Shown: positions 1 through 49,534 of the stretch, piece after piece
Layout of the letters: the number at the start of each line of letters is the position of its first letter
Numbering within the stretch: position 1 is the stretch's first letter
Source: Bdellovibrionota bacterium
GTDB lineage: Bacteria; Bdellovibrionota_C; UBA2361; JBIKWN01
DNA length: 49,534 bases
NCBI GenBank assembly: GCA_044356295.1
Contig: JBIKWN010000014.1
Location: 1-49,534 of the forward strand
Direction of reading: 5' to 3'
Position numbers and translations under genes: made by a program
The notes under the pieces: model-generated
What the model was told of the DNA's origin: nothing
Databases searched by the model: none
The model's input: the letters and a program-made list of their open reading frames with translations, nothing else

Positions 1-55
1 GAAGTACGCGAAGGATTTAATTTAGTCCTTCGCGTACTTCGCGACCTTCGCGTTA
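1..55. repeat. GC-rich palindrome built from 9-bp CTTCGCGnn units (REP-like; possible terminator of topA), probably cut by the window edge
   Basis: GAAGTACGCGAAGGA (1-15) is the exact reverse complement of TCCTTCGCGTACTTC (26-40); the right arm continues as CTTCGCGTA-CTTCGCGAC-CTTCGCGTT; lies just downstream of the topA stop. Confidence 0.75.
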
Positions 56-68
56 CATAAAGATAGAG

Positions 69-2759
69 TTATTCAGTGTCTGCTTTCTTAGCTTTCTTCT
101 TAGCAGGAGCCTTCTTCACAACTTCTTTTTTCTCCTTAACAGGCTTGGCCTCTTTTGGAGCGGCAGCTTTTTTAGCACCACCTTTTTTCTTTCTACCACC
201 AGCAGCAGCACGAGATTCAATTAACGCCAATGCTTCAACAATGGTGAACTGCTCAATATCAACGCCTTCTGGAAGTGTTGCATTCGTTTCACCGTCAGTG
301 ACGTAATCTCCGTACTTACCAGATTTGATAACAATTTTCTTCTTTGACTGATTATCAACGCCAAGCTCTTTAATAATCTTTGATTGTTGCACTGTTCTGC
401 CACCACGGGTTTTTTGGCGAGAGAAAAGATCAATTGCTTGCTCCAACGTCAAAGCTAATGGTGGAAACTCTTCCATTGGAATGGTTCTGTTATCTTTTCC
501 GCACTTCACGTAAGGACCGTAACGACCATTGGAAAGAATAATCTCTTCTCCAAGCTCCGGATGATTTCCTAAAGATTTTGGAAGCTCTAAAAGTTTTTTT
601 GCAATCTCAAAAGTAACTTCATCTGGTTTTTGATTTGGAAGAAGTGAGGACATCTTTGGTTTTTCTTCGCCTTCAACCATATCACCGAGTTGCAAGTAAG
701 GACCGAATCGACCTTTTTTAAGATATGCAGGTTTACCATCAATTTCACCAAGACTTTGAGGTCCTTTTTTTGCATCTTCAAGAACTTTAATCGCGACACT
801 TAAATTCAACTCATCAGGAGCAATAGAATCAGGAACGCTTGCTCGATTTTCGCCATCTGTAATAAATGGTCCAAATCGACCAATTCTGATTTCAACAGTT
901 CTTCCGTCTTCGCTCTGTCCTAGGGGAAGTCCATTTACTTCGCGTGGATCAATAGTTTTCTCACCGTTTTCCACCATTGCCTGAAGCCCTGGATGACCGT
1001 TTCCGAAATAGAATTTTCTAAGGTAACTAATATTTTCTGCTTCACCACGAGCAATAGCATCAAGATCATCTTCAAGCTTAGCAGTAAACTCGTAATCCAT
1101 AAGATTCGTAAAGTTTTTCTCCATGAGACCAGTGAGCGCTTGCGCAAGGAATGTGGGAATAAGAGCAGTGCCTTTCTTAAAGGCATAAGAACGAGAGAGA
1201 ACAACATCAACAATAGTTGCCCAAGTACTAGGTCGTCCAATACCGAGTCGTTCTAATTCTTTAATTAAACTTCCTTCAGTAAACCTTGCAGGTGGTTGAG
1301 TATCGTGACCAATTGCATCAAGTTTTTCAGTCTTTAACGATTCGCCTTCAACCATCTTTGGAAGAATTCTTTCTTGATCTGCAAGCTCTGCATCAGGATC
1401 GTCGAATCCTTCAACATATGCTCGTAAGAATCCAGGAAATTCAATAGTTTTTCCTGATGCTCTAAACCGTGTGCTATCAAGTTCAATACTTACAACAACA
1501 CGTGTTCCTGTTGCATCTTTCATCTGACAAGCAAGCATTCGCTTCCAAATTAAGTCGTACAGTTTGAAAGCTTCAATTCCAAGTTTTGCTTTTACTGTAT
1601 CAGGATGTGTGAAATCACTTCCAGCAGGCCGAACAGCTTCGTGCGCTTCTTGAGCGTTTTTTACTTTAGTTTTATAGATGCGAGGCTCTGTTGGTATAAA
1701 TTCCTTACCGAATTCTCTGGTAATTAAATTTCGTGATCCATTGATTGCTTCCTCAGAAAGATTCGTCGAATCTGTTCTCATGTAAGTAATGTAACCGTTT
1801 TCATACAACATCTGCGCAACTTGCATTGTCCGTCTTGCAGCGAATCCAAGTTTTCTACTTGCTTCTTGTTGAAGGGTACTTGTAGTAAACGGTGGAGAAG
1901 GTTTTTGCGAATACGGCTTTGTCTCAATCTGAGAAACTTGCGGTGTTGCCTTAAGAAGTCTGTCTCGAAGTTTTATCGCATCTTCATTTTTTAAATGAAC
2001 AATGTCGTCATTATCTTTTAGAAGCCCAGTATTTGCGTCAAAATCTTTTCCAGTTGCAACACGTTTACCTGAAACGTGCGTTAATTCTGCTTCAAAACTT
2101 TCAACGTTTTGTTGTTTCGAAATTGTTTCAAATTGTGCTTTTAGATCCCAGAAATTTGCAGTTTTAAACCGCATTCTTTCTCGTTCACGATCAACTAAAA
2201 GCTTCATTGCAACGCTTTGTACTCGTCCTGCGGAAAGTCTTGGACCCATCTTCTTCCAAAGAAGAGGACTTACACTGTACCCATACAGTCTATCGATTAT
2301 ACGTCTTGTCTCTTGAGCTCTTACAAGATTCGTGTCGATCTCTCTTGTTGATCTTAGTGATTCCTGAATCGCACTTTTAGTAATCTCATGAAAAACCAAA
2401 CGTTTTACCGGCACCTTAGGTTGTAAAACTTCAAGCAAGTGCCAACTAATTGATTCCCCTTCTCTATCTTCATCCGTTGCGAGCAAGATTTCGTCAGCGT
2501 CTTTCATGGCTCGTTGTAGTTCTTTAACACGCTTTTCTTTTTCTGAAGGAATAATATAGAGCGGATCAAAATCCTTATCGACGTTTATACCAAGTCGGGT
2601 CCATTTCTCTTTCTTGATAGCGAGTGGAATTTCAGAGGCATTACCTGGAAGATCACGTACATGACCATAAGAGGCCATGACTTCGTAATCACTACCTAAG
2701 AATTTCTCAATTGTTCGAGCCTTTGTTGGAGACTCCACGATGACTAAGGTCTTTACCAT
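69..2759 (-). CDS. topA: DNA topoisomerase I (type IA) with C-terminal repeats and Lys/Ala-rich tail
   Basis: N-terminal Toprim LVIVESPTKA, ATDEDREGE, SAGRVQS, catalytic GYITYMRTDS, EAHEAVRP, repeated GRFGPY/GRYGPY C-terminal motifs. Confidence 0.98.
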   Translation of the reverse strand: MVKTLVIVESPTKARTIEKFLGSDYEVMASYGHVRDLPGNASEIPLAIKKEKWTRLGINVDKDFDPLYIIPSEKEKRVKELQRAMKDADEILLATDEDREGESISWHLLEVLQPKVPVKRLVFHEITKSAIQESLRSTREIDTNLVRAQETRRIIDRLYGYSVSPLLWKKMGPRLSAGRVQSVAMKLLVDRERERMRFKTANFWDLKAQFETISKQQNVESFEAELTHVSGKRVATGKDFDANTGLLKDNDDIVHLKNEDAIKLRDRLLKATPQVSQIETKPYSQKPSPPFTTSTLQQEASRKLGFAARRTMQVAQMLYENGYITYMRTDSTNLSEEAINGSRNLITREFGKEFIPTEPRIYKTKVKNAQEAHEAVRPAGSDFTHPDTVKAKLGIEAFKLYDLIWKRMLACQMKDATGTRVVVSIELDSTRFRASGKTIEFPGFLRAYVEGFDDPDAELADQERILPKMVEGESLKTEKLDAIGHDTQPPARFTEGSLIKELERLGIGRPSTWATIVDVVLSRSYAFKKGTALIPTFLAQALTGLMEKNFTNLMDYEFTAKLEDDLDAIARGEAENISYLRKFYFGNGHPGLQAMVENGEKTIDPREVNGLPLGQSEDGRTVEIRIGRFGPFITDGENRASVPDSIAPDELNLSVAIKVLEDAKKGPQSLGEIDGKPAYLKKGRFGPYLQLGDMVEGEEKPKMSSLLPNQKPDEVTFEIAKKLLELPKSLGNHPELGEEIILSNGRYGPYVKCGKDNRTIPMEEFPPLALTLEQAIDLFSRQKTRGGRTVQQSKIIKELGVDNQSKKKIVIKSGKYGDYVTDGETNATLPEGVDIEQFTIVEALALIESRAAAGGRKKKGGAKKAAAPKEAKPVKEKKEVVKKAPAKKKAKKADTE

Positions 2760-2908
2760 ATGCTGCTTCTACGACTGGGTTCCCTAAACTTTTTTCCTGT
2801 AACCTCTAATAATAAGGACAAAAATAGATGAAAATTTCGGTTCGAGGATACATTAAAAATCGAGGCGCGCAAGGAAGTTTACCTAACTACCTGTTATTAC
2901 TAATTTTT

Positions 2909-3898
2909 CTATAGTAATACTGCTGCCAATCCTAATAACAAACCCATGCTAACAATATCAGTGGCTGTTGTGAGAAATATACTAGAAGCAGTTGCAGGAT
3001 CTGCACCAAGTCGCTTTAAGGTCATTGGGACTAATGCTCCAGATAAGCCACTAATCATACAACTTGCTACCATTGCTACCAGTACAATTGAAGCTAACAT
3101 TGCTGCATCTTCACTTCCCTGACTCTGAGCAAGGAAGTACATAACGAAACCTGCTATCAAACCGACAAAAAATCCATTTAACAAACCGAGCAATAATTCT
3201 TTTAGAATAATTTTTGTCTTAGATATCTGTGTGAAATCTCCAAGAGTAAGACCTCGGATAGTTACAGCAAGCGCTTGTGATCCAGTATTACCTGATTGTC
3301 CTGCAAGCACAGGAAGAAACGAAGCCAGGATAACATATTTATCAATCGTGCCCTGAAAAATGCTAACAATTGCGCCAGCAGCAAAAGCAGTAGCGAGATT
3401 AATTTGCAACCAGGGATGACGATAACGAAAACTTGTTAACCACGCGGTATAGAGTCGTTCTTCCTTACCGACACCCACCATACTTCCCGCTTGCGCACTG
3501 AGCTCAACTGCTTGTTCTTCAAAGAGCTTACTTCCACGAAGCTCACCCACAAGTTGACCTGATGCATCGCAAACTGGATAGACAGGAAAATGTCTAACAA
3601 TAGCTTCTTTCATTGCATCAAGAATTGAAGAAGATTCAAAAAGAAAAAAGGGATTTTTTAACATTACCTGCGAAACTACTGTCGATGGATCGTTAAAAAG
3701 AAGGTCTCGCATTGTAATGATACCCTCTAATTTATTCTGGTCATTTACAATAAAACCATAGGTAACAAAATCATTTTGAATGATTCCGTGTAGAGCCTCC
3801 GTAATTTGCTTTACTGTAGAATTGAGGTCAAAAACGGCTACCGGTGTAACCATCAGTGAGGCAACAGTATCATGAGAGGATTTTATTTGCTCTTTCAT
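2909..3898 (-). CDS. mgtE: MgtE-family magnesium transporter (CBS pair plus membrane domain, no N-terminal MgtE_N domain)
   Basis: CBS motifs (GIITMRDLL), RHPWL, GQSGNTGSQ, GADPATAS..TTATD membrane motifs. Confidence 0.88.
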   Translation of the reverse strand: MKEQIKSSHDTVASLMVTPVAVFDLNSTVKQITEALHGIIQNDFVTYGFIVNDQNKLEGIITMRDLLFNDPSTVVSQVMLKNPFFLFESSSILDAMKEAIVRHFPVYPVCDASGQLVGELRGSKLFEEQAVELSAQAGSMVGVGKEERLYTAWLTSFRYRHPWLQINLATAFAAGAIVSIFQGTIDKYVILASFLPVLAGQSGNTGSQALAVTIRGLTLGDFTQISKTKIILKELLLGLLNGFFVGLIAGFVMYFLAQSQGSEDAAMLASIVLVAMVASCMISGLSGALVPMTLKRLGADPATASSIFLTTATDIVSMGLLLGLAAVLL

Positions 3899-3975
3899 TA
3901 CTTAGAAGTATATATAGTTATAACTGTATGGCTCAAAAAATGTAATTACCGATTTTTATTCTAAAAAAGTAAGCT

Positions 3976-4536
3976 ATGAATCGCAATGATGCCCAAAAAC
4001 TCCTAGAAGAATATGTCAGCTCCGAGAGCCTCAGAGGGCACTGCAAAGGTGTTGCGGTCTGTATGGAATGGCAAGCTAAAAAACATTCGCTTTCTCAAGC
4101 TGATATAGATAGATGGTATGTTGCAGGACTGCTCCACGATTTTGATTACGAAAAATATCCTGATCCCACTCCGCCTGACGGACATCCATTTAAAGGTGTC
4201 ACTATCTTAAAAGAGTTGGGGCTCGATGATGAATCATTACAAGCGATTTTAGGACACGCTCTTTATACCAATACTCCAAGAACAACGTTAATGGCAAAAA
4301 CTCTTTTTGCTGTTGATGAACTGAGTGGTCTTGTCACTGCTTGTATTTGGGTTCGTCCAGATAAAAGCTATCAATCACTTGAAGTTTCATCAGTAAGAAA
4401 AAAGTTTAAAGACAAAGCATTTGCTCGTGGATGTAATAGAGACGAAATAAAACTTGCTGCAGAAGAGCTTGGCATTGAGTTAGAAAATCTTATGCAAGAA
4501 GTTATCACTGCACTAAAAGAAGCGAATAGTAATTAA
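3976..4536 (+). CDS. HD-domain (HDIG-like) metal-dependent phosphohydrolase
   Basis: [13 protein letters not shown] and [18 protein letters not shown] motifs of this HD family. Confidence 0.9.
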
Positions 4537-6413
4537 GCTGCGATAGCGTTATTTGAGCGTGCTCGTTTAAGATAAACTGCTAAAAGAGTAATCACTGTTG
4601 GTGTCATCCCTGGGATCCTCATTGCTTGCCCAAGAGAATGTGGTCTCATTTTCTTTAATTTTTCTCTTGCCTCAATTCGAAGTGACGGTATCGAATCATA
4701 ACAAAAATCATCTGGAATAGTTTCTTGCTCATGTTTTTTAAGCTTAAGAATCTCTTCATCTTGCTTGCGAAGGTATCCTTCAAATTTCAATTCTGTTTGC
4801 ATTGCAGTAACAAGCTCATCAGGAACTTTCTCGTCTGAGAATGGAACTTTCTTTAAGATATCTTCTAAGTTCATTTCGGGGCGACGAGTAAGTGTCGAAA
4901 CTAATATCGAATCTTTGAGCTCTGCACTTCCTAAGGTTCGAAGCCATTCATTCACATCATCAGTAGGTTTGATTCTAAAAGAGTGCGCCCACTTATTAAG
5001 GGATCGGAACTGCGTTGATTTCTGCTGATACCTACTTTTTTGCTGATCAGAATAAAGCCCTAAAGATTCAGCTTTACCACCTAATCGTAGCAACGCATTA
5101 TCTTCACGAAGTACTAATCGATATTCAGCTCTTGATGTAAACATTCTATAAGGCTCATCCACTCCATTGGTGATTAGATCATCGATCATTACACCGATAT
5201 AAGCATCCCCTCGAGAAAGTAAAAACTCATCTTTATTTTGGATTTTCAATGCAGCATTAGCTCCGGCAATTAATCCTTGAGCAGCAGCTTCTTCATAACC
5301 AGACGTACCATTAATTTGTCCAGCTAAAAATAAGTTAGAAATTAATTTAGTTTCAAGAGTTGGCTTTAACCCTCGTGGATCAATGAAATCATACTCTACT
5401 GCGTAGCCTGCCTTGATAATCTTTGCATTTTCTAACCCAGGAATCATTGCAAGAAATTTCTCTTGCACATCGTACGGCAAGCTTGTTGATATTCCATTTG
5501 GGTACACGATATCAGAATCGTATCCTTCAGGTTCCAGGAAAATATTGTGTGAATTTTTATCAGCAAATCGAAAAACTTTATCTTCAATTGATGGACAATA
5601 CCGTGGACCACCAGATGTAATTTGTCCGTTAAACATTGGACTTTGATCTTTGTTTGCACGAATCAGATCATGTACTGCTTGATTTGTGCGAGTAACCCAA
5701 CATGAGATCTGCTTCTGATGAATAGCATCAGTCATAAATGAAAATGGTTTCGGAGGTGTGTCGCCAGGTTGCTCAGTTGTTTTTGAAAAATCAATTGTTG
5801 ATAGTTTAATACGAGGAGGCGTTCCTGTTTTTAAACGACCTAATTCAAAACCTAGATTCTTCAACGAATCACTTAGGTTATTAGAAGCTCTATCGTCAAC
5901 TCTTCCACCACATGTTTGAACAACACCAGTATGCATGAGCCCACGAAGAAATGTTCCTGAAGTCAGTACAACAGAGTGAGCGTCGACTAACGATCCATCA
6001 GCAAGTGTTACGCCTACTACTTCCTGATTACCATTTGTCCTAATCGAACTGACTTCACCTTCAATAATTGAAATATTAGAAAATGAATCAATATGTTTTT
6101 GAACTTCTTTTTTATACAGATCTCTGTCTGCTTGTACTCTTGATGCTCGGACTGCAGAACCGCGACTTTCATTGAGAGTTCGAAACTGAATACCCGTTTT
6201 ATCAATCGCCTGAGCCATGATACCGCCGAGTGCATCCACCTCTTTTACAAGCTGGCCCTTACCAAGTCCGCCAATGGCAGGATTGCAAGACATCTGTCCA
6301 ATCCCATCCCGAGTAAAGGTGACCAGACAAACCGAAGCTCCAAGGCGTGCAGCTGCCGCAGCTGCCTCTGAGCCAGCATGACCACCGCCTATTACTAAAA
6401 CATCAAAAATCAT
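4533..6413 (-). CDS. mnmG: tRNA uridine-5-carboxymethylaminomethyl(34) synthesis enzyme MnmG (GidA)
   Basis: GGGHAG FAD motif, [49 protein letters not shown]. Confidence 0.98.
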
Positions 6414-6483
6414 ATCTAGGTTGGGAGTATACCAGAGAGATTAATTCATGTATCGCCGGGGAGGAGCAAAATATTAACTAGAG

Positions 6484-6579
6484 ACCATCTAGCACCCCCG
6501 TGACCGTGACCCTGAGCGTGAGCGTGACCGGTCCTTCGCTCACGCCTACGCTCACGGTCAAGGTCACGGGACACCATCT
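6484..6579. repeat. Hexamer-built inverted repeat flanked by a 7-bp direct repeat (MITE/REP-like)
   Basis: Left arm CCC-GTGACC-GTGACC-CTGAGC-GTGAGC-GTGACC; right arm GCTCAC-GCCTAC-GCTCAC-GGTCAA-GGTCAC-GGG; ACCATCT at 6484-6490 and 6573-6579. Confidence 0.75.
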
Positions 6580-6785
6580 TAGTTACACTGTTTTACAGGA
6601 GCTAACTAATGAAATTAGAATGATCATTCTAAAGACCTAACTCTCTGATTTTACTCAATTAACCACTTCAAACACTTAAATTAAAGTCGTTTCATGCGAA
6701 TATCACTGCACTTGGGGAATCTAAACTGACGATTACTATTACACGCGACCAAGGGCTTAAGAACCCTCGGTAGCAAAAAGGTGAT

Positions 6786-7619
6786 TTGTTAAAAATGAAT
6801 ACTCGATGCCCTCAAAATATACCGGTAGTTTTTCGAAGTAGAAAAACATCCCTACCAGTCTCTGTTCTTCGAAGGATTGGTCTCTCTGCTCGAGAGGCTA
6901 CATCACTAGGAATGATCTCTGTGGTAACAGCACTCTCCTCAATATATTTTCTATTAAACATATACATTACCCCTGAGCCCTATTCAGTAACTAACTCACT
7001 TGCAAATATTCGGACTATCATGACAAAACTGGAACAACATCAGTTTGTGTCACGACTCAATTCTATTGAGAAATATGCAGTGGCAAATAAAGTTCATTTT
7101 GTATCTTCATTAATCAACAGAAATAACAGACTACGTAATAATGAAGTAGCTATTTCAATTGTTACAGAAAGTTTACGAGCAGATGTTGATCCTTTACTGA
7201 TCGCCGCAATAATAAAATCCGAAAGCACTTTTAAAGTAAATGCAGTCTCTGTAAAAGGGGCTCGAGGACTTATGCAGCTTATGCCTGATACTGCCCGCTT
7301 TGCAGAAGCACGACTCCTCAAACCTGATTGGCAACGGGTTGGAACAGATATTCATAAAATTGATTACAATATATCTTTAGGAATTTCATATTTAAAACAT
7401 CTTGAAGATTCATTTAATGGCAATCGTGAACTTGCACTGATTGCTTATAATTGGGGTCCTGGAAATTTAAAAAATGCTCTTAAAAATAAATCTCATATTC
7501 CTGAAAGTACAAAATCATACGCGAGAAAAATTATTAGAACTCATCAGCGTTGGCAGGGTGAAATGAAGGTTCTTGCTCTTGTTGGTAGTCAAGAACAGCC
7601 TAGGAAAATACCTACGTAA
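6786..7619 (+). CDS. Lytic transglycosylase (SLT domain) with N-terminal membrane anchor
   Basis: AIIKSESTF (catalytic Glu), GARGLMQLMP, AYNWGPG; ATG at 6795 is an alternative start. Confidence 0.92.
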   Translation: MLKMNTRCPQNIPVVFRSRKTSLPVSVLRRIGLSAREATSLGMISVVTALSSIYFLLNIYITPEPYSVTNSLANIRTIMTKLEQHQFVSRLNSIEKYAVANKVHFVSSLINRNNRLRNNEVAISIVTESLRADVDPLLIAAIIKSESTFKVNAVSVKGARGLMQLMPDTARFAEARLLKPDWQRVGTDIHKIDYNISLGISYLKHLEDSFNGNRELALIAYNWGPGNLKNALKNKSHIPESTKSYARKIIRTHQRWQGEMKVLALVGSQEQPRKIPT

Positions 7620-7635
7620 AGCCAAAATTGCTTTT

Positions 7636-9162
7636 CTAGTACCAGATGCCCCAGTATGCTTCTGGATATTTCGTTAATTGAAATTGATTAAGTGATGGAA
7701 AAAATCGTTTAGCCTTAGCCATCCATATATGTTGCAAATCAGTCCTACCGATAAAGACAGGGCTCCTTCCTGTTTTAATTGCTAAATTGACTACTTGTGA
7801 AATTTGTTGAGGAAATCTTGAGAGCTCAATATAGACAACTGCTTGATCAGGGTCTCCGTAAAGAGATTGAAAATAATATCCACCCCAATCAGTGACAACG
7901 TATAATTTCGTCTTGGCAACGAATTGAGTATTAAGAACTTCATTAATTTCAGTAAGGCTCCACTCATTTTCTGTTCTAATTTTTACCTGTGTTAAGGTGT
8001 AATAAAAAGTACTCTGAATTAAAATCAAAGTTAAAAGCATCACATAGCGAAAATACTTTTGCGCTTTACTATTCTGTTTGTACGTTAGTAAGTTCAACGT
8101 TAAGAGCGCTGTGAGAGGAACAAATATAAAGGCTAAATGATGAGCACTATTACATAGTTTGTTATTACCTATCAGAATATAAATAAGTAACACTGAAATA
8201 CATAAAGCAATATTGGCAAAAAAAGTGCCTTTGGAGCGAAGCGAACCGAGACAGATCACTGACAATGTGCAGATCCAAAAGATATAAGTCATTACTTGTA
8301 ACGATCTATCGGTTATATAATGCCTCATCGCAAAATGAGGAATGTTAACAAGGAATTCAAGAACTTCTGCTCTTGTCCATAACTCGTTGAAACCTACACT
8401 TTTATTGAGAGCGACTATGAAAGTAAACCAAGGGGTTCCTGTTGTATCGCGTGCAGTAAAAACTATCAAAATAAAAATAGCCGCAGTTATCAATGATACA
8501 AAAAGTGATTTAATATAATCTTTAAAAAAATCATCTTTTTGTTGATGAATTTTTATAAGAAGAAACCACCATATCAACATAAATGGGGTGAGTACGAAAA
8601 AGAAGGGCTTATTCCAAAAGGCGACAAATCCCATAAAACCGACAAGACAATCAGAAAACAGGTTTCTTTTTTTTCTGACTAAGAGATACGGCAGAGTGAA
8701 CGCTGCAAAAAACTGAAAGCCAATTGGACCCGTATCTAAGATAACCGTATAGCTCAGTGGAAACATCCATGTTACTAAAACAAGCGTTAAAGGGAGACGA
8801 ATTTTCAAGCCTCTCGATATTCCGTAAGCAATTCCTACTAAAGAAAAGACACCAAGTATTCTTGCAGAATGATAACTTTGCCAAATATAAAAAAGAGGTG
8901 CGTACAGTAAGGATGGCATACTTCCAATATAAGGGTATGACCGAAGTGGCAATGAAAAACCAAAGATACTTAGGTAAATATCATTACAGGGTGCTTGAAA
9001 GGTATTGAGACTATTTGCAGGATAAAAAAGACATGCAAGTGCATGATAATGAACAAACTCATCCATATCCGGAGGTACTATTATTAATAAGAACAGAATG
9101 GGCACAAATGCAAATAATACTAAGAGAAGATCTTTAATATTCTTATTACTGGTGTCGGACAT
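7636..9162 (-). CDS. Polytopic membrane protein, probable GT-C fold glycosyltransferase
   Basis: About 11-13 hydrophobic segments, acidic DMDE motif in the first loop after TM1, C-terminal soluble domain. Confidence 0.55.
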   Translation of the reverse strand: MSDTSNKNIKDLLLVLFAFVPILFLLIIVPPDMDEFVHYHALACLFYPANSLNTFQAPCNDIYLSIFGFSLPLRSYPYIGSMPSLLYAPLFYIWQSYHSARILGVFSLVGIAYGISRGLKIRLPLTLVLVTWMFPLSYTVILDTGPIGFQFFAAFTLPYLLVRKKRNLFSDCLVGFMGFVAFWNKPFFFVLTPFMLIWWFLLIKIHQQKDDFFKDYIKSLFVSLITAAIFILIVFTARDTTGTPWFTFIVALNKSVGFNELWTRAEVLEFLVNIPHFAMRHYITDRSLQVMTYIFWICTLSVICLGSLRSKGTFFANIALCISVLLIYILIGNNKLCNSAHHLAFIFVPLTALLTLNLLTYKQNSKAQKYFRYVMLLTLILIQSTFYYTLTQVKIRTENEWSLTEINEVLNTQFVAKTKLYVVTDWGGYYFQSLYGDPDQAVVYIELSRFPQQISQVVNLAIKTGRSPVFIGRTDLQHIWMAKAKRFFPSLNQFQLTKYPEAYWGIWY

Positions 9163-9164
9163 AA

Positions 9165-10793
9165 CTATTTTTTATTAACTTTTAGAAGTGAACATGCTCT
9201 TTCGCCCGTTGGCAGATCTATTGTTTTTAAAACTCTCGCATAGCCAGAAGCAATTTCATAATCTACTGGTGGAATTCCTGGTCGATTATGATGGAGAATA
9301 TATACATCGATATCATTCTTATGTTGAGTAACAAAAGTGTATGGGCCGAACTCTGGACGTTTTGTTAAAAAACCTCCATTGATAAGCCTCTCATTCTGTA
9401 AGGATAAAATTGGAGGATACGTAATCTGCATTACTGTTGAACCAATTGGCATCAAATCTGGAAAATCATGCATCAAAGCAGGGATGCAAACACCCCAGTA
9501 ATCCCTTGTAAAATCATCTTTTCCTACACTGCCTATAAGTGGACTTTTATAGACATAGGAATATTGTTGCCATTGTCCGTATGAAATAAAAGCTGTTGAA
9601 AATAACAATATGATTCCTATCAATTGTGTTTTTTTATGATAATACGACCAACCGAGAGCTGAAAAAATTAGAAGCGGAGTAAAAAGAAAGAATATATGTC
9701 TATCCTCATCATAGAGCTGCGGATGCATAATTAGCACCGATGCGAGCGATGCAATAAACCAGCACGCTAGCCAAAGGGGGAAAGATATTTTCTGTATACT
9801 AAAGGAAAATGGAAATAAGTTTCTCCAATTTTTTAAATAGCCAAATAATCCTAGGATAATACAGATAAAACAAACTGGTGTGATACTTATCGGAAGCCAA
9901 AGAAGAGGATACCAAAAAGGAACATTACTATCTTGCCAAAACAAACCAAGAACCCTAACCGGAATTGGGGCGACAAAATTTTTAAAGATTGAAAAACTCT
10001 CGATATATCCATTAAATCCATGGATCCAAAGCGCTGGCCAGAAAGAAAAAGTAAAAACAAAAAAAGTCAAAGGTACGAGGAATATTGGGATCAGATCAAA
10101 AAATGCAAACTGCTTCTTAAGAGCTCTTTCGAGAGCGTAATAAATTATACAACCATAAAAAATACCAATTGGAAAAAGCATTGGTGCACGAATTAAATAG
10201 GGGATACTCATTAGACACGTTAGTGTTGTGGTAGAAATTATAACGCTTGTTAGTCTTTTCTGTTGTAGGAATGAAAAAAGTTTTCCTAATCCTATCCAAG
10301 AAGCAATTGAGCAGATAAAAAAACTGATTGCCATTGGGGCATCTGAAATATTTATAAGACTATGCCCACCGAGACGAATATACGAAAGCACCATACCTAC
10401 AGCGATCCATGCAACAGAGGTTTGATAACCTGTTTTTTTAATTGATAACCAAATAAAAAATAAGCTGCACGGAAATAATGCAAATGTAGATGCATGCCTT
10501 ACCCATGTCGGATCTTTTAAAAATGGGAAAATAGTATAGGCAATAATACCAATACAAAGCTGCCAAAATGGCCCGTACCATTCAAGAAGAGGAGTAATAA
10601 ATTCCTTCCTTCCATCCATTGGTAAGCCAAATTGAAAAAGAATGTAATTTCCCCTATCAAGCTGATCGGTACTATCCCAAGTACCAACGCCAACATGGGT
10701 AAAAAGAAATCCAAAGAGAAGCGATATAAAAATTACAAGGCACCATATCTTGCCAGATGCCTCACTTCCATTTGAAGCAGTTGTTGGTATCAC
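9165..10793 (-). CDS. Polytopic membrane protein, probable GT-C (ArnT/PMT-like) glycosyltransferase
   Basis: Many TM segments; WD after TM1, WYGP, GHS.IN..D.P, LYDEDRH and DYWG motifs seen in this type of membrane glycosyltransferase. Confidence 0.6.
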   Translation of the reverse strand: MIPTTASNGSEASGKIWCLVIFISLLFGFLFTHVGVGTWDSTDQLDRGNYILFQFGLPMDGRKEFITPLLEWYGPFWQLCIGIIAYTIFPFLKDPTWVRHASTFALFPCSLFFIWLSIKKTGYQTSVAWIAVGMVLSYIRLGGHSLINISDAPMAISFFICSIASWIGLGKLFSFLQQKRLTSVIISTTTLTCLMSIPYLIRAPMLFPIGIFYGCIIYYALERALKKQFAFFDLIPIFLVPLTFFVFTFSFWPALWIHGFNGYIESFSIFKNFVAPIPVRVLGLFWQDSNVPFWYPLLWLPISITPVCFICIILGLFGYLKNWRNLFPFSFSIQKISFPLWLACWFIASLASVLIMHPQLYDEDRHIFFLFTPLLIFSALGWSYYHKKTQLIGIILLFSTAFISYGQWQQYSYVYKSPLIGSVGKDDFTRDYWGVCIPALMHDFPDLMPIGSTVMQITYPPILSLQNERLINGGFLTKRPEFGPYTFVTQHKNDIDVYILHHNRPGIPPVDYEIASGYARVLKTIDLPTGERACSLLKVNKK

Positions 10794-10796
10794 TCT

Positions 10797-11294
10797 CTAT
10801 ACTTCCTTACGTGTCCAAGCGGCGGAGAGCGAATCAGCATACTCATTCCAAAGCCAGCCATTATGAGCTTTAATCCACTCAAGTTTTACCTTGGGATGAG
10901 TAAGAGCAAGGGTATACAGAATTTTTACCAGATCGAGATTAGCTATTTCTCCAGTTTTTCTTTTCCAGCCATTCTTTTCCCACGTATGCGCCCAAAGATT
11001 TACTGTTTGTACGCATAAATTACTATCAGTATAAATCGTAATCTCTTCATCCACGGATAACATACGGTATGCTTCGATTAATCCGGTGAGCTCCATTCTG
11101 TTATTCGTTGTTTGAGGATCCTGCCCCCATTTCTGAGCAATAATTTCACCATCAATTACATGAACAAATCCCCATCCTCCAGGTCCTGGATTTGGAATAG
11201 AGCTGCCATCAGTAAAGACTCCAGTCTGTGGTCCACTGACTTTATACTTCTGAAGAACCTGCGCGGTTGAAAGACTATCGTGAGGAAAATTCAA
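10797..11294 (-). CDS. rnhA: Ribonuclease HI
   Basis: FTDGSSIPNPGPGGWG, TTNNRMEL, YTDS, WIKAHNG..NEYAD. Confidence 0.95.
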   Translation of the reverse strand: MNFPHDSLSTAQVLQKYKVSGPQTGVFTDGSSIPNPGPGGWGFVHVIDGEIIAQKWGQDPQTTNNRMELTGLIEAYRMLSVDEEITIYTDSNLCVQTVNLWAHTWEKNGWKRKTGEIANLDLVKILYTLALTHPKVKLEWIKAHNGWLWNEYADSLSAAWTRKEV

Positions 11295-11988
11295 AATGAT
11301 CTCCTGGTACTAATTCACAAACTTCAACATCAATCTTATGACAAGCTACAGAGAACTGCTCAGCACTCTGCGCAAGAAGTGGGAATGTTTTAAAATGAAT
11401 CGGAATAACGGTTGTAACACCAAGAGCCCGTGCTGCATGAGACGCTTCAACGGCACCCATAGTAAATCTATCTCCAATCGGTAATAGCGCTAAAGATGGT
11501 TGATACATTTCTCTAATTAAATTCATATCTGAAAAAAATCCTGTATCACCAGCATGGTAAACACAATCTTTTTCGCTTCTTACTAAAATCCCACCGGCTT
11601 CTCCTGCATACAATGTTCCTTTTGTGGGGGAATCGTATGAACTCGAATGAAGGGCGTGTGTTAAAGTTATACACGTACCTTTATATTCAAAGGTACCACC
11701 TTTATTAACTGGAATAACTGCATCTTGCGAGACCCCTTCTCCTACAAGAATCATTGCAAGTTCGTAGGTAGCTAATACTTGTGCCCCAGTAAGTTTATGG
11801 AGCCTTACGACGTCTGAGGCATGATCTGCATGCCCGTGTGTAAGCGCAATAAGGTCTATCTTTTGGGGATTTTTCAGCTCTTCTGGGCAAATTGGATTTC
11901 CTTCAAGCCATGGGTCTATTGCGATATCGAGTTTATCTGTTTGGATAAAAGTGGCCGAATGACCTGCAAATTTTATTTTTTTTATCAT
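11275..11988 (-). CDS. Metal-dependent hydrolase, metallo-beta-lactamase fold (UPF0173-like)
   Basis: GHS, IDPWL, THGHADH, HALHSS, YHAGDT, LLPIGDRFTMG, IPIHF. Confidence 0.92.
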   Translation of the reverse strand: MIKKIKFAGHSATFIQTDKLDIAIDPWLEGNPICPEELKNPQKIDLIALTHGHADHASDVVRLHKLTGAQVLATYELAMILVGEGVSQDAVIPVNKGGTFEYKGTCITLTHALHSSSYDSPTKGTLYAGEAGGILVRSEKDCVYHAGDTGFFSDMNLIREMYQPSLALLPIGDRFTMGAVEASHAARALGVTTVIPIHFKTFPLLAQSAEQFSVACHKIDVEVCELVPGDHFEFSSR

Positions 11989-12034
11989 AAGTATGGATAG
12001 ACTTTTATGTTTCTAGGAATATACTGCTTTTATT

Positions 12035-13252
12035 ATGAGTAACCAATTGCTTTTTAGCACAATTCCTCAAGCCCCATCCGACCCAATCCTTGGACTTACT
12101 GAAAAATTTCTAGTGGATAAAAACCCTGAAAAAATCAATCTGGGAGTCGGTGTCTATCAAAATGAGCTGGGAAAAGCAGCAAAACTTAAAGCAGTATTTA
12201 AAGCGGAAAGTAAATTACTTGAAACAGACCTCGTAGCCACATACCTACCTATGGATGGTCTTCCTGATTTTAGAACCGCTGCTCAACAGTTTCTTTTTGG
12301 GAAAAACGTCTCTGAAGAAACAAGGAAAAGGATTGCAACCTGCCAAACTCCTGGGGGAACTGGTGCTATTCGAATTGGCGCAGATTTTCTTAAGCTTTTC
12401 GCAGGAAATGCAGAAGTCTTTATTTCCAATCCAAGCTGGGATAATCATCAAGCAATTATTGGTGCTGCTGGATTCCCTATCTCTTTTTATCCATATTATA
12501 ACGACAATACAAAATCGCTTGATTTTGAAGCATGTTTTGCTTCTCTCATGGAAGCCAAAAAGGGCTCTATTATTTTACTTCACGCTGCCTGCCATAATCC
12601 AACAGGATATGATTTTTCTGACGAGCAGTGGCAAAGAATTAAAAAACTATGCGTCGAAAGAGAGTTCATTCCTTTTCTAGATATTGCTTACCAAGGATTT
12701 GATAAAGGATTTGAAGAAGATACAAAAATTATCCATGAATTTCTTGAGACAGGATTAACTTTCCTTGTTGCAAGTTCATGTTCAAAAAACCTTGGACTCT
12801 ATGCCGAAAGAACAGGAGCACTATCTGTTGTTTGCGGAAACGCCGAGATTGCTTCAAAAGCACAATCACAACTCAAAAGAATCGTTCGAACAATTTATTC
12901 AAGTCCCCCTGCAAGAGGAGCCAAAATTGTCCAAACTATTGTTGCAGATCCTGGATTGTATTCAGAGTGGCAAGATGAGCTGAGCACAATGCGTGAACGT
13001 TTAAAGAGAATGAGAGCTTCTTTTACGCAGAATCTTAAATCACTCAACCTCGATTTTGACTTCTCTCATATTGCCACTCAAAACGGCATGTTTTCATATA
13101 GCGGGCTATCAAAAGATGTAATTATCTGGCTTCGAGAAAATAAAAGCATCTATGCACTGGAAAGCGGACGAATCTGTGTTGCTGCAATCAATGACAATAA
13201 TATTGATAGAATTGTTTCGAGTATTGCAGAAGCTATAAAGGCTCAAAAATAG
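12035..13252 (+). CDS. aspC: Aspartate/aromatic amino acid aminotransferase (AspC/TyrB family)
   Basis: DPILGL, NLGVGVY, HNPTG, DIAYQGF, SCSKNLGLYAERTG (PLP lysine). Confidence 0.92.
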   Translation: MSNQLLFSTIPQAPSDPILGLTEKFLVDKNPEKINLGVGVYQNELGKAAKLKAVFKAESKLLETDLVATYLPMDGLPDFRTAAQQFLFGKNVSEETRKRIATCQTPGGTGAIRIGADFLKLFAGNAEVFISNPSWDNHQAIIGAAGFPISFYPYYNDNTKSLDFEACFASLMEAKKGSIILLHAACHNPTGYDFSDEQWQRIKKLCVEREFIPFLDIAYQGFDKGFEEDTKIIHEFLETGLTFLVASSCSKNLGLYAERTGALSVVCGNAEIASKAQSQLKRIVRTIYSSPPARGAKIVQTIVADPGLYSEWQDELSTMRERLKRMRASFTQNLKSLNLDFDFSHIATQNGMFSYSGLSKDVIIWLRENKSIYALESGRICVAAINDNNIDRIVSSIAEAIKAQK

Positions 13253-13254
13253 AT

Positions 13255-15138
13255 TTACTTTATTTGTCGTAGTACTTCTTGCTCTTGTTCTGCATTTGCA
13301 GCAATCACTTGTCCGACGGAGCTAAAAAGGTGTCGATACTCAGAGCAGACATGCGGCAAGGATCCTCGAAGTAGAACTACCTGTGACCAGGCATTTTTTT
13401 CAGAGATTAGTTGATTTAAGTTTTTTTCAAAATTAGACAACGGAGCTCCATCTGAAATATCAGGATTAAAAACGATTATAAGTTTAGCATTACTGCGCTT
13501 ATCAAGAATGCCGTTTAATGCTTGAGAAATCACCGATTCATCATGAACACCAAAAACTAAAGTATCTGGGACTTTCACAGCGTATTGCTGATTATTTCCG
13601 GATTGGAGAATCTCTTGATCAAGTTGATCAAGTAAATCTTTTACTTCAAGATTTTCTGGATTAATTCGAAGCTCTTGTAAGAGGTGATACTTTGCCTCTT
13701 CTAACTTATTTATCTGTGATAGTGCCATTCCTGCAATATAGTGAACATGAGGCAAGTGTGGATACGTCTGAAGCACTACGGTAAGTTTTTCAAGGCATAC
13801 ATCATATTGCTGTTCTTGAAGATGTGCTACAGCTTGATCAATGATTCTATTGGCTTCATCATCTGAAAGGTTATTAGTAACTCTTTCAATTTTATCTTTT
13901 AGTGCTAGTCCTTCACTGTTTTTTGGATCTATTTTTAGAAGTTCTTCGAGAACAAACTTTGCTTCCCCAATAAGATTTAAATCAAGAAAATATGATACTT
14001 TATCAATATGAGGACCATAGATTGAAGTTTTAGAATTTTTATACTGCGTACTCTTTTTATCTAAGAGCTCCTTTAATATTGCTGCAAATTCAATGACACG
14101 CTTCGACATTCCATGATCTTTGAAACATCTTGCTTGACCACGTCGTGCAATCTCTTCACGTTCACTATCATGAGCAGTGAAATAGGCAATTTTCTCGAAT
14201 AACTCTTCGTTTGTTTTATACGTCTCAATCTCTGTTCCAATGCTAAACTGTGAAGATAATTGCGAATGAAACTCAGTAAGTAAAAATGTACCAGTTCCAG
14301 CAATTTCAAACTGACGCATATTACCAGCCTCACCTTTAGCAAAATCAATAACGATATTGAGCCCTATTTTTGTCCTTTTTATTTCACGGTGCATCTCAAT
14401 CCCCCATCTTGATGCATGTAAGAAGGGGGCGGCATGCTGGAATGGATATGGATTAGACTGATGGACAAAAAAAGTTGGTGTAAATCGTTTAGTCATTAAT
14501 GCATTCTGAGAAACTGCATCGACTATCTCCGATCTTTTTTTGTGGTCTTGAGTTATTTGACCACAAAACCCTACGTCATAGAGCTTCGGTTCATTTTTAA
14601 CTTTTTCAGCTATCCATTCGGGAAACCCTGGAAGAAAGTGGTACACAGATTTTGCCCCGACTTCGAGTGCTCGCGATCGAGAAATTGGATCAGAGGAAAG
14701 GATCGCATCAAAACAAGAGAAATCATTCCAATCAAAGATAGTCTGCCCCCTCCATCCTGCTATCACTCTTGGTGTAAAATTAAGAGTCCTCATAAACTTC
14801 GCGTCGTAATCAATTGGATTACAGACATAGAGAATATCTGGTTTCAAAATTTCAATTTGACGCTTTACGATCTCTTTTTGCCAATCTTGTGTATCAAGTT
14901 GTGTTATCCCATTCTCTAATGCCCACTGACTCTGAAGTTCTGGACAATTGGTGATTAGTAAATGTGATTCAAAGCCTAAAGCTTCAAGATGTTCGCCCCA
15001 AAGATGCGTGGCAGTAAATCCATCATCTAGAATTGCGCGGAGTTGATGCTGATATGGCTGTTCTTTAAGAGTCGGTCTGGCATCGTAAAAATTTCTTAAA
15101 TACTGATCGTAAAAAGTATGTATTTGTACGTATTTCAT
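13255..15138 (-). CDS. CgeB-like GT-B glycosyltransferase fused to TPR repeats and a C-terminal domain of unknown function
   Basis: NMRQFEIAGTGTFLLT..F..GTEIETY..IARRGQAR motif of CgeB-type glycosyltransferases; TPR-like helices (HYIAGMAL..LEEAK..L.INPEN). Confidence 0.75.
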   Translation of the reverse strand: MKYVQIHTFYDQYLRNFYDARPTLKEQPYQHQLRAILDDGFTATHLWGEHLEALGFESHLLITNCPELQSQWALENGITQLDTQDWQKEIVKRQIEILKPDILYVCNPIDYDAKFMRTLNFTPRVIAGWRGQTIFDWNDFSCFDAILSSDPISRSRALEVGAKSVYHFLPGFPEWIAEKVKNEPKLYDVGFCGQITQDHKKRSEIVDAVSQNALMTKRFTPTFFVHQSNPYPFQHAAPFLHASRWGIEMHREIKRTKIGLNIVIDFAKGEAGNMRQFEIAGTGTFLLTEFHSQLSSQFSIGTEIETYKTNEELFEKIAYFTAHDSEREEIARRGQARCFKDHGMSKRVIEFAAILKELLDKKSTQYKNSKTSIYGPHIDKVSYFLDLNLIGEAKFVLEELLKIDPKNSEGLALKDKIERVTNNLSDDEANRIIDQAVAHLQEQQYDVCLEKLTVVLQTYPHLPHVHYIAGMALSQINKLEEAKYHLLQELRINPENLEVKDLLDQLDQEILQSGNNQQYAVKVPDTLVFGVHDESVISQALNGILDKRSNAKLIIVFNPDISDGAPLSNFEKNLNQLISEKNAWSQVVLLRGSLPHVCSEYRHLFSSVGQVIAANAEQEQEVLRQIK

Positions 15139-15145
15139 GGTTTCA

Positions 15146-16267
15146 TTAATTAAATTTTCTTACCGCAGTAACCAGTTTTTCGCAGATAAACTCTATCTGA
15201 TCATCAGAAAGTTCTGGATAGATAGGAAGCGACATAATCCGAGACATCCCTTTGAACGCAACAGGAAAGTCCTCTTTCACATGTCCTTTGTATCTATACG
15301 CAGTAGTAAATGGCAACGCAGTAGGATAATGAATTCCAGTTGGAATACCATGCTCAAGCATGAATTCTTGAACTTTTTCTCTGTTATCAACTTGGACGAC
15401 GTAGAGGTGAAAGACATGCTCTGATTCATCCGGAATTTCGGGTATTTGTATCCCGGAAGTTTTTAGTAATTCATTATATTTTTTCGCTCTCGATTTTCGC
15501 CGCTCTATCCATGACGAAAGATACGGAAGCTTTGCAAGGAGGATAGAAGCCTGCAGTCCATCTAGTCGACTGTTTCTGCCTTCTAGTCCATGATCATGTT
15601 TACCGAGCCTTCCGTGATCTCCAATCATTCGACACATAGTGCGAAATGATTCATCTCTCATGGTAAGACCACCTGCATCTCCGTACGCTCCAAGATTTTT
15701 TCCAGGGAAAAAACTATATGATGCTGTATCACCAAACCAGCCTACTTGCTTGCCTTGAAAACGTGCACCATGAGCTTGAGCACAATCTTCAATTACTTTT
15801 AATTTATACTTTTGAGCAAGCTGCATAATCTTATCCATCTCTGCTGGAAGTCCATAGAGATGAACTGGGATAATTACTTTTGTATTTTTATTAATTTTTT
15901 CTTCTATTTTTGAAACATCTATTGTGTACTTCGTTGGATGATTATCAACAAAAACAACTGTTCCACCTGCGGTTGTTACGGCTTCTGCTGTTGATATCCA
16001 AGTATTTGCAGGCACAATTACTTCATCACCATCTTCAACTCCTAAAGCTCGTAGTGCAATTTCTAATGTATCTGTTCCATTGGCGCATCCAACGCAAAAT
16101 GGCATCTCTGTAAAAGCCGCAAATGCAGCTTCAAACTGTTCTAAATATTTTCCCTTGATATAAGCACTCTCTCGAATAACTCGAGTGATAGCTTCATCAA
16201 TATCTTTTTGAATTGAAAGATACTGTGCATGGAGATCGACAAATTCTATTTTTTTCATGGAAAACAC
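15146..16267 (-). CDS. DegT/DnrJ/EryC1/StrS family sugar aminotransferase
   Basis: ANGTDTL, PVHLYG, EDCAQAHGA, SFFPGKNLGAYGDAG, NSRLD. Confidence 0.95.
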   Translation of the reverse strand: MFSMKKIEFVDLHAQYLSIQKDIDEAITRVIRESAYIKGKYLEQFEAAFAAFTEMPFCVGCANGTDTLEIALRALGVEDGDEVIVPANTWISTAEAVTTAGGTVVFVDNHPTKYTIDVSKIEEKINKNTKVIIPVHLYGLPAEMDKIMQLAQKYKLKVIEDCAQAHGARFQGKQVGWFGDTASYSFFPGKNLGAYGDAGGLTMRDESFRTMCRMIGDHGRLGKHDHGLEGRNSRLDGLQASILLAKLPYLSSWIERRKSRAKKYNELLKTSGIQIPEIPDESEHVFHLYVVQVDNREKVQEFMLEHGIPTGIHYPTALPFTTAYRYKGHVKEDFPVAFKGMSRIMSLPIYPELSDDQIEFICEKLVTAVRKFN

Positions 16268-16323
16268 CCTTATTCAAGTGCTTTTAGAATACTAGGATTT
16301 GCCTCTACTGGACACGTAAAAAG

Positions 16324-17592
16324 TTAGCTCTTCTCAAGGATCTTTAATTCGAGCACTTTAGGCTGCTTTTTCGGAAGATATGTGATTTCACGAATCATAT
16401 GCCCACGGTCTACTGCAAAGAACCACTCTCCTCGAGCAGTTAAAATAGTCCCAATATTTGTAAATTCATCTTTTACTACTGCTGGGATCTTCTCCGGTAA
16501 ACATGGCGCAGCATCTTTTAGTAATCCTGTAATCTCGGGGATAATTTCTCGCAGTGTTGAGCGGGGTCGAATCCTTCCAAAGAGTTTATTATGTTCTCTG
16601 TAATAATCATCAATACACTTGAGGAAACTAAAGACTGCGCTTACTCCAAAGGTATGATGAATCCCCATGATGTCATAGTGTGCAAGAAAACTTCCCTTTG
16701 TTAATGAAAGTGATGCTCCTGCAAGCCGACGACGATCGCTTTGCTCAGCTAACAAGTTTAATTCTTCACGTACAAGGTGCTCATACCCCCTTCCTTCAAT
16801 TCCAAAACAATCAGATATTCTTGAGAAATCTCCATCTTGATTCTCAACAACAACGACAGTACCAAGTTGCAAAAAAGTCCCCCTAAAATGAGAAGCATAA
16901 TAGACGGGTAGCATCATCATATGATTAGAAGGAAGCGGTTTTGCATACTGCAGAGACTGCGCAAATGATTCGACAAATCCTCTTAGAGTTTTCACTCGAA
17001 TATATTTTCGCTGTTCACCAGTAGCTTTAAAGAAATTTCTTAAGCGCGTAGCAGTATCAAAATCAAAGTGTAGCTCTTTCCGTTTTGTTTTTACGACGAT
17101 GGTAAATCCTTGACGTGACATTTTAATGGAAAGAAGATCGCTCTTGGAAAAAATTGGATCTGTATGATGAAGTGTATTTGCAGCATCAAGTGGAATTCCC
17201 TCATACAACCTCACCCCTGCACCACGAAGTTCGTTTGTAGAACAAGGACATACGAATCCAACAACAACACTACTTCCTAAGACAAGATACTTTTCGGTAG
17301 GCTTATTATCTTCAAATAGTTTTCTTTCAACTTTTTCATCATCAAGTGTTACTTGATGACTATCAAAAAACCATTTTTTAAAAGTTTCATGCAAAGAATC
17401 AACAAATTCTTCTTTAACAAACAAGCCAGATTTTGAGATCCAAAAGAATCTCTCTAGGTCAGCTTTTGGAACAAGTGTCCGAAGTTGTTTAACAAATGGG
17501 ATAAGAAATGCCCTTGGATCCTCTTTGGGCTTAACGGTTTCGATTTCAGCCTGCGGCTGCTCCTGCTCGGTTGATACTGGGGTCTCTTCCAT
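16324..17592 (-). CDS. Hypothetical soluble protein (422 aa)
   Basis: Long ORF with ATG and purine-rich upstream sequence; no motif recognised. Confidence 0.65.
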   Translation of the reverse strand: MEETPVSTEQEQPQAEIETVKPKEDPRAFLIPFVKQLRTLVPKADLERFFWISKSGLFVKEEFVDSLHETFKKWFFDSHQVTLDDEKVERKLFEDNKPTEKYLVLGSSVVVGFVCPCSTNELRGAGVRLYEGIPLDAANTLHHTDPIFSKSDLLSIKMSRQGFTIVVKTKRKELHFDFDTATRLRNFFKATGEQRKYIRVKTLRGFVESFAQSLQYAKPLPSNHMMMLPVYYASHFRGTFLQLGTVVVVENQDGDFSRISDCFGIEGRGYEHLVREELNLLAEQSDRRRLAGASLSLTKGSFLAHYDIMGIHHTFGVSAVFSFLKCIDDYYREHNKLFGRIRPRSTLREIIPEITGLLKDAAPCLPEKIPAVVKDEFTNIGTILTARGEWFFAVDRGHMIREITYLPKKQPKVLELKILEKS

Positions 17593-17644
17593 ACTTCTTT
17601 TATATATCGAATTAAAGTTAAAATCAGCAAGAGGTTGCTAATTC

Positions 17645-18460
17645 TTGAAAAATCAATCAATTATCCTTTCATTTAACAGCTCTATAGGCTGGTCTGCTAT
17701 TGATCGGACAAGTGAACTACCTAATAAAACGGGAGTTTTTGAAACGTTTCGTCTCGATAAGACGCCTCAAGATTCCTGGAGAGGTGTTGCATTACAGCGC
17801 CATTTTCAAAGATACCTCTCTGGTTGTAGTGCGTATGGTCTTGAACCAATTTCATTTGAAAATTTAGTAGAAGGAATCAGAGCTGCGATTAAAGGTAATA
17901 ATTTTCACAAAAATTCATCTCTTCGTATTCGACTTGAAACAATCATAGGTAGTGATTCAGCTTTATTAGCTCAAAATTTCAAACCTAGATTTAATAACAA
18001 TTCAGGGGCAAAGCTCATATCAATTGAATTACCTCGAAAAAACTTTTCGTTAAAATACTTACCCGCCACCGAGTCTAACGATTCCTATCAACATGCTTTA
18101 TCACACCTTGCAGATGAATCACTCCTTGTTAATAAAGATAACTTAATCACGGAAACGAGCTGGGGTAATCTTGTTGTAATTTCTAAAACTGGTTCCTTCT
18201 TTACCTCGAGTGATGCCTTGCCTGGTATTACATTGTCATTGATAAAAGAAATTCTATTAAACAAAGTGATCTATCAATCCTATCCACTCAACGACCTTTA
18301 TACTGATGGAAGTTCAGCTTTTTTGTGTAATTCACTTCATGGAGTCATTCCAGTTATAAGCATCGATGGCATCGACTTACCCCAGAGTACCCTCGTTCAT
18401 GAAATAAAAGAGAAATTAAAGGAAAAACGAAGCCTGTTTGAAGAAGCTATTTTCTTTTAA
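17645..18460 (+). CDS. Class IV PLP aminotransferase-like protein (PabC/IlvE fold)
   Basis: GVFETFR, RHFQR, LKY (PLP lysine), ITETSWGN, LPGIT, FLCNSLHGVIPV..IDG. Confidence 0.8.
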   Translation: MKNQSIILSFNSSIGWSAIDRTSELPNKTGVFETFRLDKTPQDSWRGVALQRHFQRYLSGCSAYGLEPISFENLVEGIRAAIKGNNFHKNSSLRIRLETIIGSDSALLAQNFKPRFNNNSGAKLISIELPRKNFSLKYLPATESNDSYQHALSHLADESLLVNKDNLITETSWGNLVVISKTGSFFTSSDALPGITLSLIKEILLNKVIYQSYPLNDLYTDGSSAFLCNSLHGVIPVISIDGIDLPQSTLVHEIKEKLKEKRSLFEEAIFF

Positions 18461-18472
18461 GATACGGATACT

Positions 18473-18847
18473 ATGAGTGACGAAAAATTTCTAGCAATTC
18501 GAATGTTAATGATGCCTAAAGATACTAATCCCCTTGGAAGTATCTTCGGAGGTCACATTTTAAGTTTGATTGACCAGGCTGCTGGTCAGCATGCAAGAAA
18601 AGTTGCTCCAAAAAAATATGTTACAAAAGTAATGCGAGAAGTAAATTTTCATGCACCTGTTTTCGTAGGAGACTTAGTAAGTTTTTATACAAGTACAGTT
18701 AAAGTCGGTAAGACTTCAATCACAATAAAGGTCGAGGTTCAAGCGCTTCGAGGTATTGATAGCTTAACAACCTGTGATGTTACATCTGCCGAAGTCGTCA
18801 TGGTTGCTATTAACGATAAAATTGAACCAGTTTCAATTGTGTCTTAA
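18473..18847 (+). CDS. Acyl-CoA thioesterase (YciA-like hotdog fold)
   Basis: MPKDTNPLGSIFGG..LS.ID.AAG, F.APV.VGD, VGKTSI. Confidence 0.93.
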   Translation: MSDEKFLAIRMLMMPKDTNPLGSIFGGHILSLIDQAAGQHARKVAPKKYVTKVMREVNFHAPVFVGDLVSFYTSTVKVGKTSITIKVEVQALRGIDSLTTCDVTSAEVVMVAINDKIEPVSIVS

Positions 18848-19000
18848 GAGCAAGAGTTCACAAAACGCCAAAAAAGATAGTTCAATCTATATATCCAATA
18901 GATTTAACCATCATATATAACGAAGCACTATTATTTAGCTGATCCACAGTCTACTATTACTTCATAAATGAGATATAGATAAACAGCCGAGCATTGATTT

Positions 19001-19510
19001 ATGAAATACTTTCTTAAACAAAAATTCTTTGCTGCAGGTGATGATTTCGAAGTCTTTGATGAATCAGGAAAGTTAGTCTATTACTTTGACGGAAAAGTTT
19101 GGGCAATTGGAAGCAAAACCATTGTTATTGATTCTCTTACCGGCAAAGAAACTGCAAGAATTCGTAGAAAACTTTTTGCCATTAGACCTACTTTTGTAGT
19201 TTCATCAAACGGAGCAAAACTAGCAAAGATATTTAAAAAAGCTCTTTCTATTCGAAAAACATTCGTTATCGATGTCCCTGGACCAGACGATATTACTGTC
19301 GTTGGAGAATTGCTCGAACATAACTATCACTTTTATAGAAATAATACTGAGATTGCTAGCGTTACTAAAAAATGGTTCCGCGGTGAAGATAGCTATAGCA
19401 TTGAGATTAACAATAATTTCGATGCACTTTTAATTCTTTCTTGTGTTGTTGTGATAGACCTCGTTTGTCACCCAGGAAGAGATAGTGGATTTAAAACAAG
19501 TAAGAACTAA
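19001..19510 (+). CDS. LURP-one-related / scramblase-like protein (YxjI-like)
   Basis: Y.LKQK.F..GDDF...DESG, V.G..., KKWF...DSY pattern. Confidence 0.85.
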   Translation: MKYFLKQKFFAAGDDFEVFDESGKLVYYFDGKVWAIGSKTIVIDSLTGKETARIRRKLFAIRPTFVVSSNGAKLAKIFKKALSIRKTFVIDVPGPDDITVVGELLEHNYHFYRNNTEIASVTKKWFRGEDSYSIEINNNFDALLILSCVVVIDLVCHPGRDSGFKTSKN

Positions 19511-19568
19511 CTCTCATTCTTCTCTCTCTACGATAATGCACACTCGTCATAATCTTATCTTTGGAAGA

Positions 19569-20957
19569 TTAAGTTACCTTCACCAATTCCTGAAATCTAG
19601 GAACAAAAGTATCCCATCCAAATTCTTTCTTTAGCCTAGCAGCAAAGGCATTTGCAGAATCAGTTTCACCATGAATAACTGCAACTTTTTTCGGAAATCC
19701 AGTACATTCTCGACACCATCGAAGCATCTCTTCACAGTCACCGTGTGCAGATAGTGAGCTAATCTCTGCAATTTCAGCTCTTACAGAAACTTCTTCTCCA
19801 AGGAGTCTTACAGTTTTTGCACCGCTTTTAATCCATGCACCTGTTCCACCTTCAGGTTGAAATCCAACAAACAAAAGGGTGTTTCGTTTATCTGTAATTC
19901 TTAACTTTATGTGATGCAAGATTCGTCCACCTGACAACATTCCACTAGCTGAGATTAAAATCATGGGCTCATGTACGGAATTTAAATGTATTGAGGCAGA
20001 GCGATCTCTGACAAATCGAGTGTTATCTGGCGTGAATATCTTCTCACCTTGTAGCATGGCGATAACGGCTTCCTTGTCGTAGCACTCGGGATGTTTTGCG
20101 TAAATTTTTGTTGCATCAATCGCCATTGGGCTATCAATAACAATTGGAACATTTGATATCTTTCCTTCATCTTTTAACTCTCGAAGGTAATAGAGAATCT
20201 CTTGCGTTCGTCCAACTGCAAAACTTGGAATTAATACCATTCCGCCGCGGTCAATTGTTTTATTAATTACTTCAGCAAGAAGATCTTTTGGACTTCCTGC
20301 TTTATGTCTCCTTGAGCCGTAGGTAGATTCTATCAAAAGAAGATCACCAAACTCTATCGGTTCTGGATCGGGCATGATTGGGGTTCCGTATCTGCCAAGG
20401 TCTCCTGAGAACTGCAATGACTTATTCTGAATTTTTAAACTAATGGAACCAGCGCCTAGAATATGACCAACTCGGTTCCATGTAATACTTTCAATACCAT
20501 CAAATTGATACGGTTTATGAAAATCAACTCCTTCTAAAAGCTTAATCGTCTCTCTTGCATCACCTACTGTATAAAGCGGCTGAGGTGGTGTGTGTCTAGA
20601 ATAGCCGTGTTGATTTCTAAAACTCGCTTCTTCTTCCTGAAGCTCAGCTGAGTCTATTAAAAGCAGCTCTGCTAAGTCTTGTGACGCATGAGTTAAGTAG
20701 ATCGGGCATTTCAAGCCTCTCTTTACAAGCCGTGGAAGGTATCCAATATGATCAATATGAGCGTGAGTTATAAAAACTGCATCAATTTTTTTTGGATCGA
20801 ATAATGGATCTATCCAATTTTTCTCTCTCCATTCTCTTGGTCCTTGAAACATCCCAGAATCAACAAGAAACTGATGACTGTTACTAGAAACAAGATATTT
20901 TGAACCAGTAACGGTTCCAGCAGCACCCAAAAATTGAACTGTAATACTCATAAACAA
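19569..20957 (-). CDS. Beta-CASP metallo-beta-lactamase family ribonuclease
   Basis: GAAGTVTGS, THAHIDH, GHILG, SGDLG, ESTYG, PSFAVGRTQE, SAHGD, HGE. Confidence 0.93.
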   Translation of the reverse strand: MFMSITVQFLGAAGTVTGSKYLVSSNSHQFLVDSGMFQGPREWREKNWIDPLFDPKKIDAVFITHAHIDHIGYLPRLVKRGLKCPIYLTHASQDLAELLLIDSAELQEEEASFRNQHGYSRHTPPQPLYTVGDARETIKLLEGVDFHKPYQFDGIESITWNRVGHILGAGSISLKIQNKSLQFSGDLGRYGTPIMPDPEPIEFGDLLLIESTYGSRRHKAGSPKDLLAEVINKTIDRGGMVLIPSFAVGRTQEILYYLRELKDEGKISNVPIVIDSPMAIDATKIYAKHPECYDKEAVIAMLQGEKIFTPDNTRFVRDRSASIHLNSVHEPMILISASGMLSGGRILHHIKLRITDKRNTLLFVGFQPEGGTGAWIKSGAKTVRLLGEEVSVRAEIAEISSLSAHGDCEEMLRWCRECTGFPKKVAVIHGETDSANAFAARLKKEFGWDTFVPRFQELVKVT

Positions 20958-20994
20958 AAGAGCATAAGCCCAAAAATCATGGCGCGAAACGCAT

Positions 20995-21022
20995 AAAAAA
21001 AGGAAGGGTTGCCCCTTCCTTT
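20995..21022 (-). terminator. Intrinsic terminator of pilA
   Basis: On the minus strand AAAGGAAGGG-GCAA-CCCTTCCTTT followed by a T run, about 24 bp after the pilA stop. Confidence 0.85.
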
Positions 21023-21045
21023 ATCGTTAAGACCAGAAGCTTGTA

Positions 21046-21423
21046 TTAGCTACAACCTCTGTCTCCACCGTTAGCACTATCCCAAGTACAAGTTCTAGCT
21101 GGAGTACCACCAGGGTGCGATGAAGTACCAGTAAAGCTTGTTGCTCCACCAGTTAAACTAAGAACAACACCATTCGATGCTCTGAATCCAGGAAGTGCAG
21201 TTGCACAAGCTGCAGCATCAGCACATGTCGCATATGATTCATTCGTTGCAAAGTATGCTTCTTCAGCAGTTGCACCATTTCTTAGATCGCTTCTTGCACG
21301 CGCATCGAATCCTCTTTGTCTGTAGCTAGAAAACTGTGGAATTGCAATTGCTGCAAGGATTCCGATGATTGCTACTACGACAAGTAGTTCGATAAGTGTA
21401 AAGCCCTTTTGACCTCTTTTCAT
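21046..21423 (-). CDS. pilA: Type IVa major pilin
   Basis: Class III leader [31 protein letters not shown] with Glu+5; own sigma-54-type promoter and terminator. Confidence 0.95.
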
Positions 21424-21497
21424 TTTATTCTCCCAAATACGGTTATTCTCTATTCAGGGATGTAAGAGGTACTTACCCTCCCTTCGAATCCCTATAA

Positions 21498-21514
21498 AGC
21501 AATACGGATGCCAA
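21498..21514 (-). promoter_or_regulatory. Sigma-54 (-24/-12) promoter of pilA
   Basis: Minus strand TTGGCAT-CCGTA-TTGCT versus consensus TGGCAC-N5-TTGCW, with correct GG/GC spacing, 75 bp upstream of the pilA ATG. Confidence 0.85.
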
Positions 21515-21561
21515 TCAAAAAAGGTTTAGGATTTATTAGAAAAATTATTAAAATATTGTAA

Positions 21562-21574
21562 TTTCAAATAGTTA
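21562..21574 (+). promoter_or_regulatory. Putative IHF binding site
   Basis: TTTCAAATAGTTA is one mismatch from WATCAANNNNTTR, in an AT-rich tract between the sigma-54 promoter and the upstream repeats. Confidence 0.45.
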
Positions 21575-21611
21575 TATCCAATTTTGCCCCTATCCTCACA
21601 GCTCAATTAGA

Positions 21612-21641
21612 GACAAAATTTGGCTGGTGACAAAAATTGGC
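21612..21641. promoter_or_regulatory. Putative enhancer (UAS) for the PilR-type activator
   Basis: Direct repeats GACAAAATTTGGC (21612-21624) and GACAAAAATTGGC (21629-21641), about 100-130 bp upstream of the -24 element. Confidence 0.55.
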
Positions 21642-21657
21642 GCCCATTTGGTCAAAA

Positions 21658-22284
21658 ATGAAAAAACTCTTTGTATTAAGCTCCTTACTACTTTTTATTA
21701 TTAGCTCTGCAATCTCGCAGACTGCTGTTCTAGATCTTACAGAAAAGAGAGTTCAAGAAAGTAGTAAATCAAAAATCCATGAAGAGCTGTATCTTCCATC
21801 AGGTGATGGACTTTCTCTTTTTTCACTTGGCTTCAAAAATGTCATGGCTGATGTTCTTTGGTTTAGAACGATAAATTACTTTGGGCGAGAGTTTGCAGGA
21901 GATCAAGATTACCGTTTTCTGATTCACTACGTAAATCTTGTAGTCGATTTAAATCCTCGTATGGATTTTGTTTATCAATTTGGGAGCATGATGTTTGCTT
22001 GGGAGTTAAAAGACCCGAAGCAGAGCATTGCTCTGCTGACTAAAGGGATTTATGCCTTACCAGAAAACTGGCTCTTACGTTACTATAGAGGATTCATGTA
22101 CTTTTACTTTTTTAAAGATAACGACAAAGCAATTGAAGATTTTAAAATTGCAGCTCTCAATATAAATGCACATCCAATGATTGCTCGATTGGCTGAAAAA
22201 CTTGACCGAGAAAGCGCACTTGAAACTTTGTCAGAAACTACTGGTGATGTAGCTTTAAAATCATTTCTTCATTCAAAACAGTGA
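21658..22284 (+). CDS. PilG/XapA-like TPR-type pilus accessory protein
   Basis: ADVLWFRTINYFG, VDLNP, KG...LPENW.L..Y.GF..F pattern; precedes an ABC ATPase and permease next to pilA as in Myxococcus pilGHI; ATG at 21658 preferred over TTG at 21637. Confidence 0.7.
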   Translation: MKKLFVLSSLLLFIISSAISQTAVLDLTEKRVQESSKSKIHEELYLPSGDGLSLFSLGFKNVMADVLWFRTINYFGREFAGDQDYRFLIHYVNLVVDLNPRMDFVYQFGSMMFAWELKDPKQSIALLTKGIYALPENWLLRYYRGFMYFYFFKDNDKAIEDFKIAALNINAHPMIARLAEKLDRESALETLSETTGDVALKSFLHSKQ

Positions 22285-23021
22285 ATAATTCATTAACTAT
22301 AAATAATCTTTTCATCTCTTATCGTTCTTCATGGACAGGAAAGAAAACAAACATCATCAATGACGTTTCATTTGTAGTACCATCCGGTGAAGCAGTAGGA
22401 TATTTAGGTGTTAACGGGGCAGGAAAAACCTCAACAATTAAAGCAATTTTAAGTTTAATAACTCAAGATTCAGGCTCAATCGAAATATTTGGCATTCCAT
22501 CCCAAAATGCTCACTCGAGATCGCTGATTGGATATCTTCCAGAGCAGCCCTATTGGTATGAAAATCTGACCGTCAAAGAGACGATTGAATTTTACGGAGC
22601 TCTCTTTGATCTGAGTGCAAAAGAAAGCATGTCACGATCTCAAATTTTAATTGAGCGTCTTGGGCTTTCTCCTAAAATGAATTCTCGAATCAAAAGTCTA
22701 TCTAAGGGGTTAATGCAAAGAGTTGGACTAATTCAAACACTCATTAATCATCCACAACTTTTAATACTTGATGAGCCATTCTCGGGACTAGACCCTCTTG
22801 CTAGAAAACTTTTTCGAGATATCTTCCTTGAAGAAAAAAAGAGGGGCGTCTCTATCCTGATTTCATCACATATACTTCCTGACGTAGAGGCTCTGTGTGA
22901 TAGAGCGCTCATTATTCATAACAAACAAATTCAGGCAGATATAAATCTTCGAACCATCCAAGAAAATCATCAGTCTCTAGAAACGATTTTTACTTCAATA
23001 GCAGGACCAATAGCCGTATGA
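22281..23021 (+). CDS. ABC transporter ATP-binding protein (PilH-like)
   Basis: Walker A GVNGAGKTS, LSKG signature, LLILDEPFSGLDP, SSH. Confidence 0.92.
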   Translation: MNNSLTINNLFISYRSSWTGKKTNIINDVSFVVPSGEAVGYLGVNGAGKTSTIKAILSLITQDSGSIEIFGIPSQNAHSRSLIGYLPEQPYWYENLTVKETIEFYGALFDLSAKESMSRSQILIERLGLSPKMNSRIKSLSKGLMQRVGLIQTLINHPQLLILDEPFSGLDPLARKLFRDIFLEEKKRGVSILISSHILPDVEALCDRALIIHNKQIQADINLRTIQENHQSLETIFTSIAGPIAV

Positions 23022-23797
23022 GTATTCGTCCCCTCACCGCCCAGATATCTATTACTATGAAAGAAATCCTGCGTGGCGGAACGGTTATTGGACTTTTTAT
23101 CGCATGGATACTCTTACTGCTCACTGCAACGGCTTTCGGGTCGGTCAGTATTGGTGAAAGAGTTTTTGTTATTAAAGACTTTGGTTTGTTTTTAACCACA
23201 CTCTCTGTCGTTTGCATTACTTTTATTGCAGGTTCTGGAATACTTTCTAAAGAGATACGCCAAAAAAATATTTATACTGTTCTTTCAAAGCCTATTAGTC
23301 GCTTCTCGTATCTTACTTCAAAATGGCTTGGCCTGTGGATTGTAGGGCTTATCATCAATACAACACTTCACTTTTCATTATGCTTTTACTTATTCTTATT
23401 TGAAGGCTCTTGGCATTTCTCTATTCTTTCAAATATTTTATTTTTAGGAATTGAGGGGCTTATTCTTTCAGCTCTCACTCTTGTCATTGCTAGCCTCTTT
23501 GTAACTCCAATGCTTGTAGGAATTATCACTTTTCTTCTTTTTGTTGTAGGAAGAAATTTGGATACTATTTCAAATTTACTCGAAAAAACCTCAACCGAAT
23601 CAGCTCTTTCTTACATCTTAGAGATCGTCAAATCAGTACTTCCTCACCTGTACCTACTCAACGTTACAAACGACTTAACGTATTCAATAGTACCAAGCCT
23701 AGCAACGATGCTCTCTGCCTCTGTATATGGCTTTTCCTATGCAACTGCTTGTTTCATACTATCTTTATTTATTTTTTCTCGAAGAACCTTTAATTAA
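23018..23797 (+). CDS. ABC transporter permease (PilI-like)
   Basis: Six TM segments, KEI..KNIYTVLSKPISR...L..K.LG motif; overlaps the ATPase stop. Confidence 0.85.
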   Translation: MSIRPLTAQISITMKEILRGGTVIGLFIAWILLLLTATAFGSVSIGERVFVIKDFGLFLTTLSVVCITFIAGSGILSKEIRQKNIYTVLSKPISRFSYLTSKWLGLWIVGLIINTTLHFSLCFYLFLFEGSWHFSILSNILFLGIEGLILSALTLVIASLFVTPMLVGIITFLLFVVGRNLDTISNLLEKTSTESALSYILEIVKSVLPHLYLLNVTNDLTYSIVPSLATMLSASVYGFSYATACFILSLFIFSRRTFN

Positions 23798-23815
23798 ACT
23801 GTCATCAAAATACCC

Positions 23816-24886
23816 ATGCTAAGTAAAGACTCAAAAGAATTCCTTCATCAACTTCTTCTTACCCCATCACCAACTGGATACGAACAAAAAATCCAAGCAG
23901 TGGTTAGAAACCATATGAAAGGGTTTGCTGATTCAATCGAAACTGACCTCCACGGCAACGTCATTGTTGGACTCAATACAAAAGCACCTATCAAAGTCAT
24001 GCTTGCAGGTCACTGCGACCAGATTGGTCTGATGGTAAAGCATATCAATAAAGATGGGTTTATTTATGTCAGCGCTCTTGGTGGCATTGATGTCGGAGTA
24101 TTACCGGGCACACATTTTACTATTCATACAAGTAAAGGTCCTGTTAAAGCTATCGGTGGAAGAAAACCAATCCACGCACAAACAGCAGATGAACGCGGAA
24201 AAGTTCACAGCGATATTGATAAAATTTGGCTCGACATCGGTGCTGATTCTAAAAAAAGTGCTGAAAAAATGGTCGAAATAGGTGATGCAATTACATTTCG
24301 TTTAGAGGTAACGGAGCTTTCAAAAGACTTTGTATCTGCACCTGGACTCGATGATAAAGTTGGTGTCTTTATCGCAATGGAAACTTTAAAGCTCTGCAAA
24401 AAAGCAAAATTAAATGTTGGTGTGTACGCTGCAAGTACTGTTCAAGAAGAAGTAGGACTTCGTGGAGCAAGAACAGCGGCGTATGCAATCGATCCGACTG
24501 TTGGAATAGCAATAGATGTTACTCATGCATCTGATAATCCTGGTTCTACGAATCCAATTGCAACTGAGTGTAAGCTTGGAAAAGGTCCTGGAATTTCAAA
24601 AGGTCCAAATACTAATCCAGTAGTAGAAAAAATGCTTCTTGCTGCGGCAAAGAAAGGAAAGATTCCGTATCAAATTAGTCCATCAGCTTCCCTACTTGGA
24701 AACGATGCTAATGCAATTCAGGTATCACGGGCAGGGGTTGCAACTGCAAGCATAGGAATTCCAAATCGATATATGCATACACAGGTTGAAGTGTGTTCTT
24801 ATAACGACTTACACAACTCTGCTAAACTACTGTTTGAGTTCATTAAATCAATCACTGCAAAGACTGATTTCCGACCAATGTCGTAA
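23816..24886 (+). CDS. M42 family metallopeptidase
   Basis: SPTGYE, AGHCDQIG, LDDKVG, VQEEVGLRGA, IAIDV, PNRYMHT. Confidence 0.95.
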   Translation: MLSKDSKEFLHQLLLTPSPTGYEQKIQAVVRNHMKGFADSIETDLHGNVIVGLNTKAPIKVMLAGHCDQIGLMVKHINKDGFIYVSALGGIDVGVLPGTHFTIHTSKGPVKAIGGRKPIHAQTADERGKVHSDIDKIWLDIGADSKKSAEKMVEIGDAITFRLEVTELSKDFVSAPGLDDKVGVFIAMETLKLCKKAKLNVGVYAASTVQEEVGLRGARTAAYAIDPTVGIAIDVTHASDNPGSTNPIATECKLGKGPGISKGPNTNPVVEKMLLAAAKKGKIPYQISPSASLLGNDANAIQVSRAGVATASIGIPNRYMHTQVEVCSYNDLHNSAKLLFEFIKSITAKTDFRPMS

Positions 24887-24979
24887 TCAGTAAACAGAAT
24901 AGAATTTTTTTGAAAAATTAATTTTTCAAAAACTAGACAGTAACATAAGACAAGCACATGCTTACTATCGGCTTGTCTT

Positions 24980-25195
24980 ATGTCAGAAAATTATAAAAAA
25001 ACATGCGATAAACTTCACGATGAAGCAGTTCTAAAAGGCATAGAATTCTATATCGACCCAAAGACTCAATATCAAGTTTTTACTCGATTGAAGCATCTTG
25101 AAAGGGGACATTGTTGCTCTTCAGATTGTCGGCACTGTCCTTACCCGAAGAACCATACATCTTGTCATAACGATAACGAAACGAACGAAAGTTAA
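24980..25195 (+). CDS. Small Cys-rich protein, DUF5522-like
   Basis: YIDP.T.Y.VFT...[17 protein letters not shown]; 3' end overlaps the convergent activator gene by 116 bp. Confidence 0.75.
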
Positions 25196-26747
25196 TTCCG
25201 AGAAGTTCTGCAGCTTTCTTTTTTACTCCCCCTGATTGCTTCATCGCACGGTCGATATAGCTCTTTTCTAAACTTTCAATAAGCTCTTCAAGATTTACGG
25301 GAAGTGAAACTGAAGATACATCTACGAGATCAGTCATTTTCATCTCTGCATCAAGAGCATCAGTATTCTTGATAGGCGGCACATGATCAGGAAAGATTCC
25401 TTCGTCACCAAAGACAAGTGCTCTCTCTAGAATATTTTCTAATTCTCGTACATTTCCTGGATAATCATAGCTCATTAATCGATTCATCGTAGCAACGGGA
25501 ATCAAAGGCAACTCTTTTCCTTTTTGAAGTTTTGCAAGAATTGTATGAACTAAAATTGGGATATCTTCTTTTCTTTCTAACAGGGAGGGAAGTTGAATGC
25601 CTATTACATTTAATCGGTAATATAAATCTTCTCGAAATCGCCCTGCTTGCACTTCAAGTTTTAAATTCCGATTTGTAGCAGCGATAATACGAACATCGAT
25701 ACAGATATCTTTTGTTCCCCCTACTGGTCGCACTATTCGCTCTTGTAATACTCGAAGTAGTTTTGCTTGAAGGCTCAGTGGAAGCTCTCCGATCTCATCA
25801 AGAAAAATTGTTCCTTTATGGGCTTCAACAAAAAGCCCCATATGATCGCTAATTGCTCCTGTAAAGGAGCCCTTTTTATGACCAAAAAGCTCACTCTCTA
25901 AAAGGTTTTCAGGAATTGCCCCGCAGTTTACAACGACTAAATTTTCATTTGCTCTTGAAGAAAGCCGATGAATTCCTTTTGCAACAACTTCCTTTCCTGT
26001 ACCTGATGGGCCTGTAATAAGGACCGTTGCATCAGTCGGTGCAGCGCGAAACATCAATTCTCGCACTTTTTGTATAACAATACTTTCACCAGTTAATCCT
26101 GAAATTTCATGATGTGTAGCATCGAAACGAGATTTTGCATCGTCAAATTCTGCTTGAACAGTTAAATAACTTTCTACTTCATTGAGACGAATTTTCAACT
26201 GTTCTCTTTCTGAAAGAAGCGTTCTGATTTCTTCTACTTTTCCTGTAAGTGCTTCGTACGCAGCTCTTGATTGCTCAACTATGTATCTGGATGCTACAGA
26301 CACTAAAACAAAGCCACTTCCAACTCCTAACAAGTGGATACCAATAGTTGTTATGTTTGAAGTATTTGTTACTAAAGAAACAAGTGCATAGGCAAGAAAA
26401 GTTATTGTTCCAACAAATAAAATTCGACGTTCAGTCGTATTCGTTGCAAACAACATCATAAGCGGTAGATACAGCACTACGAAAAAGCTTTCATTTATTC
26501 CAGTTAGTAAAATTGCAAAACTATTTAACAAGAGAGAGCACTCGCCGTTGTATTTTGAGATACGTGATCTATTCCCAGCGCATAGGGCAATAGTTAATGT
26601 ATAGAGGGCAACAAAATATATTATATCGATTTTTCCTAGAGGTGCCTGACTTAGATAAATATCTCCCGTAACAAAAAGTGCAGTACAGAACGCAACAACT
26701 TTTCTAATAAGCTGAATACGTTCTGTATAGGAAGTAAGTACTTGCAT
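25080..26747 (-). CDS. Membrane-anchored sigma-54 enhancer-binding protein: PilS-like sensor domain fused to PilR-like AAA+ and HTH domains
   Basis: About 6 N-terminal TM helices with [15 protein letters not shown]; Walker [76 protein letters not shown]. Confidence 0.88.
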
Positions 26748-26750
26748 GTA

Positions 26751-27971
26751 TTATCCAACAACACTTCCCATTTTAAATATCGGAAGATACATTGCGATAA
26801 CGAGAGCACCAATAATTGTTCCTAATACAAGAATCATTATTGGCTCAATCAGTTGCTTCATTGATCCTACTGCTGTATCAACTTCTTCTTCATAAAAATC
26901 AGCAATCTTGGCAAGCATTGCATCAAGACAACCAGTTTGTTCTCCAACGCCAATCATCTGAGTAACCATTGGTGGAAATACCGCAGAATCCTGCAGTGGC
27001 TCAACCATCGTCTTACCTTCAGAGATTGCAACTCGTGCACGAAGAACGTCTCGCTCAACCACTTTGTTTCCAGCTGTTCTCGCACAGATATTTAAAGCTT
27101 CCATAATTGGAACTCCGGAGCTGACCATCGTACCTAACGTTCTCGTAAAACGTGCGACTGCAACTTTTTTTATAATATTTCCAAATATAGGAAGTTTTAA
27201 TGCAATTGGGTGAATAACTTCTTTTCCTCTTTCAGTTTTTATAAAGCGGAAAAACATCGAAAGCGACAGACCAAGAGATCCAAAAATTAAATACCACCAA
27301 CTTACAAAAAAGTTAGAAAGATTAATAACAATCTGAGTAGGTAAAGGAAGAGCTGAGCCAAAGCCTGAGAATAAATCAGCAAAAGTTGGAATTACGAATA
27401 TAAGAAGAATTGAAGTTACAATACCTGCTGCGCTTACAACAACAGCTGGATAAATCATTGCTGCTTTAATCTCTCTCTTTAAACGCATGGCTTTTTCCAT
27501 GTGCTGAGAAAGTCTTTCTAAAATAACATCTAAAATACCGCCGTTTTCTCCAGCGTTAATCATATTCGTGTAGAGATTATCAAACTGGCGTGGATGTTTT
27601 GCCATCGCTTCCGAAAGTGTACCCCCACTTTCAACATCTTCTTTGATTGCTTTAAGAATTTTTTGAAAGATCTTATTTTCGGTTTGCTTCGCTAAAATAT
27701 CGAGCGCTTGAACCATTGGTAAACCAGAATCGATCATCGTTGCAAACTGCCGTGTAAAAAGGACGATGTCTTTGCCCGATACACCAGAGCCAAACGATGG
27801 CATCTTGATCTCCATCTCAAGACCTTTGCCTTTTTCGCGGATCTTATTCGCAGTAGGTACAATCTTTTGCGCACGAAGAAGGTTAAAGACTGCTTGCATA
27901 TCACGAGCGTCAACTTCTCCTTTTACTAACCTTCCTTGTAGATTCTTGCCTTCCCAAACAAATACAGTCAT
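26751..27971 (-). CDS. pilC: Type IV pilus inner membrane platform protein PilC
   Basis: FTRQFATMIDSGLP, GENGGILD, AMIYP, ARFTRTLGTM, GEQTG.LD.ML, AMYLPIF. Confidence 0.96.
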   Translation of the reverse strand: MTVFVWEGKNLQGRLVKGEVDARDMQAVFNLLRAQKIVPTANKIREKGKGLEMEIKMPSFGSGVSGKDIVLFTRQFATMIDSGLPMVQALDILAKQTENKIFQKILKAIKEDVESGGTLSEAMAKHPRQFDNLYTNMINAGENGGILDVILERLSQHMEKAMRLKREIKAAMIYPAVVVSAAGIVTSILLIFVIPTFADLFSGFGSALPLPTQIVINLSNFFVSWWYLIFGSLGLSLSMFFRFIKTERGKEVIHPIALKLPIFGNIIKKVAVARFTRTLGTMVSSGVPIMEALNICARTAGNKVVERDVLRARVAISEGKTMVEPLQDSAVFPPMVTQMIGVGEQTGCLDAMLAKIADFYEEEVDTAVGSMKQLIEPIMILVLGTIIGALVIAMYLPIFKMGSVVG

Positions 27972-28164
27972 GGGGCCCCTTAAATTCTTGATAAAAAATT
28001 GTTCTCAGTTCCTCAGCTGCCTACATGAATCCTATTGATTTTCTGTAGTTACGTAGGAATTTCCTTGAACACCGTATACGCAAACCTAGGAATCGTATCG
28101 AAAACAATTTTTGTTGATGATCTGAGCCTATTTTTTTCTATGAAAATTTCGTATCTACAGCTTT

Positions 28165-29862
28165 TTAATCGCCAATCGTACAACGAAGCACTTCCTCGAC
28201 TGTTGTCATACCAGATTTTAGTCTCATAAGAGCAGAGGCTCGAAGCGTCATCATCCCTTGAGCAATAGCTTCCTTTTTAATCTCAGAAGCTGGGGCACCT
28301 TTTAGAATTTTTTCTTTAATAGATTCATTCATAACAAGCACTTCATACAGTGCAATTCGACCTTTATAGCCCGTTCCTGAGCATCGTTCACACCCTTTTC
28401 CTTGTCGAAGTTTTATTGTGCTCGCTTCTTCCGCTGAGAGCCCAATCGCTTTTAACATCTCAATATCAGCAACAATATCTTCAGCACACCCGCTACAAAT
28501 TTTTCTAGCTAAGCGTTGTGCTAAGATAGAATTAATAGACGAGGAAACAAGAAACGGCTCTACTCCCATATTCAACACACGATTAATCGTCGACGCGGCA
28601 TCATTTGTATGGAGTGTTGAAAGTACTAAGTGACCGGTGAGTGAAGCCTTGATGGCAATCTCTGCTGTTTCTAAATCGCGGATCTCTCCAACCATGATAA
28701 CGTCAGGATCTTGTCTTAAGAAAGCGCGCAGTGCTGCCGCAAAGTTATACCCGATATCCTCATTCATCTGGGCTTGGTTAATACCCATAAGGTTAAATTC
28801 AACAGGATCTTCTGCGGTTGAAATATTTGTTGCAATTTTATTGAGATCCGCAAGAGCCGAATATAGTGTAGTTGTTTTTCCTGATCCTGTTGGCCCAGTC
28901 ACGAGTACCATTCCATGTGGCTTATGAATCGAAGCAAGAAAATCTGCTAATTGCTTCTCTTCAAATCCGAGTTTGGTCATATCAAGTTGTAGATTAGATT
29001 TATCAAGTAATCTAAGAACTACTTTCTCACCAAAAAGAGTAGGCAAAACGTTAACTCGAAAATCCATCTCGCGCCCATTTCCAATTTTCAACTTAATCCT
29101 TCCATCTTGAGGAAGTCGACGCTCAGCTATATCAAGATCCGCCATGATCTTTAAACGTGAAGTAATAGCAGCTTTAAGCTTCATTGGTGGCTTCATGATT
29201 TCATAAAGCACTCCATCGATACGAAATCTTACTCTGAATGATTTTTCGTATGGCTCTAAGTGAATATCAGAGGCTCCTTTTTTTATTGCATCTGTTAAAA
29301 TTGCATTCACTAATTTAACAACAGGAGCATCTTCTGTTTGACGCTCGAGATCATCGAGCGCTATTTGCTCTTCAGCACTGACCACCGAAACTTCTGTTTC
29401 ATCAAGATCGCCAATAATTTTGTCGTACTGAACCGCACTTTCGTAATATTTTTCTATTGTATTCTTAAGTTCGGTTTCAGTAGTCAATACAACTCGAATA
29501 TCTAATCCGGTAAGGAACTTCACATCATTCATTGCAACAAGATTTGATGGGTCTACCATTGCAACGGTAAGCGTTGAATCTTGTCTGACTATTGGTATAA
29601 GTCCATATTTTGATGCAAGCGTATGAGGAATAAGCTGTATAACAGAATCTTCTATTTTTATATTTGGAAGTTCTATAATTTGAAAACCAAAATGATCACT
29701 TAAAATCTCTGCAACTTGTTTTTCAGAGAGCGCACCTGTCTTAACAAGATGACTTCCAATAAAACCACCACCTGTAGTTTTTTGATTTTCTTGGGCCACA
29801 GAAAGCTGTTCTGGCGTAATTTTACCAGTCTTTACTATTACCTCACCCAGCCTTGCATTCAT
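28165..29862 (-). CDS. pilB: Type IVa pilus extension ATPase PilB
   Basis: N-terminal RLGE MshEN-like start, ASDIHLEP, GPTGSGKTTT, TAEDPVE, LRQDPDVIMVGEIRD, TGHLVLSTLH, Zn-binding CxxC pairs; ATG at 29862 preferred over TTG at 29898. Confidence 0.96.
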   Translation of the reverse strand: MNARLGEVIVKTGKITPEQLSVAQENQKTTGGGFIGSHLVKTGALSEKQVAEILSDHFGFQIIELPNIKIEDSVIQLIPHTLASKYGLIPIVRQDSTLTVAMVDPSNLVAMNDVKFLTGLDIRVVLTTETELKNTIEKYYESAVQYDKIIGDLDETEVSVVSAEEQIALDDLERQTEDAPVVKLVNAILTDAIKKGASDIHLEPYEKSFRVRFRIDGVLYEIMKPPMKLKAAITSRLKIMADLDIAERRLPQDGRIKLKIGNGREMDFRVNVLPTLFGEKVVLRLLDKSNLQLDMTKLGFEEKQLADFLASIHKPHGMVLVTGPTGSGKTTTLYSALADLNKIATNISTAEDPVEFNLMGINQAQMNEDIGYNFAAALRAFLRQDPDVIMVGEIRDLETAEIAIKASLTGHLVLSTLHTNDAASTINRVLNMGVEPFLVSSSINSILAQRLARKICSGCAEDIVADIEMLKAIGLSAEEASTIKLRQGKGCERCSGTGYKGRIALYEVLVMNESIKEKILKGAPASEIKKEAIAQGMMTLRASALMRLKSGMTTVEEVLRCTIGD

Positions 29863-29992
29863 TTCGTATGAAACCCTAAGAGAATCCTTTAGATCCAAGT
29901 AAGAAAATCGACTGTTATTGATAAAACCTTGAATTTTTTGAAGGTTTTTCGAAGAATTGGTTAAATATCGAAAATCATTGATAATTTAGGTA

Positions 29993-31024
29993 ATGGGACG
30001 ACCTAAAAAAAGCTTAAAAAAGAATAGCGCTACCAATGAAGCTATCATTGAGGTGCTTCCCGCTATCTCTTCTGATGTTGAAGAGGATCTCTTACCAGAG
30101 CCATTAGACGCCGTTGAAGTTGTCGAACTTGAAGATTCTATTGCAGAAGATTTACAAGAAAAAGAAGAGAAGCAATATTATCCAACAAAGTATAACCCAC
30201 TTGATATCTATCTTAGAGAAGTTAGTAAGATACGACGAATTACAAAAGAAGAAGAGAAAGAGATCTCGCTAAGATATTTTCAAACAAAAGATATTGCTGC
30301 TGCTCGAACTTTAATCCAATCAAACTTATGGCTTGTTATAAGACTAGCTCGAGATTATCAAAACGCTGCACGAAATCTCTTAGACCTAATTCAAGAAGGA
30401 AATCTTGGATTAATGGAAGCTGTAAAAAACTTTGATCCTTTTCGTGAAGTACGTTTTCCCTCATACGCTACATGGTGGATTAAAGCTTATATTGTTCGTT
30501 ATTTGATTGCGAATTTTCGCATGGTTAAAATTGGAACAACACAGGCTCAAAGAAAACTATTTTTTAATTTAAAAAAAGAAAAAGAAAAACTTGAACGACA
30601 AGGTTTTTTTCCTGCACCAAAACTTCTCGCTGAAAAACTTGATGTTCGTGAAAGTGACATAATTGAAATGGAACAACGTCTCTCGAGCGGTGACATGAGT
30701 GTTGATGCACCGCTTTCAGATAATCCTGATTCAGATATGCTCTCGATTTTGCCAAATCAACAGATGTCTGCAGAAGATGTTTTGTCTGAATATCAAAGTC
30801 AGCAGAATCTCAAAGAGCACTTCGCTGAATTTGAAAAAACCTTAAATGCTAAGGAAAAGGTTATTTTTAGAGAACGTCTCCTCCAAGAGCAAAAGGCAAC
30901 CTTACATGAGTTGAGCGAAAAGCTTTTAGTCAGTAAAGAGCGTATACGCCAGATAGAAGAGCGATTGTTGGAGAAATTAAAAGATTTCCTCACCGATAAA
31001 ATCGACCCTTTGGAGATTTCTTAA
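29993..31024 (+). CDS. rpoH: RNA polymerase sigma-32 (RpoH-like) factor
   Basis: Region 2 DLIQEGNLGLM, YATWWIKA, RpoH box QRKLFFNL, region 4 VSKERIRQIE. Confidence 0.88.
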   Translation: MGRPKKSLKKNSATNEAIIEVLPAISSDVEEDLLPEPLDAVEVVELEDSIAEDLQEKEEKQYYPTKYNPLDIYLREVSKIRRITKEEEKEISLRYFQTKDIAAARTLIQSNLWLVIRLARDYQNAARNLLDLIQEGNLGLMEAVKNFDPFREVRFPSYATWWIKAYIVRYLIANFRMVKIGTTQAQRKLFFNLKKEKEKLERQGFFPAPKLLAEKLDVRESDIIEMEQRLSSGDMSVDAPLSDNPDSDMLSILPNQQMSAEDVLSEYQSQQNLKEHFAEFEKTLNAKEKVIFRERLLQEQKATLHELSEKLLVSKERIRQIEERLLEKLKDFLTDKIDPLEIS

Positions 31025-31046
31025 AAACACACGTATAATTCCCCCC

Positions 31047-31445
31047 ATGAAGCGTTTTTTCTTCCTTGCACTTTTTATCCTTGCTCTTCTCTTACTCCTT
31101 ACGTTTCAAGCTACAAAAAGTTCTGCAAGCCTCGTTTTAATCCCGTCTCAGCTTGCCGCTGGACATAAAGATATCAATCGCATCCGTGTTGCAGGAAAAG
31201 TCGCCGATAAGCCTTTTACCTATGAAACAGGTGAGCGTTTCGTTCTAAAATTTTTCCTCCGAGATCGGGACAATCCTTCAAGTGATGCTATCCCTGTTAC
31301 TTATCAAGGACTAAAACCTGATATGTTTTCAATTGATCGGGATATTATTGCAGATGGAGATTTTAAAGACGGAACACTTATCGCTACAAATCTCTTAACT
31401 CAGTGTCCTTCAAAGTACGAACCTCCAAAACCTAAACAAGATTAA
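31047..31445 (+). CDS. ccmE: Heme chaperone CcmE, CxxxY variant
   Basis: RIRVAGKV, V.Y.G..PD.F, C-terminal LLTQCPSKYE. Confidence 0.9.
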   Translation: MKRFFFLALFILALLLLLTFQATKSSASLVLIPSQLAAGHKDINRIRVAGKVADKPFTYETGERFVLKFFLRDRDNPSSDAIPVTYQGLKPDMFSIDRDIIADGDFKDGTLIATNLLTQCPSKYEPPKPKQD

Positions 31446-31468
31446 TAATTCAATAAAATAAATAGATA

Positions 31469-33391
31469 ATGAATATACTCGGAAACTTTTTTATTGCTCT
31501 CGCCCTTTTCTTTTCACTAGCCTGTTCTGTTCTTGGATTTCGTGGGGCGTACAAAAACAACTCATCTCTTCAAGAAGTAGCAAGACGCTCTGCAATTACT
31601 GCAGGAGTTTTCTGCCTTGCTGCAATCATCTTATTGGTCACACAATTTTTATTAGATGATTATCAAAACCATTATGTGTGGCAATTTTCAAACAGAGAAA
31701 TGTCGCCACTCTATAAAATGACTGCCCTATGGGGAGGCATGAATGGCTCTATGCTTTTCTGGGGAACGCTGTTGGCTATTTTCTGTAGTGCGCTTGCAAT
31801 CAAGAGTGACATTTTTCCAAGCAAGCTATTCTCTTATGCGCTACCGACACAAGCTCTCTCACAGATTTTTTTTCTTGGAACTGTATTTTTTCTGACAAAT
31901 CCTTTTGAGTGGATAAAAGCTGATTTTATTCCACCTAACGGGAATGGATTAAACCCACTCCTACAAAATCCATATATGGCAGTGCATCCACCAATGCTCT
32001 ACGCTGGTTTTACTCTTTTCTCTGTACCCTTTGCTTTTTGTACCGCTGCTCTTCTTTCTAATCGTTTAGGAAATGAATGGATCTATATCACTAGACGATG
32101 GAGCATCGCAGCTTGGATGGTACTCAGTTCAGGTATCGTACTTGGAGGCTTCTGGGCATATGTAGAGCTTGGATGGGGAGGCTTTTGGGCATGGGATCCA
32201 GTTGAGAACGCATCTTTTTTCCCATGGCTTACGGGAACAGCATTTCTTCACTCAGCATTGATTCAAGAGCGTAAGGGAATGCTAAAAACCTGGAACATTA
32301 TTCTTTTATCACTGACATACTTTCTGACAATTTTTGGAACCTTCTTAACGCGCTCTGGTATTGTGCAAAGTGTTCATGCTTTTGCCTCTACCAATGTTGG
32401 AGAAGTATTCCTCGTGTATCTAGCTCTCATGTTTATCGGCATTTCTTTTCTTATCTGGAAAAGAAGAAAAGATCTTACCTCTACCAGACAACTAGAAAGT
32501 ATTTTCTCTAGGGAATCAGCCTTTTTACTTAATAATCTTATTTTCCTCTCTATCTGCTTTGCCACGATTTGGGGGGTAATGTTCCCTGTTCTTTCAGAAG
32601 CGGTCACTGGAACGAAGCAAACAGTAAGTGCGCCATTTTTTAATCAAGTAAACATTCCTTTGTTTATGCTTATGCTTTTTTTGATGGGTACCGGAACATT
32701 AATTGCCTGGAGGAAGGCTTCTTGGAGTTCGCTCAAAAAACAGTTTTTACAACCATTTCTTTTGTCTCTCGCAGTTGCTGTCATTCTTGTCTGGGCTGGA
32801 ATAACAAGTTTTTGGGCAATTACCTCTTATTCGCTTTGTTTCTTTGTATTTATGACAATCATGGGAGAGCTTTATCGAGGGGTTAAAACTCAACAAAAAA
32901 TATTTCAAACTCATCTCAGACGTTACGCTGGATACCTTGTGCATGTGGGAGTCCTCGTAATGGTAATAGGAATTACTGCTTCAATGGCTCATAAAGTTGA
33001 AAAAGAATTTACACTCAAAAAAGGTGCTCAGATTTCAATTGGAAGATTTACTCTCTCTTTAAATGATTTCTATCAACAGCGGTTTGGTAATTATGAAGCA
33101 TTAATTGCCAATGTAAATTTGCTTCGGACCAACGATAGTGAAAAATTAGGAACCCTAGTTCCAGAAATCCGTTTTTATTCACAAAAAAATGAAACAACAA
33201 GCGAAGTAGCACTACGAGTTGGACTTCGAGAAGATGTCTATCTTGTTCTTGCTGGCATCAGCGATGATGAGCAAGAAGTCTCATTTAAACTATTCATCAA
33301 TCCACTCCAGATGTGGTTATGGGTTGGAGCAATAATCATGGTTATTGGTGGTGGATTTGTACTCTATTCAGCGAAACCTAAATCAAATTAA
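31469..33391 (+). CDS. ccmF: Cytochrome c heme lyase CcmF
   Basis: HPPMLY, WAYVELGWGGFWAWDPVEN, RSG..SVHAF, HVG, NPL..W.W. Confidence 0.96.
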   Translation: MNILGNFFIALALFFSLACSVLGFRGAYKNNSSLQEVARRSAITAGVFCLAAIILLVTQFLLDDYQNHYVWQFSNREMSPLYKMTALWGGMNGSMLFWGTLLAIFCSALAIKSDIFPSKLFSYALPTQALSQIFFLGTVFFLTNPFEWIKADFIPPNGNGLNPLLQNPYMAVHPPMLYAGFTLFSVPFAFCTAALLSNRLGNEWIYITRRWSIAAWMVLSSGIVLGGFWAYVELGWGGFWAWDPVENASFFPWLTGTAFLHSALIQERKGMLKTWNIILLSLTYFLTIFGTFLTRSGIVQSVHAFASTNVGEVFLVYLALMFIGISFLIWKRRKDLTSTRQLESIFSRESAFLLNNLIFLSICFATIWGVMFPVLSEAVTGTKQTVSAPFFNQVNIPLFMLMLFLMGTGTLIAWRKASWSSLKKQFLQPFLLSLAVAVILVWAGITSFWAITSYSLCFFVFMTIMGELYRGVKTQQKIFQTHLRRYAGYLVHVGVLVMVIGITASMAHKVEKEFTLKKGAQISIGRFTLSLNDFYQQRFGNYEALIANVNLLRTNDSEKLGTLVPEIRFYSQKNETTSEVALRVGLREDVYLVLAGISDDEQEVSFKLFINPLQMWLWVGAIIMVIGGGFVLYSAKPKSN

Positions 33392-33409
33392 TATTATCAA
33401 GTATTCACT

Positions 33410-33673
33410 ATGCTTCTCATCACCATCATCATTTTGCTCCTCACTGTTATAAGTTTGTACTACTCGTTTTATCCCATTTTTATTGAGGCACATTCTTTCG
33501 ATTCATTGACGCAAAAAGAAGACGTAAGCGAAGAACAGATATCAATTAACAATATACAAGAATCACTGACAGATCTTGAGCTTGATTTTGCACTTGAAAA
33601 AATCAGCGATTCAGATTTCCTTGAGCAACAGGATTCTTTAAAAAAAGAGCTTCATGGACGCCATTCGACTTGA
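33410..33673 (+). CDS. Small membrane protein resembling the CcmI N-terminal region
   Basis: One N-terminal TM helix, then L.DLELDF...KIS..DF pattern; position between ccmF and ccmA. Confidence 0.55.
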   Translation: MLLITIIILLLTVISLYYSFYPIFIEAHSFDSLTQKEDVSEEQISINNIQESLTDLELDFALEKISDSDFLEQQDSLKKELHGRHST

Positions 33674-34265
33674 AGCGATAACAAAACATTACGAAAAGAA
33701 TTTAGTACTCTCGAATATTTCGTGTCAGTTTCCATTTGGCACCTCCATCATCCGAGGAAAAAATGGAGTCGGCAAATCAACGTTACTAAAAATTATTGCA
33801 GGCATTGGAAATGCAGATAGTGGAAAAGTCATACTTTCTTCCAAGATAATCAACAATAGAGTCTCTTATTTTTCAAATGGCACAGGTCTCTATCCGCAGC
33901 TTAGTGTTATTGAAAATCTTTCATTTTTCTCTTCTATCTTTAATTCAGAAGATCAATCTATTGAATCTGTTCTTGAGTGTTGGGGGCTTTTAGAGTTAAA
34001 GAAAAAAACTGTATCGACACTTTCTGCAGGACAACAAGCAAAGGTAGGTATAGCAAGAAGCTTTCTTGGTAACCCCAGTGTGCTGATTTTCGATGAACCG
34101 ACTGCATTTCTTGACTCTGCGTCAGCAGAACTTTTTGAAATGGCACTCACCCATATCGATTTAAATAACCAAGTTGTCCTTATCGCGACACATGATTTAG
34201 AACGGCTTCAACATACAAAGACTGAGACCTTCGAACTTAAGGAAGGGGGTCTATGGAAGCTCTAA
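33654..34265 (+). CDS. ccmA: Heme exporter ATP-binding protein CcmA
   Basis: GKNGVGKST, LSAGQ signature, FDEP; ccm context. Confidence 0.88.
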   Translation: MDAIRLEAITKHYEKNLVLSNISCQFPFGTSIIRGKNGVGKSTLLKIIAGIGNADSGKVILSSKIINNRVSYFSNGTGLYPQLSVIENLSFFSSIFNSEDQSIESVLECWGLLELKKKTVSTLSAGQQAKVGIARSFLGNPSVLIFDEPTAFLDSASAELFEMALTHIDLNNQVVLIATHDLERLQHTKTETFELKEGGLWKL

Positions 34266-34951
34266 AACTTTTTCTGATTTTTTTCAAAAAAGACATCCTC
34301 CTTGAGTTTCGAAGGAAAGAATTTCTTATAAGTTCAGTTTCTCTCTCGGTGTTCATCGGTGTGCTGATTGGCTTTAGCTTTGCTAATGCCTTTATCAATC
34401 ACGAGCTTATTGAAAGAATTTTTCCAACTCTTTTTTGGCTTGGAGCATTTTTTATAAGTATACTTTCAATTGGTCGTTCTTATGCTTATGAAGAACGACT
34501 CAATGCACCTGTCGCTTTTCAAAATGAAAAAAATCTAGTGCAAGCCTTTTTTCTGGCAAAAGTAGTCAGTGCTATTCTTATCGTAACTTTTGCAAATATA
34601 ATTTTTCTATTAACGCTTTCTGCTCTCTTAAATATCACAACGTTGAATTTTGCTCTGTTTGGATTGCTTATTGCTCTCTATAGTATTGGTTTCTGTTCAA
34701 TAGGTATTCTTTTATCTGCCCTCACCTCCTCTTCTCAAAGCTCTGTTACGCTGTTTAGTCTTATTATTCTTCCACTACTTTTCCCCCTCTTTTTTTCTGT
34801 CTCTGAGCTCACGCATATTCTGATTCATGCTTCCCACGTCGAGGCCTTTTCCATGATTATCGCATCCCCTTGGTTAACAATGCTTGCTCTTATTGATGGT
34901 ATCTATATATTTACAACTTCAATCTTATTTCCTTCGGTTATCAAGGAATAA
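34253..34951 (+). CDS. ccmB: Heme exporter membrane protein CcmB
   Basis: KDILLEFR, six TM segments, IILPLLFP; between ccmA and ccmC. Confidence 0.85.
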   Translation: MEALKLFLIFFKKDILLEFRRKEFLISSVSLSVFIGVLIGFSFANAFINHELIERIFPTLFWLGAFFISILSIGRSYAYEERLNAPVAFQNEKNLVQAFFLAKVVSAILIVTFANIIFLLTLSALLNITTLNFALFGLLIALYSIGFCSIGILLSALTSSSQSSVTLFSLIILPLLFPLFFSVSELTHILIHASHVEAFSMIIASPWLTMLALIDGIYIFTTSILFPSVIKE

Positions 34952-34954
34952 TCT

Positions 34955-35617
34955 ATGAAACTATCTGGCAAACCATTTCTTGCACTTGCGATTCTTACGG
35001 TTGTTCTTTTGACGTATGCTCAGTATCTGATTTTTATGGTTGTCCCAAATGAACGAACTATGGGAGCAATTCAGCGAATCTTTTATTTACACGTTGGATC
35101 GGCGATGGCATCATCACTTTGCTTTGGCGTCGTTTTTATTGCAGCTATTTTCTTTTTAAGAACCAAAAAAATCTCATTCGATGCACTTTCAGTAGCTGCT
35201 GGTGAGGTCGGGTTTCTCTTTTGTACTATCGTATTAATTTCTGGAATGATTTGGGGTCATACTGCTTGGAATACTTGGTTTCGGTTTGAGCCTCGCCTTG
35301 TTACTTTTCTTTTCCTATGGTTAATCTTCTTATCGTTTGTTCTTCTAAGGCTCTTTGGAGATTCTGCTAAAATTGCTCAACATAGTGCCGTTCTTGGAAT
35401 TCTTGGGGCGATTACCGTTCCTATTATGATTTATTCGATTAAGCTTCTTCCAGCTGCTGCTCAACTTCATCCTCAAGTAATTGAAACTCAAGGGCTCAAA
35501 GACCCATCCTTTATTCTTGCGCTTAACATCACCATGATTTCAGTGATTCTTCTTGCTACTCTTTTAGTGGTAATTCGTTATAAACTAGAGGTTCTCTCAT
35601 ATGGAAAACGTTCCTGA
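34955..35617 (+). CDS. ccmC: Heme exporter / cytochrome c assembly protein CcmC
   Basis: RIFYLHV, G.IWG...WNTWFRFEPRL (divergent WWD motif), QLHP. Confidence 0.9.
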   Translation: MKLSGKPFLALAILTVVLLTYAQYLIFMVVPNERTMGAIQRIFYLHVGSAMASSLCFGVVFIAAIFFLRTKKISFDALSVAAGEVGFLFCTIVLISGMIWGHTAWNTWFRFEPRLVTFLFLWLIFLSFVLLRLFGDSAKIAQHSAVLGILGAITVPIMIYSIKLLPAAAQLHPQVIETQGLKDPSFILALNITMISVILLATLLVVIRYKLEVLSYGKRS

Positions 35618-35729
35618 TACATTTCTACAGCTTTGCGTTGCATATACAGCGTGTTGGCTGTTAATTGCTTTTTATATTTTCACACTTTCTCGACGTATTG
35701 CTCGACTTGAGCAAGAAAATCGCTCTTAA
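35601..35729 (+). CDS. ccmD: CcmD-family small membrane protein (42 aa, absent from the ORF track)
   Basis: Manual translation MENVPDTFLQLCVAYTACWLLIAFYIFTLSRRIARLEQENRS*: AY...W hydrophobic helix then basic tail; overlaps the ccmC stop. Confidence 0.8.
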   Translation: MENVPDTFLQLCVAYTACWLLIAFYIFTLSRRIARLEQENRS

Positions 35730-35739
35730 AAAGATTTGA

Positions 35740-36339
35740 ATGGCTTTTATTGTTCATCACGCAGATTTTATTAAGGGTGCAATTTACGATAAAGACTTTC
35801 CAGTACATGAAAGTATCGAGATAGCATTCCTCGGCAGATCCAATGTTGGAAAAAGTACCCTCCTCAATCGCCTTACTGGAACAAAGAAGTTAGCAAAAAC
35901 TTCAAAAACTCCTGGTCGAACCCAAGAGCTAAACTTTTTCTCTATTAAAGGGATGCTCGACGAAAAACCAGTATCGTTCGTTCTTTGCGATCTTCCTGGA
36001 TATGGATTTGCAAGAATACCGCCTGCCAAAAAGAAAATTCTCGGTGAGAGTATTTCGAAATATATCGCTACGAGAGCACCGCTGACTGTTGTTGCACTGT
36101 TGATTGATATTCGTAGAGGACCACAAGCAGAGGAACTTGCAATCCGTGACATGATCTACGGAGCCGATGCTACAGTACTACCAGTTCTGACAAAGGCAGA
36201 TAAACTCTCAAAAATGGAGATCAAGAAACAATCTGTAAAGATTGCAAACGCTCTCTCTTTGGAGCCATCAGATTTAGTTATTACTGGAACTAAATATCCT
36301 ACAGCGACTCTCTGGGCCCGACTTTTGGAGGCACGGTGA
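35740..36339 (+). CDS. engB: Ribosome biogenesis GTPase YihA/YsxC (EngB)
   Basis: GRSNVGKST, SKTPGRTQ, DLPGYG, TKADK. Confidence 0.96.
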   Translation: MAFIVHHADFIKGAIYDKDFPVHESIEIAFLGRSNVGKSTLLNRLTGTKKLAKTSKTPGRTQELNFFSIKGMLDEKPVSFVLCDLPGYGFARIPPAKKKILGESISKYIATRAPLTVVALLIDIRRGPQAEELAIRDMIYGADATVLPVLTKADKLSKMEIKKQSVKIANALSLEPSDLVITGTKYPTATLWARLLEAR

Positions 36340-36746
36340 TAGGAACTCTCAAAGAAATTTCATATGCACTCATTCTGCTTTGTCCTGTTGTGGCACTTCC
36401 ACTAACAATTTCAAAGGGAATTACAGCTCCTTGGAGACTTATTTTTTTCCTTTGGGGCGTGATGATTTTAAGTATGATTTTTGGGGTGCCAGGGAAAGCT
36501 TCAGTACTCCTTCTACTCAATGTAATGGAACTACCATCTCTACCTGATAAACAACAACTTTTTGGAATGGGTCTTATATCCTCATGGGGTTCGAGTTATC
36601 CTCTTTTTTTTATTTTAAGAAGAAGAGTCACTCTTTTTAAAGAAAACTATCTTATTCCCAATCTACTTTTTATGTTTGCCTATTTTTACGGATTACACTT
36701 GTGTTTTGCAGCGCTTGGTATTTTACTGGTAAAAACTTTTACTTAA
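36336..36746 (+). CDS. Hypothetical membrane protein
   Basis: About four hydrophobic segments; start overlaps the engB stop (GTGA). Confidence 0.6.
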   Translation: MIGTLKEISYALILLCPVVALPLTISKGITAPWRLIFFLWGVMILSMIFGVPGKASVLLLLNVMELPSLPDKQQLFGMGLISSWGSSYPLFFILRRRVTLFKENYLIPNLLFMFAYFYGLHLCFAALGILLVKTFT

Positions 36747-36759
36747 GGAACCTTTCCCT

Positions 36760-37530
36760 ATGCTTTCAGGTACTCTCGGAGAAATCCTACAGAAACTCTC
36801 TACGACACTCGACTCGTATCCACGAAAAGTACCAGGAACATTGCATCTTGATGGAGTACCTCTTCAATATGCAGATCTTCATAGCTTCTATCACCAAGCA
36901 TATCAAATTTTTGCAACGCAACTATATAACTTTGAAACGCACACAAAAGATCCTTACATCATTGATTGCGGTGCACATATAGGAATCGCAACACTTTTCT
37001 TTAAATCTCGTTATCCAACAAGCACGATTCGAGCATTCGAAGCTGATCCAAAAATTCATGGAATGTTATCAGCTAATATTCAAAATTTTGGACTTCAACA
37101 AGTCATTGCAGAGCAAAAGGCAGTCTGGATACACAATGATGGTGTGTCCTTTAGTCAGGAAAATGACGACTCTGGATCCGTGACGATGCAAACGTCACAA
37201 TCGACAGTACTCATACCATCAATTCGATTAAAAGATATTTTACTAGAAAAACCTGTCGATCTCTTAAAAGTAGATATCGAAGGCGCTGAATTTGAAACAT
37301 TTCATGATGCATCTGAAGCTTTAAAAAATGTAAAAAGAATTGTTTGCGAAGTACACCTACTTTCTCCTAATCAGAAACTGCACCCACTCTTAACCCAGCT
37401 TGATTCGCTAGGATTTAAATATGGATTATCAGATTTACATCATGCAACGTGGCTTCCTCCACACGAGGTTCCCCCACTGAGCGCAATTAAAACTGACCGA
37501 TGGTTGGTGACAGTTTTTGCTTGGAAATAG
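36760..37530 (+). CDS. FkbM family methyltransferase
   Basis: IIDCGAHIG, AFEADP, LLKVDIEGAE, EVH. Confidence 0.92.
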   Translation: MLSGTLGEILQKLSTTLDSYPRKVPGTLHLDGVPLQYADLHSFYHQAYQIFATQLYNFETHTKDPYIIDCGAHIGIATLFFKSRYPTSTIRAFEADPKIHGMLSANIQNFGLQQVIAEQKAVWIHNDGVSFSQENDDSGSVTMQTSQSTVLIPSIRLKDILLEKPVDLLKVDIEGAEFETFHDASEALKNVKRIVCEVHLLSPNQKLHPLLTQLDSLGFKYGLSDLHHATWLPPHEVPPLSAIKTDRWLVTVFAWK

Positions 37531-37623
37531 TGCTTTTTCGGCTTTTTTAAAGTATTGCTCATTTTTGTTTAACTTAGTTAAACTACCCCCAACGTAATAG
37601 GATTTTAACTTTTTCAAAAGTTA

Positions 37624-38991
37624 ATGCTTCACAGAAACTCTTCGGCGCGAGGTCTTTCTAAGGGAAGTGATGAAAACATCACTGTAAACTCTATCCCCCT
37701 AAAAGCTTTTCCTAACTACACTTTTGATTACTCTCAAGTAAACAGGGTTGTAACCGGTTTTTGGAAACTCCTCTCTGAATCATCTAACCCAATGGTGCAA
37801 AGAATTTCTAATGCTTTTAGACAGCACCACGCTATACAACGAAATACTTCCCATCATTGGAGCGTTCCACTTACCGAATTTATTTACACGGTAAGTTTTT
37901 CATCAATCGGAAGGAGTGCTTTATTTGATTTTTTAAGAACAAGCAAACTTCAGCATTCTGATATTTGTGTCTGTCCTGTAAGAAATAAAGGAGTTCTTCC
38001 GAGAGGGAGTTCTGTAATAAGAGAGCTTCGCCATATCCCTGCTCTCCTTGATAATTTTACAAGTGAAAAAGCGTATCTATGGATTAAATCGATCGCTTAT
38101 TCAGCGCTTGATGGAAATTTTCCTGATGAAGGAAATAATTGTATCAAGCTATTAACGTATAACGTTTGTGGACTTCCTACTCCGATTGGAACGATGGAAT
38201 GTAAACCTAAGCGTTTTTTTAGAATCGGGAGAGAGCTTAGAACAATTTCTGCTGATATTATCGGTCTTCAAGAAATGTGGGAATCGAGTACAGAGCTTGT
38301 GCTTAAAGCATCAAATTACCCTCATCGATTTTCAGAACTTGAAGTGGATAGATTAAGGCGGAACCTTCTCTTAGGTAGAAGTGGTTTAGCTCTCATGTCT
38401 AAGTATCCAATGACCGATTGCGAACTACTGCATTTTACTCATTCAAGTGGGCTTGAATGGATGGTACGAAAAGGTGCAATGTATTCAAGAATTCAGACAC
38501 CACAGGGCGAAGTTGACGTATACAATGTACACCTTGCCTCAGAGCCAGAGAGATTAAACAAACTTTTTGTTTCAACAAATGCCAGCAATCTCATACGAGA
38601 AAATCAGCTTCGAGAACTCCGAGACTGGATTGTAAGGAGATCAAAGCCACATATCCCCGTCTATGTTATGGGTGATTTTAACTTCACAGAAGATAACAAT
38701 CTTTACAAAAGAGCTGAACGTTACTTTGGCGAAGACCTATTTCGATTACGTTATGGGTATTCTCAGATTAGTGATTCAGAAGAGATCGAAAATGAAATTT
38801 CCGGTGCTACCTTTGATCCAAAGAATAATAAATTCGCAAGAAGCCCTAAAGGAGATTCAGAGCGTCTTGATTATGTCTGGTGCAAAGGTCGTGACAATCA
38901 TCACCACCTATACGGTGCAGAACGGGTGCTAACAGCAAATCCCTTATCTGATCATTTTGGAGTTTTAGTAACAATTAAAGAGGAAAATTAA
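37624..38991 (+). CDS. Endonuclease/exonuclease/phosphatase (EEP) family hydrolase, neutral sphingomyelinase-like, with about 170 aa N-terminal extension
   Basis: LLTYNV, GLQE, SGL..MSKYP, RKG, NVHL, MGDFN, RLDYV, SDHFG. Confidence 0.85.
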   Translation: MLHRNSSARGLSKGSDENITVNSIPLKAFPNYTFDYSQVNRVVTGFWKLLSESSNPMVQRISNAFRQHHAIQRNTSHHWSVPLTEFIYTVSFSSIGRSALFDFLRTSKLQHSDICVCPVRNKGVLPRGSSVIRELRHIPALLDNFTSEKAYLWIKSIAYSALDGNFPDEGNNCIKLLTYNVCGLPTPIGTMECKPKRFFRIGRELRTISADIIGLQEMWESSTELVLKASNYPHRFSELEVDRLRRNLLLGRSGLALMSKYPMTDCELLHFTHSSGLEWMVRKGAMYSRIQTPQGEVDVYNVHLASEPERLNKLFVSTNASNLIRENQLRELRDWIVRRSKPHIPVYVMGDFNFTEDNNLYKRAERYFGEDLFRLRYGYSQISDSEEIENEISGATFDPKNNKFARSPKGDSERLDYVWCKGRDNHHHLYGAERVLTANPLSDHFGVLVTIKEEN

Positions 38992-38995
38992 TTTT

Positions 38996-40186
38996 ATGAA
39001 GAGTATTTCAGCGGCTCTATTTGAAAAGATACATGGGTCGAATCTGATCTATAATTGTTGTTGGGAAGACCCTCGAATAGATAGAGAAGTTTTAAAACTC
39101 GATCAATCTTCAAATGTACTAGTAATAACTTCTGCTGGCTGCAATGCGCTCGACTACCTTCTTGCTGGTTCAGGAATGGTCAATGCGGTCGATATGAATT
39201 TCAGACAAAATGCCCTGCTTGAATTAAAAGTCGCAGCTGCAAGAGCTCTTGATTACGATGAATACTTTTCAATGTTTGGATACGGAGTATTACCGTTTCC
39301 GGATAAAACATTTCGTTCAAAGCTTAGACCGCTTCTGACTGAACAGAGCCAAAGCTTTTGGGATAAACATATGTACTTCTTCAATGCAAAGGGGTTAAGA
39401 AACTCTTTGTATTATCACGGCACTTCAGGACTTGTTGCTCGCTGCATGAAACTCTATATCGATCATTTCATCGATGCCAAATCGATCTGCCAAGACCTTC
39501 TCGATGCAAAAGATCTAAAAACGCAACAAGAGATATACTATAAAAGATTAAAGCCAAAGCTTTGGAGTTTTTTGCTTCGTTGGGTTTCAAATCGAACAAC
39601 AGTCATGGCATTTCTTGGTGTGCCAAAAGCTCAAATTGAACAGGTGCAAAAATATCATCCTCGCGGGATGGCAGGGTTTATTGAAGATTGTATTGATAAA
39701 GTTTTTGGCGAACTTCCAATTCAAGATAATTATTTTTGGAGAGTCTATCTTCAAGGTCACTATGAACCAGATTGCTGCCCTGAGTACCTAACCAAAGCTG
39801 GTCACGCTTTCATTAAAGAGACGGGATGGCAGCGCCTTACGATTAACACATCAACGATTCGTAAGTTTCTCGAAAAACAACCAGACAATAGTTTTTCACA
39901 TTTTGTTCTTCTGGATCATATGGATTGGCTCTATAGCAATCTAAAAGAGGAGCTCCGATCTGAATGGGGGGAAATTCTTCGAGTTGCAGATACAAATGCA
40001 CGTGTCATTTTTAGATCCGGAGGATATAAAGTTGAATATTTAGACCCAATGGTAATTGAATCAGTTACTGGTAACTTTAACCTAGGAAGTAAATTAAAAT
40101 ATGAATCTGAACTTGCTAATCAACTTCATAAAATAGATCGAGTGCACACCTATGGATCATTCTATGTTGCAGAAATTACACCGTAA
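38996..40186 (+). CDS. btaA: S-adenosylmethionine:diacylglycerol 3-amino-3-carboxypropyl transferase BtaA (DUF3419)
   Basis: LIYNCCWEDPRID, ITSAGCNAL.Y, VDMN..QNALLELK, DNYFW, LLDHMDW, DRVHTYGSF. Confidence 0.9.
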   Translation: MKSISAALFEKIHGSNLIYNCCWEDPRIDREVLKLDQSSNVLVITSAGCNALDYLLAGSGMVNAVDMNFRQNALLELKVAAARALDYDEYFSMFGYGVLPFPDKTFRSKLRPLLTEQSQSFWDKHMYFFNAKGLRNSLYYHGTSGLVARCMKLYIDHFIDAKSICQDLLDAKDLKTQQEIYYKRLKPKLWSFLLRWVSNRTTVMAFLGVPKAQIEQVQKYHPRGMAGFIEDCIDKVFGELPIQDNYFWRVYLQGHYEPDCCPEYLTKAGHAFIKETGWQRLTINTSTIRKFLEKQPDNSFSHFVLLDHMDWLYSNLKEELRSEWGEILRVADTNARVIFRSGGYKVEYLDPMVIESVTGNFNLGSKLKYESELANQLHKIDRVHTYGSFYVAEITP

Positions 40187-40207
40187 AACTTTTTTATCGT
40201 AACAAAG

Positions 40208-40960
40208 GTGACTTTGATGACACTCCATCGATTGATTCAAGATTTACCGGTACTCTTTGAAATTGCAAAGCCAACAAAGAAAACAGGAAACCTTACAAAT
40301 CAACTCGATGCGCGTTATCAGGGTCAATCAAGGCAATATGATTCTTTTAGGGGACGCCTCTTGTACGGGCGTGAGCAATTACTTGACTCAATTATTCCTG
40401 AAAATTTTTCAGGTCATTGGTTGGATATTGGTGGAGGCACAGGTTGGAACATTGAGTACGCACTGCCTAAGCTAAACAAAAATGCTCAAGTAACGCTTAT
40501 TGATCTTTGTACTCCTCTTTTGAATGTTGCCGAGGAACGGTTTCAATCATTAAATCACCCTGGACTATCAATTCGGAAAGATAATGCTTGTACTTTCAAG
40601 CTGAATAAAAAAGTAGATCTCATTACTTTCTCATACTCTTTGTCTATGATTCCAGACTGGTTTCAAGCAATTGAGAATGCAAAATCTCACTTAACTCAAG
40701 ATGGGATGATTGGGGTTGTTGATTTCTATAGACCCAGAAAAAACGAACAGCTAGAAAGTAATACCAAAATAGATTCCTGGTTAAATCGCTCTTTTATTCC
40801 ATGGTGGTTTAGCCATGATAATGTTTTCTTAAATCATGACCTTGTTCCTTTTTTACAGTATCATTTTAAAGTTCAAAATCTGAAAGTAAACACTGGTAAG
40901 ATTCCGTATACGCCACTAAAAGCGCCGTATTTTTATTTTTCTGGAAAGAATCACCAGTAA
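40208..40960 (+). CDS. btaB: Betaine lipid N-methyltransferase BtaB
   Basis: Y..Q...YD.FR.RLL.GRE, DIGGGTG.N, DLC.PLL, FSYSLSMIPDW, GVVDFY; adjacent to btaA. Confidence 0.88.
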   Translation: MTLMTLHRLIQDLPVLFEIAKPTKKTGNLTNQLDARYQGQSRQYDSFRGRLLYGREQLLDSIIPENFSGHWLDIGGGTGWNIEYALPKLNKNAQVTLIDLCTPLLNVAEERFQSLNHPGLSIRKDNACTFKLNKKVDLITFSYSLSMIPDWFQAIENAKSHLTQDGMIGVVDFYRPRKNEQLESNTKIDSWLNRSFIPWWFSHDNVFLNHDLVPFLQYHFKVQNLKVNTGKIPYTPLKAPYFYFSGKNHQ

Positions 40961-40990
40961 ATTCGAAATCTTATATACAGATATTGCTTT

Positions 40991-41005
40991 CGCAACTAGG
41001 TTGCG
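40991..41005. promoter_or_regulatory. Operator-like palindrome upstream of the TonB-dependent receptor (possible metalloregulator site)
   Basis: CGCAAC-TAG-GTTGCG, 6-3-6 inverted repeat 47 bp before the likely ATG at 41052. Confidence 0.45.
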
Positions 41006-41051
41006 TTATTTTCATTCAGGTAATTATTGTTTCTTCTATCAAGCGACATTC

Positions 41052-43100
41052 ATGTTTAAATATTATTTCTTAATACAGTCTTCATGCCTTTTTTGTACTC
41101 TAACTTTCTTACCATTTTCTGCCTTAGCGGAAGATGATGAAAAGCTTGATGAACTTGTCGTGTCAGCTTCACCAATAGCTCAATCAAGCCTTGATTCTGC
41201 GCAATCTGTGACAATCATTAATAAAGACCAGATCCTAACCTCAAATAACAGCTCGCTTGGAGCAACGCTTCAAAATGAATTAGGAGTAACTTCAACTTCG
41301 TTTTCTCAAGGTGCATCAAGACCAGTCATACGTGGTCTTGGCGGAGATAGAGTTCGAATTCTAGAAAACGGTATTGGAACAAATGATGTTTCTAACTCAT
41401 CACCCGATCATCCCGTCTCAACTGAAACATTAAACGCAAGTAAAATTGAAATCGTTAGAGGTCCAGCCGCTCTCATGTTTGGAACTACTGCTGTAGGAGG
41501 AGTTGTAAACGTTTTAAACAATCGTATTGCAACATCATTGCCTGAATCTATCGTTGAGGGAGATCTGCAACTCCGTTCAGGTACTGTTGATAAAGAACGA
41601 ACTATGGCTTCTTCGGTAACAACTGCGATCGACAACGTTGCTGTTCACCTAGAAGCATCTGCCAGAAAATCAGATGATTACAAGATTCCCGGATTTGCTC
41701 GAACAAATGCCAAGCGCGAAGAAGCGACTCTTGAATTCCCAGAGCCAAATGGAACGCTCTCCTTCAGCCAGAATCAATCAACGAATGTTGCTCTAGGAAC
41801 CTCCTATATATTTAATTCAGGCTATATTGGTATCGCTGGAAGTCTCCTCAATAATGATTACGGAGTTCCTAATGGAGAAGAAAATATTTCGATTGATTCA
41901 CGAACACCACGCTTAGAGTTACGAGGAAAACTCAATGACCCTATGCCTTACTTTGAGTCCGTTTTTCTTAATGCAGGGATTTCAAACTATCAACATACAG
42001 AATTTGAAGGCGAAGAAGTTGGTACAGTTTTTAAAAACAAAGCATCAGATAGTCGAGTCGAGCTAAAGCATCAACCATTATTTGGTAAAGTTTCTGGTGT
42101 GCTTGGATTTCAAGGTCAAACATCTCGTTTTTCAGCGTTAGGAGAAGAAGCGTATCAACCAGAGACCGATACGAATATTGGTTCAGTTTTTCTTTTTGAA
42201 GAGGTTCCTGTATCTGAACAAATTAAATTTCAGGCAGGACTTCGGTCAGATAATCAATCAACTGATGCGGTAGGTTATAAAGGGTTAGGAAGTGATTCTC
42301 TGCAAAATATCTCAAGAGACTTCAACACATTCAGTCAATCATCAGGGCTGGTGTACACGCCAGTTAAAAACTATTCATTAGCTCTTTCATTAGCCAGAAC
42401 AGAGCGAGCCCCCGTTGGACAAGAACTGTTTGCGAATGGTCCCCATATTGCTACTGGAGCATTTGAGATAGGAAACCCTGATCTCAATCCAGAACGATCA
42501 GTTGGAGTTGATCTTACAGCGCGAAAAGCTGATGGATTTGTTTCGGGTTCAATCGGTGGTTTTATGAATCGATTTACTGATTATATTGGACTCAATCCTA
42601 ATGGCCTTATCGAAGATGACTTACCTGTCTATAATTTTGAATCTCAAAACGCTACCTTCTACGGAATTGAGTCTCAAGTAGCATTTCATTTTCTTGGTCA
42701 AAATGATGTACAAAAAGCTTCCAACGATCTTACTTGGTTTTCACAACAAGACTGGGTATGGGCTAAAGATCGAGATACCGATGAAGCGCTTCCTCGAATT
42801 CCTCCTTTTCGTGTAAAAACTGGTATTCGATATCAGAGAGAGAACACAGGTGCTCAAATAGATATCATGCATGCCTTTGCTCAAAATAGAACCGTAGATT
42901 TTGAAACAGATACTTCCGCATATACTTTTCTAAATGCTCAGATTACTCATGACTTAGAAATTCAGTCTCATTCAGTTGAACTCTTTGTTCGTGGTGAAAA
43001 TCTTTTGAACGACGAAGCAAGAAATCATGTTTCCTTCATAAAGGATCTCGCACCGCTTCCTGGTCGCAATATTATGGGTGGGCTTAGATTTAACTTTTAG
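41052..43100 (+). CDS. TonB-dependent outer membrane receptor (ZnuD-like family)
   Basis: Signal peptide, TonB box DELVVSA, plug motifs ASRPVIRG and IEIVRGPAALMFG, C-terminal NLLN..ARNHVSF...PGRN...GLRFNF; ATG 41052 preferred over TTG 41001. Confidence 0.93.
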   Translation: MFKYYFLIQSSCLFCTLTFLPFSALAEDDEKLDELVVSASPIAQSSLDSAQSVTIINKDQILTSNNSSLGATLQNELGVTSTSFSQGASRPVIRGLGGDRVRILENGIGTNDVSNSSPDHPVSTETLNASKIEIVRGPAALMFGTTAVGGVVNVLNNRIATSLPESIVEGDLQLRSGTVDKERTMASSVTTAIDNVAVHLEASARKSDDYKIPGFARTNAKREEATLEFPEPNGTLSFSQNQSTNVALGTSYIFNSGYIGIAGSLLNNDYGVPNGEENISIDSRTPRLELRGKLNDPMPYFESVFLNAGISNYQHTEFEGEEVGTVFKNKASDSRVELKHQPLFGKVSGVLGFQGQTSRFSALGEEAYQPETDTNIGSVFLFEEVPVSEQIKFQAGLRSDNQSTDAVGYKGLGSDSLQNISRDFNTFSQSSGLVYTPVKNYSLALSLARTERAPVGQELFANGPHIATGAFEIGNPDLNPERSVGVDLTARKADGFVSGSIGGFMNRFTDYIGLNPNGLIEDDLPVYNFESQNATFYGIESQVAFHFLGQNDVQKASNDLTWFSQQDWVWAKDRDTDEALPRIPPFRVKTGIRYQRENTGAQIDIMHAFAQNRTVDFETDTSAYTFLNAQITHDLEIQSHSVELFVRGENLLNDEARNHVSFIKDLAPLPGRNIMGGLRFNF

Positions 43101-43231
43101 TGACTTATGAGTATTTAAACAGCGATAAGAAAAATTTCTCTTTAGTTGTTGAATATAACCTATTGATATTATTAACTTCTTGAATTCGTCTTTCTTGCCT
43201 GAATTCTCGACCTCGCGTATCCTATTAACCT

Positions 43232-44131
43232 ATGTCACAAAAGCGCTGGGAAGCAGTAAATATCCTCAAACAAAGTTTATTCTTTTTGATTCATCTTGGT
43301 TGTTTAGCAGTTATATGGGTTGGTTTTAGTTGGACCGCTTTTGCTATCTGTTTTGGACTCTACGTAGTTCGCATGTTTGGTATTACTGGTGCCTATCATA
43401 GATATTTTTCACACCGTAGTTATCAAACTTCTCGGTGGTTCCAGTTTTGTCTTGCTTTCCTTGGCTGTTCAGCTGCACAGAAAGGTCCTTTATGGTGGGC
43501 GTCTCACCATCGTCATCACCACAAACACTCTGATACCGAAGAAGATATTCACTCACCAGGAATTAGTGGGCTTTGGTGGTCGCACGTAGGTTGGGTTCTT
43601 TCCGCTGATTATCTTCAATACGATAAAAATCTTATTAAAGACTTTACAAAATACCCAGAGATTCGTTGGATCGATGAAAATCACTTTATAGCTCCGCTTG
43701 CACTAATTGCTGCACTTTTTGGTTTAGGTTTTTATCTTCAAGCGTTTCATCCAGGACTTGGTACAACTCCTATGCAGATTTTCATCTGGGGATTCTGTGT
43801 CAGCACTTCTTTTCTTTATCACGGAACTTTTGTAATTAACTCTTTAACCCATATGTGGGGAACAAGAAGGTTTAATACTTCTGATGAAAGCAGAAACAGC
43901 TTTATCCTTGCAATAATTACTCTTGGAGAAGGATGGCATAATAATCATCACCGATATCCTGGTTCAGAAAGACAAGGGATGTATTGGTGGGAGATTGATA
44001 TTTCGCATTATACATTAAGATTTCTAAGTCTTTTTGGATTAGTTTGGGATATTCGAACTCATCCTGAACGCCTCTATGAAGAAGCTATCTCACTTGAAGC
44101 TACTCCAGCAACGAATGCCGTCACCAACTAA
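43232..44131 (+). CDS. Delta-9-type acyl-CoA/acyl-lipid desaturase
   Basis: Three His boxes HRYFSH, HRHHH and HNNHH, plus NSLTH. Confidence 0.95.
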   Translation: MSQKRWEAVNILKQSLFFLIHLGCLAVIWVGFSWTAFAICFGLYVVRMFGITGAYHRYFSHRSYQTSRWFQFCLAFLGCSAAQKGPLWWASHHRHHHKHSDTEEDIHSPGISGLWWSHVGWVLSADYLQYDKNLIKDFTKYPEIRWIDENHFIAPLALIAALFGLGFYLQAFHPGLGTTPMQIFIWGFCVSTSFLYHGTFVINSLTHMWGTRRFNTSDESRNSFILAIITLGEGWHNNHHRYPGSERQGMYWWEIDISHYTLRFLSLFGLVWDIRTHPERLYEEAISLEATPATNAVTN

Positions 44132-44194
44132 AGAAGATAATTGTTCTTCTATTTATAGTGCAGAATAAAGTGTAGTTAGCTACACTTTGTTGGT

Positions 44195-45304
44195 ATGCAT
44201 AAATTAAGAGTTGGTATCCTCTTTGGTGGAAGGTCTGCAGAACATGAAGTCTCTCTTTTGTCTGCTAAAAATGTAATTCAAGCTTTAGACAGAGATAAAT
44301 ACGATCCGGTACTTATTGGCATTGATAAACAAGGAGGATGGCATTTACAAAAAGATGCTGAATACCTTTTAAATGCTGATGATCCAAAAAGAATTGCTCT
44401 TTCCCCTGCAATGAGTACCCTTACAATTACCCCTTCTAAAACATCAGGCGCTATTTCCCCAGAAAACTTGCCTCTCGGATCAATGAGTTCTTTTAAAGCA
44501 ATCGATGTAATCTTTCCGGTACTTCATGGAACAAACGGTGAGGATGGAACTGTTCAAGGACTTTTAAAACTTCTTGATATACCTTTTGTGGGAGCAAGCA
44601 TACTGGGCTCAAGTGTTGGAATGGATAAAGATGTGATGAAGCGTTTGCTTCGTGATTCTGGTATTCCGATTGGGAAGTTTAGAACACTTTACCGTGAGTC
44701 AGACATTCAACCATCATATAAAGATCTAACAAAAGAATTAGGTGATATTCTTTTTATTAAACCTGCCAATGCAGGCTCTAGTGTTGGAGTTTCAAAAGTA
44801 AGAAATGAAAATGAATTTATTAACGCAATGACTGAAGCTTTTCGTTTCGACAGGAAAATTTTAGTTGAAGAATTCATCAAAGGTCGAGAGATTGAATGCG
44901 CAGTATTAGGAAACTTTAATCCTATCGTTTCAGTCCCTGGTGAAATCATTCCTTCTCATGATTTTTATTCATACGATGCTAAATATATCGATGCCAATGG
45001 AGCACGCCCTGAAATTCCAGCAAAACTTTCAGCAGAAACTTCTGAACGAGTGAGAGAAATCGCTTTAAAAACATTCAAAGCACTTGAATGTGAGGGAATG
45101 GGTCGGGTGGATGTATTTGTTACAGAGAACGAAGAGATATTTGTTATCGAAATAAATACTATTCCAGGATTTACAAAAATTAGTATGTATCCAAAGTTAT
45201 TTGAAGCATCCGGAATCGGTTATTCAGAGCTTCTTGATAGGCTGATACATCTTGCGATTGAAAGACATACTGAAGAGAAAAAGTCACAAACAAGCGCGAA
45301 TTAG
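44195..45304 (+). CDS. ddl: D-alanine--D-alanine ligase (DdlA-like)
   Basis: GGRSAEHEVSL, HGTNGEDG, KPANAGSSVG, FYSYDAKY, EINTIPGFT. Confidence 0.96.
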   Translation: MHKLRVGILFGGRSAEHEVSLLSAKNVIQALDRDKYDPVLIGIDKQGGWHLQKDAEYLLNADDPKRIALSPAMSTLTITPSKTSGAISPENLPLGSMSSFKAIDVIFPVLHGTNGEDGTVQGLLKLLDIPFVGASILGSSVGMDKDVMKRLLRDSGIPIGKFRTLYRESDIQPSYKDLTKELGDILFIKPANAGSSVGVSKVRNENEFINAMTEAFRFDRKILVEEFIKGREIECAVLGNFNPIVSVPGEIIPSHDFYSYDAKYIDANGARPEIPAKLSAETSERVREIALKTFKALECEGMGRVDVFVTENEEIFVIEINTIPGFTKISMYPKLFEASGIGYSELLDRLIHLAIERHTEEKKSQTSAN

Positions 45305-45328
45305 TTACCTAAAAATTTTCTCGGCAAC

Positions 45329-45994
45329 TCATTGGTATAGCTTTTTCTTTTTGACATAACTTAGTACTTTTTTATCTAGTGAGTTATGTAACAGCTCTGT
45401 ATCACCTGTATGAAGCGCTGTTCTAATTAATGTGGCAGCGATTATCTGATATGACTTGGCAAGATCTTTCGGGATTATTTTAGTTAGGACTTTCGTTGAG
45501 AGCTCTGGCCCAAGTTGGGCACATGCTTCTTTCACAGATTGATTTCGCGGGAAAACAATAAATCCATCAAGCAATTCTGAAAGTTCCTCAACTCGATGCC
45601 ATCTAGGAAGTCCAAGAGCTGCGTCTACTCCAAGAATAAAAAAGAGTTTAGTGCCGACCGGGAGGAGCGTTCGTAGTTTTAAAATTGTTTCATACGTATA
45701 CGAAAGGTCAGATGAATTGATTTCAATATCAGAATAAAAAATATGTGCTAAGTCTTCAACGGCAAGCTCAATCATCGCCATTCGATCGTTATCTGAAGCA
45801 TTTGGAAGATCTAACTTATGAGGATTTTGTTTTGCTGGGATAATGACAACATCTTGTACAAGAGAACTTTCAATAACAGCGCGAGCTAACTCAATGTGAG
45901 CTCGTTGAATTGGGTCAAAGGTGCCACCTAAAATTCCAATTGAGTCTCCAAGCTCGGTCCAATTATTGATAATTTTTTTTCCTGACTGATTCAC
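45329..45994 (-). CDS. nadD: Nicotinate-nucleotide adenylyltransferase NadD-like
   Basis: GILGGTFDPI..AH, NPHK, SYT..T, FILG.D....L.RW, Y.KKK.LY; HxGH motif is degenerate. Confidence 0.85.
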   Translation of the reverse strand: MNQSGKKIINNWTELGDSIGILGGTFDPIQRAHIELARAVIESSLVQDVVIIPAKQNPHKLDLPNASDNDRMAMIELAVEDLAHIFYSDIEINSSDLSYTYETILKLRTLLPVGTKLFFILGVDAALGLPRWHRVEELSELLDGFIVFPRNQSVKEACAQLGPELSTKVLTKIIPKDLAKSYQIIAATLIRTALHTGDTELLHNSLDKKVLSYVKKKKLYQ

Positions 45995-46337
45995 TGGTTA
46001 TTGAATATAGCGAGAAGTTCGAGAAGTAGCTAATGAGAGATTGTACGTAAGTACGAAACCAGGAATCTTGAATAGATCTAAGAAGATAGACAACAGCAAA
46101 CACCCCTAATGTATTTATAATTCTTACTAGCTCGAAAGAGCCCTCTTAGCAGCGCCTATTAACGATTTCACAATACTTTGAATTCCTTTCTTCACTTGTT
46201 TGATTCAAACGATACTCGAAAGTGATCCAAGAAATAAGATTACCCCCCACTCACCTAATACCCTTCTTCGTTTTTCATAAGAAGCATTTTATTTTGTATA
46301 ACCAACTATTCGGACAAGCATGCTCAAAAGTTGTTTT

Positions 46338-46415
46338 GGACTTGGATAATAATTATTAAACGCGCTTGGTCAAATATTAGAAATTTGGGTCGTATAACAA
46401 TTATTATCCAAGTCC
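46338..46415. repeat. 78-bp element bounded by a perfect 17-bp inverted repeat (MITE-like or transposon-end remnant)
   Basis: GGACTTGGATAATAATT (46338-46354) / AATTATTATCCAAGTCC (46399-46415); related copy GGACTGGGATAAGAAGTTATT at 46475-46495. Confidence 0.7.
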
Positions 46416-46669
46416 GGAGCACAAATTAAACTTGTAGCTATTTGAATTTATTAGAAGTTCTTATTCTTATCCATGGACTGGGATAAGAAGTTATTTTTTG
46501 ATTAGTTGATTAGCGAGGCGGTTTTGTTAGGCTGTAGACTAATATGTTATCTGCTTAAGTCACTAGCAAGATAAATTTAGACATAACTTTGAAAAGATTA
46601 CTATTTCTGCACTGAGTGACTTGGTTGCTGACTGGAGAAGTAGATTGAAGGTTTGCGTCCGAGTTTGAG

Positions 46670-46709
46670 CAGTTGTCCTTCAAAGGAGTGAAGCTTTGAA
46701 GGACAACTG
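46670..46709. repeat. Perfect 16-bp hairpin upstream of the cassette ORF
   Basis: CAGTTGTCCTTCAAAG-GAGTGAAG-CTTTGAAGGACAACTG. Confidence 0.8.
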
Positions 46710-46727
46710 TCCATAGAGTTAAAAGAT

Positions 46728-47042
46728 ATGGTTGAACTTGGAATGAAATCGGAAATTTTCGGCGCTGAACTGCTCGTTCCCATCACCTTGGGTTTCGGTC
46801 AGAAGGATATCGCAACTGGGCGACCGATCCGCATGCCTGAGGTCCCGCAAGGCCATAAGGTTATCTGCGGATTCGATCAGGGGCTCGGTGAGCGGATGAT
46901 CGTCTGCGAGAGTCTCGATGAGATGCAGCAGCTGTGGGACGCTTACGCTAAGGGGTTTGCTTTGCATATTCACTGGTACCACGGCGAAGACCCTGGATTC
47001 ATCACGATCATCACTGGTGGTCAAGAAGAACAACAGGGCTAA
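46728..47042 (+). CDS. Hypothetical protein (probable integron cassette gene)
   Basis: 104-aa ORF, visibly more GC-rich than flanking genes, followed by an attC site. Confidence 0.6.
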   Translation: MVELGMKSEIFGAELLVPITLGFGQKDIATGRPIRMPEVPQGHKVICGFDQGLGERMIVCESLDEMQQLWDAYAKGFALHIHWYHGEDPGFITIITGGQEEQQG

Positions 47043-47133
47043 CACGGGAAAAGAAGCAGTTCATCAGCCATAGGTTTTTCCTTTGGTCATACTGAATCTG
47101 CTTCTCCCAACTTTCTTAAATCCACGCCATCGC

Positions 47134-47230
47134 AGATAACAAAACGATCGAGTAAGATTTTGCACCATGAAATTCAACGGTTAGACTAAGTATCGGTTTG
47201 GTGCAAAACTTCTCATCGTAAACGTTATCC
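47134..47230 (+). mobile_element. Integron attC site 1 (97 bp)
   Basis: R'' AGATAAC, 5-bp spacer AAAAC, GAT(C)GAG(T)AAG(A)TTTTGCACCA pairing with TGGTGCAAAA-CTT-CTC-ATC, 6-bp spacer GTAAAC, R' GTTATCC; unpaired C at the usual L'' position. Confidence 0.85.
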
Positions 47231-47237
47231 ACTTAAG

Positions 47238-47516
47238 TTAAGCAGCCAATTTTTTCTTTAACAGTTTTAGTTCTTTCTCCATTCTATCAAGTCTATCATC
47301 CGATTTTGTGTTCTCGGATAAGCTCTCTTGAAGCGTGCGATTTAGCAGTCTCTGATAAGGGATACCGGTTTTTGCTGAGGTTGATTTAAGTTTCTTAAGC
47401 GTATCAGCATCGATATTAATCGTAATTTTAATACTTTTCTGCTTTCCCATTTCATCACGGATACGCTTAGTTTCTTTGGCGTCGTATTTGAGATTTTTAA
47501 TGTTTATTTTTTTCAT
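47238..47516 (-). CDS. BrnA/CopG-like antitoxin
   Basis: KITINID...L..LK......GIPYQRLLN..L ribbon-helix-helix pattern; overlaps the end of the toxin gene. Confidence 0.85.
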   Translation of the reverse strand: MKKINIKNLKYDAKETKRIRDEMGKQKSIKITINIDADTLKKLKSTSAKTGIPYQRLLNRTLQESLSENTKSDDRLDRMEKELKLLKKKLAA

Positions 47517-47775
47517 AATACATACTCTTAAAGTCTCTTAGTTCAGCAGAGCCAATAATTCTTATATTACCATCTCTTTTAGTATACCAAGTAGTCAAAA
47601 TTTTCCCTGACGAAGATTTACCAGTCCAGTAAAAGCGTCTCTCAGATTGAGAATGCTTTTCATCTCTCAACGTAAATCCAAGTGGGTCTGCAAAAGATTC
47701 AGCCGCTTCAGAAAAACTGACTTTATGCTTCCTAAGGTTGGACTTAGCTTTTGATGAATCCCATTCAAATTCCAT
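47497..47775 (-). CDS. brnT: BrnT family ribonuclease toxin
   Basis: MEFEWD..KA..NL.KH.VSF.EA...F.DP, HS..ERR, IRII. Confidence 0.92.
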   Translation of the reverse strand: MEFEWDSSKAKSNLRKHKVSFSEAAESFADPLGFTLRDEKHSQSERRFYWTGKSSSGKILTTWYTKRDGNIRIIGSAELRDFKSMYYEKNKH

Positions 47776-47853
47776 TTCAAGGATTTACCATACCTATATG
47801 TATAATACCATATTTAATGATTATCCTGAAACAAAATTTAAGCCCTTATCCAT

Positions 47854-47951
47854 GGACTACAAAGAAATCCACCAGCTTTTACACCCACTTAACTAATTGG
47901 TTTGATTAAGGGTACTATTGGGGGTAAAACTGGTGATTTAAAACGTTATAC
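47854..47951 (+). mobile_element. Integron attC site 2 (98 bp) with degenerate R'' box
   Basis: GGACTAC-AAAGA-AATC(C)ACCAG(C)TTTTAC(A)CCC pairing with GGG-GTAAAA-CTGGT-GATT, spacer TAAAAC, R' GTTATAC; AAC triplet reads TAC. Confidence 0.75.
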
Positions 47952-48344
47952 CCTTGATTTCCTACTAACATTTCTTGAATTAGCTTGTAGCCATTTAGCA
48001 AGTGTTTGCTCATCAACAGAACCATCAGCTACCCCGATCATAACGATCACAGCCTCCTCTTCTGATGCTGTTAGCTCAATTTTATTAATTTGCAAAAAAG
48101 CGTAAGCAATTGTTAGTCCTACTCTTTTATTCCCATCTATGAATGGATGATTTTTAATCACTCCATATGAATAGCTAGCAGCTAATCTAAATAGATCTGC
48201 TTTCTTGTATGCATGTAGATTTTTTGGTCTAGCTAAAGCAGATTCAAGCAAACCACGATCGCGAATGCCTGATTTACCACCAAATTCGCGAATAAGCTCC
48301 GAGTGCATCAAAAGCACAGCTGAAATAGGAACAAAGCGGATCAC
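47946..48344 (-). CDS. doc: Doc (death-on-curing, Fic-family) toxin
   Basis: GIRD.GLLESALARP, HPFIDGNKR. Confidence 0.95.
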   Translation of the reverse strand: MIRFVPISAVLLMHSELIREFGGKSGIRDRGLLESALARPKNLHAYKKADLFRLAASYSYGVIKNHPFIDGNKRVGLTIAYAFLQINKIELTASEEEAVIVMIGVADGSVDEQTLAKWLQANSRNVSRKSRV

Positions 48345-48565
48345 TTTGCTAGCTCTTTTAGAGCATTACGATATTTTTTCATAGCACTTCTAGTAGCTGC
48401 AATGGAGTCTTCAAAGTCTGGATCGTAAGGAGTGATTTTAATTCCATCAGCATCTGCACTAATCAGAACTTCATCACCTTCTTCAAGATGGTGAGCGTTC
48501 AATGATTCAGCCGGTAAAATCGCGCCAAGGGAATTACCAATTTTTCTAATTTTAGCTTTAACCAT
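48341..48565 (-). CDS. AbrB/MazE-type antitoxin cognate to Doc
   Basis: KIRKIGNSLG.ILP, L.EGD, TPYDPDF, KYRNALKELAK; 4-bp overlap with doc. Confidence 0.92.
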   Translation of the reverse strand: MVKAKIRKIGNSLGAILPAESLNAHHLEEGDEVLISADADGIKITPYDPDFEDSIAATRSAMKKYRNALKELAK

Positions 48566-48576
48566 ATGTTATTACC

Positions 48577-48590
48577 TATGTTATAACATA
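48577..48590. promoter_or_regulatory. Putative autoregulatory operator of the antitoxin-doc operon
   Basis: Perfect 14-bp palindrome TATGTTATAACATA 12 bp upstream of the antitoxin ATG; degenerate second copy ATGTTATTACCT immediately adjacent. Confidence 0.7.
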
Positions 48591-48644
48591 AATCGGTCGT
48601 AAACAATCGAAACTTTACGGATATATCAATAAACGCCATGCAGA

Positions 48645-48696
48645 ATTCTAACCCGTTGAACTTTTGCATGATTAAGAAAGTGTTCTGGGTTAGAAT
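48645..48696. mobile_element. Short degenerate attC-like site
   Basis: ATTCTAACCC ... GGGTTAGAAT (10-bp inverted repeat containing TAAC/GTTA) with partial inner pairing GAACTTT/AAAGTGTTC; 52 bp, shorter than typical attC. Confidence 0.4.
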
Positions 48697-48732
48697 CTAG
48701 TGCGTTTACACTTTGCCCCTCGCGGAACATTA

Positions 48733-49080
48733 ATGAATTTTCGTAATAGTGTATTAGTCGTTATATCCATTTTAAATGCACCAGCTGGTGCTTTTGCTTG
48801 TTCTTGCGGACTCCCTCTTACGACATGCGACGATAGTCAGCAAAGGTCATATCGAATCGCTCATTTTTTTTACATAGCTGGCATTGAGGGTAGATCAGGC
48901 TCCCTACTCATGATTTTAGGCTTTTTTGTTAGTCTAATTATGCTGGGGATTTTTTTCTGGAAGAAGCAACGCCTGTCATTAATGATTGCACTGATGGCCC
49001 TACTGCTTGCTGTTGTTATATTCTTGATTAGAGGATTTGCCCTTCCTTATCTTTGTAACTGCTGCGCAATGCCGGGATAA
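48733..49080 (+). CDS. Hypothetical Cys-rich membrane protein (probable cassette gene)
   Basis: Signal-like N-terminus ending AFA-CSC, two TM helices, C-terminal CNCC; ATG 48733 preferred over GTG 48700. Confidence 0.55.
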   Translation: MNFRNSVLVVISILNAPAGAFACSCGLPLTTCDDSQQRSYRIAHFFYIAGIEGRSGSLLMILGFFVSLIMLGIFFWKKQRLSLMIALMALLLAVVIFLIRGFALPYLCNCCAMPG

Positions 49081-49160
49081 TAAAGAAAATGGGCTCCATT
49101 GATTCTGCAACTCAACGCAAGACAATTGCAGTCCTACAGGAAATGTTCACTTTTTAAGGG

Positions 49161-49225
49161 GGATAACGTCTTAAAGCAGCGGTTGGCGAGGCAGTCGCCA
49201 ATCCGTCTGGCTTTAGTTGTTATGC
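49161..49225 (-). mobile_element. Integron attC site (65 bp), minus orientation
   Basis: Minus strand GCATAAC-AACTA-AAG(C)CAG(A)CGG(A)TTGGCGA-CTGCC-TCGCCAA-CCG-CTG-CTT-TAAGAC-GTTATCC: R'', 5-bp spacer, L'' with extra C, L', 6-bp spacer, R'. Confidence 0.88.
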
Positions 49226-49272
49226 GCGGGGGTTTCAGGAAACTTTTCCTGTAACTTCACGAATAGCCTTAT

Positions 49273-49534
49273 ATGCTACGGCGATATACATGGGAGAAGG
49301 TACGTGAGAAGTGCCAGCACTATAAAAGAAGAACACCCGAATCAAGTACACTCTATCAAATAGTATTCCATGCAAAGCAAAAACTTGAATATTGCTGGGA
49401 GGAGAGATTCATATCTGAATTTGGGGTACTTCGTGATGAAGTGCTCTCTGTGCTTGATGAGTATCTGAACTGCGGACTCCTCGAGCATGGTGCTGCCAGA
49501 GTTTATTGTGATACTTGCAAGTATTCACTACTTG
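49273..49534 (+). CDS. IS91/ISCR-like (Y2 HUH) transposase, N-terminal zinc-binding region, truncated by the window end
   Basis: Manual translation MLRRYTWEKVREKCQHYKRRTPESSTLYQIV...DEYLNCGLLEHGAARVYCDTCKYSLL matches the YxRRxPExTxLY ... YLxCGxLxHGxARVxCxxC pattern; absent from the ORF track because it has no stop. Confidence 0.85.
   Translation, partial: MLRRYTWEKVREKCQHYKRRTPESSTLYQIVFHAKQKLEYCWEERFISEFGVLRDEVLSVLDEYLNCGLLEHGAARVYCDTCKYSLL

Follow-up and report, generated by a model that had tools for sequence, protein, structure and literature searches.

The PilS-PilR system of Pseudomonas aeruginosa and other bacteria couples a six-transmembrane (TM) sensor domain, with an Arg in TM1 and the motif TG..S.F..LY, to a PilR-type AAA+ ATPase and helix-turn-helix (HTH) output; it lies in the pil cluster and has a sigma-54 promoter at the pilin gene. 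These features recur, the sensor domain in a putative diverged form, at the locus described here where, unlike in PilS-PilR, they belong to one polypeptide, the activator would stay in the membrane and an invariant TM3 Asp is lost. In the published passages dealing with this sensor, PilS is described as contacting PilA through its six TM segments (PMC6058289), and PilS Arg24 together with PilA Glu5 and Pro22 as important for the PilS–PilA interaction (PMC6528607, citing Kilmury & Burrows 2016). The protein described here bears on how PilS reads pilin in the membrane and how the signal crosses to the cytoplasm. The same TM family (PF25323) is found in RegB/RegA and GrtK/GrtR, which differ from the present case in being kinases with short, non-AAA+ regulators that are unlinked to pil genes.

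Among printed descriptions, the sole precedent that we found for a PilS-PilR fusion is Rsp of Neisseria gonorrhoeae, presented in sections of two articles as a fusion of the pilS/pilR homologues nps/npa that is regarded as a remnant (PMC6528607, PMC10269533, citing Carrick et al. 2000). The earlier note on this DNA had known of no described example, and by these accounts Rsp is one. In the same sections, Rsp is reported to be without effect on pilE transcription (PMC6528607, PMC10269533). Likened to our protein by its published description only, it too joins a PilS-derived membrane N-terminus to a PilR-derived C-terminus; unlike it, Rsp appears there as a recent, single-species remnant rather than as part of an old, widespread and selected family accompanied by rpoN and a sigma-54 pilA promoter.

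One-component regulators acting on DNA from the cytoplasmic membrane are represented, in the relevant part of a census (PMC10269533), by ToxR, TcpP and CadC. These combine one TM helix with a winged helix of the OmpR type and act at sigma-70 promoters, in contrast to the six TM helices, AAA+ motor and sigma-54 considered here; the census text contains no mention of sigma, HTH_8 or NtrC, and its sole 'AAA' is FtsH. A sigma-54 activator whose subunits each carry six TM helices poses a question of its own, as it must form a ring and meet enhancer and promoter at the membrane. We found no characterised precedent in the literature for ring assembly with six TM helices per subunit or for a membrane-located promoter.

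The window analysed is the whole of a 49,534-nt stretch of DNA from a Bdellovibrionota bacterium. The earlier note had described a single 555-aa ORF right behind pilC, in the place of pilS-pilR, and the ORF map and Pfam matches of the neighbouring genes confirmed this arrangement:

25080..26747, minus strand: regulator gene, predicted membrane-anchored sigma-54 activator, PilS-TM/PilR fusion without PAS (ORF, Pfam, positionally conserved orthologues in G001 and G002)
26751..27971, minus strand: pilC (T2SSF, E 6e-71; NF052606 PilC, 509 bits, under its cut-off of 700)
28165..29898, minus strand: pilB, type IV-A pilus assembly ATPase (TIGR02538, 770 bits, over its cut-off of 675.65)

ORF calling and translation gave the regulator an ATG start, 3 nt past the pilC stop in the gene order pilB, pilC, regulator, and the opposite strand of the gene carried no ORF reaching 80 aa. 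The earlier coordinates need the strand added, the 555-aa ORF being on the minus strand. pilA is not adjacent to the regulator but 3.6 kb downstream, with four plus-strand genes in between. The genus has two other species (G001 and G002), and each has this gene at the equivalent site, between pilC and a convergent M42 peptidase gene, with N-terminal identities of 53% and 29% to the two orthologues.

The encoded protein was divided into four parts:

26277..26747, minus strand: six-TM domain, residues 1-157, putative diverged PilS-type 6TM (hydropathy, AlphaFold2 helices, profile of 13 relatives, retained invariant residues)
26094..26276, minus strand: predicted linker helix, residues 158-218, in place of most relatives' PAS and linker (AlphaFold2 helix 132-207, alignment)
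25377..26093, minus strand: sigma-54 AAA+ domain and lid, residues 219-457 (PF00158, PF25601, invariant columns; Walker A GPSGTGKE, GAFTGA-type loop GSFTGA, Walker B DEIGE)
25167..25280, minus strand: Fis-type HTH_8, residues 490-527 (PF02954; PilR-type signature INFRSFRYR)

Pfam assigned Sigma54_activat (PF00158) to residues 219-384 (E 1.5e-69), AAA_lid_14 (PF25601) to 391-457 and HTH_8 (PF02954) to 490-527 (E 2.7e-11), while residues 1-217 returned noise alone (E 0.6 and above) at E<=10. The motifs on which the earlier description of a PilS-like stretch, an intact AAA+ core and an HTH was based were all located in the translation: TG..S.F..LY at about residues 80-95, GPSGTGKE at 246-253, GSFTGA at 293-298, DEIGE at 317-321 and the 21-residue HTH motif at 506-526. 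As also claimed there, PAS, HisKA, HATPase_c and Response_reg had no Pfam match anywhere in the protein, and the space between TM6 and the AAA+ domain amounts to just 61 residues. Lacking all four of these, the protein would work without phosphotransfer, unlike PilS-PilR. Every NCBIfam activator equivalog scored under its cut-off, and thus no named subfamily fits it.

Both hydropathy and the AlphaFold2 model indicated six TM helices, in line with the approximately six proposed before for residues ~1-160, the predicted helices of the N-terminus spanning residues 7-32, 39-57, 60-82, 88-101, 106-127 and 132-207. The presumed cytoplasmic loops contain 3, 3, 2 and 3 Lys and Arg residues vs. 1, 0 and 0 in the other loops, a pattern that obeys the positive-inside rule and therefore argues for an N-in/C-in topology. 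TM6 and the linker were modelled as a single unbroken helix up to residue 207. The coiled coil of ~50 aa suggested earlier was upheld only as a long predicted helix; a coiled coil within it is plausible at most, since even the best heptad register places hydrophobic residues at just 8 of 17 a/d positions, a weak pattern. Activators of the NtrC1, DctD, NtrC4 and LuxO type (1ny5, 4l4u, 3dzd, 5ep0) matched the AAA+ core with E 1e-60 to 1e-64, and the match reaches into the pre-AAA+ helix: phmmer alignments to NtrC1 (1ny5), 4l4u and LuxO (5ep0) start at query residues 179-183, within the linker helix. In these proteins, this helix is a linker for negative control. There it comes from a phosphorylation-switched receiver, whereas in the 555-aa protein it is an extension of a TM helix.

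The resemblance of the N-terminus to PilS was supported by HMM searches with profiles of relatives and of PilS kinases, although Pfam's own 6TM_PilS model (PF25323) fails to match the protein. A 6TM HMM built from the 6TM_PilS domains of 13 relatives in other families, none of this genus, scored 34-47 bits on the three proteins of the genus, and 30-34 bits are recorded for the six-TM domain of this ORF. Run against all 4302 six-frame ORFs of at least 90 aa in the genome, it picked up two: this ORF at E 5e-8 and, at E 4e-8, a RegB-like kinase. The third-best value was E 0.62. Further, a profile of 71 PilS-architecture kinases gave 22-29 bits on the three genus proteins (E 2e-5 for this ORF at Z=4302), and a RegB/GrtK-type profile, made from five sequences only, gave 12.9 bits for one of them and nothing for the other two. 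A profile search of the PDB with the TM domain retrieved no chain at E<=1.

Of the residues that are invariant in relatives, R10, G83, S87, F89, Y93 and Y120 are retained; R10 is the TM1 Arg, present in 74/74 PilS-type kinases and 13/13 fusions. The TM3 Asp, invariant in the same 74 kinases and 13 fusions, is lost in the genus (S71 here), N67 replaces an elsewhere-invariant Gln and I84 the second TGG glycine, and TGG..SPF is altered to TG(I/L/Y)..SFF in the genus. As invariant TM residues have been lost, the sensing pocket may differ from that of the relatives. The profile matches and retained residues support homology of the TM part to the PilS-type 6TM domain, in a diverged form.

With regard to the output half, phylogeny of the AAA+ domain supports a PilR-like origin, as had been anticipated. 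In a tree from a quick search, assessed by SH-aLRT only, a branch with 95% support holds the fusions and three PilRs (L049, L054 and L057), which are anchors defined by gene neighbourhood and not experimentally studied PilRs, and separates them from 42 other activators, among which are five of the six others encoded in this genome; the genus is nested inside the fusion clade (SH-aLRT 93). All three anchors have canonical partners and have in common with the fusion the HTH signature [FL]RS[FL]RY[RK], which occurs once in the whole genome. Among the 119 nearest relatives of the AAA+/HTH half, 108 matched the 6TM profile and none matched a REC profile that detects 5 of 6 controls. A scan of genome contigs with the whole protein gave 80 loci, of which just one (L047) proved to be a further fusion and three to be canonical pilS-pilR neighbourhoods. 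A Bdellovibrio-type pilC-pilS-pilR anchor for the tree was sought in the large genus g8 without success: the pilC-like matches there (34-35% identity) lie in a different pilB/pilC cluster without a regulator, and the 6TM kinase of that genus is RegB-like.

The fusion is not restricted to this genus. In other families, the gene after pilB-pilC encoded 6TM_PilS (always over the Pfam cut-off), Sigma54_activat and HTH_8 in 9/9 cases, with PAS also present in 8 of the 9. Matches to such a fusion that run in one frame over nearly the full length were found in 49/124 genomes of the class, and the 6TM_PilS-PAS-AAA+-HTH form is represented in at least 25 of the 36 families sampled; further short forms without PAS occur in G012, G020, G010, G059 and G041. 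Its presence behind pilB-pilC in further families of this order and class indicates that the fusion is old and widespread. The earlier proposal that pilS and pilR had collapsed into a single gene was therefore right as to the fusion, which is real and is carried by both congeners and across the class, but not as to a collapse in this lineage. On sequence comparison, this genus has a derived, diverged form from which PAS and some of the invariant TM residues have disappeared. It resembles the 6TM_PilS-PAS-Sigma54_activat-HTH_8 proteins of uncultured Bdellovibrionota and other phyla in orthologous position, AAA+ clade, HTH signature and kind of pilA promoter; it differs in its length (555 aa without PAS vs. 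about 660-715 aa), in a TM domain under the Pfam threshold, in Walker A (GPSGTGKE vs. GESGTGKE) and in having pilA four genes away.

The junction between the TM and AAA+ regions is genuine. It is spanned with zero indels by contigs from four other lake-metagenome runs belonging to four studies, and since independent contigs cross it in this way it is no assembly artefact; an assembly deletion is ruled out by these contigs and the congeneric orthologues. Three 552-aa metagenome proteins have the same N-terminus. The 21 runs retrieved included none listed as RNA. Variant sites among the bridging contigs fall at third codon positions in 24/27 cases, the TM domain showing the same pattern as the rest, and the gene is under purifying selection.

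The region 5' of pilA offers a candidate target for such an activator:

21046..21423, minus strand: pilA, major pilin candidate, 125 aa (N_methyl, E 8.8e-11; leader MKRGQKG then FTLIE; alignment)
21498..21513, minus strand: predicted sigma-54 -24/-12 promoter TGGCATCCGTATTGCT, 75 nt 5' of the pilA ATG
21561..21574, minus strand: IHF-like site TAACTATTTGAAAT, between UAS and promoter, inside the conserved block TAACCTATTGAWATCA
21610..21640, minus strand: tandem direct repeat CCAATTTTTGTCACC / CCAAATTTTGTCTC, candidate enhancer (UAS), 97-127 nt 5' of the -24 element

The promoter TGGCATCCGTATTGCT is one of two 1-mismatch sigma-54 sites in the window, and the genome, of 2.96 Mb, contains six exact matches to TGGCAY-N5-TTGCW, one of them at pilA. 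It is conserved in G001 and G002, and such promoters are also found 5' of relatives' pilins. The repeat block is conserved in the three species while its flanks have diverged, and an 11-mer of the repeat has eight copies in the genome, paired at pilA only. In relatives, TTTGTCAC/GTGACAAA-type repeats and -24/-12 sites precede pilins beside fused or canonical regulators. The IHF-like label of the putative site at 21561..21574 follows the IHF consensus WATCAANNNNTTR. The genome has one copy of rpoN, and a search for separate pilS and pilR found no canonical PilS/PilR in the assembly, from which ~6% of the genome is missing; it has a RegB/GrtK-type pair on contig C46, in which the kinase has 447 aa and the REC-HTH_8 regulator 174 aa. 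From these sequence features, pilA is the likely target gene of the regulator. That four genes separate the two counts against this.

We consider it probable that this protein is a pilin-gene activator in the form of a single integral-membrane protein, made of a PilS-type 6TM domain, a helix and a PilR-type AAA+/HTH half, and that it works as follows. The regulator would be co-transcribed with pilB-pilC and would bind the tandem TTTTGTC(A/T)C repeats ~100-130 bp 5' of the pilA -24/-12 promoter. Its AAA+ ring would remodel the sigma-54 holoenzyme at pilA, activating transcription, while tethered to the inner membrane. The 6TM domain would read a signal inside the membrane, by analogy with PilS most likely the pool of unassembled pilin, and the sign of the regulation we infer as well. 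Along the TM6-linker helix the signal would reach the AAA+ domains, which may switch between a linker-held inactive dimer, as in the NtrC1/DctD type, and an active ring.

A more specific version is offered tentatively: a minimal activator might gauge free pilin by docking Glu5 of pilin helix 1 on Arg10, the TM6-linker helix driving ring assembly or disassembly and hence pilA transcription without phosphorylation, PAS or soluble intermediate. Mature PilA has Glu5 and Pro22; such residues, like an Arg at the membrane edge, occur commonly and so are weak evidence for pilin sensing. A complex prediction of the TM domain (1-175) with mature pilin, run without controls, scored 0.00 and counts neither way.

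A membrane-bound sigma-54 activator of pilA could instead sense a non-pilin signal, for instance the quinone or redox state in the manner of RegB, a small molecule in the manner of GrtK, or lipid or proton-motive-force status. The RegB counterpart of the TGG..SPF motif binds ubiquinone. This motif is changed in the genus, which also lacks the invariant TM3 Asp and Gln, in keeping with another ligand, and an excerpt of PMC12918730 places RegB and the ammonia sensor GrtK beside PilS within PF25323. Nevertheless, we regard this reading as unlikely given the higher scores of the PilS-architecture profile (22-29 bits vs. at most 12.9 for the five-sequence RegB/GrtK-type profile), the retained TM1 Arg and the fixed position of the gene behind pilB-pilC across the class. 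The position and the Arg favour the membrane-bound activator that reads pilin.

That the TM domain is a mere anchor or polar-targeting device, with constitutive activity or proteolytic release of AAA+-HTH, seems to us quite improbable. PspF and other activators that lack a regulatory domain are active by themselves, the PspF AAA+ domain was among the PDB matches, and the PilS TM domain is said, in the title of Ethier & Boyd 2000, to have a role in polar targeting. Against this, variation in the TM domain is dominated by third positions as elsewhere in the gene, residues invariant in the PilS family persist in it, the helix from TM6 to AAA+ is unbroken with no obvious loop, and most relatives have an in-line PAS sensor, which argues for signal transmission. 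The gonococcal precedent, taken as a decaying remnant in the cited parts of PMC6528607 and PMC10269533 (Carrick et al. 2000), would allow a similar origin here, or an assembly artefact might be supposed; with an intact frame and all AAA+ motifs, conservation in three species and across the class, intact rpoN, a conserved sigma-54 promoter at pilA and bridging contigs that lack indels and vary mainly at third positions, this is hardly credible. The preferred reading remains the single-protein pilin-gene activator, in which a natural one-helix link between a TM domain and an ATPase with transcription output drops the kinase, phosphatase and receiver steps and so allows a simple reporter assay for the signal.

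Predation by Bdellovibrio-like bacteria depends on type IV pili (PMC4237445), and the uncultured Bdellovibrio-like hosts of the fusion family are probably predatory. Since the family is common in such bacteria and pili are needed for predation, it is probably the main pilin regulator of the whole class. The family is large, conserved and almost unstudied, the 555-aa protein being a short member. In databases, its proteins are named 'sigma 54-interacting transcriptional regulator' or, at JGI, 'PilR'.

A single 555-aa reading frame, co-oriented with pilC and almost abutting it, encoded the regulator, and its translation contained every motif quoted in the earlier note. The genes and domains concerned are the following.
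25080-26747, minus strand: regulator, 555 aa, start codon ATG
26751-27971, minus strand: pilC (T2SSF, E 6e-71), with its stop 3 nt before the regulator ATG
28165-29898, minus strand: pilB, upstream of pilC (TIGR02538, 770 bits vs a cut-off of 675.65)
Regulator residues 219-384: Sigma54_activat (Pfam, E 1.5e-69)
Regulator residues 391-457: AAA_lid_14 (Pfam)
Regulator residues 490-527: HTH_8 (Pfam)

As that note had held, Pfam detected no PAS, HisKA, HATPase_c or Response_reg domain in the regulator; residues 1-218 gave no Pfam match at a threshold as loose as E<=10. For this N-terminal part, hydropathy and an AlphaFold2 model (25 homologues as input; mean pLDDT 79.8) were concordant. Helices were placed at residues 7-32, 39-57, 60-82, 88-101, 106-127 and 132-207, and the regulator is thus predicted to have six TM helices, with TM6 extending as a single helix to the AAA+ domain. 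Counts of Lys plus Arg per loop (3, 3, 2 and 3 in the presumed cytoplasmic loops vs 1, 0 and 0 in the others) fit an N-in/C-in topology. The Walker A motif (residue 247; 26010-26012) reads GPSGTGKE in the genus and in the nearest metagenome relatives, P0006 and P0009, vs GESG[TV]GK(E/S/T) in the other activators examined.

An assembly deletion at the TM/AAA+ junction, which the earlier note had named as a possible source of the fusion, was excluded by orthologues in other species and by independent metagenome contigs. Both other species of the genus in the genome collection encoded an orthologue at the equivalent position (552 and 535 aa; N-terminal identity of 53% and 29%), all three sharing the gene order pilC, regulator and convergent M42 peptidase, and three 552-aa metagenome proteins had the regulator N-terminus in common. 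Further, in four other runs of lake-water metagenomes, belonging to four studies, Logan contigs spanned the TM/linker/AAA+ junction with no insertions or deletions reported across it, one contig (25942-26613) showing zero differences from the window. By our own arithmetic on the contig coordinates, 24 of the 27 listed variant sites were third codon positions, and the TM region displayed the same variant pattern as the rest of the gene. We conclude that the regulator gene is real and under selection. In a contig from metagenome run X4, 103 bases of the AAA+ lid (25634-25738) were swapped for a diverged stretch of equal length, which may reflect strain-level recombination or a chimeric contig.

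The kinship of the TM region to PilS, also proposed in the earlier note, did not emerge with the Pfam model PF25323 (6TM_PilS), which has no match to the regulator, and was recovered with profiles built from relatives and with PilS-layout kinases. Nine loci were examined in other families of the order to which the genus belongs, and at all nine the product of the gene behind pilB-pilC matched PF25323 above the cut-off; each of the nine carried Sigma54_activat and HTH_8, and eight carried PAS (662-714 aa, the PAS-less one being 575 aa). An HMM from 13 fusion N-termini, none from the genus, scored the three genus proteins at 34-47 bits. Among all 4302 six-frame genome ORFs of at least 90 aa, it retrieved only two, a contig C46 kinase (E 3.7e-8) and the regulator (E 5.1e-8), and the best remaining ORF had an E of 0.62. 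A profile of 17 N-termini, searched against 1.84 billion representative proteins, gave 5441 matches at E<=1e-3. The best 150 of these comprised 34 activator fusions, occupying the top ranks, 73 kinases with a kinase core (471-614 aa), 71 of which had the PilS layout (500-620 aa, kinase core beginning after residue 290), and 43 others, mostly short fragments. Genus N-termini scored 22-29 bits against a profile of the 71 PilS-layout kinases, while a small RegB/GrtK-type profile (5 sequences) gave 12.9 bits for one of them and no match for the others.

Residues were compared in an alignment of 74 PilS-type kinases, 13 fusions and the three genus proteins. The TM1 Arg (R10 in the window) was invariant throughout, and G83, S87, F89, Y93 and Y120 were likewise retained in the regulator. 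The TM3 Asp, found in 74/74 kinases and 13/13 fusions, was replaced in the genus by S/S/A (window S71) and a near-invariant TM3 Gln by N/G/S (window N67); the TGG motif had also lost its second Gly in the genus (window I84).
26535-26549, regulator residues 67-71: TM3 Gln/Asp positions, from the alignment of 74 kinases and 13 fusions

Judged from these sequence comparisons, the N-terminus appears to be a diverged PilS-type 6TM domain. Besides the regulator, the C46 kinase was the sole protein in the genome with such a domain.
Genome G000, contig C46 (L043:3095-4949), minus strand: 447-aa kinase and 174-aa REC-HTH_8 regulator

This pair, with MprF-like lysyl-phosphatidylglycerol synthase genes on both flanks, has the RegB/RegA or GrtK/GrtR layout, as outlined in PMC12918730, and not that of PilSR. 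No alternative PilS/PilR was found in the genome, which is 93.6% complete and encodes one rpoN and seven true sigma-54 activators; a receiver-like N-terminus was recognized by eye in five of the other six activators, the sixth lying at a contig end.

The output half, in turn, resembles PilR. Within a 5.8-billion-protein collection, the 119 proteins closest to residues 205-555 were almost all fusions. In the precomputed Pfam column, PF25323 appeared in 76 of the 120 listed rows (our own count; one row is the query) and PF00072 in none of the 120, and among the 119 relatives our 6TM profile matched 108 and our receiver profile, which recognizes 5/6 control activators, matched none. Their source names were 'sigma 54-interacting transcriptional regulator' or, from JGI, 'PilR', and their MAG labels Bdellovibrionales, Oligoflexia, Bdellovibrionota or Dadabacteria. 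An AAA+-HTH tree with 68 regions (quick search under LG+G4, with SH-aLRT as the only support measure) placed the genus (support 100) inside a clade made up of 20 fusions (support 93). The fusions and the regulators of three canonical loci (L049, L054, L057) were separated by a 95% branch from 42 other activators, which take in five of the genome's other six; the sixth, on contig C93, had a very long branch and its placement is unsure. The canonical loci encode a 6TM_PilS-PAS-HisKA-HATPase_c kinase beside a REC-AAA+-HTH_8 regulator, a pair also adjoined by a pilin gene in L049. The grouping with these neighbourhood-defined PilRs is in line with the PilR origin suggested earlier. The recognition-helix signature [FL]RS[FL]RY[RK] was common to the fusions and these three PilRs, was not present in the other activators compared, and occurred exactly once in the genome ORFs.

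A search of 124 class genomes with a 676-aa fusion protein gave a single-frame match, from residues ~10-86 through at least 665, in 49 genomes, which represent 25 of the 36 families by our count of listed rows. Genus g8 (35 genomes), family f7 and f2/g2 yielded AAA+-level matches only. In G003, of family f2 (contig C56; L149, 5270-8423), three 120-aa pilin genes in tandem came after pilB-pilC, with no regulator; a -24/-12 site, TGGCATCCGATTTGCT, precedes one of the three. G008 also had no regulator after pilB-pilC. In the g8 loci L151 (G027) and L152 (G100), pilC-like genes 34-35% identical to the window pilC lay with pilB-like genes in a different cluster, behind a 933-940-aa gene, with no fused regulator nearby. 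Short forms after pilB-pilC with no Pfam PAS match were found in G012, G020, G010, G059 and G041, two of which retained an insert at the PAS position (alignment A4); they were scattered in the AAA+-HTH tree, where resolution is low.

The collapse of PilS and PilR into one protein stands as regards architecture and ancestry, and not as regards uniqueness, given the fusions in at least 25/36 families and a PilS/PilR chimera, Rsp of Neisseria gonorrhoeae, already in print (PMC6528607, PMC10269533), where the earlier note knew of no described example. Rsp had no effect on pilE transcription in the account of PMC6528607, contrary to PMC10269533, where it represses pilin expression. Membrane-bound one-component transcription regulators are, as a general idea, likewise present in PMC10269533, and the component parts (PilS, PilR and sigma-54 activators) are all known. 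Cultured Bdellovibrio bacteriovorus, according to PMC4237445, has two separate genes, pilS and pilR, after pilC. In open-access full text and bioRxiv, no paper was found describing the conserved fusion family or functional integral-membrane sigma-54 activators as a class, and PF25323 appeared in the GrtK paper only. Within this fusion family, which is essentially unstudied, the regulator is a diverged and short member that lacks PAS.

The pilin gene and its surroundings comprise the following features.
21046-21423, minus strand: pilA, with a typical prepilin leader and mature Glu5 and Pro22
21498-21513, minus strand: TGGCATCCGTATTGCT, a -24/-12 sigma-54 site ending 75 nt upstream of the pilA ATG
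21610-21640, minus strand: repeat pair CCAATTTTTGTCACC and CCAAATTTTGTCTC, further upstream of pilA
21637-24886, plus strand: four genes, for a secreted protein, an ABC ATPase, an ABC-2 permease and an M42 aminopeptidase

Only in this genus are pilA and the regulator set apart by these four genes; in L039 and L040, two fused-regulator loci, the pilin gene directly follows the regulator. The secreted protein (215 aa, signal peptide, no Pfam or NCBIfam match) probably has its true start at the ATG at 21658. TGGCATCCGTATTGCT was one of two 1-mismatch sigma-54 matches within the window, where 2-mismatch matches in total did not exceed chance (25 vs 19.9 expected), and the 2.96-Mb genome has just six exact TGGCAY-N5-TTGCW sites, TGGCATCCGTATTGCT being one. 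The 11-mer core of the repeats occurred eight times in the genome and was paired only upstream of pilA. In a three-species alignment of this upstream region, three elements were constant, namely the repeat pair, the -24/-12 element and, between them, a TAACCTATTGAWATCA block, and the remainder had diverged; this block looks like a candidate IHF site. L039, L040 and the canonical L049 likewise had a -24/-12 site ahead of the pilin gene and, farther upstream, TTTGTCAC/GTGACAAA-type repeats. GTCT elements are given as hallmarks of PilR sites in PMC6058289. The sigma-54 promoter of pilA is conserved, and the repeats upstream of it are enhancer-like.

The regulator is an intact membrane protein with a complete AAA+ motor and a PilR-type HTH. 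From the membrane, it would bind the repeats and activate pilA. Its phmmer alignments to NtrC1 (1ny5), 4l4u and LuxO (5ep0) start at residues 179-183, within the linker helix. The linker in activators of the NtrC1/LuxO type has a regulatory role, and here the helix might keep the AAA+ domains as a dimer in the off state for as long as the signal is unchanged. By analogy with PilS, which senses membrane pilin (PMC6058289) and in which Arg24, together with pilin Glu5 and Pro22, takes part in this sensing (PMC6528607), the TM domain may sense membrane pilin, and abundant pilin would turn the regulator off. Weak points of this mechanism are the loss of the TM3 Asp and Gln, the sharing of the TM fold by non-pilin sensors and the need for a six-TM subunit to form a ring, the feasibility of which is unproven.

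The pilA leader also contains an imperfect hairpin, AGGGAGGGTAAG...CTTACATCCCT (21456-21483, minus strand), identical in G000 and in G002, another species of the genus; in relatives, a AGGGAAGCGAAG-type leader directly follows the pilin promoter. Divergent from pilB lies a sigma-70 family gene (29993-31024, plus strand), encoding 343 aa with regions 1.2, 2 and 4.
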